NCBI GenBank assembly: GCA_038496445.1
Contig: JALMLS010000216.1
Span: 310,001-374,000, forward strand
Origin: Trichosphaerium sp. ATCC 40318
Lineage: Eukaryota; Protista; Tubulinea
Direction: 5' to 3'
Length of the DNA stretch: 64,000 bases
Shown here piece by piece: positions 1-64,000 of the stretch. Numbering within the stretch: position 1 is the stretch's first letter; each line of letters opens with the position of its first letter. The notes under the pieces are model-generated. The model saw nothing but the letters and a program-made list of their open reading frames with translations. It ran no database searches and was not told where the DNA came from. Position numbers and translations under genes: made by a program.

Positions 1-34
1 TATTTACAGATATGTACATTTTGCTTGTGGAGCA

Positions 35-702
35 TTAAAAGGAATCTAAGACACGCAATCCCTTGGCATAATCTTCCACTTCTAAAAAAAGATTATTTTT
101 AATCAGCGAAATAAGAATTTGTCAAAGTACCTGGAGGCAGTGCCTTTTTAGCTCTAACGCGTCGGCGACGCTTATGGGACCTCTTTGATTGTATTTGATG
201 AGCTTTTTTCTTACGGTTCATCGAACGAAGCTCTAACCAGTCTTTTCCGTCAGTACCCATGTACGCTAAAGAGAATAAGTATTTTCGGGCAAAAAGTTTT
301 TTGTATTTGACAAACCTCTGCTTCTAGCAAGTTTTGTTTGTAAAGACGTCCTTGATAGCATTGGGCTTTTACCCCCATAGCTTTTACGTAGTTTTCTAGG
401 GCTATCCATTTGCTTTGATGATGGGGAGAATATCAGAAATAATAAATCTCGTGAAGTACTTATTGGGAAATTTAGCTAGATTTTTAAGATAGCGTTTCGT
501 GTCACGTGAGACCGCGTATAAAACGTTGAAGATCATTACAGAAACTACTTTCATGATGACATGAAGCTAACGAACTTCCGCAACTAACGCAAGGTAAAAA
601 ACTTAGAGAACAAGTACCAAAAAGGATACGATGCTCCAACAACAACAAAATAATTCCGTTTACTTTAACTAAAGAACTTCTTTGTAGAAGTTACTCTGTC
701 AT
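35..702 (-). CDS. Small basic hypothetical protein, multi-exon; 5' structure uncertain
   Basis: Splicing GT-AG introns gives an open frame ...KWIALENYVKAMGVKSPML...KRSHKRRRRVRAKKALPPEVEDYAKGLRVLDSF*. No recognised domain. Confidence 0.4.
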
Positions 703-998
703 GATCCTAGCGCACAAGCGCGCTCTCACAGATCCGTAATAGTACTGCATAATTTTCAAACCTAAATGCCGGATGTGCAGTTTAATACTTAGAGAATAAC
801 TTTAGGTACAAAAACCATTCTACTACACAACCCAAGAACTCTGTAACGCTGTCAACTTTATGTTTATTGTTTGGGTTTTTGTGCTTACAAAGCTTCTAGC
901 ACAATTGAATAGAGCGGAATATAAACTCTACTTAATTGTACACCATAACTAACTCCATATATAACATGGAAAGATTGCCAGCAATACCACTATTTAGG

Positions 999-3025
999 TC
1001 AGCATCTTGGCATAATTTTCACGCTTGTTTTGCTCTCTGTGTTAATGCTTTTCTCTTTACCGTGTAGTTTATTAGATGATTTTATTATATCACCTAAGCT
1101 CTCCAATGCAAATTGAGGCTGTGGTATCGAAAACGCTCGAGGACTTTCCAAATCTTCTAACACGAAATCACTTTCTTCTGACAAAGCATCAGCATCGCTT
1201 TCTTCAATTTCAAAGTCTTCACTCTCCACAACACCGTCCACAATATCTTCAATGATACTACCGCTACGCCTTACATATCTACAACCTTCTATTCCGAACC
1301 AAGCTTGGAATCTAAACGAATCCATAGCCACCTTTAACAAAAAGTAAGTACATAAAAGACATCTTATAATCAAATGAGTACCTTCGGAAACGGTGTGCGA
1401 ATTATCTCGCGTATATTTCTTTTGTTTAGACAAGCTTCAATAAACTCAATAAAAATGAAAGTGACACTACGTGTATCATCTAAAAGGCGCCTAGCTAACT
1501 CCATGTGTGATTCATTAACAACATCTCTATTCAAATCGAACATAAACTGTGCATGCTTCCCTCTTATAGTAAGCTTCGGGACTTTACCATACACAAGGGA
1601 ACCTCCAAGAGCAAGCTCCATACCAAGGCTTAAAGAAAATATTAGTATCATCAACACAAGGAAACATAACATCCACAAAAAAAACGCACCATCCAACTGC
1701 GAAGACATCACTTTTTGGAGTCCAACCGTTCTCTGAAGCGTCAAAGTCCAGATATCCAATAGTTGATTTACTACTATAAACAGAACTCTGGAAGTAAAGG
1801 AAGGCGTTACCAAAATCACATATCTTAACGTATCCACCAGGCATAATTAGTACATTTTCTCCTTTGATATCAGAGTGTACAATACCACACTCGTGTATGT
1901 GATACAGTCCACGTAATACTTGAACTAGGATATGTCCTATAGCTTCAAGACTCATACCTGCTTTTGCCAATGTACTAGAGTTACAATAGGCTACAGGGTA
2001 GACGATAAAAGCGTATTCATTTGCTGCAAAAATGTTGTTGATTGGGAGAACAAAGCTCGATTTTGAGTCTCTTAAACAAGCAATTTGTAGTTGCGCCTCG
2101 TAGTTCTTAACAAGAAAAAGCGTTAGCATCGTTTTAGACTAGAATTAAAAAAACGGTTTTCTTACCACCGAGTCAAGGTTATCTAGGCCTGCAAATACCT
2201 TAATGGCAACCTCAGTACCATCGTTAACGCTCTCAGCATAATAGACTGATCCAGTATCACTTTTGAATAAAGCGTTAAAGCCAAAAATAGGAAAGTGACT
2301 AAAAAAGAACAAAAAAGAAGTTACAGATTTGTTTTTGTCTTACCTTTCGTTAATTAGTGAATAGAAGTTGTATACTCCAGCAGCCATTGATGATTGTTGA
2401 GGTAGATGATCAGGGAGGCTAAACGCTACTTTATGGGCGTTATAGTGGTCGATAGTATGAAACATGGCGTCGACTGTCGGAAATTGGCGGTAAACGGTTT
2501 GCTTCTTAATTTTTAAGACTTTTTAGTTGAAAAAAACAGCATTTTGCTTTCAGTTCTGAAACTTGAGATTAGCAGCATTTGAGGGCGCTACGTTGCTACC
2601 TGGTAGGCTTGTTGGAGAGTTTGTAGCCACGGCTGTGGTTTATCTAGTTGATAGAGTCCTAGCTGTAGAAACACTTCTGCTACTCTAGTGTAGGAGTTCC
2701 TCTGCTTGTGGACGCAATTTTCAGAGCGTATAAAGCTGAACGTAACAAACTTATTACTACACGTGTAGGCGGTTAATCATTTTGGCTTTATTCAAGGTTG
2801 AAGGTAAATACAGCGGTAGGAACCATTGACGAGGAACAAGGACTTTTTTGAGCTATGCCTGTGGGTTGTCGCGTTTTTGTCGATGATGAAGACAGTGCCG
2901 CCACCCATTTCTGATACAATCTTTCCGCAATCTGCGCCGTACAACTCCAATAAATTCTTAAACCTTAGAGTAGTATTGGTATCGTTAATCCAATCGTGTT
3001 CGATTTTTAGACCCGAGAGATTCAT
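999..3025 (-). CDS. Divergent Ser/Thr protein kinase (STE-like, non-RD), multi-exon
   Basis: VAIK, IVHSDIKGENVL, KICDFG and SDVFAVGW motifs across exons. ORFs 1584-2129, 1370-1837 and 999-1433 join by GT-AG introns; 2792-3025 is the probable first exon. Confidence 0.85.
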
Positions 3026-4378
3026 GGCTTCTATTGTTTGTTCACGTGGTTAACTGATAGTCGCCAAAGGTCAATTAAGGATTTGAACATGGCTTATTGC
3101 TTTGGAGAAGCTTTAGCCATTTACAAAAGTATTTTGACAACACGTCTCTAAACAACGTGCAGTTTTTGTGCACACTTTCACAACAATTTGTATTTTGAAT
3201 TGAGGAATCTACACTACTCGGAGCCTCAAGCATGTTTCCTCATTTTTTTCACCTTTAACTTTTTTTTTTTAATGCTCATCTGGCTTAGGATGCTATTGCA
3301 CAGTACAAAGCAGCCATTGCTCGTAAGCAATGGATGTATACTGAAGGAATAATTAATGCCATTCGACATACTTATCGGTATTATGCTCCTGTTAGCTATG
3401 CACGTATGATGTTAGGCTTATTACCTAAGCTCTTTTCGAATGACGAAAAATCAGCCAACTACGTGACAGTGTGTTACATTTATTGTCCGTATCGTTCAAG
3501 TTTGCGAAACTTTACAACTTTTTGCAGTTTCTGACTTTTGGTTTTCGAGTTTAGTCAGATCTGACAGATCTTGCAAGTTCGGTGTATCCTTACCGAACTG
3601 AAAATTTGCTAGAACTAGCAGGTATGTTTGAAATGTGATTCACGCTATTGGAGGCTTGCTGGGCGGAAAATTCATGAATTTGCACTGCCCACGTGATTTT
3701 AAAACCCAATATTATTTTATTTTACATTTTTAGTACGGTTACATGGCCCGTACCACAATATCGCCTCCAGATATACTTTGAGCGATTTTGAAATTAATCT
3801 TTGCGGTTTTTTCCCTTTTGATACGCCTTTACGCTATTTATGTCTCAGCACTAACGCGTGGCGGCGTAGTACGTTAGCCAACAAATAACAAGTCCTACCT
3901 TTTGGTATTGTTTGGCTCCTTTGGACGCTTCTTTGGTGAGTGTAGCATTTACAAGCGCCTACGTAAAATACTGCTATAGTCTTGTTAGATGCTTTTGACA
4001 TTGTATTTTTTTCTTGCCTTAATGTACGTAAGCACGGCAAGCAAGGTACATTGACTGGAGTTGTGGAACGTGATGCACTCATATTGCAAGCAAGCTCAAT
4101 TTCTATACTAAATGCACATAAAGTCCAATTAGTCATCGGAAAACTACATTTTCCATTGCCAAAAAAAATAGTTTTCCCGAAGCTTGAAATGTATTTCAAC
4201 AAACTACCACCCTTGTTGTACGGTTAAATTCATAGTGTGTTTTTGGCGTTCAAAATCTCTGGAAGGACAGTTCAGAGAATCACAAGAATGAAACTTCATA
4301 ATATTTGATTAAAAAACACGACCTCCAAACACAAACCAAACAAACAACTACTCCTGACCCATCGTTTCAAAAACCAAA

Positions 4379-4715
4379 ATGAAACTAGTATTGCTGTTCG
4401 CTGTTGTTCTTTGCTTATACATTATCGGTTCTGAATCAGTTTGCCCTGTATGCTCACGGAGATACAGTACGTCAATATAAACACTACTCGATTGATGACA
4501 AACAAAATGATTGTTTTATGTTAACGATGATTATAGAACTGGACAGTGGTGAGTTTTTGTGTAAGCAACGTGTCCTAGCTTGCCCTAAAAAGAGTTATTC
4601 GGGAGTTAACAAGATCTCAGGATCAAAGAAATGCAAACCATGTATTGCTCGTGGATGCGGTGGCATTACTGTAGTCATTGGTGGCAATACCTTCCAAGGT
4701 TGCCTGTTTCAATAA
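4379..4715 (+). CDS. Small secreted cysteine-rich protein
   Basis: MKLVLLFAVVLCLYIIGSES signal-like N-terminus, then a GTACGT..TAG intron, then a Cys-rich mature part (CPVC...CPKK...CKPC...GCGG...GCLFQ*). Confidence 0.7.
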
Positions 4716-5040
4716 AACCTATTGTCATTTTCTCCATTCTTGTAGACCACTACCAAGTATCACAGCAGTAGGTTTTTTATGCTCGTAAAAAACTAAGAAA
4801 GAAAAACAATTGTAGCCATTATTAGTTCACTCTTTACTTGTATCTTCATCTACATGTGCTTCAATTAATCGTTTGAAATACTCTAGTGCAAAGGCAGGTA
4901 CCACGCCAGTAGTATATTGAACTTGACCAAAACAGGCCTGTTTTCGGTTTGCAGAATTTTGCATCAAACGCCACATTTACATGGGAAACAGACAACAAAA
5001 GTACTTTACGCATAATTCACGCGTAATTAACCGTTCTAGA

Positions 5041-5950
5041 ATGTCAGTTAATATGTTTGAAGTTCTTCCTCGTGAAATGGTGCTAAAAGTACTCGAACTC
5101 GTACCAGAGACAACAGTAGTCAAGCTTGCGCGCGTATGCCAGTGTTGGAGAGAAGAACTCTCAAATAGCCCAATATGGCGCTATAAGTACTTGGAAAGCG
5201 CTAGTCAAGTGCCGAAAGCTTTAATTCTTGAGGGTTTGACGCCTACAACGTGGAAAAAGTATTTATTAAAGCGCAGAGCGTTTTACAACGTAGATATGAT
5301 CCTCGATGATGGCTCAAAGGTAATGAACGGACTATCTGACCTAAAACCGTTTAATTTTCTGAAAACAGGTTTACATTTCCAAAATACATATCACCGACCC
5401 ACCAGGAGTAACTCTATGTGGTGGACCATCTAAAAAAGAGAACGACAAATTAATAGCGGGCATTAGGAAGAAGAAAAATACTTGGGTTATTGACCCTCAG
5501 AGAACAACACGTGGAAAGTATGAGTACCTCCCTACACATACATGTGTTATTGATCTCATGCAAGGATGCAAATATGTACGTTGTACTTAAAAAAGCGTTA
5601 TTTTATGTGAAAAATTAGTTTGAACTTTTTTTTTTTTTTTGGCATTGCACTTCTCCTTTATTATGTCACGTGGTATGCAGGTTCTGTAAATATTTTAAGT
5701 GTAGTCTTTTCAAAATACACATCTTTCGCGTCTGACAGATTCCCATGCATCGTACCACCGCAGGTGTTTTATGAGCAGAATGTCTTACTTATTTTTGTTT
5801 TAGGAAGGATCAACGCTTACTGTTGTATTTTGGTCTAACTTGCCTGAATTACACCTTCGAAATTCTACACTAGTCGATACAATATACCCAATAGTCAGAG
5901 GGATACCTTATAAAGAAAAGAAATATACATGGACAATCGATGATTGGTAA
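5041..5950 (+). CDS. F-box domain protein, multi-exon
   Basis: FEVLPREMVLKVLELV...LARVCQCWRELSNSPIWR F-box motif. Downstream exons end ...YTWTIDDW*. Confidence 0.75.
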
Positions 5951-6428
5951 CAATAAAGATAAAATAAATTAAATAATTTATTTTATTTTTACTTTTTTGG
6001 TTGTTTGCGAACTAAGTGTTCATGTGCAGCTTCACTCTTTTGGTTTTTTTGCGAAATATCTTTGATCACTCTTTCCTTGTCGACTTACTTATGGCTAACG
6101 AAACTTCTTTTCTACAATACTTTGTAACATATCTCAAGATTACACTAAGTAACTTGGAGAAATAACGAGTGGAAAAAAATACATATGGCAACAGTTTAGA
6201 TTACAAAATCAGAAGCCACCACGCCTGCATCACGCCAGTGAATATTCATAAATGAATATATGAGTAAGACATTAGGGACAATGAATGTGCTTGTATTCAC
6301 AACGGAATAACATTACTAATGTGCCTTACGAGTTTTTTTTCTCACATTCATGTTTTCAGAGAAAACTTAGTGAAGCGTCATGAGCTCACTTATCACAATT
6401 GAACTCATTTTTTTGAAACTCTAAATAA

Positions 6429-7725
6429 ATGGCATCAACACATACTGATTTTTCCAATGCAGTAGCAAATATGATCGAAGAGCTTACGGAAGATGAACGA
6501 GAGGCATTCAATACTATATGCACTGAACCAATAGCTTCAGGTTACGTTTTTAGACATACTACGCCTACAGGGGCCCTAAATTAGGAGTTTATGCTTATAT
6601 TGGTTACTCGTTATCTTATGTTCATGTCTAGGCATAAGCAAAGTGTACTTAATAGCGTGCCTTATCTATTGCGATCTGAACATTGAGAAAACTATTGAAA
6701 TGTTAAAAAAATACAAAGACTTCTTGAAGAGATACAACTTTGAAAAAGTACCTGAATTATCAACATGTAGTTACATTATGGAGTGTGGGTATGGTGCTAC
6801 TGTATAGGACTAATAAGCTTCTCCAGAAATGGGGTAGTGCTTAAGAGTTAAAAATGTAGTTCAAGAAAAATGTATCACCTGATTGTTTTGATAGTGCTCT
6901 TTGGATGGTTCGTGGATGCCAAGCAAAAGATGGAAAGTATATAGCATATGCCATACCTTCCAAACTAGATATGTACAAGTGTGGATATGAAAAGGTTGTT
7001 GAAGGGCTATTATGGTACAAGCACAAATGTGCTAGCAATACACATTACTAATTGGGTTTCTAGGTTTATGACATATGGACTTTGTTTAGAAAGGTACCAA
7101 ACAGTATTCCGTTGCAAAACCTCTACTCGCCTTTAATAAGTGTTAAAAAAAACCAAAATAAGCATTACACTCGCTGATGGAGAACTCACTTCATCACTGC
7201 AAAATATCTTAGTTCCTAACACGAAATGAAGTGTAGATGCACAAAGAAAAGGTGTTGTAGTTGTTCAAGATATGAAGGATTTTAGTCTATCTCTTGTTGA
7301 CTATAGATTTGCTTCAGTAGCGCTGGATATACAAGTACACTTTGTAATTGAAAACACCAGGCTTACCTCTTTTATCATAGGCTAATTTTCCTGTTCAAGT
7401 CAAAGAGATCATAGTAGTCAATGCTCCATTTTATTTCTCTGCAATTTTGACTGTTGCTAGACTTTTCCTTGCACCAAGCATAATTAATTGTGTATGTAAG
7501 CAATTGTTTTCTGACGGTTTAACCAAAGAAGCATATTAGATTAAGCTAGTAACAATGGAGTCTTTACAACAGTACATTAGCAAGGATAACTTACATACTC
7601 ATTTCAGTGGAGAGAAAGTATTCGATTCAGGTGCTAAAGTTCTTTGAAGTATAGAATACTAACGTTTACATGAAGGCGCGTGGGTAGAATCTATAAAGCA
7701 ATTTAAAAACAAGCGAGAGTTTTAA
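6429..7725 (+). CDS. CRAL-TRIO (Sec14/alpha-TTP-like) lipid-binding protein, multi-exon
   Basis: Spliced exons include QRKGVVVVQDMKDFSLS, NFPVQVKEIIVVNAPFYF and YISKDNLHTHFSG, all typical CRAL-TRIO segments. Confidence 0.85.
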
Positions 7726-8223
7726 TGATCCATAATGTGTCATTCATGAAAAATGAATATGGTAGTATAACGCCACGACTACATTACAAAAATTGTGTAA
7801 TTTCGCAGTTTTTTATTTCACCAAATGCTTTGCGCTGTTCTACATTACTCACAATTTCTGTGCCAAATTCACATATACGTTATACGTTTTGCTGGCTAAA
7901 CTTGCGTACAAGGAGTTGAATCTTTTGTTGTTTCTGTACGAGTTGTGAGTGTTGAGACCGCCAATGTTGCTCAATGATTTTTTTTACGTGAACAAAATAG
8001 CCTATTCGGACTTTTACACGTGAAATGATAACTCTTTTATTTTTGACAAATACCGTGTTTGTGAGCAACATATCTAATGGGGGCTTGTAAGATAATTTTT
8101 AAAAAGAAAATTTCAAGTTTACATGGAGTATATGACGTACACGTGATTCACACGGATATTTCTTGTTTGCAAATACCTGCATTCATACAAATAACAACAA
8201 CACAAGCATCAAAGCAACAAAAA

Positions 8224-8894
8224 ATGGCATTTCAGGCAGCAGCAACAGCATTTGCTGTAGAGCAAGGTAAATGACTTCATTCGCTTTGTCGATCTATAAA
8301 CCACCACGCTAAAAGCGTATTAACGCCCTCGACACAATTGTGAGGTGGAACTACTATTCTGTTTTGTTTGATGAGATTTTATTCTTTTGACATGTTCAGT
8401 TTTTAACACAATTCAAGGCGTTGATATTGGTACTACTCTACTGGACAGGTTCAAGAAAAACATTTTTGGAGATGGTAGAGCAACTCGTAGTGTTGATGTT
8501 ATAGTCGTAAACAAAACAGCTCAAAAACTCCGTCTAGTTAAAGCACCTCAACCAAAAGACAACTCGGATGGTTCAGGTACGTAGAAAAAAGAAAAAAAAA
8601 TCACAATTGACAAAAACAAGTTCTAATCTCGTCTCAGGCATATGGACCAGTAAAGCCCTTCCTCCTACAGATATTGCTCCAAATACTGAAGAAGGTTATG
8701 GGTGTGAGAGTAATGGTTTTATGACTGGTGTAACACAAGCCAAAGCGTGGTATACAAATGATAAAGGAACGGAATACTGCTTGACTGTTTCAAACCCATA
8801 CGCAGGATCAAACCATAGTGAAGCTACGCCAGATAGCGTTCTGGTTATTCAAGGAGGTGGCGATAATTGTATCGTCAAGTTTGTAATAAGATGA
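8224..8894 (+). CDS. Aegerolysin/Cry34(ET79)-like beta-sandwich protein, 3 exons
   Basis: Spliced protein MAFQAAATAFAVEQGVDIG...RSVDVIVVNKT...GIWTSKALPPTDIAP...CESNGFMTG...WY...YCLTVSNPYAGSN matches the family pattern from recall. Confidence 0.7.
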
Positions 8895-9211
8895 AGAGCA
8901 GTAAATCGCTCTTTGTCTTCACTTGTATTTTTTTTTTTCACCACCAAAGACGTGCTTGTGAAAGTCAAGTTATCCAAAGAATAATAAAAAAAATGCATTT
9001 TGTCAACTTCTTCTTTTTTGAGTTATATCTCTTCTCTTTCAGTCCTTATTCAACGTATTCATTCTTACTACGATACTATTTATTTATATAAATCGTTGTA
9101 TTTAAGTAATTCCTAGTTGTGTGATAAAGTAAAGAAGAAAAACTTGAGACAAAATCGATTGGATTGTAAAAAATTTCTTCTTGATGTTTTTGTTTATTTT
9201 TTCAAAAACGC

Positions 9212-12200
9212 TCATAGCAGAGCACAAACTACTGTAATAAATACAAATATAGTTACATTAAGGAACACTGAATTGCTTCTTTCATTTTCTATAGGCCTTT
9301 CTTTACTTCTTGTCACTGTAGGTGGTTCAGGTGTGCTAACACCTGTAACTGTTACAGTAGGTGTAATCGTATTTATAGTTTCTGTAACTCTTGTAGAGTT
9401 ACCAAGGAAGTTCTCTACTAATTCTGTAGGATCTGGAGGTCCTACAAGGACATAAGTTTAACGCTGTATGAAAAGGTACTATTGTCACAGTGACATACCT
9501 GCACCAGAAAGTGTTACTGTAACTGTAGTTGATGCTTGACGTTTTGATGTAATTGTTTCTTCTTGTTCTATTGATGTTAACCCTACATCTACTCTAACAG
9601 CTCTTGCTATTGCGTCTTGAATAACTGTGAGTACACTCCCATCTAATGGGAATGCTCTTTGGACTATCACAATGATAGAAGCGGCTACAATCGATGTTAA
9701 CAACAAAAGAAAAAGGAAACGTCAAGCTCGAGGATGAACGTAGGCTTACCCGTTGTATTACATCTTGTCGTCATATTGGCACTGTCAAAGCTTACTATAC
9801 CTTCACCAAGGGTCCACGTGCCAAAACCTCCACTGAAACTAAGTCTGTACTGTCCAGGAGAAGGAAAGAACGGAGCTGTTTCAGGAAAAGAAGTAGGTTG
9901 TGCTGATAAATCCGTTCCAGATGGTGCAACAATAAGATTATCTGGACCAACCTCTACTGTTCTTGGAACGTCCTTTTTAAATGTTAATTTTTATCTATCG
10001 AATACTGTCGTACTGTATCCCATGCTAATATAGCAATAAAACTGTTTTGACTCACTTCCAATACGCAATCAACACGTGGTGTTAGCTATTTACAAGGTTA
10101 ATCATGTATTGTATGATTTTTCTCTTTAGTACCCTAGTTGTTGGTTGTACAACAACTGGTGATAGAGTTGTTGGTGCTATTGAAGGCATTGTCGGTGATT
10201 GGGGTACGTTTGGAGCAACACTTGTTGGGGCCAATGTCGGAGTCAATGTTGTTGGTGATTGGGGTGCGGTTGGAGCAACAGTTGTTGGTGATTGGGGTAC
10301 GGTTGGAGTAATTGTTGTTGGTGATTGGGTTGGAGCAACAGTTGTTGGTGGTATTGTTGTTGGGTTAGATACAGGTGCCACGGTAGACGGCGTTACCTCT
10401 TGGGAGTAATGTTAACAGAATGTGTTTAGTAGTAATTATTACCTATACAATCGAAAACATTGCTATCAGGTGTCAAGAATGCAATCTCTTGCAACATGTC
10501 ACTAGTGAACGTAACAATCTAAATAACGTATAAGACTAATAAAAAGGCTAGAAACAATCTAGGTGGAAAAGAAACTTTCTCGTACCACAATCACACAGAA
10601 TTCTTTGGAAAAAGTAGCTTGTATACTTCTAGGTACATCTGACGTAGATATTGGTAGTGTAGTAGACATATTCTGTGTACAATGTTAGTAGTGTACACTC
10701 CCCAAGAACGCGACAAGAAGAGTTTCTTTGACTGATGAAAATCTTTTAAAAAAGATACCGAAAAAAAAGCATTCAGCTTACTGTTTTTCTTCCTGTGGCT
10801 GTAATGGATCCTGGCTGCGCAAAGAAAGAAACAAAGGAATCCTCAACAGCCAAAATTGAATGCCCATCTGCCATAGGAAGTCCAGTGGTTGAGTCAACTT
10901 GGTTTATCTCGCATATGGTATCGGTGTAGTTGTAGGAGAATGTATTTAACTCTCCTGGCACTGATAAGTGCATTAGAAGAGTCTTTTCATCTGTGTTCAC
11001 TGCCGCTGAAACAAAAGACACAGTCCCTGCATGCTCGGAAATAGGAGATCCCTAACAAATAAATCAAAAACAATCACTCGCAGTAGAAGATAGCAAATTA
11101 TCGTACAGTAGGATATTGAAGAAATACTGATGCACCAGCATCATACTGAACTTCAACGTTACAATTATCGTTCAATACAAAAAAAAGTGGATCACTATTT
11201 AAAGAACCACTGTATTCGGCTAAATAATAGTACAATTAGAAAGCAGAAAAAAAGAGGTAAAAAAATAGAGAATACTATCACATTCACGTACTTCGAACTA
11301 CACTTGATGAATTATCGGGAAGTATTAAAGTCGTTAGTGTAGCATCTATATCACTTACTAGCGAATGTGTAGCAAGGATAAGAAATTCGTCTGGACCTAT
11401 TTTTTGACGTGATTAGTTCATAGATTCTAGAAGCCAAGGGTTAAGCGTATTTATATGCTTACCTGTTTGATGACCTGTGTAACTGTGTGCGGTATCGGTA
11501 GTTATATTTCTAGTAGTCCTTTCTTGTATGGTCTAAGAATAAAGTAAGAATTCCGACCGTCAAAGTTCTGAGCATCACTTGCCATATTTGGTAAAAGCTC
11601 AAAATGTCCAACAACTCCCTGACCATTTTCTGTAGTATACATAACTAATAGTTCTGATGCATTTGTGAAGGAAACAATCTTTGGGTTCGAGATATCCTCC
11701 TTAAAAAACGGCGTAAACGTCGAACTTCCAAGCATTAAATCTACGAACAGAAAAAAACTTTGTCAGAAAACAATTTACATTTTAAATAGAATACTACTAA
11801 CCTTCAGGTGTGAACACATAAATAGCCATACCTTCATCAAAAGCCCTTTTAGTTACTGCGTCTATAACTATAAACAAATGCGTAAGTTAAAGCTATTTGA
11901 GGTTGTTTCAGTTATAATTGTTGGTGAAACTAACTGTTTATATTTTCGAGACCAAAAAAGAACATACAAGCTGGTGAAACATATATAAAGTATGGAACGC
12001 CTCCAATACGCCCAAAAGCGATATCTGGCTCCCCTTCAGCTAGTTTGTCACTAAACGAAGTAAAAGCGCCTGCCAGTAAGAATGTATTGTTTGCAGGCGT
12101 TGTAAAAGTAGCCAGAGTAGCTAGGATAGATATAAATAAACAATTAGTTCAGACTTTTAGTACAATAGTACAAACAGCATAAAACGATCCCTATCACTAC

Positions 12201-12212
12201 TGCGTTACTCAT
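9212..12212 (-). CDS. Large cell-surface glycoprotein with signal peptide, Pro/Thr mucin-like stalk and C-terminal hydrophobic (GPI-like) tail
   Basis: N-terminus MSNAVVIGIVLCC..., a PTTVAP repeat exon (10082-10381) and C-terminus ...NSVFLNVTIFVFITVVCALL*, joined by many short introns. Confidence 0.7.
10135..10375 (-). repeat. Coding tandem repeat (PQSPTTVAPT-type)
   Basis: Repeated GTTGTTGGTGATTGGGGT / GTTGGAGCAACA units on the + strand. Confidence 0.85.
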
Positions 12213-12635
12213 GCTTGCGTTTTAGAATGCTTTGATAACAATATTGTAGTTTTAAACTATTTGACCAATTTAACTGCGTATTTCTCTTCGTTACAATACT
12301 ACGCGTACTCAGTATCAAGCCAAGCGTAGCGAGCCAAAATAACTCAGATTGACGATTATTCTAGTTGCCTATTTAGGTACTTACAGCTGTACCGCGGTTT
12401 TGGAAAGGAAAATCATACTCTACATGCTTTAACGCTAAGACTAGTACACAGTTACAACAAGGGGGCATCTTAGTAATTTTGTAGTTGGGTATTTTGAACA
12501 TTGACGTAACATTTCGTGCAAAAACTAATCCACAATTTCCTTTTAGGTACACCATTGGGTTTATTGAATGCAGTATACAGAGTTTTACAGAAAAGAGTGA
12601 CACCAAACGAATTATTTACAGTTGTGTCGTCAAGG

Positions 12636-13804
12636 TTAACCAGCAAGACTCTTCGTATATGATTTAATAGACATTATCAGCTCTTGAAACTGAGCTACTG
12701 ACCAACCGTTCTACAAAAACAATCAGACAAAGTACTTACAAACGGGAGCGTACAGTCACAAAACAGTCTTTTTGAAGCGCGGTACACGAAAAACGATTGT
12801 TGAAGCATTTCTTAGTGAACACATACAAGTCACTCTTTGCACCATACTTTTGACCCATAGTAACACGAGAAAGAGTAATAATACGTAAGTTATTAGAGAT
12901 CTTCTCGTCAATAGACATTCCACCCAGTGTTTTAGCACCCTCCGGGTAAACTAGCTTACCATCAAGCGATAACTGCGTTGCCAAGCTAAAAAAGAAACTC
13001 ACGTTAAAAAACACGAGAAAAACATGTTAAAAGCACTTACCATCCTACAGCAAATATATCGCAAGCATAAGTCCACCCTATGGTATGCACCTCCGTATGC
13101 ATAAATCCTAATGTACTTGGTCGTTTTTCAACAACGTCTTCATTGTAAACGATAGCGTGGCCAAAGTCAGCTATTTTTATGCTACCATCGTCCATAGCTA
13201 ATATATTTTCTCCTTTGATATCTCGATGAATAATACCTTGGCGATGAATATGGTATAGCCCTTTTAGAACCTCACCAACTACGTAACCAATAGCGCCCAA
13301 TTTTAGGTTGCATATCATGGTAACATCGCAAAAGGCCAAGGGCAAGACAATACACGCGCTGAAAAGGTTATTGCTGTAGTATGTAACGGGCACTAGAATA
13401 TTCTTATGAGAACAAGCAGTTTGAAGCTTAGCCTCTTGTTCCTGATTTCGTTAGTTTACAATTAGTGCATACTCGCTAAACGACGTACAAAGCTTGCAAT
13501 TGCACAAACTCGCTTTTGTTCATGCCTGTAAATACGCCCATCCATATATTTTATAGCAACACAGCTACCAGTTAAAGCGTCTTTCGCCTTTAGAACGTTT
13601 GCAGTTGCTCTTGTGCGACAAACTAAGCAAAAGAATAACATGTAGTCGCGCGCACCCTTTCGCAAGGACTGTTTGTACTTCGAAGCGATCACACATTCGC
13701 TGCTCCTTCTTCTCAACCTCGCGCGATGGTTCCTTTGCTATGAAGAACTTTCTCAAGCTCTTAGACACTTTAGTTTTGGCTTCTTTAAAGTGATGTTGAT
13801 TCAT
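12636..13804 (-). CDS. Divergent Ser/Thr protein kinase, paralog of 999-3025
   Basis: [22 protein letters not shown] and DIFAVGW motifs. It has the same intron after the AVG codons as the 999-3025 kinase. Confidence 0.85.
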
Positions 13805-14083
13805 TGCCACAGAGTTCGGACACTAAATAAAATGATCGTAGCATGTAGTTTTCATTTTGTTCAAAATAAGTTGCGTAGTAATTTTAACCACGCGGCAAAA
13901 TTTAAATTGTCTCCTTTCGTTTTGTCAATGCTAAAATATGAAAACGTCTACCCCTCTCAACAGCAGTACCAATGCACACCATGATTCGAGAGTAAAAACT
14001 AACATCACCGTGTATTTTATGAAACTTTATTCGTACATGATTGCTCGTTGCTTACAACGAGCTATTACAACCGTGTAATGGCT

Positions 14084-15692
<1,609 letters not shown>

Positions 15693-15940
15693 AGTAGATG
15701 TTGGTGTTATTGTTTTGTAAAAAAGTTTTGTACAAGGGAGAAAGAAATACTGAGACTTTAGTACGGAGATTATGCCGATATTAATCTATTTTCGGGAAGA
15801 GTACTGTCGTCTATTGGCTATGACACGCGGTACAATTAGCTTGGTGGTACAATTATTGTGTTTGCTTGCATTCTTTCTAAACAAGTCATTAAGCAACTAT
15901 TTTCCTTAATTCGGAGTGTTCCACATTCGATACGCCTCCA

Positions 15941-18900
15941 ATGGCTGCCAAGGTCAAGAAATCACGCTCTGCTACGTTAAGTAGTAAGAAGACCGTAAAA
16001 ACGCGTTATTCATACGTTCGACGCGATTACTACTGTATCCTACCCATTATCAATTCATCTAGCGTCAATAAAACTTCCTGAACCAAAACAAGATTTAACA
16101 GATAGGATAATTGTATTTGACTACCCTCGCAACGATGACGAGCTTCAAGAGATCGTAGAGTACGTTCAACTTGCGCGTTGTTTACAGAACATCACACTAA
16201 TAATCGAAGCTTATTGGAGGCAAAACACAAGGGATTCTACCTCGTCTTTAATTTGTAAGTGCTTTTTGAAAAAAAGGCCATTAAACCACGAGAAACACCT
16301 AACCAATCGTAGCTGTCAAGCAAAGTACAATTACGACCTCATACCAGAACCAGGTTCGCGTATTACTTGTTCAACCGAAAAACTTTACTCTTTTCACTGT
16401 TTGTTCCCTACGAACCCTTACACAAACTTACACGCAGTAATTAACAAAGTGTCTTTCTTGCGCGAATAGCTGTTTTTTTTTTTTTTGACATTAATTTAGT
16501 TGTTGAGTATCCCATTCACATAGACCAACCGCCAGCATTTTCGGTAATTTTAAGCTTCGTTCAACAGGTACAAAAAGGCCAAGTTAAATTTCAAATCGAA
16601 AAAAAAAAGTAGTTCGTTTTTTTGTTAATCTAAATGAACAACAGGCAGAAAGATGGTTAGAAGCAAACCCAAATAATATTATTGCAATCAATTGCAGAGG
16701 GCCATTATTGGTGAGCTACCGCGAGATTTAATATTATTACAAGCAGATCCAAAATCGTTCAGTTTTTAACTCATTAATTGCCTTTTTTTTTTTTTTGTGA
16801 TTTTTCTTTACAGTTTTCTTTTGTTTCAGAGTTGTTTTGGTGGCACATACTATCGATTTAATTAAATAATTTCTTTCTCGCTTATTTTCGCTTAGCAACG
16901 GTCTGGTGTGATGGCATGTTGCTTGTTAATGAAGATTGGACACTGTGCGACTGGAAATGAGGCTATGCAGCTATTTGCTCAGCGTATTCACGTGCGTGTG
17001 TATTAGTTTTTTTATTTTAACTTTTTATGGGATTGTGTTCACGTTCTGTTGTTCTTACTTGTATCAAATTAGCCTTTGGAAAACCCTTCACATATTCGAT
17101 ACATACGTTACTTTGCTAAATCAATGCTTGGTGTATTTTCCTCTGAAGACAATCAACGATTTTTACACATCAACAGAATTGTTATAAATGCTGTTCCAAA
17201 GTATAATATCTTTGGTGGATGCGGTATGATCTCTTTCACATTCTTTGTCACAACAAGTATTCTGAAGTTTGACGATTACCTAGAGCCTAAGTTTTCAATT
17301 TTCCAAAACAACAGACGCTTGTATTTCTCAAAAAGCCTTGGATTCACGCGAGGGAAGAAAGCGATTACATTCCAGTGTCGTGATGTTTCTGTATCAGCTG
17401 ATATTCGTGTCGAGTTCTATCATAGGAAACAAAGCAATGTAAGTGCTTTTATTAAAATAATATTGATCCACGTGTTGGTCACGTGAAAAGTTTTTTCTAA
17501 TTTCTTTGTAGATGATGTTTTGTTTTACTTTGAATACTCTTTGTGAACCGACAATTCTGTTATCGAATCGGTTGACGCTACAAAAAAGAGATTTAGACAA
17601 GGCTTGTACTGATGCAAAGCACTTTCATGCTACGTTCAAAGTAGACATTTATGCACGTGTTATTCTTTTTTTTTGTGTAATTTTGTTTTGATGTTATTTA
17701 CATTCTTTAGTTTAGGGATGTTGTCAATATACATCGGGATAGAGCAGCAACAGTTGACGTAATATTGATGTTATTGAATATATTCTCATTTTTTTTAAAG
17801 GCATCCGTTTACGACTCTACAGGAAGTAAAAAGAGTAGACGGACAAGAGCGATTAAAGAAAATTGGCAGGCTGATTCACCTGCACGACGAGCTTCAATAA
17901 CTTCTGGGTGAGTACAAAGTGTTTTTTTTTGAATTCTTACTAATAATTTAGTGCATATCCATCAGCTCCTCACCTTGCGCCAAACAAAGCCCCTAGTGGC
18001 AGATCAACACAACCGAAACCAAAATTAGATAATTCAAGAAGAGTAAGACGTAGTGTGTCAAATGTAGAGAGCTACCATAGAAGGTTCGTTACCTGAATAG
18101 TTTTATTGCTAACATGTATTTTAAGCCACAGCAAGAAGAGTCGTTGGGATGCTTTAGTGCGAGCTTTTTCTAAGAAACCTAAGGCAAAGACTTCGATTTG
18201 TGCCTTTTGTAAAGGCGCTATTTACACCACAGATATGTCTCTCGCTGTACGCTTCTAATTGAGCCTTTTTCTTGTTGTGGTACTGACATTTCCAAGGTCG
18301 CTCCTGGAATGCTTGCCCACTGGGACTGCTTGAAGTGCCACAAATGCGGAAGTACGCTTCACGGAGAAGAACATATACTCGTTTCAGGTACATTTAAAAG
18401 CGAAATCAGCAACATGGCTGACTTTACTTGCAGCTGGTGGTGCTACTTGCAGCAGATGCGAATGTGGTTTTTTCTTAAAATGTCCTGTCTGCAGGAAAAA
18501 AGTTTTAACCGATAGTTGTGGTGCCTTTGGTGATATTAGGTGCGTTTAGTATTTAGTTAGTGAATAAAGACTGACTGTTTGAATGATTCAAGGTGGCACG
18601 CAGATTGCATGAAATGCGTTGTATGTGATGCATCTTTGTACATGAATGAGTACAAAGTGCAACAAGGGCGCTTACATTGTTTGAATTGTGCTTGTACTAC
18701 TGGAAGGACAAACGACGATGAGAAGGATCACACATTAACACGTACGTTTATGAATTAGAAATATCCTTGTCAATACTCATCTTATGTTATAAACAGCGTC
18801 TCAGGAAGAGTTATTATTTACTATTTATGATAATCTTGCACGTGATTTTTTCTATAAGTTTCTAAAGGTACAGTGAAACGCTTTATATCATTTGAACGAG

Positions 18901-20864
18901 AAAAAAAAGTTTTTTTTGTTGCTGTGATTAAACAGGTACAATTTCTCAATTATTAATAATAATTATAGAGGACGTGGTGCGATGAGAATTTAGCGTTTTA
19001 TGAGGATGTAGAAAAGTATAAGGATTTGTGGAGTCATCCAAAGCGAAGGATCCAAAAAGCAAAAAATATTTGTGCAATGTATATAAGTCAGGGTAGTCCA
19101 AGGGTATGTTGCTGAGTTTTAACTTATTTTATTTGTGGCTTATGCTTTATTTTATAGCAAGTTAATATAGACGACGAACATAGACAATTCATCGCAGAAG
19201 CGTTGATTGGACAAGAAAAAGAATTAGAAATAGAATTTTTCTCAGTTGCTCAGTCTCGTGTTTTCAATCTATTGGACTTGGATAGTTTCCCAAAGTACCT
19301 ACACAGTCAAGAATATAGGGACTACCTTCTAGGTATGTGCCACTGGTATTGCAGTAACTTTTCTTTAACATGATGTAACAATAGCTGTCAAAAAGGTTTC
19401 AAAGAAAGATGACGGTTTACACATTATCCAACTCACAAAAGCAGTTGCAGTTGACCCTGATGGTGCGATCATAGCTCGTCACTTGATTAAAGTTTATAAT
19501 ACTCATGTTATGTATCGTAGGTAGACAACGTGCTGCTACATATGATAATTCTAGGAAATCTAATATTGTACCAGAAACAGATCCTACAGGTTCAATCTCT
19601 TCCACTTTTGTTTCTTGTTAATTCTTTTGTAGATCGTAGTCAGACTTTTGCACATTTGGAGGTAAAGAGATCCTCTAGTATGGATAGGGTCAGTTCTAAA
19701 CCGAAGCAAAGAGCCAGACAACCTCGTGCAGATAGACGTACGTTGAAATTTAAAACAAACTATACAAAAGATTTCTGACTTTTCTTTCAAGAATCACAAG
19801 CGAGCACGTCATCGGAGATGTTCTACAAAATGTTAGATAAATTAGAGCTCGATGTTGCTGCTATGCCAGATACACAAACTGCTGGTACTTCCCCGTCACC
19901 TGTAGCACGTCAGAGTGCAGCTGTGGATCTTGCAATGATGTCCCCAAAAAGAGCTTCCATTTCAAAGAAACCCAAAATAGAAGAACCTGTGGTTAAAGAG
20001 CGACTTTTTCAAGAATCACGTGGGAAGCCTGCTCCCATATTTGCAGATAAATCGAGAGTTAAACCAACAAGTAATTATAGAAAACAAGCTACCCCTATTA
20101 GCCCAAAGAAGCCTGCTTCAAATGGACCAAAGAACGTTTTGAGCGGACACGTTCGTGAGGCCAGTGCTGCGAACGCTTTTGGTATTTGTGCAGGATGTAG
20201 CCAGATGATTACTACTGCAAACGCTGGTCACGGTTATACGACTTATGATGGTAAAGTATACCACGCTAGATGTTTTACAATGCCTATATGCAATATTTGT
20301 TCCAAACCAATTGATACAAGTACGTTCGTTTAGTTTTTTTTCAAAAGTTTTCCACGTGAATATAAAAAAAAAAGGTCACGTGTTGTGATTTTCTCGGGCT
20401 GCTGTTGAAGGCAAATAAAACTGGAACTAAATATTATTTCGTTGCGAGTAATAATTTTTTGTTGGTTTTTGTTCTTTGCTGATTTTTTTTAAAGCTAGGG
20501 GTCACTTGAACTATAGCAGCGGTACTTATCACTCTGATTGTCTACGATGTAATGTTTGTAAGCGAGCATTACATGATGAACGATTTGTGGATAGAGGTAA
20601 AAGCTCAACAGTTGTCGGATTGAACTTACTTTTTGAGTAGGCAATGCATTTTTTTGTGTTTCTTGTTGGCAAGAAAAGCTTCATAAACACTGTCGTATTT
20701 GTATGACACCTATCAAAGGAAGGTTTATAACATATCAAGGACATACATACCATCCAACATGTTTCACATGCACATCATGTTCAAAACAGCTAGGAACATC
20801 AAACTTTTTTCTGCTTAATGACAAACCTGTTTGCCCCGGTTGTTTAAAGGCTGCTCGATTTTGA
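15941..20864 (+). CDS. Multidomain protein: PTEN/tensin-like phosphatase fold + C2 + LIM domains + RGS + LIM domains
   Basis: DLTDRIIVFDYP, PSHIRYIRYF and VSADIRVEFYH (PTEN/C2); HWDCLKCHKC and WHADCMKCVVC (LIM); ENLAFYEDVEKYK...QVNID...DSFPKYLHS (RGS); YHARCFT and YHPTCFTCTSC (LIM). Confidence 0.85.
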
Positions 20865-21424
20865 AACAAGCTTCGTATGGCAAGATAGCATGATTAAGAA
20901 AGAGAAAAAGAAACCGGAGAAGGAGTAAAAGAAAGGACAACAAAACCCTCCGCATCTCGATCAACACACGTGATGTTCTTGTTTTTTTTTGTTGTTGTAA
21001 GTAGATATCGTCTTTATTGTATTTATAAGTATCTGTAGTAATAAATAAATTTGTATTAGGAAGCCTTTGTATATTGATTTATTAAGGGTAAAATTTAGGA
21101 CGGAGTGATATCAGTGAGTGAGAGAACATGAACTCGAAAAACCATGCACAACTTTTCGCGAATTCGGTAGTTTCTTCTTCTGAGTTTTTAAAGACGCCCT
21201 TTTGTTTAACATTACAGGCAACAACTTGTTGTTTACTCAATCGAAGGTGGCTCTAATCGATATCGAAAAGTAGCGAACACCCTTCTTTGAACAGTTATTT
21301 TTCTGTTTAAGCTTCGCACCTTAGTATCATCAGTTGATACCCTAAACTATTTACCACTTGTCTGTATTAATACAATATTTACAAGACCTAATTTTGGATC
21401 CTTGCTGCTCTGTCTGGAAGTAAA

Positions 21425-22423
21425 ATGAACAAAGATACTGCATTCTTTGATGAGATTCCCATTGAGATTATCGTTATTATTCTAGAGTTTATGTCTGGTT
21501 TAACAATTAATTCAGTGGTACACGTATCTAAACTATTCGAGCACGTTGCAATAAACCACTTGGAATACCGCTCTAAAAGCAGGTATATTATCATTAAATC
21601 AATAAATAAGCTTAGAAAGCTATTCAAAACAGCGTATTTTCTCATGACAACCGAAAGGATTACGATAAGTATTCAATTCTCGCTTAAAAAGAACCAAATG
21701 AAGTACTTAAATGGTGTAAAAAGTATTGACTTTCGTTCTTGTAAGTCACTTACTGATAGTCATCTTGAGCGACTTGCTGGGATCCATAGTATTCTGCTAT
21801 GCAACCAAAAGAAACTATCAGATACAGGTGTTATGGCTTTGGCTGGAGTGCATACAATCAGTTTGAACGGATGTGACAGCTTGACAGATAATTGTGTTAT
21901 GGCTTTGGCTGGGGTTCATTCAATTGATTTAAGCTATTGTTACCAAGTGACAGATAAAAGTGTTAAAGCATTAGCAGGAGTGCATAAAATTAGTTTATGC
22001 ATGTGTTTTCATGTTACAGATGATGGTGTAAAAGCATTGGCTGGAGTTCATACAATTTGCTTGGCAGGTTGTTCGCTGATTACAGATGATGGCATTAAGT
22101 CATTAGGTGGTGTTTATACAATTGATTTAAACTTTTGTGAGAGGATAACAGATGCTGGTGTTAGAGCTTTGGCTGGTGTTCATGCAATTTGTCTTGATTA
22201 TACCAAGGTAACAGATGACGGTGTCAAAGCATTGGTAGGTGTTTGTACAATTAGCCTTCAAGGTACTGCAGTCACCGATGAGGGTGTCAACGCATTGGTT
22301 GGTGTTCATAGAATTGACTCTGAGAGAACTAAAGTGAGAGATGTATTCCAAAGAACAAGTTCATTGTGTTACTCCAAGGTAGTTTCATTCTCAAAAAACC
22401 CTGATGATGGTTGGTTTGTATAA
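21425..22423 (+). CDS. Intronless F-box/leucine-rich-repeat protein (332 aa)
   Basis: F-box-like FDEIPIEIIVIILEF followed by about 9 repeats of ALAGVHTIxLxxCxxITDxGVK. Confidence 0.9.
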   Translation: MNKDTAFFDEIPIEIIVIILEFMSGLTINSVVHVSKLFEHVAINHLEYRSKSRYIIIKSINKLRKLFKTAYFLMTTERITISIQFSLKKNQMKYLNGVKSIDFRSCKSLTDSHLERLAGIHSILLCNQKKLSDTGVMALAGVHTISLNGCDSLTDNCVMALAGVHSIDLSYCYQVTDKSVKALAGVHKISLCMCFHVTDDGVKALAGVHTICLAGCSLITDDGIKSLGGVYTIDLNFCERITDAGVRALAGVHAICLDYTKVTDDGVKALVGVCTISLQGTAVTDEGVNALVGVHRIDSERTKVRDVFQRTSSLCYSKVVSFSKNPDDGWFV

Positions 22424-23271
22424 GCAATAAAAGACCTAAACGCAATGTCACTTGCGTTTGTAGAGCTTCTAAGTTCTGTTGTGTAAGAACCTTCAACTGT
22501 CCACTATTCAGTTAAAACGTTGGGTAGAGTCACTATGTTACAGATAACTACTTCATTATCGTTATTTGTTCTAAAAACACAGCTTCTCTCCATTCAAATC
22601 TAACGCAATTAGTAATCGCCGATTTATCGCTCGAAATTAAGGAACGAGTCATTACTGCAGATTGATGAAGTTTGATTCTGAGCTTGCTACACCATTACAA
22701 TTAAGCAAGCGAGGCCTCCTTCTACAGCCTCCAATCCCTTACCTGTTTTGTTGCTAGTAATTTGGTGTCGCTCCAGCTCCACGTTTAGTATAAGCGCTCT
22801 TATAACATGTGAGCAGCGCATATAACTATCCACAAATATGGTCAAAGCGGTGTAAAATTGACAAACGTCAAATTCGCCTCATTGTGGTAGTTAACACGTG
22901 CTTGAATAATATTGCTTCTATTATACCACCTTTATAGGTATGTATTTGGTAGTTTTAATACCTTGACGTTAAAAGCAGTACACGTTATTCTTCTTGGTTC
23001 ATATTGAGTACACTTTTTTTTTAAAAAAATTGCAACATTTTATATGTAGTCGTTTGGAGGTATAGTTGAAAAACTGTATTTTGTACCTATGCCACATGTA
23101 TTACATAATGTACGTATCACTACAACATAACATATTTGTCAGTGTGTTCTACCTCACAACCCAGTACAATGTTGTTGCAATTGTTTCAATGAACGTAATT
23201 TTTTTTTCTTTTTCCCAACAATAAATTTAATTACTAGGCTGATAAATCATGTTCAACAGCACCCAATAAGT

Positions 23272-23466
23272 AACCTTCTCGGCCTTTTGGCTAAGATCAA
23301 GTGTAGTATCTGTTCTATTCAGTTTAATCTCTGAATGGGGGACGAATGTCCCCCACAAGATTAAGCGAATTTTTTCCGGGGGCAGGGGATTGTCGGACTG
23401 GCTTGCCTTTCCACCCCTGCAATGATCTGTCAGGCCTTACACTACCCGCCAGATGAGGTCAACCCC
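23272..23466 (+). ncRNA. U2: U2 spliceosomal snRNA
   Basis: CTTCTCGGCCTTTTGGCTAAGATCAAGTGTAGTATCTGTTCT 5' signature; stem IIa ATTCAG/CTGAAT; IIa loop TTAATCT complementary to AGATTAA (IIc); IIb TGGGGGAC/GTCCCCCA; U-rich Sm region; stems III and IV. Ends are +/- a few nt. Confidence 0.97.
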
Positions 23467-23493
23467 TTCTCTAAACATCAAAGAAAAACAATA

Positions 23494-23611
23494 ACCACCT
23501 TCAGACTGGGAAAGCACTCTCTGTTTTAGGGTATAAATTTACCAAAAAAATTTTACAAGTCAAAAATTTTGGTGATACTACACCTGATCTTAGCCAAAAC
23601 AAAAATCACAC
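23494..23611 (-). ncRNA. Candidate U2-like short RNA, or antisense element in the U2 3' trailer; left copy
   Basis: 23574-23599 is the reverse complement of U2 nt ~15-40 with 1 mismatch, flanked by predicted hairpins and Sm-like sites. Transcription is not demonstrated. Confidence 0.4.
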
Positions 23612-25082
23612 TTTTTCTTGTTTTCGTTTTCCAATCACGCCATTTCCCTTGGTATTTACACAACAAAGTCATTACGCCTCAAACACCTAGTTTATAGCCA
23701 TGAACTCTTTTAACTAATAGGGGTGTGTAAACACTTTGTGAAAGTAAGTTAATTTTACCTCTGCCGCTACCATCAACGAGAGTTTCTTTGAGTTCATGCG
23801 GTTCAAACAATCACACCAAAGTGCTCCTACTCCACTTGCGTTTCAGCTACATGGTTACCATGTTGACCACGTACCATTGATGTAAACGTATTTGTATTTA
23901 ATTGGTGTGCTCATTATGTGACGCAAGTTGCTAAGGACCAATCATATGAAATTGCATTGTACATGATTGATGTCACTATGAAAGGTTTGAAGACAACTAC
24001 TTTGTTGAAGCTCCTCAGAGGGCAGTACAAACACTAACTATCATGGCTTGCAAGTTTTCTAGCAACGCTGAGTTGGCAATGTATACAGTTTTCTGACAGC
24101 AACTGTATCTTTAGATGATGCTCGTTTATTGCCTATAGGAATGGAATGCATGAGAGCAACTATTCCATGAAAACGCTGATATGCCTTGGATGGAAGCTAT
24201 ATTTAAATCAAAACATACAACTCATTATGCTGATGGTTAAACTTCGACGGCAAGCTGGATATGGAGTTAAAAACATCTGAAGCATCTAAATTCAATTTGC
24301 TGCGTTTTCGTTTGACCTGAGATCGAGAAAATTGTAGTTTGCAATAGTTCCTTCCATTTATAAGATGTAGATGTGGTCGGGTCCCAGTCACAAAAATTTG
24401 TAGCCGTAAACCGACAGCCTGCTTTGTAGGAAACTCAGCAACAAAATCTGTAATCGGCTAAGATCTGATGGATTTGACACTTCTGACAGATCTTGCAATC
24501 TCACTTGTTAAATATGATCTACCCACACGGCTGTCTAGCGAACCCAACTGTTTTAAACCCACGCGATTTAACAAACTGACAGAAATTTATTATTTGCAAA
24601 TTGACGCCTAGATGCGTTTGCAAAGCCTACAGTAGCGTTGATAGTGTTTTGGAAGGTTTTCATGCTAATATCCCTGCTTTTCTGTTTGAATGCTGCGAGA
24701 GTGCTTCCGTTAGCGTAGGGTAGGCGTTAGTGTAGCGCTAGTAAGTTATACACGTGCGTTAAATTTTTTGAAGCAAACATACCGCAAACAGTGTTTGAGG
24801 CATTCATACCACCGTTCAGCAGTAATGAGCTAGTTTTGTAGCTATCAAACCATTTTAATTTGCTTTTAGCTCTTTGAAGAATAATGTTTGATCGTACCGT
24901 GTATGTAGGTAAACACTGCGATCATCTTGCCATGTGCCTACTGAAACTGACGTTAATCACTTAACGTACATAGACAGCAAACGAATAAAACTGATACTTG
25001 ACGGTAAACGTAGTGTTTTAAGTACGACGGGTTCTATTCTCAGCTTTGAAATGGCGTGATTGGAAAACGAAAACAAGAAAAA

Positions 25083-25200
25083 GTGTGATTTTTGTTTTGG
25101 CTAAGATCAGGTGTAGTATCACCAAAATTTTTGACTTGTAAAATTTTTTTGGTAAATTTATACCCTAAAACAGAGAGTGCTTTCCCAGTCTGAAGGTGGT
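25083..25200 (+). ncRNA. Candidate U2-like short RNA; right copy
   Basis: TTTTGGCTAAGATCAGGTGTAGTATC at 25095-25120, followed by AATTTTTG and AATTTTTTTGG Sm-like sites. Confidence 0.4.
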
Positions 25201-25227
25201 TATTGTTTTTCTTTGATGTTTAGAGAA

Positions 25228-25422
25228 GGGGTTGACCTCATCTGGCGGGTAGTGTAAGGCCTGACAGATCATTGCAGGGGTGGAAAGGCAAGCCAGTCCG
25301 ACAATCCCCTGCCCCCGGAAAAAATTCGCTTAATCTTGTGGGGGACATTCGTCCCCCATTCAGAGATTAAACTGAATAGAACAGATACTACACTTGATCT
25401 TAGCCAAAAGGCCGAGAAGGTT
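25228..25422 (-). ncRNA. U2: U2 spliceosomal snRNA (second, apparently identical copy)
   Basis: Reverse complement of 23272-23466. Confidence 0.97.
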
Positions 25423-25825
25423 ACTTATTGGGTGCTGTTGAACATGATTTATCAGCCTAGTAATTAAATTTATTGTGGTTTTTTTTTTTTTCCTGTGCTA
25501 TCGTACGGAAAATCACTTTACAACGATTATACGTACTATTATGGGTTACAAATGCGTTTCAGTTAAGAACAAGTGGATAATGACTCTATTTCTTTTTTAA
25601 AACACACGCTCAATGTCTCGTACGCGTCAATATCATGAAACAGAACATTGAGTGATTTTGTACAAGTATCCGCTTTTACATCACACCAAATTTTGGTATA
25701 CACGATCTCGCTTCTCCTGTACGCTTTTTTTCAGTGTAAATGAGGTTCTAGATACGAAAAAAGCAAAGCAGAAGACGCTCCAAATTTAAATTTGAAGTCA
25801 AAAATAGCTGTTTACGAAAAAAAAC

Positions 25826-26110
25826 CAATAGGTCGACTTCTACTTAACCGTTTCCGCCTCTGTATGGGCTTTACATGCGTAGAAGAGCCAATTTCGACTA
25901 TTTGTATGCGTTTCAGGAGCGTTGTGAGCGAGAGGCAAAAAAGCCGAAACGTGCGAGTTTTCTTTGTAAACACGCCAAAAAATGACAACAAACGCTGAAA
26001 ACTTACTGGTTTTCTTTGTAAAACAGCGGTCTAAATGACAGGAAACTCGCACAATTTTCGGCTTTTTTGCCACAAAGCGGAAATGTTTAAGTGGATGCCG
26101 ACCTGATTTG
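25826..26110. repeat. Imperfect nested inverted repeat (foldback element)
   Basis: 25934-25963 pairs with 26040-26071, and 25826-25863 pairs with 26072-26110. Confidence 0.7.
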
Positions 26111-26445
26111 TTGATTAACAGATACGGTCAAAAGCGTGCTGTGTAACAAGTGTCAAGACAGAGGACTTGACCTTAAATAGCGCTATTGCAATTTTATGAG
26201 GTTTCGCGAAATATTGAAATAACTTATTGCTGTACCAATTAGAGAAGGACGAAATCGGTTGATCGAATTCGAAGATCAAAAAACGGTTAATGAACCACAA
26301 ATTCTAATGTACCTCTGGCAGACAACGTGAGTGTTTTCAATTCATGACATGTAGCTAATCAAAATGCTTATTAAATCACATAGCATAACATTATGGTTTC
26401 GAGGTTTAAGTTGCTTTTGTTTTATTATTACTATCATTACTATAC

Positions 26446-27202
<757 letters not shown>

Positions 27203-27562
27203 CAGCTGTTGTACAAGCAATACAATTCGCTGAAAGTCAAAGAATTTACTTGCTGAGATTAGAAGGGAACGTTCGATGAATTCTTTGCAACTGAAAACAT
27301 CTGAGCTTTTTCGTCTCAGACAATCAAAAGACCTTACGGACAATTCTTGTATTCATATGTACAACATAGTTTCTGACAGTGGAAGGAAAGCAAGCAAAAA
27401 ACAACGAAAAATCTGTATAGAATGGAAGTTGTTAACAACTGATTTTATAACCACGTGCTCATTTGTAGTCTTAGCAGGCAAAATATTTGCTACTATTTGG
27501 ATTTATTGGCGAATGTTCTTTGACACACAGCAAGTATTGAGTTTTACAAGAGTCTGTAGTTA

Positions 27563-28606
27563 TCATTTTTCGCAAGCATTGACACAACACTTTTCAGCCA
27601 CTGCTTCAAATTCTACACCATACAAGTACAAAGGTAACTCGCTATATGGTTTGAACCCAAGTTTCGAATAGATATTAACAGCTTTTGGATCAGCACATAA
27701 GGTCATTGATGTACATCCCGCTTTACTCGCCAACCTGACTGCATGTCTAAGCAGTGCTGATGAGTACCCTTTTTTCCTATGTTTCTACAAACAATCAAGT
27801 CAAAAAAAGTGGTGATTTTCTGTTATTACGTACAGCCAACGTTGAGACATTGTAAAGATAACTTGATCCATCTGAAGTGTAGATCATCGTTAATGCAGTG
27901 ACAGGGTCTTTGTGGCCTGATGGAGATCCGAGTAAGTGTACACACTTCTTGTCTTTTCCAACATCTATGTTTACTTGTTTCCAAGTTGATTGTGCTATTT
28001 TTGGAATATCGAAGGCTTCACTTGTTATGTCGTTGAAGAAAGTGTGATCATTTTCAGATGTCGCTGTAGATATATCCAATAGTTCAGGATGTTCTTCCTT
28101 TGAAAGAGCAGGGCTCTCAGATATTTTCAACAACATTCCTGAAGCAAGAACAATTAGACAAAACCACGTGCTTTTTCGAATAAATAAGCCGTACCGACGT
28201 TAACACCTACAAAATTCCATCCGCACTTTGTCAGGATCTCCCTGAAAGATGGAGTATCTAATAAACCCGTATACATACTAAATGGTACACCAGATTCCTT
28301 TACAATCGCTGTAATTTTCTAGTCGAAAAAAAGTTTATCAAAAAACGGATCTCTAAGAATACAACTTAAACTCTACTTACCTCAGCTACATCCTTTGTAT
28401 TATCGCTAAGATCATATACGCAATTTAAAAGGAAATAAGGCACCTCACATCGAATTATCTTCGAAAAATCGTTCTACAACGTGTTGTAAGCTTTGCTTGT
28501 TTAGTAGGTGTCTATTATGTACTTTGATGTGCTCTATTTTATCACAACATTTCCAGTTGTCGATAGAAACTAAAGCGTTCTTGAGGATAAGCTTGTCTTC
28601 GCTCAT
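27563..28606 (-). CDS. GNAT-family N-acetyltransferase
   Basis: YLYNVSTL...HRKKGYSSALL...MTLCADPKAVNIYSKLGF (GNAT motifs A and B). Confidence 0.85.
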
Positions 28607-29152
28607 TGTTTTTTAAACTTTGATGTAAAAACAGTTCTTAAATGTTCAACAATTCACTGATTTATTAAACCTCTTTATCCATTTATTCTCAAAATTGTTC
28701 GGATCAAAGAGAACTAGTTTACATCTACTATACCAATAAGAATCGCCACAAGTGCTCTTTTAAATAAGAAAAAAACCGGGTTTGGAATGCATGTTTATGC
28801 CGAATTATTTGAATGCTCGGCATAATTATTTACCCTTTGCAAGTCGTTCTTATCCTTGGAAAACGATAACAGGGTATCTACGAGAACTTTCAAGGACTGT
28901 CCTGTGTCCTCAGTGTTGTAAGATTTCCACGGAAATATGTGATAATATTTCGATTAAATTTCTTTATTTTTCTTCCTCGTTCTATTACCACTTTACAGGT
29001 TTGATATCTGTTCTTTCCACTTTGTGTTGTTCTATCCTGGATTCTATGCCTTGATTCGGTATTGTTAGACGTATTTGAACTTAGGGACTATTGTGTGCTC
29101 GATTGTTTCAGTTTGTCAAAATCTTATGTTATGCGCTAGCTTCATATCATTT

Positions 29153-32100
29153 CTAGCTCAGGCGCTTGTTGAAAACTTCACAAATCTCCTCAAAAGAAGG
29201 TCTACCACTCGGATCAAATGACCAGCACTTTGTTATAAGTGCTACTAGCCATACAGGTGCATCATGTTTGATTATTGGATGTACACCCTAGGAGGTAAAA
29301 CTGTAAGAAAAAAAAAAGAGAAAAAGCCATAAGGGAAAAAATGGTAATCTACTTACTCGATCCCGTATACTTTCACCAAGTGTTAAAAAGTCTGAACAAT
29401 CTTCATGAGGTTCTTCTCGAACCTATAGGCGTTATTAGGAGGACAAAAACCAATTGGTCAACTAAACTATAAACTAAAGCAAACCGTCTCTTACTATGCA
29501 TTCATAGCACACACAACCAAACATCCATGCATCTGATGCATTTGAATAAATACGTCCAGATCCAATACTCTCAGGAGCCATCCACCTAAATTAACATGAG
29601 TACAAGTATTAAAAAAAGAAGCACAGAACATGACAGTTTTAAGAAATTGTTTTTCTTTGTGTTGTTCGCTTTACATCTTACGTACCTTATTGGACCTGTT
29701 AGTGATTTCGTTTTACCCTTACCACCAGGTTGTAAATTCCTAGATAGGCCAAAGTCCGAAATCTTTGGAACTCCGCCTTCTGTCAACAAAATGTTGCCTA
29801 TAAATTGTTTGTGAATTTAATGACTTCATTGTAGTTTCACGTACGTGCTGCTAAATCTCTGTGTACGAAACCTTCTTTATGTATATGTAGTACACCGCGA
29901 GATATACCCAAAAGTAAATTAAGTCTATATTCCATTGTCATGCTTACTGACAAATCAAACAAATGCCTGTCAAGGCTACCTCCAGAAAGGTACCTAAAAA
30001 AATGCATAAGCAACACGGATTTAAGCACTAAGATAACTAAAACGTACCCCATAACAATGCCTCTATGTTTGCCGTCCAATATAACACCATATAATTGTGT
30101 AACATGCTTATGACCACGCATTACGCTCATAACTTGAACTTCATCAAGAAACGTAGAGTAACTATCAGTGGCAATATTAATACCCATCTTTACGGCAACA
30201 TTGATTGCTCTCCATTCTCTAAATAAACGAATGAGTACCCCTTTAATCTATATGATAAAAACACACTTACGCTCTGTATACAATACCATAGTTACCAGCA
30301 CCAATGACTTCTTTAAGTTTGATTTCTGACATTGGAAGCATTATTTTATTTAGTGTTTTGTCACTAATATGCTTTTCCCTATCCGGTTTAATACGGTTTT
30401 TATCATCGCCATCATCAGATACTATACGCGGAGAATATCTAGTGGCTGTATCACCACCTGAAAAAGAACATCAGTAATGAAAACAACAACAATTTCTAAT
30501 AATAATTTTGTGTTGTCGCTCGAGTACCTCGTATGTCAGGACACTCTAATACTTTTTTCCTTGCAGCATAAATAGCTACAATAAATATGATGATGATCAA
30601 AATCAAAACAGCAGCGACAGAAGCAGATATGATAATGATTGTTGTATCGCCTAAAATCAGTTAATACGGAATGAATAAAGATTAGATTGTACCTTCTGAC
30701 GCTTTATTATTTTTGTCCTTAATAACAGAAGATGTAGGTTCATTCGTAGGTAGCGTCATTACTAAGCATGGTTAGAGAATCATGGGTCAAGGTTCAAAAA
30801 CAAACATACAATTCCATATTTCTATAAAACTATCTAGTAGAGCTGTAGATATCGATGATGAAGAAAGCTTTACTGTAAAAGCAAAGGCCACATGCGTATC
30901 ATTTAATACACAAGGACTTACAAAAGCTAGTAAGAAAGGATTGTTAGTTATAATCTTCTCATGCTATCTATAGCCTTACCTCCTCTGTTAAAAAGTTTGT
31001 CCACATCTTCTACTACATCCAGAAATCCTGTTAGCGCTCCTTGTGAATCAAATAGCACAATTCTAGGTGCAAAAGAACGAGATACAGGGGCAAGAGTGTT
31101 GACAAAGTCGAATACAAGACCAAATCTGTTTGACGCTTGAACGAAATGTTGACCTTTTGACGAACATGTTAGAAAGTAACAACCTGAAGATGGTATAGTA
31201 CCGTAACCTAGAACAGTAAAGTCTGGTCTACCAAGTTCTGGTACATTTGTAGAAGATATAACAGTTAAGCTTTGAGATGCTATAACGAATACATCTGCAC
31301 TATTAGTTGTTGTATCACCATTATCGACAGAAACGGTCAATGCTATAATTAAGAATATAATAAGAAAAAAGAAACGAACGAAAACGCCCCGCACTAAAAA
31401 TTCTCCCACAAAGTTTCGTGTTTTTTGAAAATATTAGAATACTCCACATGCGTTGTATTTGAGTTCAAAAAAATCAGTTTGGCGTACACATTATCAATCT
31501 ACCGTCATTGAGAGAGAAGAAATGGGAGATATCGGAATTTATAGTATTAATTCCAGGTAGTATTGTGGGCGGCTGTATAACGTTCAAGTTCTTATCATAG
31601 CTCTCTATAAACACTGTATCATTACCAAATACCTTCCACACAACGGCAAGTGAATCAATACCAAACTTTGCCATCTTAACAGAAGTATACTGTCTCCCAT
31701 CAGGAATCGTTACTTGTGAATTAAATTGTGTCCCAGTATGACTTGTTATAACAGCAGTACTACCACTTGTACCGTTGATACTATTTATAGTATAAATAGT
31801 GGAATCATTGCTTTGGTCATCAATAAGGACATAATCAAAGGTTTGTAGCACTTGACGTAAGTCTACTTCAGACCTACAAACAATTTTTAGTATTTCAACG
31901 AAAATATGCGTTTCTGCCGTTAAAGAACGTACACTGTGTATGCGAAACCAGTTACTATATTAGATATTATATTCCAGTCGCCACCAATGGTTAGTGAAGC
32001 GACTGTTAGATGGATAGGTGTAGCAAAATTAAATCCAGTAAAGTAAACGACTAGAATCGTTGTATCGTTCACAAAACGAGCGTGTTGAATCAAATAAGGT

Positions 32101-32618
32101 TCTAAGCCAATACTAGAAGATGATGGGCACCTACACCAACAGTATAAGTACAAAATAGAGCATCCAAAAACGGGATAATCGAAAATAATGTTTTAGTTTG
32201 TATCTCTTAACAAATCATTTCTTTTCGGCGTACCATCGTTCTTCTTCGTTAAACGCTGAATTATCGTTGTTAGGGCATTCATTGCTTATTTTTTTGTTTA
32301 ATTGCAAGCAATTCTCAGTGAAACTGCCGTTACGGCTTGCATACAATATATGAAGCGCGCCTTGTGAGTTATGAAGAATAGTGGGTGTAAAGCTCGTCCC
32401 AAACCCGCGATCTTTGATAATAGTTAGAACTTGTTGTATTGTGACGAAATACGCGTAATTTAAGAATAACAACCGAGTTTGGAGAAGACTTTAGCTAAAA
32501 CAGTTCAAATCGTACCTTCTGAAAAATCTTCTACGTTTACTTGGCATTTCACCTCTAGTTGTGCCCTTGCAAGTACAAATAGTGATACAAGCAAAAGAAT
32601 ACCACCAATATTCATCAT
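29153..32618 (-). CDS. Single-pass receptor tyrosine kinase
   Basis: Signal peptide MMNIGGILLLVSLFVLA; long ectodomain; TM segment IIIISASVAAVLILIIIIFIVAIYAA; IGAGNYG, VAVK, FVHRDLAARN, KISDFGLSR and GPIRWMAPE motifs. Confidence 0.9.
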
Positions 32619-33129
32619 ATAGCGTTTTTCTTTACTCAACAGCTTTGCTTGCAACTATTGTCTGCTATCTACAATTGTTTACTAACAGTGACTTAGTTTG
32701 TCATATTTAACCGGGTAAACTGCCAGCAGGAATTGACCCTACGAACATTAAGTGCATTGTAACATTAAGCAAATGTTTAATTCATTGATAGCATCCATTG
32801 TATCAAATATGAGGCATGGAAATTATTTAGGTTATGAGCAATGACGAACTGAAAAATTGGTTGGCGAAAAGTTTTAGGTCTCCTTACGCTTAGGTTGTAT
32901 GGTGTAACTGTTTAGAAATGAACTGTTCAAAAAAGATGCAGAAAAGCAGAGTTGCAGCTAAGAGGTATCTTAACCACATGTTTAGTAGGTACCGCAACTT
33001 AACTTAGCTACAGACTTGTACTAGTACAAAGTTGATTTGAAGCACCTTTGAATTCTGGCCAGGTATACGTGCTTCAAATTCGAAAACAGACGGGTATTAA
33101 ATGTATGTGTTTTTAATTTGAAGTAGTCA

Positions 33130-35720
33130 CTATCCCCACATTGTTCTTCCAGGGAGATCATCGTCTTCATCACTTGACAGAGTATCATCTCTTTCATCAT
33201 TTTTTGGATTGCTTTCTTTGGTAGAAGGTGCTTTGGATGCACTCTTTTTAGTATCACTTGACTTAGAAGGCTTTTGTTGTGATTTGGCAGGACGCTTTGG
33301 CTTAGGTTTTGCCTCCATGTAAACAAGGTATTTTGGTAGCACTTGTGCATCTGGGTGAATGTGTTAGTGGAACTACTGGTTCAAGCAATGTGCTTATCAG
33401 TACCTTGGCTAACAACAATCTCATCAAAAGATGTTTTAGCGTTTGGGCGAGCAATCACTCCTTTACTGTTGACACGCACATAATGTGATTGATATCCAGG
33501 GAAAATAGGTTTACCCATTAATGAGTTATTTTTATCAAATGCATTTTCAACTACCGGGTAAGCGTTTCCTTTTGTACGTAAGATCTCACTGTAGCAGTTG
33601 ACTTTGATACTTACCTGTAAGCACATAGCATATAACAATAGCCTTAACTTTCTCTGTAGAATACTTCATCCCATACTTTAGTGATGTAGTAAAGTATATA
33701 CCTTGTCCATACCTTAGAGTATTTTAAGTACATGCACCATATCACGTGATAGGTACCATCCAGGATCTGTTGAAGCGACAACACTGAATCCTCCAGAACA
33801 TAAATCATTTACGACACTTTGATTGGTCACATGAACAGCTGGAATAATACCAACAGTTCCTCCTCTACACGTGTACCCAAAAGAGTCGAGACTTTCTTTG
33901 TACTTCGAATAAACCTGTTCTCTTTCTTTTCTCTGTAAGCTTTTTTTCCAATCATCCTTGTTGAATATCTTTGCGGCGTTCCTAGACTAGCAGTTAGGAA
34001 AGTGTTTTATAAACAACAATGCTTGGTTGTACATATGGCGTGCTTTAAATGTTTGAATAGAATCTTCAAACCTCGATTGCAACGAGTCATTTTGTACTGC
34101 ATACACCGCTACATAAAATTCAGTGAGTTACATGCAATGTCTTGTGTACCTTTTATATCAGCGCAATCTCCTTGTAGGCGATTATTAAGCAGGTAATACA
34201 CGTGTTGTAGTTCTTTTTCAATCCATGGGTACCCTCTAAGCTTTGGATCGGAGAGCCACAGCCTTCTATAATGCATAGACGAGCTTTCAATGTTCTGCAA
34301 AAATATAAGGTACACTATTTACTCATTTCTATTGATGACGAACCGCAAAATGAAATCTATTCCAAAAAGGAGCTAAAAAAACTCGAGGTGGGAACAAGTA
34401 AGGATACTTTGGTTTTAAGGCTTAAGAAGTTGTCAATATTGCTACAATTAAACAGTTGTGGCTACCATCTTTATAGCTTAACCCCATCAAGATGGCTTCT
34501 ACGTGAAGAGGAGTAAGACCCCATTTTGATAGAACGTCATTAACTGTCATCTTTTTGACTGTATCAGGTGGATAAAAATACCAAACAAAGAACTTGAGTT
34601 TCTCAAAGTTCTGTTGTTCCAGAAACTACATAAACACAATTTAAAACCAAAAACCAACATACTATTTTGTTACCGATTTGTTGATAGTATTGATATCTAG
34701 TGTGCCCCCATATTTCATCAACTCAGCAGCCATGAACTGTTTGCCCTCTTTCTAACGAACAATGAATTACAGAAATAAGGTGTGGGTTTGGTACCAAACA
34801 AATTTCAACCAAGTTTTCGTCAATCTTTGCACGTGCACGTAGGAGCACCTTTAGACTCCTAAAGATACGTCATCTTGTGATCTACAATATCATAATAGCA
34901 ATTGACTGACATACTCTAAATTACCACTATTAATTGCACAATGCACCAATGAGAGTCCTTTTTTGGTTTTGATAGTTATATCGAAACCATTCTTAGAAAA
35001 AGTTAACGATTTACTTTTTGTTGTATTTACCTTTATCATTAAACCAAGCATATCCACATTACCCATTTTTATGGCCTTAATAGCACATCATTTCAAACAA
35101 TGCAACAATAATTTAGCGTACATGCTCAAATATACTCGGTAGGTCCTGTCTCCGTGGTTTTACACCGCCCTTCAGCAGAATTTGAACACAATTATAGCTT
35201 CCTGCAAAAAAAGCATCGCTAAGGGCTGAGTCACCGCCTTTACTGTAATAGAATGTTAGCGGTAATAGGCAACAAAGATGTACACGTGACATACTCAACA
35301 AAATTTGGGTTTGCACCCTTTGATAACAGGTATGACACAATCTCCGGATGTCGTTTTGCGGCTGCAGCGTGTATGGCAACAACAGCAACCTATTGTTGAT
35401 TGTCACGTGATTATTGTAAATGATAGTTACGTACGCCTCCACCAGCATTAACATTCGCACCTGCTTCACAAAGAATTTTAACTACTTCAAGATGCCCGTA
35501 GTAAGAAGCTATGGAAAGCGGTGTGCTATATTCTAGCAAAGCGTCGTTAATCGCCAGATCTACATTTTGGTGAGCCAATTTTCTTACAAGGGCTGCGTTG
35601 CCCGCTTTTGCTGCCGTCCTATAACGGCTTTTAGCTAATTAAGATATTTTCTCGATAACAGCCACACCATAACGCTGTTGGTTGTTTAGATACACGTAGC
35701 TTGGGAGCACGTGTTGCCAT
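33130..35720 (-). CDS. Ankyrin-repeat + PARP-like ADP-ribosyltransferase domain protein
   Basis: Ankyrin motifs TPLSIASYYGHLEVVKFL and GLSLVHCAINSG; catalytic segments AVHVT, WYGQGIYFT and DEIVVSQDAQVLPKYLVY. Confidence 0.82.
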
Positions 35721-36249
35721 CGCGGAGCTGTCTGATGCACATTATACAGTCAACTTATGTACGCTTATTTCTTCAAAATTCGCCCAATATGAAACAAATG
35801 TTAAAGTGTAAGGACAACGCTCTGGTTTACTTTGTTTTCTCCAGCCCTTGAATTCAAAGAAACACTGAAGTTAATCTGACTGGCTAGTTGTTGTCAACTA
35901 TGAAAGCGTTCAGTGTTGCTAAGCTATTGAAACGCTGTTGATAAATATTCTGTAGCAATGTAGTAACAAATAAGGTTTGGTTCAAGCTGCAATCTTTGAA
36001 TGTATTTACTAACAAGGAGAAAATTATTTAATTAGATTATTACTGAGTTACAATGCACCTGATGTTTTAACACAGTGTCCTAAGAACACCCTGGTAGTAC
36101 ATTGAACAAAAGTGCAATAAAAATGGGCCCTGGAACATGGCTGGATAAATTGCATCGGACAGTAAAGTCACAAAATGATGAGACTTGCAAAAAAATGAAC
36201 TAGATACCAGGTTCACTGTCAAAATACCATCGGCCGAGCAGTTAGACCG

Positions 36250-37659
36250 TCAAATACTGATTGTGGCTATATATTCAATCAAAGCAGAAGCTTCTTCAAC
36301 ATGCTTGGAAGCTCCATCCACAGCCAATTGAATTCTTCAAAAAAAGAAAAAAAAGTAAATATTGTAAGAAGACATAAGGAACATTAGCGTACATTTCTTT
36401 TTCGAGCTGAGCACCAATTTTAACAAAACCTCCTTTGTTGTTACACCTCCCGGAATAATTAGAAGCAGTAAAAACAGTCAGCACTCGATTGTCATGAGTG
36501 TATTTGAATCCCTTAAATAGCTAGTTAAACAAGAATAAAAAGTTGTTTTGGTGCCTCTGCAGCAAGTTGATGAGATCTGATTATCATGTCAATACCGTTG
36601 GTATCACAGAAATTCTTGGTTGCTGTAATTCCCCACTGATACCCTTTTCCGCCTAAAGTCATTGAAAACCCGTCAGCTTCAGGATCTGGATCACTCCAGA
36701 GTATGTCTATAAAAAAATTTGTTAGAAATTTCAAAAAGAATAAAATAATGCAAGTGGACACTGTACCAGTCATTGGTCCCTTTTCAGGAATTTCATATCC
36801 ACGAGGCATATCAGTAATCTGCTTCAATGTGCTAATATCAGGTGATAATCCACCATGAACCACAAACGTCTAAAAAAGCTATTACTCTAATATCAGTGCA
36901 TCATACTCATTGTACCTTGTTGTTTATCAGTGCAGCAAGCGGTAAATTGTCAAATACGGTGCAACAAGTTTCATGTAATTCATCGCATGCTTTATCGTAG
37001 GCAGAGCAGAGGTCATCCTTGAATCCGTACCTAACGGTAGCACATCAGAAAAATAATAGAATATTGCAACCACAACATACAATTCTGATATCTTCCGGCT
37101 TTCGTGGTTGCCACGAAGAAGGTACACGTTAGATGGAAATAGGAGCTTCAAAAGAAAGATCATCTGAATGCAAGGTATTGACTTGTCTCCTCTACAAATC
37201 AGTAAGTCAATAAGTTTTAATTTAGTCACGAAAAGGGTCGTGCCTATCAACTATGTCGCCCATGAACAAGTATTTAGTTTTGGATGGTGAGCCACCAATG
37301 CGAAGCACTTCTAAGAGAACCGGAGTGAGAAACAACGGAGAACTGAAAAGCCTGAACATCAATTTAAGAAACTTGCGAAAGAAAACGGCGTTTGTACCTT
37401 TCATGTCATTAAACTCCCCATGAATATCCCCCACGGCAATTATTGGGGCAGTTAGTTGAAGTAGAGAAGGTTCGGCAGCAAATTTCGCTGAAACCTTAAC
37501 ATCGATTATTAGAGCTTATTTTTCCATTCGTACCGCGTTGCAAACTTGTTTGAAACTATTTTTATCGAGAGTTTCTTCTTTGTTTACTTTGCTTAACCAC
37601 GTTTTGAGCGTATCAGCAGGTATTGTCACTGGCTCTTGAGAATTAGGATTTGCTTCCAT
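36250..37659 (-). CDS. PPP-family Ser/Thr protein phosphatase (divergent PP2A/PP1-like)
   Basis: GDIHG, GDIVDRG, LRGNHE, VHGGLSP, DILWSDP, IIRSHQL and TVFTASNY motifs. Confidence 0.93.
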
Positions 37660-37769
37660 AGTTGTGTTGTACAACGGTGTTTTGTTACTTTATTTAGCTG
37701 AAAAAGTGTTTGACACCCAAAAAGCTTTAGTCCCAAAAACCGAAACTAACAACCAACATGCCATTCACA

Positions 37770-40092
37770 TACGTAACCATGTAAGCCGCATTGTAGGTAA
37801 GTCAACTTACTATAGAAGTAAAATATAAACTAACGCTAGCTTGTGTTTGACCTTTATGTACAACTTTGTAGCAACGTGAGAACTAACCCAGTACAAAAAC
37901 AGGGTTACAAAAAAAAGTAATTCGTTGCTTTGTAATGCCCGCCACTGTTTAATCTCCTTTATTGTCAAAGTTGATAACTCGCATGATGGGCACGGATTCC
38001 TCAGCTTGGCATATAGCCTCATCATTCAATACCAAACAACGCCCTAACACGAAAAAAGTAAGAAAACGTTACCAAAACATACAAATACATAAAACTGCGT
38101 ACCAAGTAATTGCATTCGCACGAATATTTTTAGCGCGCAACAACACAGGAATAATGTAAGAACAACACAAACACCAAGAATACCTATATAGAATCATCAG
38201 CGACATCAATTTTTGATAAAAAACCGCACCTCTTGTCGGTATCACGTGAGAAAAAACGTTTAATGCCTAAATAAAATTAACACCGTTGTGATTATTATGA
38301 TTTCGTACAAGACACACTAGAGGTAGTGGCAAGAATCCTATCCTACGAGAAATTTTGTATGAACTATCCAAGAATCCACTATTGGCGTCTAGCATCTTAG
38401 CGCATAAAATAGTAGCAAATTTGCTATAAATGTTTGCAGCAATACAGTTGAACTTTGTTATGAAGGCATGCTTGATCCAATCCACAATAATTTCAGTCAA
38501 TGAAACCATAAACACTATCCAACCATATTTACTAATTTAAAAAGGTGAGAACGCAAACAACGAGGTGTAGAAAAAAATATGGCCAGAACCAAAAAAAAAA
38601 GAAAAAAAAAGATAGTTGCTACTACGTACTATACATCGTTCATGGTGATGACCCACTGCAATTCGTTAAAATTTTGTAATATTACAATAATCAAGTAAAT
38701 GAATAATTTGAACCTTTCGATCATATCTACAAAAGGAGTTAAACAACAGCTCCAACATCAAAAAGAAAAAAAAGTAAATTCCAAAAAATGCAATTTCCCC
38801 TTTCATCACGCACCACTACATGTTACTTTGTACAATGTCTCCTTTCTGAACGTTTTAAATACCATAGATTTCATTTCGGTAAATTGAGTAAGACACAATA
38901 GAGTAAGCAAAGCAGTATCATGTGAATTGATAGCGACATTTAAGCTTACAACTTGAAAAAATAATAAACACGAATGAATATCTTCAAGGAGTCAAAGGGG
39001 TATTAGCATTTAAAGATTTGTAAAATAAAATACAGTAGTATTACGTATAGAAACACAACAATTTAAAAATAATATACAAAGGATACAGACATATAACAAT
39101 GCCATAAAAAAATAAGAACCAGGCCATAGTCTTCTTATTCCTCTATGTTTTGAACTTCGGCTTTTATGAGCAAACCACATTGAGTCAAATATATCCTGTC
39201 CTATAGATGTACAAAGTCTATCCAATATCTAAAAAGGCGTCAACATATGTCACATGGCAAGAGAAGGTGTAACAAATAACAAAAACAAAATTGTATTGCA
39301 AAAACATCAGAAAATGAACCCGTACATCTATGCATCCAAACAAAGCATATAATTTTATGATAGATTGTCCACGGATCAAATGGTACACCCAAGATACATT
39401 TAACTGATATAAAAGCCTCCAAACGATAAGGAATATAAGTCCAACCTTTATATCATACTCTTGAGAGTTTTGTAATCTCACACTAATTAAAAAAAAAACA
39501 CGTGAGTACTTTACAACAAACTAGCGCGTTTAAAAATCACACTGATAATTTTTCTTGCTTTCTATACTACCTACTACGCACGTACCCTTTAATAAAAAGT
39601 TTTTTAAATAACGTGAATAACCCCTGAAGCATCCGAAGTGGTAAAAATGTAAAAAGGAATAAGAATGCATCAGCGCATATGAGAGCGCCCAAGAAGCATA
39701 GCTGAATCATGTTTTAGTTAATCTGAGTATAATATACGCTTCAAAATCTAAAACGAGGCAATGTGTCATAAAAGTACAAGCCCAATATGGAGTACCTTCT
39801 CTAAGTGCATTGGCACCTGAATAAAGTTAATAACGCGTTCGCGTTTTAACGGGAGCTCTTTGTCTTCCTCAAAATATCCTCCATTGGATATTTCTTCGCG
39901 TATAAAGCTAAAAATGCTAAACTTTGACGGCTCCTTTTTTGTTATTTCAACTTTAGCCGCTAGTACGTGTTACTCACCTACACAGCAATAAAAACAATAC
40001 GTACACTCCAATACGTCACCCGCAGAGTTACTATACTTAATACTATTTACATGTCCCTTTCGGGGGCTCGTACCATCCTTAGACGATCTCAT
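37770..40092 (-). CDS. TAPT1: TAPT1/EMP65 (DUF747) ER membrane protein; 3' end approximate
   Basis: RERVINFIQVPMHLEK, YHLIRGQSIIKLY, LNVAINSH, EIIVDWIKHAFITKFN and SRRIGFLPLPL motifs. Confidence 0.9.
38982..39086 (-). other. U12-type (minor spliceosome) GT-AG intron
   Basis: Donor GTATCCTTT; branch-like CCCCTTTGAC about 11 nt from the AG. Removal restores ...LYV-YIHS.... Confidence 0.85.
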
Positions 40093-40245
40093 GGCACTCT
40101 TGCCTTGTCCTGAGTAAGGTGTGGACACCAGTAATTGTAAATGTATTCTACAAAAATAACACAAACCTTTTTCAACGTTGGTCTTCAACACCACATTTTA
40201 ATTAAAACAAATCTTTTGTCGATTGAGCGTATAGTACCTGTAGCG

Positions 40246-42049
<1,804 letters not shown>

Positions 42050-42390
42050 AAAAGTTTTGAGCGTTAATCTGAATAAAACTTGTCATTGTATTTGTTTGAC
42101 TTTGTAAATTATCGTGAATGTCGCAGCGGTTTTTCACAAATTACCGAGAGCGATTTACTCAAATTGTTGGGCCTAAAAGTAGCTAACTTTGGCAGTGGCT
42201 ACGCTATGGTACTGAAATAAATGCGACATGTGATTCAACTTTTGGATATTTTGTAGAGCTGTATTGGAAAAGTTTTTTACAACTAACTGTTGTCTACGTA
42301 CGTGGTATCACTGGAATCGCCGTTCCAAAAGATTAGTCAGCTGTTTTAAACGAAAAATATAGTATATTTGTTACTGAACGGGCGCAAAAG

Positions 42391-44228
42391 ATGATGGCGG
42401 AGGAACAAACAACAACGCCAAATGAACCGGTGTTGTTAACAACAAAAGTTGCCGCACATTTGAAGACTGACAACGTTGACGCTGTAGTTGATTCGGGAGA
42501 TGAGTCTCTCATAGGTGTTTGTCCTCTGTACGTCAATTAAGAAACTATTGATTCATTGCTAATGACGCTATTAGCGATAAGGACTTACATTTGCTTCCTC
42601 CTCGCTCAGGACATACTTCTACCCTTGTTGATGGCAAACTCTACGTTATCGGAGGATGGAATAACTTTTGGAAAAACCATGGCAGTATCACCATTATTGA
42701 CCTTGGTACGCACTAACAGCGCGTGCCCCTCTGTTTTTAGGAAAACTTTTACTTGAAACCGTTGTTGTTTAAACCAACAAGCCACAACATGATGTGCTTC
42801 GCTAACGTCAGGTTAGAAACCAAAAAGTATGGCATTTACCCAAAATTCATCCCTGCTCTCGAATGGCACACCGCAACGCTAATTGGCAAAAAAATATACG
42901 TCTGTGGTGGCTTTAAACGTGCTTCGAAAACGTATTACAACGCCATGTTTATGTTTGACACTGGTACGCTCGAAACCACTTTTACTATTACCCTGACACG
43001 CCTAGAAACTTGGACACTTCACACAGTAAAAGATTACGAGCCTAAACCGTCTCCAAGAGCAGGTCATACTTGTGTTGAATACCAAGGTCTGATATATTTA
43101 TTCGGCGGTAGAACTCACCCTGGTACACTCATTTAATCGTGACTGAGGATTTTGAACTCTAAATTAATGTTATTAGGTTTGAAGAGCTTTTTTAAGCATT
43201 TTCAATACGACAACGAAATGTGGGTTTTTAATATCAGTACGACTTTATTTTATCGCAAGCACGTGCCTCTAATACCATTTTTTTTTTAGTGAGACATACC
43301 TGGACAAAACTTGAGCCGGATGGTCAAGCACCACCTGCAAGGGCTTTTCATTCTGCCACAGTAGTTGGTAACAAGATGTATGTATTCGGTGGCAAAAACA
43401 ACAAGAGCTGCTTCTGCGATTTACACGCTTATAATTTTGGTATGAACGAACATAGCTATAATTTAATACTAAATATGAGGTAGACGATAACACATGGGAG
43501 TGTTATATATCACCAAAGAACATTCCACCAGAGCCTAGGCAAGCTTCGGGTTTTTTTTGTTTTGTGAAGCTGACTTTTATTAGACATGCGCATACTGCTA
43601 CCTTACTGGATGACCATCGTATCTTAATTGTTGGTGGTAAAGGTAATCGTGTGTTACACTCTATTTACGCATTACATCTTGGTACGGCCAACACCAAAGT
43701 GGTATTGGACAGTTCTTCTTACCTTTATTATTAGCAAAATCTGAGGATGAGCAAATGGTATGGAATGAGTATATCATTGTTAATGCATCCGGGATCAAGA
43801 CATGGGGACACAGTACTAATCTTGAGAAAGACTCTGGTATGTTGCATATCTTTGGAGGTCAAGATACGAATCATAGAGATTTCTACACCTTAGGCTTGGG
43901 TATGTTCTTTGTTTTTCTTGATTGGCTTTATGTTGACTTATTCTGTATAGACTGGCTTGTAGAAGCACCTGAGGATGATTTATTAGATGGGTTCCATCTT
44001 TCAAGTGAGACAAAGAATGCTATGGAGGCTATGGTTGCGCGCATACGCTCAGTAGAGACAAAATGTCAACTACAACTTGACCAGCAAAATAAGCGCATAT
44101 TAGAATTACAAACTGAAGTATCAACACTAAAAGCGAAGCTTAATGACAAAGACACAAAAGATAATTCAGTTGTACCTGCACAAGAAGAAAATCCATCTCC
44201 ACAAGAAGAGCCGGAAGCTCAACAATAA
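42391..44228 (+). CDS. Kelch-repeat protein with C-terminal coiled coil
   Basis: Repeated PRxGH/PRAGH...YxFGG...W blades; coiled-coil tail [22 protein letters not shown]. Confidence 0.9.
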
Positions 44229-44440
44229 GCCACTTAGTAATAATAAAAAAACCCTGCAAATACACACGTGATTAACGTTTTACCACGTGTACTTGAAGTG
44301 CAACACTTAGTTTTTCTCAACGCCACAATAATTGTAGAAAGAGTTGCAAGTGTCTAAATCCACAATATTGTCATTTTAAGGTCGTTGACTTTGTGAACGC
44401 ACGTTTTAGTAATACTGTAAGTTTAGTCCGTTATATCCAC

Positions 44441-45539
44441 ATGCTTTATGCAAGGGCACTCTCTGCTCCTTTGTATGTAGGGCGATTGGGTGTGAGAGCT
44501 TGTACAAAACGCAATACGCCTACAAACCGTAACAAACGCCACCGATTGGCTATTCGCATTGGGAATAATAGTTTTTCAACATGTACGAGGTCATTTTCTG
44601 TATAGTTCCATGTCATCACCTATAACGCTGAAGTTAGCCGCAATACACGCGTATAAACACAAGCCACTGTATCCTGGTCACGTTCCAACGAACTTATTTC
44701 AAAAAGCGCTAATTGCTACAGGATCAGCTGTTGTTGCGCTTGCTGATCCACACAGAGGCGATTTAGTGGCCTCACTAGGTATAATTTCTAAACGTCAAAC
44801 ACTGTTGTTAAAAAATAACTTAAGGTGACTCTACTGGCTATCCAGCTCTTCAGGTTATGTATAATAAGATGAAATCAGACCCAGTTGGACAGAAAATACT
44901 TGATGAAAAACCACGCATTCGATTGGATGACAAAGAGTTAGAACATTTAAGAACACTAGAAGATGGTACTTTTGGTAAGGAATATGTAAAGTGGCTTGAT
45001 GAACGTGGGTTTAACCCAAACGAAAGGTAAAGAAACATTGATTCATTTTTTTGTTGTCGATTTTCAAGCCTTACATTTTCTATGACAAAGGCCTGTTGTA
45101 AGATTTGTGGATTCTGTAGAACTAAGCTATGTTATGCAACGATACAGAGAAGTTCATGATTTTTGGCACGTGCTGACAGGTACAACCATTCACAAACTTC
45201 TTTGTTCGGCTTTTGACAATCCATAGATTTACAAACTGATGTAGAAGGCGAAGTAGCCTTGAAATGGCTTGAAATGCTTCAAACAGGTAGTTTTGTGGTT
45301 TGTTAGTATGTCTACATGCTAATACGTGTCTAGGACTTCCGTCATGTGCACTTAGTGCGTTTGTAGGCCCACTAAGATTATCTCCATCTGTATGGCATAA
45401 ACTTGCAACAGAGTACATACCTTGGGCTATAAAATGCAACAACACAGCTACATTCTTAATGAACGTCGACTATGAAGCACATTATAATACACCACTTGAA
45501 GAATTCAGATGTCAACTTGGGATAGAGCCTTACAGATAA
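44441..45539 (+). CDS. COQ4: Ubiquinone biosynthesis protein COQ4; start uncertain
   Basis: [42 protein letters not shown] and [18 protein letters not shown] motifs. Confidence 0.95.
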
Positions 45540-46145
45540 CCTCAAAAAACCCCACCAAGCTCAATCTCCCAATTAAATGAACTATCCTTTAATTAACACG
45601 TGTGATTGGCGTGTATTGTATAAAAATGCGACTGGAAAAGAAACACATTCCATAAAACAGTATGTAAATGCCATCCCATTTACGTTCCTGCACCAGAGTT
45701 TGACATAAATCTGTAACTATTCCTTTCTCAACAAAAAAAAACTGTCAAAAAAAGACATGTGCAATGAGACCGTAGGGTTGTACTACAATTTTGAAAAAAA
45801 AAATGAAAGGGATAAAGCTGTTGCTGGTTTCCTTTACTTGAAAAAAAAAACTGAAGCGTTAACTTGACCTGACTCGACAATATTAATAAACACTAACATG
45901 TTTTTATTTAACGCGTTGGTGACAAAATTTTTTTTGTAGTGTCATCATACATGATACAAAAAACCAGATACACTGACAATCTTATAGACATCTATTTTAC
46001 ACAGAGTCGTAAAAAGTGCGACATAAATATAAGACGTAGATTGAACTTTTTTGTACAGTTTTCTGGTAGGATTGTTACATCATGTCACAACGACAGATTA
46101 AATTTCTTTTTGGCTTTGGATACGCTACAGCAGTACTAGATTCAT

Positions 46146-47540
46146 TTACTTAAAATAATTGTCAAGCAAGGAACTGATGACGCCATGCATAACATTTGCC
46201 TCATTGGTATATTTACAATCTCACTTCTTTCTAAGCAAGAACTTTACAGAATTTACAAGACCATCAATGATAAACGAGAACGAGCGTTCAAAGAGTGATG
46301 CATGGCGTGCTGCGGGAGCATTGCAATTGTATCAATAGTATACGAGAAAGAGGTACAAGGAGTAGTACATATATTGCCAATTGTAGAGTATTACCGTTAA
46401 AAAAAATGGTAATGCAAGAGACAATGTAACACGAACCTTATTTACATTTCTAAGTTCTGTTTTATTAATTTCAATAAATCATGTACAGGTGTAGATTGTA
46501 CTAAAAGTGTATGGTATGCTGTTATAGGTGGTTGACAATTAGCCAACTGGTTTATACAAATATCAAGCATCTCCTAAATCCAAACATGAGAAAAGAAAAC
46601 TTTTGAACATAAACATGTGAAAAAAAATAACAAACCTGGACATCTATTTGACCAACAACAGCTAAATCGCCCACACCAGGTTTATAGAATGTACTACTAC
46701 CAATCAATGTAGTAACATCATCACGTCTTTTCTGTGATGCCTCAGGCCATACTTTATAATCAGATATTGAAAACTCTGCATCTTTTAGCTCTGATAAAGT
46801 TGGATCGAACCTGAACCTCAGTATCCACTCTAAATATACAATTAAACATTGTCTAACACACAAGCCCTTTTTCATACCAAAATCGAATCCAGTCCCTTGC
46901 TCACGTCTACGGTGTACAACATGGAGTGACTTTATAATTTTCGCTTTTCCAACACGTGCGTTTTGCCTTGCAGTTGTTCCATAGTCTACGACTATTTTAA
47001 CGCGCCATGTACCCTTTTTGGCTCTGAATGGCAGTGTGTCAGATATTTTATCTTTTAACATGTTCATAGCAGGTTGTAAGATATCCTCAGATATCAACTT
47101 AATCACCTACAGTAACAGAATAAGAACGGAAGATATTTTGAAAAACCTTGTCTTGTACGTTTGCCAGGCCTGAAGCTCTTGGTATTGCTGCATTAAAAAA
47201 TGCTTTGGTTTGTACTTCTACATCTTTTTGATTTATTGACAAGTACTTGTCAAGTGCAGCAGCTACAGTTGGCACTAATTTAGGTTCTAAAATTTGTGCC
47301 AAAACCTGTAAGATATCATGTGTATTTTTACGACTATTTTCCTTTTCTAGAGGGCATAACTGTACATAGTTAGTTTAGTACAATTACTGTAATTAATGGT
47401 TACTACGTGTTTGAAAAAACAACGTTGAAATAAACGAAAGGCATTTTTCAATCCAATAAACTTGTTACATGTTCCGGAAATAGAAAAAAAAAGAAGAAAA
47501 AAAAGCAAAGTTAGCTTACCGTTTTGCCGTATTCATCCAT
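46146..47540 (-). CDS. Hypothetical protein resembling the amoebozoan GlfB-like C-terminal domain
   Basis: Exons KLISEDILQPAMNMLK...LPFRAKKGTWRVKI...VVHRRREQ...FEWILRFRFD; family assignment from recall only. Confidence 0.55.
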
Positions 47541-48058
47541 GATAATTAACTCATTTGATAAACTTGGGAGATATTTATGAACCTTTAAATCAAGCAGAGT
47601 TTGGTCCCAAATATGTTTATAGGGAAACGCAGAAACAAGGTAAGGCTGAAAAAGTGCTATACATTGAGTCTTCATCTTTGCATCCATGTTTTCGGCACAC
47701 GCAAAGTCAATAATGTTGAACTCAGCTTTAAATTGATTACCGAGTCTAAGACAAGTTATTTAGTGATATGGATGAAACAGCAAATAAAGATAAAAATGTT
47801 TTTGTGGAGGAGAACAACAGAAACATGAAAAAAAAGAAAGAAGAAAATGGTACTAACTTAATACAAAGAGTCCATTCAAAGCTGAAGTACTCATCCGGTT
47901 CAAAACTATGTGTCTGCTCTTTCTTTCTGTGTATTATAGATACAGACTTAAAATCTAACTCAACACGGACTGTCCACGTGCCCTAAATCAGAAACAACGA
48001 AGTTATTACCAAGCATAAAAGATTGAAGAAAATCTCAGAGTTTTCACAAACCTTCATA

Positions 48059-48929
48059 TCACGATAAGGAAATACTGGGTATATCCGCCCACGTAATGCA
48101 CGAATTGCTGGATATACTATTTCCTATAATATCAGGTCACACATAAGGTCACTAGAAACATCATCTGGCGTACTTGCTGAATAGCTTTGATTACACCAAT
48201 ACATTTCCAATTTTCGTCAATCTCACTTGTTTTAAGGAAAGTAAGGATTTGTTCGCCTAAATCTCCTTCGCCTGAAACGTGACTTGCATATCCTTCTTTG
48301 ATTAGCTTGACTGCCTAAAAACAAAACAGTAAGAAATAAAATGCTTTTTCTTTTTTTTGGTAATAATGGACCAAATCTTTACCTCACGGCCGTCTAGCTC
48401 TCTTGCTAAGGTTATAAGGATGTCCTTTACGATCTCGTGACGCGGGTAGCCCCTATCTTGGTACAACTAATGTGCAATATGAGCAATAAATGCGATTAAT
48501 TTAAATCCTGTTTCTTCGGTTTTTGTACAGCGTTACGTACCATTTCACCGCGTCGGATATCGTATATCTCAAAACCACGAGCAAGTCTACCAATATCTTT
48601 ATGTACTGGCATTTTCAACAAGTCTCTATTCCATCGTTTTAGTACTTCCCTAGTGAATCCTTTACCCTATGCCTTGTTTTAGCGACTCAGTTCTGAAAAG
48701 GGCATAACAAACGACCTTATTCGCCATTGTCACGCTAACGTTTTTTGCTCCAGTAGTGAGTGGTCGCTTTACAGTGTGCCTCTTTTGCTGTATTGCCGTT
48801 TCTGACTTGGACCTAAGTTGTTGTAAAATTAACGTGCTGTATTTCACTATATTTACTTGTGTCAAGGTATGAGTAAGCAACGTACCGTGTCTTGCCTTGT
48901 CTGTAAGTATTCTCAGGAGATTTTCTCAT
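48059..48929 (-). CDS. Hypothetical protein, multi-exon
   Basis: Open spliced frame ...GFTREVLKRWNRDLLKMP...LYQDRGYPRHEIVKDIL...AVKLIKEGY...SISLS*. No recognised domain. Confidence 0.55.
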
Positions 48930-49066
48930 TTATGATAGTATACTGCACGGTAATGGATAACCAATACTTTATGACCAATTCAATTGGGTTGTATTTAGTA
49001 AAAAGTAAAATGAATTTTTTCACGCAAATTATCTTTCGCAGTTGACCAGAAAACAGACAAACAACT

Positions 49067-50862
49067 ATGGGAGCCCTCTGGTATACACCCAATGGGTTCC
49101 TTGACAACATGAAACTGGGAGGTGGTGAAGTTCTCACCCATTTTAACACAGATTTACAGAGCCTTAATTTCCAGTTCGAATTCTTGCCTAAGAACAGCCC
49201 AGTTAATGTTTTAATGAATCCAATGGAAAATCTATGTAACACTTCAGGTCACAGAAAGTTTGCTAGCGAAATTCGGACTATGTGGTACGCTGGTATGCAT
49301 ATTACGCGTAGTTATCCTGTTTTACGTTTTTATTGTCAATTTTCTGCATACTACGCTTTTCATGCTCTAAAGTAACCCGACGCGTAAGGTTGAAGAGAAA
49401 CGGCAAGAATGACAGCTGGACAAAATTATCTTCAGAACGGTACGTTCCACCGTCAGTACCTATCTAGCATCGCCCTGACGTATAACAAAGGACATATACG
49501 CCTAACGCTACTGACATTGGAGCCACCATAAAATTTCTCGTTTATATTCCCGATACGAGGTACCCTCCACTGCTATTAGCTAAATCAACTAAAACAAAAG
49601 TAAATAGTCGATCATTTGAACAGCAATTCCGGATTCAGAAACCAAAAACTGGCTCGTCCTTGCGCCGCTTCATCCCACGACCTAACGACAATGATGATGT
49701 TGTAATGGCAGACAACGAGCTTTCTATTATGACATATAACGTACTAGCCGATTATTACGCTCAAAAGAGTACAGCAAAAACAGACTGGCGAATCAAAAAG
49801 TAAGTGGTTGATTTTTTCTCTTTGAATTCAAAAATAAATTTGTAAGTTATCTATTCTTTATTAAACTATTAATGTGTAGAGAGTTTCGTCGCCCAAAGAT
49901 TATAAAAGAACTCCAACATTACAATGCAGATATTATATGCCTACAGGAAGTGGAAGATGACTTTCACAGGGACGTGTTAGTGTCTTTGAAACAGGTAATA
50001 GTTTTGTTTTGTTGCAGTAAAACCAAGAATTTACTTTTTGTTTAGACTCATGATGGAGAAATACGACTTCGCCGTAGTGGTACATGTGGAGTATCTACGT
50101 ATTGGAATAAGGAAAAGTACACAATTAATCACGTGATCAACCATATATTTAACATTGTTTTAGATATAATCTACTAAAACGTGTTGAACTCAATTTCAAC
50201 GGTGTTTTGGGTCTTTTAAATGATGTATGGAAAGGAGGACATGAAAATTACTGTTACTATAATATGAGCGATATACTACTATTCGAAACAATTCCTACAG
50301 GAGACAATGAACCTGTATCTTTTTGGGTTTTAAACTGTCACACTGGAGCACTTCATGATGTTCAAACTGTACAAATTTATTACGCTGTGAAGCGGCTTTT
50401 GGAATGCTGTGAAGAACATCCTAGCCCTGTTATACTTGTTGGTGATTTCAATGCAACTTCAGATTCTGATGCATACGAGTACGTTCTAATACTAAGTCAT
50501 AGTAGAAATTGTTTACAAAAATGTCACGTTAGGTTTTTGGCCTCAGGAGAGATTGGTGAAGATAGAGAACCTGTTTTTGCTGAAATCATTGAGTACGAAC
50601 ATCCATTAAGTCTTGTAAGCGCCTATGCGTTCAAGAGGGAACCCATAACGTTTCCAAATTCAAAGAGTATGTACCTGTTATGGTTAACTTCGTTAATGTT
50701 TACGTAGATTGTTTTGATTATATTTGGTATGACTCTACTAAATTTCACGCACAACAAGTGCTTGCACCAATAAGTGTAAGAGCTTTAAAAAAATTTAAAC
50801 GATTTCCCAACGAAGTTTACCCTTCAGATCATGTGCCAATAATTGCAAAATTAGTGTTTTAA
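49067..50862 (+). CDS. EEP-superfamily CCR4/nocturnin/angel-like phosphodiesterase
   Basis: SIMTYNVLA, ADIICLQEV, VLNCH, ILVGDFN, DCFDYIWY and PNEVYPSDHVPI motifs. Confidence 0.9.
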
Positions 50863-50939
50863 ATAAAAGAAGTTGTACAAGCTGTTGCAGTTGAGAGTGT
50901 CGCAATTAAGACTACATAATGTTAAAGCAAAAGGTTATT

Positions 50940-51021
50940 CGACACGAGCAGGATTTGAACCTGCGCGGGCAGAGCCCAATAGATTTCTAGTCTATCTCCT
51001 TAACCACTCGGACATCGTGTC
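50940..51021 (-). tRNA. tRNA-Ser(AGA)
   Basis: GACACGATGTCCGAGTGGTTAAGGAGATAGACTAGAAATCTATTGGGCTCTGCCCGCGCAGGTTCAAATCCTGCTCGTGTCG: 82 nt cloverleaf, AGA anticodon, long variable arm, G73. Confidence 0.97.
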
Positions 51022-53136
51022 ATTTGTTGACATTTTAAGCAAAATATCGCCTACCAATCTAGTTTACAAACACACATACACCAAAACTTCCTACGTGGTG
51101 GGACGAAACTCACTTTATACTGTCGCTTATTTAACATTTACAGCTACTGTAGGTCTCAATAAAGCATGTATTAGTTTATACGTACGAAAATTAACCTTAA
51201 ACGCATTGCGTTGGCTCAGCAAACCCTGGTATGGCTAGTTCGCTTTAACAAACACGGCAAGCTCTTCGCGGTTGTTAATTTTTCGTCCCAACGTCACTTG
51301 TGCTCATTATGCTGTATGCCCTCGCGATATGCATTACTAGATTTGACCGAAAAATAATACCGCTTGTACAAGTTTAATGACAAGAGAACCTTACCAGTAA
51401 CAAGCACGTGTACAGTTGCATTTAGTATAACAGAGCTTATACGTCCATGAGATAGCTTGTATATTCTAGCAGGTGCTTACTTCTTTAAGGCTGAGTCTAG
51501 TATCGTTGCTTTGTTTAGTGCGTACGTCCAGAATTTATGTAAGTGGCGTATCTCAGCTTGGTTAACCTTCAACAAAGACTTACGCTTGCATGTAATAATG
51601 GTGTAGCCACGTGCATCAAAAGTGATTACAGGCACAATTGGCGTGCTTAAAACCTTACTACATAGGGAGTCCTTTGTTGGGTTATTCAAAGTCAAGCAAG
51701 TCAAATCTGTAAAACAAATATCGGATCTAAGAACCCACAACCAATTGCATATGTATTTCAAAAAACCTATTGGACAACCACTGTGCAACTATTGACACCA
51801 AGCTTCATTCTTAGGTTCCTGTTTGTTTTGTTTAATGGCAATGAATAGTAAGTATTGCGTATCTTCAAGTTAAACGTTTACATAACTATTGCAGGCATTC
51901 ACTTTAAAATTTGTTTGACCTACAAACCAAGCAGCTGCAACAGCATAATTATGTAAATGTTCAACTTGAAGGATACGCAATAAATAGCGTAAACTATTAA
52001 CACGTTTTTTCCAATAAAATTCTTATTGCGCTTACTGTAGTAATACGACCTCGTTCGTCACCCAAAATTACGGCATAGCAAACGCTTTGGGTTCTCCTAG
52101 ACTGTAATTATTATTAACACTCGTAGGCTGTTACCTTTTCCAATTATTCAGTAACTTACAAGGGAATTACTCTCAACCCATGCAAAATGGACTGTCCAAG
52201 TAATCTATCAATATAAGTTTAGCTCAAGCGAGCACCACCTATACTGAGCGCCTATGGTATGCATCATCAGTAGAACATTTCCACTTTTATTGAAATTGTA
52301 ACGGTTTTTCATGGCAGATTCCGACGAACCATCGCTGCGAACAAACAAGTTGGATTGAATAAAGCGAAGGACGTCATTTGTAAACAGCAACCAGAAAATT
52401 GCAACAAATGTGAAGTTCGACACCCTATTCGGGAGTTTGAATAAAACTTTTTTTTTTTGCGTACTTCGCCAACTACGTTGACGCCTTCTTAGGACCAGGC
52501 AAACATCAAATGTGTAAATTTCTCGTTGAACTGAAAGTTTAAAAAAGGTTTTTCGCGTACACAATTTACACGCGAAATGACGTCATGGTATATGTGACAA
52601 CGCTAGAAGGTGTGTTTTCGATACAACGTTTTCAGTCTTTGTCGATGAAGTTTGGGTTTTTCTGATGTTCCAAAATGTGAGGTAAACGCACCAACAGAGT
52701 CCTCACTATAACACCGTAGCGTTGGTGTCAACGCAATGACGTTATTTTTCTTGCTTCTTACGTTAGCAAAACAGGAAAGACGATTGTTACTAAAACTAAA
52801 ACCACCGTGGTTTATATCTACTCCTAACATAGCCATCAATACCTGAGGGAGAAACGAAAAGTTTTGGGTTCTTTAGGCGATTTTGTGGTTTACGCTTAAA
52901 CATAGCCTACAGTGAGGAAACGTACATATTCTACTAAACTATGCACTCAAACTGCGGGAGACTACTTTTTTGGTTTCCTTTTCCTATTTGGTGGCTTGTA
53001 ACAAAACAACCCAAGCATTAATATGTTTTGTGTACAGACCCATTTGACCTCCCGCATCGTAAAAATTAATAATAATTCAACATAAATTCAACCCACAAAA
53101 CCTATCGAAAGCTCTTCCTGCAGGTTTTAATACACA

Positions 53137-55595
53137 ATGCGTGGGGCTACATTATTTATCTTTGCTGCCTGCTTTACCGCACTGGTTATTGCTGATTGTT
53201 ATATGCACTGCCCAAAGGGAGGTAATAACAGACTGAACAGTAAGAACACGAATACCCGTAATGATAACAGGATGTTCGACTCTCAAAATAACAACAACGG
53301 CGGATACAACAAGCCAAAGCTATCCCCTGGATGCTCTTTCTACTCCAAATCACTCCTACAAGTCGAATGGACCGTTCAACACGGTTGCGGCCAAAAAGAA
53401 AGCGATGGAGGTAAATTGAACTGCAACATGGTTATGCAATACGCCTGCGGTAAAACACCTGTCGATCAACTCACTAACCTCGTCGATGTCCACATTCGCG
53501 ATGGTGAAAGAGACGAAGACAACCCAGCGCTTGGTAACAACAACCTCCAAGAAAGAAAGACCGCCAACGCTAACGCCGAAGCCCCTGGAAAGCCTGGTGT
53601 ATACTTATACGGACAACACGAAAGTCAATTTTACTACGATTCTTGCAAGAAACGTGAACGTAACAAGGGTCTTTTCACTGCTGATCGTAACGTCAACAAC
53701 AACAGAGGTGCTACAGCTACAAGACAAAACAACAATGGTAACCAACGCGGTTTCGAGTGCCCAGAAGAGCGTGATTACTACCCATACTGGCATCCAACCC
53801 CATGGATCGATGTTGCCGTACTTATTGACCCTGCTGGAAGTATCACCGAATCCAAAATCTGCAACTACTTCAAGAGCGAGTCCTTCAACACACGTGGTAA
53901 ACACTACTGTTCCGATCCTGCTGGAGAACCATCTCAATACAACAACGAAGCTGACTGCGAACAAGCAGGTCAAAACTGGCTCGTACGTTATTATTTCTTT
54001 GTATTATTAGTATATTTAGAGGAGGGGTTGTGTACCCAACTTGCACCCCTTTCGTTCACACAAAGTTTTTTCCCCTTTTCATTTTCTCACGTTTTTTTTT
54101 TCGCTTAGGAACATCCTCCGCACAACAAGAGAAAGAACCCAAGCATTGACGTCGGATCACCAGATTGTCAAATCGCTCAATGGGCCCGTGTTAACCACCT
54201 TGGTAATGTCGGTAACGGCTTGACTGGTAAACCTGGTACATACGATTGGATTCTTCCTAAAGTCGATAAAGAATCAGCTGAGTTTTACTCCGCTTGTACT
54301 TTCAGATTACGTTACAATATCTCTACCCAAGATTATGATGGTTGGAAGGGTTTCTCTCACGGTGTAAGCAGTTCTTTCCGTCTCTTTCCTTAAAAAGAAC
54401 TTTTCTCGCTTTATTAGTCAAAACTCCTCTTACACCTTATTTAGAGCAAGGACGAAGCTATCACTGCTGCCAGCAACGGTGAGAACTCACCAGTCAAAAA
54501 CAACCCTACTCTTATGACTAGCGGACATAACTTGACTTTGGCTATCAATACTGCTCAATTCGGTCGTACTTTCCAAGATCGTTCCCATGTATTCAAAATC
54601 TTGCCTCGTGATAAGAATCTTGAAGATTTCAACCGTGTATACAATTGTATCGCTAAGGGAAAACGTGGTAATATTGTCCAGGCACGTGAACACAAAAGAA
54701 AACCTCTGTTCATTGAACTTTTCGCTTATTCTCCTTTTTTAGGCTTATCCAGCTACTGAATATGACTTTGGATGTAATAACATCAATGTATTCAAGGGTG
54801 ATTACTTGCATTTCTGCTTTGAGGGTTCCCATGATAACAACCAAAATTATGCTGGTGAAGGTCGTCAATCCACTGATGCTTTCAACATGGTAGAATTAAA
54901 CGAAGCCACTCACAGTATGTTCTTGCCTCTTAAGGCCTCCGATCGCTTCCAAGTTGGTTCAAAGAAGATCGAGGTACGTACAGTAGTTACAAGCACTCTA
55001 GAAGGTGCTTTGTAATGCAACTCTCTGTCTGGACTTTTGTTAATAATTCTTTCTTTTAGACATCTCAAATGTTCAACGACGAAGATCTCGCTTTCCAAAT
55101 GGCTTGGGCTGGTCAACCAGAAGCATACTGTGCTCCTGACTTCAATGTTAACAACAACGACCCAAACCCTCCTTGTTGCTTGACATACGCTCAATTGCAA
55201 GCTAAACACGGTAACAACCAAGGAAACAAGAACCAAGATAAACTCAACTGTGGTAAACTAAACAGCTCCCCACAATATTGGCAACCTGGTCCTATCCGTA
55301 CTTCAAAGATTGCTTCAGGTACTCATCACTACATGAGCTCTAGAAACAACAACTTCTCCAACAGATCCCAAAAGGTACGTCACGTGAAAACAAAGAAAAG
55401 TTGGTTAGTTTGTGCTTACCTTTATCGTTTTAGGGAACAATCACTGTAAGCCCTCACTTGTCATGGGCCGCTGTTGCTTTCGTTATCATCGGTGTATCCT
55501 TGTTCGTAGGTGGTGCCGTTGTAGCCTTTGGTTTGTACTACTCTCAATCACACCCTGGTTCTGCTTGTGCCAACATCTTCCAAAACTTGAACTAA
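53137..55595 (+). CDS. Protein DD3-3-like secreted/type I membrane protein
   Basis: Signal peptide, then [15 protein letters not shown]...[47 protein letters not shown] and [15 protein letters not shown]; C-terminal TM. Confidence 0.9.
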
Positions 55596-55759
55596 AGAAG
55601 TGAAAGAGCTATCTGTCTTAAAAAAAAGTTTGACCCTGTCGTTGTCACTGATAGCGACATGAGGTTAAACATATTTTAAGCGTGTTATAATAATTAAAGA
55701 ACCTTTTGTTTCTCAAATCTGTTCTTTCTTTGGCCTCCTGCGGTCGTTTATTTTCAGCA

Positions 55760-57222
55760 ATGAAGACTGGCTTTGACACAAGTGTCAAAGGACCACAAAC
55801 GCTAACTTGTACTTGTTACTGCAGTGTCTTGGTCATTATCAATGAGGTGAAGTTGTCACAAATGGCTTTTGCTCTATTGTGATGCGTTATGGTGGGTAAT
55901 TGTTTGTTGTGATCATGCTAATTGGTCGCAGTACGGGGACGCGCTTATAGAGCGCATAATAAAACGTCAAAAGCGAATCTAAGCAAAAATGCCACCACGC
56001 GCATCAATAGGCGCCATTTGGATGAATTCAGCAAGTCTACGCGCATATACACAACCGCTGATTGGTACAGACTTAAAGCAGCTAGTAAAGTGCTATACGC
56101 GCGTTCTCATAACATACTACAACAGTGCGCACGTTAATACCCAGTTTAAAAGATGTTAACGTCAAAATGCTATTCAGGTACAATGGTTCACTTTTAAATG
56201 CTCTCAATACCTTATATCCTGAGTACGAGTGGGATACACAGCAATTCAAGTGCGTCTACAAGGTTTAGTAACGTGTCAAAGTAGTATTTACTAAATCGAG
56301 CATGTAGCTCTGTTCCTCTTGGTTTTTGGCGAGATGAGAATAACCAACGCTCAAAACTCAATATACTAGCTGATAGATTGAATATTAAAGAGCTAGACGG
56401 TTGGTATGATGTAACAACCCGTCAACTACATAAGGAAGGCGCAGGTAGTCTCATTGTAAGGTAAGGAACAAATTTTTCAAAAAGACAAGAATGCACGTGA
56501 AGAAAATAACAAAACTGTTAACTTGGTTACCAATGATTTCGCCCAAGGTACAAAAGTTCAGTAGCAGCTATGATGGGAGCGTTATATCCAGAACATCCAT
56601 GGCAAAGGCTCCAATTTACGTATGTTACTATTCCTCTTTTTGAAATTCCAAAAAAGAAAGTTTTTTTCTTATTGTAATAGTCTTTTTATACAATATTTTA
56701 TGTAATACCAAAACAAAGTGTTTTTTAATTAACAACCTTTTGTGCATAGGAGGCGAGGAATATGGCTGGCGAAGGACAATAACCTTGAATTTCTTCAAAA
56801 AGTATCCACAAAACTTGCATTTAATAATCTCGATGCATGGTATGTGAACACCGCCCATACCTATAACTGCAACTAAGAGTAACAAATTGCATACTTTCTA
56901 GCCGTCAGTCTTTAATTTTTTCAAAAACCAACCTCTCCACATTGGAAAGAAACACAAAGACAAATGTATTTAACGGTGTTTAGGTATGATATATCCGTTG
57001 GACAAATTACCGAGTTGGGTGGTAGTGGACTAATTAGATATTATCCTCATGTTCTTACATTACTGGATCCCACGCGTGAATGGGTGTGGCACAGGTTTTC
57101 TAGTAGATCAAAGAAAGCTAAACAAAGGTACACTGTATTTTTCATAAATATTTACTTAATGAGCGTGTAATAGGGAACTTTTATCACGTGCTAGACGCTT
57201 GCTAATATCCCAACCAACCTAA
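55760..57222 (+). CDS. Trp-repeat protein (FW...N...L.I...DWY...GG..L...YPE..W repeats); start uncertain
   Basis: Three to four repeats: ADWYRL, LYPEYEW, GFWRDENNQR, LDGWYDV, LYPEHPW, GGSGLIRYY, REWVWHRF. Confidence 0.7.
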
Positions 57223-57399
57223 AAATATAATATGCACTGTAACTATATCTAAAAGCACTGTATCCATAAGAGAATTATCTCAGTATTAACTTGGTTTAAC
57301 ATTTCTTTTTTTTTATTGATAAAATTCTGTCAAAAAAAAATTGGCAAGCATCAAGGTAGGACTAAGAACAACGACACTCATCGTGCAAAAGAGAGTGTT

Positions 57400-58121
57400 T
57401 TAAATATCTATCTCCAGTTTGACATTTGTCTGTACTTGTGCAACTGCATTACGAAGCGCTGATAAACGTGTGAGTAGTCAAGAAAAATTGAAGGGCTGCG
57501 TACCTTTGTAGACATTCTTGGCGTTTGGAATACCGGTAATGTGTAGTTCTGGATCTGTTGTATCAGAACTGAATACTACAATAGTACCACAAGAGCAACA
57601 ACAGCAACAACCTGCCACAAAAGGTAAGATACGCGGGTAAAAGCTGCTACATTTTTTTTTTTTCGGCAACTGTGACTAGGTTTTTGTTGTACGCACTTGA
57701 TTCGTAGCTGATATCTTGAATACGGACAACATGTAGAGTATCTATTTTTTTACAGCAGCAACCTTTTTTGTAGAGTTAGCGATAGGGACGTGAGCGTATA
57801 GATATACCTGATTCGCGCTCAATAAACGCTGTTGTGATGTTCCAGTTTGTGCTATTACGATTTAGTTAGGAGTTGATGACATCAACAATAGAGGTATCTA
57901 GACATGTTTTAAACGCTTACCAACTGCAAAAGCTTGAACACGAAGCACAACAATGTGGACTTCCACTCCATATTAAACCAGCTGGTGCACCTTTTATACG
58001 CATTAACAACACGGCAATACTAAGTAGCTATCGTTTTGCGAGTTTTTTGGTTTGTTTTCTTTGCAACTCCTCGTAAACAAGAGAATACTGTTAAAATAAT
58101 CTACTCACCTTCTTCACTCAT
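57400..58121 (-). CDS. Small Cys-string protein with bacterial-type PH (bPH_2/YdbS-like) domain
   Basis: Spliced protein MSEEGAPAGLIWSGSPHCCASCSSFC...NWNITTAFIERESGCCCKKIDTLHVVRIQDISYES.CCCCCSCGTIVVFSSDTTDPELHITGIPNAKNVYKALRNAV...*. Confidence 0.7.
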
Positions 58122-58309
58122 TTTCGCTTACTTTTAGTAATCGAGAAAAACGAACACGGAGACTTACGGGTAGTTTAAGTCGCGAAAAAAAAAAACCGAA
58201 ACTTCTTTTTTACAACACGTCAAACCATGACGCGTACCCCTCTCTTTTTTATTTGTTGATTACTTTGTAAGTGCTGATTTCGTAAATACTGTCCTTAAAA
58301 AGACAAAAA

Positions 58310-61300
58310 TCAACGTAAAGTTCTTAAAGTTGACTCCATGGCATATCGTGGCGATTGTGCGGTCATTTGAAACCTTCTTCTTAGTGCTTCTGATCTTACA
58401 CGTAGCAGAATTTCAGGCACTCTATGGAAAGATATTGAGAAAACAAGATAGCTACTCAATCAAAATAGAGGAGAATTTCGAACGCACACATAGAGCCTAT
58501 TGAGTGTGAAGTCTTCTGTCTTTCCATAGAATAGCAAATGTGGGAAGCTTAGTTAGTTAAGTGAAAACACGTGATCAAATAAAAAGGGTTAAAAATTCGT
58601 TGGATACAATGACGGCAATGTAGATAATCTTGAGTTGATCTAAAACGAGAATACTGAGAATGTCTATAATAATTTCAAAAATGCGTACCTTTTCTCGTAT
58701 TTGCTGGGCTACAACTTGATTCCTAACCTTGATATGTAGTGCTAAGGATCATCAGTAAGTTAATGAGATACCAATAATGCTGTACCGCTGAACAGTTGCA
58801 AGTAGACCTTTGGAAGCAGATTTCCTACAACACATGAGCTCTTTAAGTGATGTCATAAAAAACGTCTTAAAACACACCTGCAGTATCTTTGAAAGTCTTG
58901 TATAACTTTAAAATATCCATTCTATGAATATATTCACCTTTAGCAGTTAGTGAGCTATAACTACGAATAAGTAGTTCCTACCATTGGAATCTACAACGCC
59001 AATACGTGAAATAGAAACTATTTCATCAAGGTCAGGCCATACGGCACTAATTCAGTCAGTCGATTACATGCTCATGAGTAAAACAATAAATGACGTACCT
59101 AGAAAGCTGATAACTCGGTGGGTCTTGGTATACCTTTATCGGCATTGATCTCGGACTGTTAATAGCTTCATTCATTACACTACAACGAACAATTAGTACG
59201 TGTAGTCGAGGTTGTAGTTTTCTCTCTTACGATATTGCCCTGGCTCTCTTTGTTGGATCATGCTTTCTTGGTGTTCTGGAAGCTCGTCTTTTCTTGCCAA
59301 ATACTCTCATTTCTTCTAGTACTGCTGTTGCAACTGAGCCGAACATTGGTTTATGCTGTCTACAAAACGGTGTGAGAAGGCTAAACTTAGTCATCTTTGT
59401 ACCCTAGAAGGTATTCGCTAGACGGGTTAGGCCGTGTGTGCGCTAACAGAGGGCCAAAGATCCTATCATATAGATCGTTGTCTTCTCTTTTAGGCGTTGG
59501 AGGCTAGAACAAGGAGTTAAAAAGTTTTGAGTAGATAGGAATGGAGTACGTGAATGTATCTACGTCTCACGAATGGTGATTGTTGTGGTGAACTGAATAG
59601 TCTTGCACGATTTGCTTCTGACGATCCCGGACTAGAAATAGAGGAAGTCGGAGAAATGTCTGACAGGAACGTTGGTGTCAGATCAGCGATCGGTCCTGGA
59701 GAAGTAGCTCTCCGTGCTGAGCGCTTTCTGGTGTTCACTGGTGTGAATGGGCGGTAAGGTGAATTTGTCATCTACGCAGAAAATGAGGCGTAACAGTTTT
59801 TGTAAAACGTACAAAGGCGCGTGTACGCTTTGCGTGAGGCGAAAATGAGTGATTAAACTCGCTGTTGAGAAAAGGGTGAGTATTTATTTCATAAATACAT
59901 TTTAGTGCGTATTAATCGTACCTAGGCACTGGTATCCTGACGGTGCTACTAGTGAGCTCTAGAATAGCCTCGGCGGCATTTCTCTCAGAATCGCATTGCA
60001 CGACATTTACTGTACTAAATTAGCTGGAATGTGTTGTTAAAGATTAAGTGTACATTTTGGAGGGGTAGCTGTCATGTCGTTTTGTAGCGGTTCTTCGTCA
60101 CTTAACGCGTAAACGGCTATCTTTCGTGAACTTAATTGAAATTTCGCTACATTGTTTCACTTGCCTTTTTTAAACCATATTATTTTTTTTGGGCGTCTTC
60201 TCTACAGTTGTGGCATACAACGTACCTGTCAGATATACCAGTTTTATAGGTTTGATTTCCACCATAAGTTGGCTTCTATCTGATACACAATAATGTTTTT
60301 TTTATTAATTTTGTTTTACATTTTGATGGTAACTTTTTTTACTTACATTGGTTTTGTTAAACCCCTTTTGCTCCTGCTTCTTTGTGTAGACGCAAAGCGC
60401 AATCAACACATACCTATGTGTGTGGTCAATATAGGAACTAGTAGGACAAAGATAAAACTCACCAGCACTGGTTCTATGTAGCCAAATTTCTCGATAGTCC
60501 TTTTTTGTTTGCAACAATGCCTACAGAAAACACCTCCACAATTTCGGCAATGATGTCTAAAAAGAGTCAAGGTCATGAACTATGCATAATTCATTCACAC
60601 GTACCGTCGTCGAGCAATATTAAATTTACGGCGACATGTTTGTGACATACATTGAGATACATCGTCATCTTGAACCCTAAAGAAAATATGTTAGTTTTGG
60701 GTTAGAAATTTAACTGTACTTGCCAGAATGGTCTGTGCTCCTGTATTTCAGCGTTCTCCTTACCAGGTGATAATACCTCAGCAGGTGAACTCGACTGAGT
60801 CATTGAATGCCTTGGAGAAACCGAGAGGCGTTGGTCAGATAAAAATCTGCGACGTGATAAATCTCGTGACAACTCAAAGGAGCCGTCTGACCACAAACTT
60901 CCTGGAGCACTTCTGTTTATAGTTTGTGGACTTGAGGCAACTCCAAAATTGTTTCCAGTGCTTTGTGGTGCATCTGCGTCCGCGTTAGACATGTTGTCAT
61001 CTAAAGATGTTAAGCGCAACTAGTTTAAACTTGTGTCAGAGTTGTACCTGAACTGGTCAAAGTTGTTGTTGATGCAGCTGTGATTGATTCTGAATAGTTT
61101 GGTGAAACCGATATTGTTGGCTCTTGTGAATTATTATCAATGACTGGCGTGGTTTGAACTTCAAGTTGCTTTGGTTCTTCTGTTTGCTCAATAGCTGGTG
61201 GTACAACATTTTTCACTTCTTCAGCTTGTTTTGGTTCGTCTATCTCTACAGCTGGTTCTGGTATTTTTTCTACAACAGGGTCTGTATTTTCAACGGTTGG

Positions 61301-63069
61301 GACGACCTCGACAGGTTGAGGCTCTTCAGGCTCTGGTTCGGGTTGTGCAGGTGTCTCGACAACTGGTTCTGGAGTAACAGGCTCTGGTGTGGCAGGCTCA
61401 GAAGTTACAACTTCTTGTGTGATAGGCACTTCTTGTTCCTCTTGTTGTGGTTCCTCAATTAATTCTTGCTGACTGGATTCGGGGCTAATAGAAGATGACA
61501 TGCTCATATTCATACCCTCTCTTAAGCTTATCTTGGATGTTTCAATTGGTTTGGTTTCTTCCTTCTCAATAACATCTTCAGGTTCCTTCTCTATTGGTTC
61601 TGGCGCTGTTACTACCTCTGTGGTGGGGTTTGCCTCTTCTGGAGGTGTTTCATCCTTTTCTTCTGGTTCAGTTGGTTTGTCTTCCGTTTTGTCTTCTGTT
61701 TTCTCGATAGAATCAACTGCCATTGTAGTTTCAGCGCCAGTGCTTGGCACAGTACTTACAGAAGTATTGTTTTCTTCCCTTGCACCACCACTCTTTGATA
61801 ACTTATTCTCAGCTCTCTCGATTTTTAATTTAAGCTCTTCAACACGGCTTAAGAGCAGCTGTTGAGCTTGTGAAGAACTTAATTTTAATGGTGATGTGCT
61901 GTCTTTTTCTGTTGGTGATTTTGGAACACGTGTAGGTGATGTTGATTCTATATCTACAATACGTCTTTTGCTTAAGCGTTTACGTTTTGGAATGTCTTTA
62001 AAATCGCTATCTTGTAACTGTTGCTGTGGAGCTAGGTTGCTGTCTGAAGACCTGATATCTGGTGTCTTGTCTTTACGCTTATTGTTCTTGGATACTTGCT
62101 TCGCTACATTTTTAATAAGAGGAGCTAGAGATCTTTGATGTCAAGGGACACAATATAAGTCATTGGCTTGAAGAATAAAACAACTAAAATTATTTCTTCA
62201 AACCAAAAATTATGGAAGAATTTCTTGTGGATACACTTTCGCCCAGTGATCTGTCATGTCAAGCTCTTTGGCGTCTTTTATAAATAACTTAAAGTTGAGT
62301 GCATCTACACGATTCAAGGCTGTGACTACACGCTGCATATGAGGCGCTTGACGCAAGATGGCTTCTGGTTTGTAATATTTTCTACAAATAGTCAGTTGGT
62401 CAATTAAAAACGTGTTTCAATTGAAACTGTCATTATTTGACAGGTTCGCACCTGCATAGATCTGGTTTCCAAGAGAAAGCGTTAAAGTAAGCCCCTAGCG
62501 CCGACTCGTTGAGACCGAGGCGAAAAAGTAATCTTGCTCTTCCTAATCGAACGGTTTGTAAAAATAAGATAATTTGGCGCATAGCTCAGTGTATGAGGGC
62601 GTTTTACGAATTTCTTAAACAAGAATTTGCGTATTTTCTCCACGCACCATGTGGTGTCCCTGATGTAGATAGTGTTGTAGATAGAACTTCGCTGGTGCCT
62701 GGTAGACAGTGTTTGAGGTTTTGCAAAAAATCCCATGCTGTGGTGCGAGAGAATAGGCCCCCTTGTACAGTAAGCACGTTAATAGTTGCGTGAGTGTAGT
62801 ACCAGCTTTTAGATTAAAATTTACAAGTTGTTCAACCTGTACAAGCAGTTAATGACTGGTGAGTGCGCTAAAAGTACGTACTTGATACAACAAACGGTTC
62901 AATAATGGAGTATCTTCGAAAATAACTTGGTCGGCATCTGTGCCTTGTAGCATTAACGCTGACGCAAATTCTAGCTTTTCTACTAGTTCTAGCGCTACAA
63001 GAAGTGTTTAGCAAATTGTCTGTTTTACCGATAATAATCTTGACAGCGCAAGTAACTCTAACCTGTCAT
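58310..63069 (-). CDS. RUN-domain + Glu/Pro-rich linker + FYVE zinc-finger protein; 3' end approximate
   Basis: RUN-like WDFL...GRARLLFRLGLNESALGAYF...KYYKPEAILR; acidic linker 61025-61750; FYVE-like DDDVSQCMSQTCRRKFNIARRRHHCRNCGGVFCRHC. Confidence 0.8.
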
Positions 63070-63191
63070 TTTCTACTTTCGTGTCATCAAATGGGTCAAT
63101 TGTTTCTTTTTGTTGGGTATGCCAGAAAAGTCTTCATAAATATGTCGTTTGACTTCCGTAGATTTTGTTAGTGGACTGAAAGGGTTAAAAC

Positions 63192-63868
63192 ATGAAGCTG
63201 CTGTTTGTTGCTGTGCTTTGTGTGGTTTGTGGATATACTATAGCGCAATTTGATGTTCTTTCAAAACTATGTGACGCTACGTTTTGCCCACTGGCGCCTA
63301 ACCATAGAGTAAGTAAACTGTCGCATTGTGACAGTTAGAAACTGTGAAAACGCAATATTTAAATCTACAAGGTACTGGTTGTGGGTAGTTTTGCTGGGCT
63401 AGCGCTTGCGTTTTATGCGTGTATTTGTGCACCATTATCGACGTTGGCACAGAAAGAAGTGCGCCCAGATTACCAATTCACCATCTCTGCTAGCGAGGTA
63501 TGTATTTCAGCATTGCCTGCGTAACGCCATTAGGTATTAAAGAGACGAGGCAGCTTTTAAATTCCACTTCCTTTTTAGCCTTTTTACGCTCCCACTGTAA
63601 CCTCCACGGTGTTTCTACGCGTATTGTTACCCATAGCCTGTGTTTAGAAGCGGCATTAATAAATGTGTCAATATGTACTGTAATATGTTGTAGCAGCTGT
63701 GAAGCATGTTTTAATAGTGTCAGAGCATGTCACAATGATAGTAACACAATGGCAGCTGGCTTAATGGCTGGTTCATAAGTACCTTCCTATCATTTTGAGC
63801 GAGACTACACGATGTTCAAAGGATGGTTTGCGCCAAAAAAAGCGCCATGGGATGCGCGAAAGTGGTAA
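63192..63868 (+). CDS. Small single-pass membrane protein, 3 exons
   Basis: Signal MKLLFVAVLCVVCGYTIA; TM VLVVGSFAGLALAFYACICA; ends ...FKGWFAPKKAPWDARKW*. Confidence 0.6.
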
Positions 63869-63907
63869 TTTGATAATTTTTTAACGTTTGTAACGAATTG
63901 TAGTAAA

Positions 63908-64000
63908 ATGGTCACTAAACTAGCGCTCAACAGAGTGAAACTCCAAAAAAACAAACGGGAGAATTTAATCAAGGTTGCTAAGCGCGAAGTAGCAGAATTA
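63908..64000 (+). CDS. IST1: IST1 (regulator of Vps4) N-terminus, truncated by the window edge
   Basis: KLALNRVKLQKNKRENLIKVAKREVAEL matches the first IST1 helix pattern. Confidence 0.7.
   Translation, partial: MVTKLALNRVKLQKNKRENLIKVAKREVAEL

Follow-up and report, generated by a model that had tools for sequence, protein, structure and literature searches.

An inverted copy of the U2 branch-point recognition core behind the U2 snRNA genes of Trichosphaerium sp. ATCC 40318

Two U2 snRNA genes of the amoeba Trichosphaerium sp. ATCC 40318 are each followed, ~105 nt behind the gene, by a 26-nt copy of U2 nt 15-40 that lies inverted relative to the gene. We analysed these loci in a stretch of 64,000 nucleotides (contig JALMLS010000216.1, positions 310,001 to 374,000; hereafter the window). 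The inverted fragment is real; its function is unproven. Our best reading, held with somewhat less than even confidence, is that the fragment is a scar of templated repair or of a mobile element, homogenised together with U2, and not a gene of its own.

The U2 cassette and its inverted fragment

An Rfam search of the window placed the two full U2 genes face to face (Table 1). Both genes and both fragments are spanned by an inverted duplication of 429 nt, beyond the edges of which the alignment showed no significant similarity between the arms. Because both fragments lie inside one perfect duplication, they are a single element seen twice and not independent, and their mutual identity is uninformative on selection. 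The first-pass annotation had described a miniature U2-like unit beside each U2 gene; the two occurrences are there, but they are the arms of one duplicated block. Such an abrupt-edged, 100% identical duplication may stem from a recent conversion or may be an assembly artefact. The 5' edge of the cassette lies inside the U2 promoter element, which suggests that the homogenised block is a functional unit including the 3' flank. The U2 RNA encoded here is 198 nt long with a lengthened stem III, and its own Sm site (23367-23377 and mirror) ends in CC where G is usual. A 16-nt inverted repeat with arms ~120 nt apart (25934-26071) lies in non-coding DNA upstream of U2 copy 2.

Table 1. Coordinates of the features in the window and of U2-like segments in CRESS virus genomes.
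Feature	Position	Strand	Remark
U2 snRNA gene, full, copy 1	23271-23468	+	Rfam, 150.9 bits
U2 snRNA gene, full, copy 2	25226-25423	-	Rfam, 150.9 bits
Inverted duplication (429 nt), left arm	23218-23646	+	100% identical to right arm
Inverted duplication (429 nt), right arm	25048-25476	-	100% identical to left arm
DUSE-like element, U2 copy 1	23213-23221	+	at -58; cassette edge inside element
DUSE-like element, U2 copy 2	25473-25479	-	at -56; cassette edge inside element
Final 35 nt of duplicated cassette	25048-25082		CCAAT-like motif at 25053-25063; putative promoter
Copy of U2 nt 15-40 (U6-pairing arm and branch-point recognition sequence)	25095-25120	+	25/26 identical; A30G at 25110
Mirror copy of U2 nt 15-40, other duplication arm	23574-23599	-	25/26 identical
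5' hairpin, flank pairing U2 nt 20-29	25086-25109	+ only	predicted by folding
GGTG-N6-CACC palindrome around branch-point recognition bases	25110-25123		needs A30G; both strands
Palindromic A/T tracts (n = 3), ~15 nt apart	25121-25160		source of Sm-consensus matches
U2-like segment, L019	984-1044		CRESS genome
U2-like segment, L020	985-1028		CRESS genome
U2-like segment, L021	1046-1105		CRESS genome
U2-like segment, L106	674-705		CRESS genome
U2-like segment, L013	229-252		CRESS genome

The chance expectation of such a match to U2 was 0.00 in 100 shuffles of the window, and each copy lies 263 nt from its U2 template. Sequence comparison confirmed the anatomy that had been assigned to the fragment, as it contains both the U6 helix I arm and the branch-point recognition sequence GUAGUA. 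The unit around it (25083-25200) matched the U2 family RF00004 in Rfam, at 16.9 bits, below the gathering threshold of 46. At relaxed thresholds this sub-threshold match was the only one for the unit, and the spacer between the cassettes gave nothing. Stem IIa after nt 46 is absent; alignment of the flank to U2 nt 41-198 showed no similarity, and the Rfam match deletes this stem. Upper stem I and stems IIb, III and IV are also missing from the unit. Across eleven comparisons of the unit flanks with U2 and of the upstream regions with each other, none was significant (best 14 of 300 shuffles). The earlier statement that the flanks are unrelated to U2 thus agrees with the alignments, but the 5' flank forms pairs in the register that U2 uses for stem I and, judging by this pairing, may be decayed U2 sequence. 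If nt 4-14 are homologous, changes affect 6 of 11 positions there versus 1 of 26 in the core (p = 0.001), an unevenness implying that the core was selected or that the copy never included nt 1-14.

The sole substitution, A30G, is the change that closes the branchpoint-interacting stem (BSL) of U2, in which it turns the A30-C40 mismatch into a pair (mutant M1, PMC13019295), and the U2 homology of the fragment stops at C40. This end lies beside a known target site: after insertions of the elements Utopia and Keno, U2 resumes at nt 39, which places their site at 38|39 (PMC4640811), give or take microhomology in the case of our fragment. The end at nt 40 and the GGTG-N6-CACC palindrome around 38|39 are compatible with an element junction or an att-like relic. 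No reading frame follows the junction at the unit, and a U2 fragment ending at nt 41 occurs, unselected, in contig L025.

Exact short repeats are enriched in the 98 nt around the core, with eight direct and nine inverted repeats (p = 0.004 and 0.013, respectively, versus AT-rich tiles of the window). Template-switch scars are repeat-rich in this way; a selected hairpin array could produce the same enrichment. A shared 10-mer, GAGAGTGCTT (24697 and 25173), and a second GGCTAAGATC at 24456, inside a local hairpin, are short enough to be due to chance.

Folding, promoter elements and transcripts

The 5' hairpin of the unit had been described as strand-specific, and folding reproduced this, with a predicted energy of about -3.8 to -4.0 kcal/mol on the plus strand and 0.0 on the minus strand. 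Of the random flanks tried, 0.3-1.8% paired the U6 arm equally well (p = 0.003-0.02 for the pairing observed, rising to at most 0.05 when the cut-off was loosened and the flanks were shuffled), and 0-0.3% formed the hairpin stem jointly with the GGUG/CACC stem; these tests were post hoc, as they were defined once the fold was known. The G-U asymmetry would also be expected in a stem I copy that is decaying. The second annotated hairpin (25121-25153) is also present. The first-pass annotation further proposed a ~120-nt RNA with its U6 arm locked and its branch-site reader free. This fold is the predicted minimum for an RNA of 74-78 nt ending near 25156-25160, with three abutting hairpins at 74 nt. 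Over the full span of 25083-25200 the prediction is the opposite, because another long hairpin wins, in which the U6 arm stays open while the branch-site reader becomes paired. Folding of the whole unit was not significantly more stable than expected (z = -0.9 to -1.0), and z reached -2.35 only for a hand-picked span of 93 nt.

Matches to the Sm consensus were found on the plus strand at 25126 and 25142, where Sm-like sites had been proposed, and also on the minus strand at 25129. The chance of such a match within 40 nt is 1-3% per site. The sites of the unit are predicted to be 60-70% paired, i.e. 0.3-0.4 unpaired versus 0.72 for the Sm site of U2 itself. Since palindromic A/T tracts supply the consensus on both strands, the Sm-like sites are not strand-diagnostic.

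Small RNA genes of dictyostelids carry a DUSE ~60 nt upstream (PMC7919456; PMC3188802). With a pattern relaxed from that of Dictyostelium, which may not be Trichosphaerium's own, DUSE-like motifs were found near this position at both U2 genes versus none within 150 nt upstream of either unit. Only ~36 nt upstream of the unit are common to both copies. Runs of at least four T occur at 25089, 25095, 25128 and 25144, all in the first 70 nt of the unit. Pol III terminates at such runs, and hence transcription of the unit by this polymerase is excluded.

Three public runs, all from one sample, contain part of 23470-25225. We omitted U2 nt 1-62, which resemble human U2, from the comparison with the reads and placed the contigs on 23647-25360. 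Of this stretch the contigs cover only 24568-25022. No contig covers 25039-25225 or the 3' part of U2, so that the positive control fails as well; a filter may have removed U2-bearing contigs. Such data lose short RNAs without poly(A) and therefore cannot refute a short RNA from the unit. The index shares of 0.21 and 0.17 fit the spacer transcript alone (0.196 and 0.150) and not the spacer plus the unit (0.366; binomial p = 4e-5), which, if the index was unfiltered, speaks against these libraries containing a long transcript that crosses the unit.

Exact contigs jump over 24842-24897, a minus-strand intron of the GT-AG type. The resulting spliced spacer transcript (24568-25022, minus strand) has no reading frame of more than 31 codons and carries AATAAA ~20 nt before its 3' end. 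Its start lies ~60 nt from the unit, head to head and in the opposite direction, with the CCAAT-like motif midway between the two; together these may form a divergent promoter. The region ~24600-24870 belongs to a multi-copy and apparently abundant non-coding family, with several paralogous contigs of 85-90% identity that differ by single-base indels, an Sm-like site at 24762 on the plus strand and no Rfam match.

Origin and possible roles of the fragment

In the scar reading, an inverted DNA copy of U2 nt ~15-40 would have landed behind an ancestral U2 gene, either through template switching while DNA was being repaired or because a mobile element that targets U2 left its junction behind. Duplication or conversion of the whole cassette as a block would then have spread it to other U2 copies. 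The hairpins and Sm-like sites would have arisen incidentally from A/T tracts and from short copies made locally, both inverted and direct, and a U2 transcript that ran on would form a 26-bp fold-back as a passive consequence. In favour of this reading are the single identical cassette, the missing DUSE-like element, the T-runs, the unremarkable fold, the repeat-rich flanks, the end of homology at a known target site, the lack of inverted partners at U2 loci of other eukaryotes and the index shares; both the mode of origin and the near-neutrality of the fragment are what we infer. Several observations fit a scar less easily. What was copied is U2's functional core, the 5' hairpin is specific to one strand and rare among random flanks, and the one substitution is the one that closes the BSL. 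Moreover, the position of the cassette edge within the U2 promoter element points to a block that is perhaps itself a functional unit, and in CRESS viruses this stretch of U2 is conserved between flanks of foreign sequence. As a scar, the locus would be a minor record of U2 genes that were struck by template switching or by U2-specific mobile elements before being homogenised. A functional segment would be an antisense lock built into snRNA precursors or else a naturally occurring decoy of the U2 5' domain, neither of which we found described.

The antisense lock is, in our judgement, rather unlikely. It supposes that Pol II reads past the 3' end of U2 and that the antisense segment folds back onto U2 that is still unprocessed, so that neither its U6 arm nor its branch-site reader is exposed; in a variant, a severed 3' piece would bind U2 in trans, and the role would be quality control of, or feedback on, U2 3' processing. 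For a read-through of 130 nt the predicted 26-bp duplex has a mean pair probability of 0.90-0.94 and gains ~25-27 kcal/mol, and the segment would not need a promoter of its own. Yet any inverted copy yields such a duplex by geometry alone. The substitution, moreover, puts an A-C mismatch in the middle of it (-37.1 versus -41.3 kcal/mol), a weakening by ~4 kcal/mol that is a median effect (rank 45 of 78 changes). Furthermore, the G-U-containing hairpin belongs to the opposite strand, and no contig reading from U2 into the unit was seen in the three runs. That strand bias would suit a sense RNA of ~75-120 nt, transcribed by Pol II from a divergent promoter at 25048-25082, which would keep its U6 arm closed, present the branch-site bases in a loop and act as a branch-point or SF3b decoy, possibly bound by Sm proteins. 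We consider such an RNA unlikely, and we are equally doubtful of its extension, in which the displaying loop is stabilised and the RNA exemplifies a wider U2-mimic module, also captured and conserved by CRESS-DNA viruses, that would adjust splicing by decoying branch points or proteins that bind U2. The abutting hairpins of the 74-nt RNA, the joint rarity of its two core-pairing stems (a post hoc result), the BSL-closing substitution and the low chance frequency of the Sm consensus all speak for a sense RNA. A spliced transcript starts nearby in the opposite direction, so that a promoter is close; there is a viral precedent, in which stem I covaries in L106; and lineage-specific Sm RNAs exist, such as Drosophila LU (PMC4053861). 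These points are set against the missing DUSE-like element and stem IIa, the exclusion of Pol III, Sm-like sites that are predicted to be largely paired and are present on both strands, a fold that shifts with the 3' end, and the lack of reads. As for the transcribed variant snRNP or decoy that was originally proposed, its putative RNA has two sequence features that favour the sense strand, the strand-specific hairpin and A30G.

The palindrome that brackets the 38|39 target also raises the quite improbable alternative of a DNA recombination site, in which GGTG-N6-CACC around U2 nt 34-39, with its phased A/T tracts, would be an att-like core for a U2-targeting tyrosine-recombinase element. The site might be a decoy target or the partner for inverting the 263 nt between the cores. 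Such an inversion would join the U2 promoter and nt 1-40 to the flank that bears the Sm sites. The inverted 26-bp arms at this spacing suit the idea, as does the predicted inversion product, which keeps an intact stem I, the Sm-like sites and the 3' hairpins; however, the branch-site bases are paired in that product, and both copies in the window share the same orientation state. Less credible still are a box C/D guide for U2 methylation and a short intron on the strand of U2. The substitution does create CUGA after a 10-nt antisense stretch (CTGA at 23584 and 25110), and 23532-23592 reads GT...AG. The cassette, however, contains no box C within one mismatch, for which reason we rejected the guide, and the complementarity continues 12 nt past CUGA. 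The +5 rule for C/D guides would point to A35, which to our knowledge is not a methylation site. We also rejected the intron: spans of the form GT...AG often occur by chance, and the contigs showed no splice joint at 23532-23592.

Comparison with other U2 loci, known systems and CRESS viruses

Among metagenome and MAG contigs, ~30 full U2 genes from other eukaryotes were without an inverted partner, and hence the arrangement is not a general one. Scanning metagenome and GTDB contigs with sequence patterns recovered truncated and variant U2s but no U2 with an inverted core, and no relative that shares the arrangement turned up among the metagenome and genome contigs scanned. Metagenome matches ending at nt 40 are not evidence, because the pattern forced this end. 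Phage matches of 16-21 nt look coincidental, produced by the coding sequence of a T4-like gene, and they caution that chance can yield short matches to U2. In the literature searched we found no description of an inverted U2 fragment behind U2.

Among the other loci, L009 (41-66 and 1057-1248) contains a full U2 and, ~1.2 kb downstream, a second, direct copy without nt 1-14 and stem IIa. This second U2 bears a deletion between two GTATC repeats and keeps stem IIb and the Sm site, i.e. it is a naturally shortened U2. Tight clusters of U2 with U4, U5, U6 and tRNA genes occur in L014, L003, L012 and L002, with AG instead of UG at nt 41-42, and L015 looks like a bird U2 pseudogene.

Processed pseudogenes are a known class of 3'-truncated U2 fragments. 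The unit resembles such fragments, and the 5' junctions of Utopia and Keno (PMC4640811), in that a U2 piece ending at nt 38-41 is followed by foreign DNA, as is also the case in L001 and L025. In contrast to them, its nt 1-14 are absent or rewritten, no reading frame or element body comes after it, and it occupies a fixed inverted position behind a full U2. With U2 snRNA itself (RF00004) it shares the near-identity over nt 15-40, the register of lower stem I and a U-rich Sm-like site downstream; it differs in its low Rfam score and in lacking the remaining stems and a DUSE-like promoter. Work by Hinas et al. in 2006 is said to have found the U2 variants of Dictyostelium to be full-length, expressed U2 genes with a DUSE. 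These are likewise amoebozoan U2-related sequences within a DUSE-type promoter system, whereas the Trichosphaerium unit is a 26-nt core without a DUSE. Drosophila snRNA:LU is transcribed from a PSE promoter, carries a TMG cap, binds Sm proteins and has orthologues that covary (PMC4053861). Like the proposed RNA of the unit, LU is lineage-specific, is ~116 nt long, lies beside an snRNA gene and has stem loops around an Sm site and a proposed pairing with U6. Unlike the unit, LU is without the U2 core, and in its case promoter, cap, Sm binding and covariation are established.

The closest parallel in foreign flanks came from circovirus-like genomes. In three of these (L019, L020 and L021, each with a Viral_Rep domain) rep and cap end on either side of a segment that corresponds to U2 nt ~8-42. 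The segment lies in the 3' intergenic region, reads in sense on the capsid strand and directly precedes AATAAA in L019 and L020. It is the best-conserved DNA of these genomes, at 97% identity over 32 nt where the Rep proteins are 53% identical, in pairwise comparisons of the viral copies. In L106 the sequence of stem I differs yet still pairs, and in L013 nt 17-40 precede a Rep-like start. The viral and amoebal sequences are alike in placing U2 nt ~10-40, ending at nt 37-42, in foreign base-paired flanks. The viral segment differs in being conserved across divergent viruses, mostly with upper stem I, and in lying by the ends or starts of viral genes instead of beside U2. We found no mention of it in the literature, including circovirus papers. 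By analogy, these viruses show that a mimic of the U2 5' domain can be selected elsewhere, which is no evidence for the amoeba locus. With this parallel, the decoy idea could be tested in cultured cells, also if the amoeba itself proves impossible to manipulate.

Two protein-coding genes of the window may be mentioned. A single-ORF leucine-rich-repeat protein with 22-aa repeats and an F-box-like start is encoded at 21425-22423 (plus strand), 850 nt upstream of U2 copy 1; a search with this protein found no second assembly of the locus and only distant relatives, the nearest ~50% identical. A homologue of the DD3-3 protein is encoded at 53137-55449 (plus strand); its relatives, 35-46% identical, occur in sponges, corals, algae and fungi.
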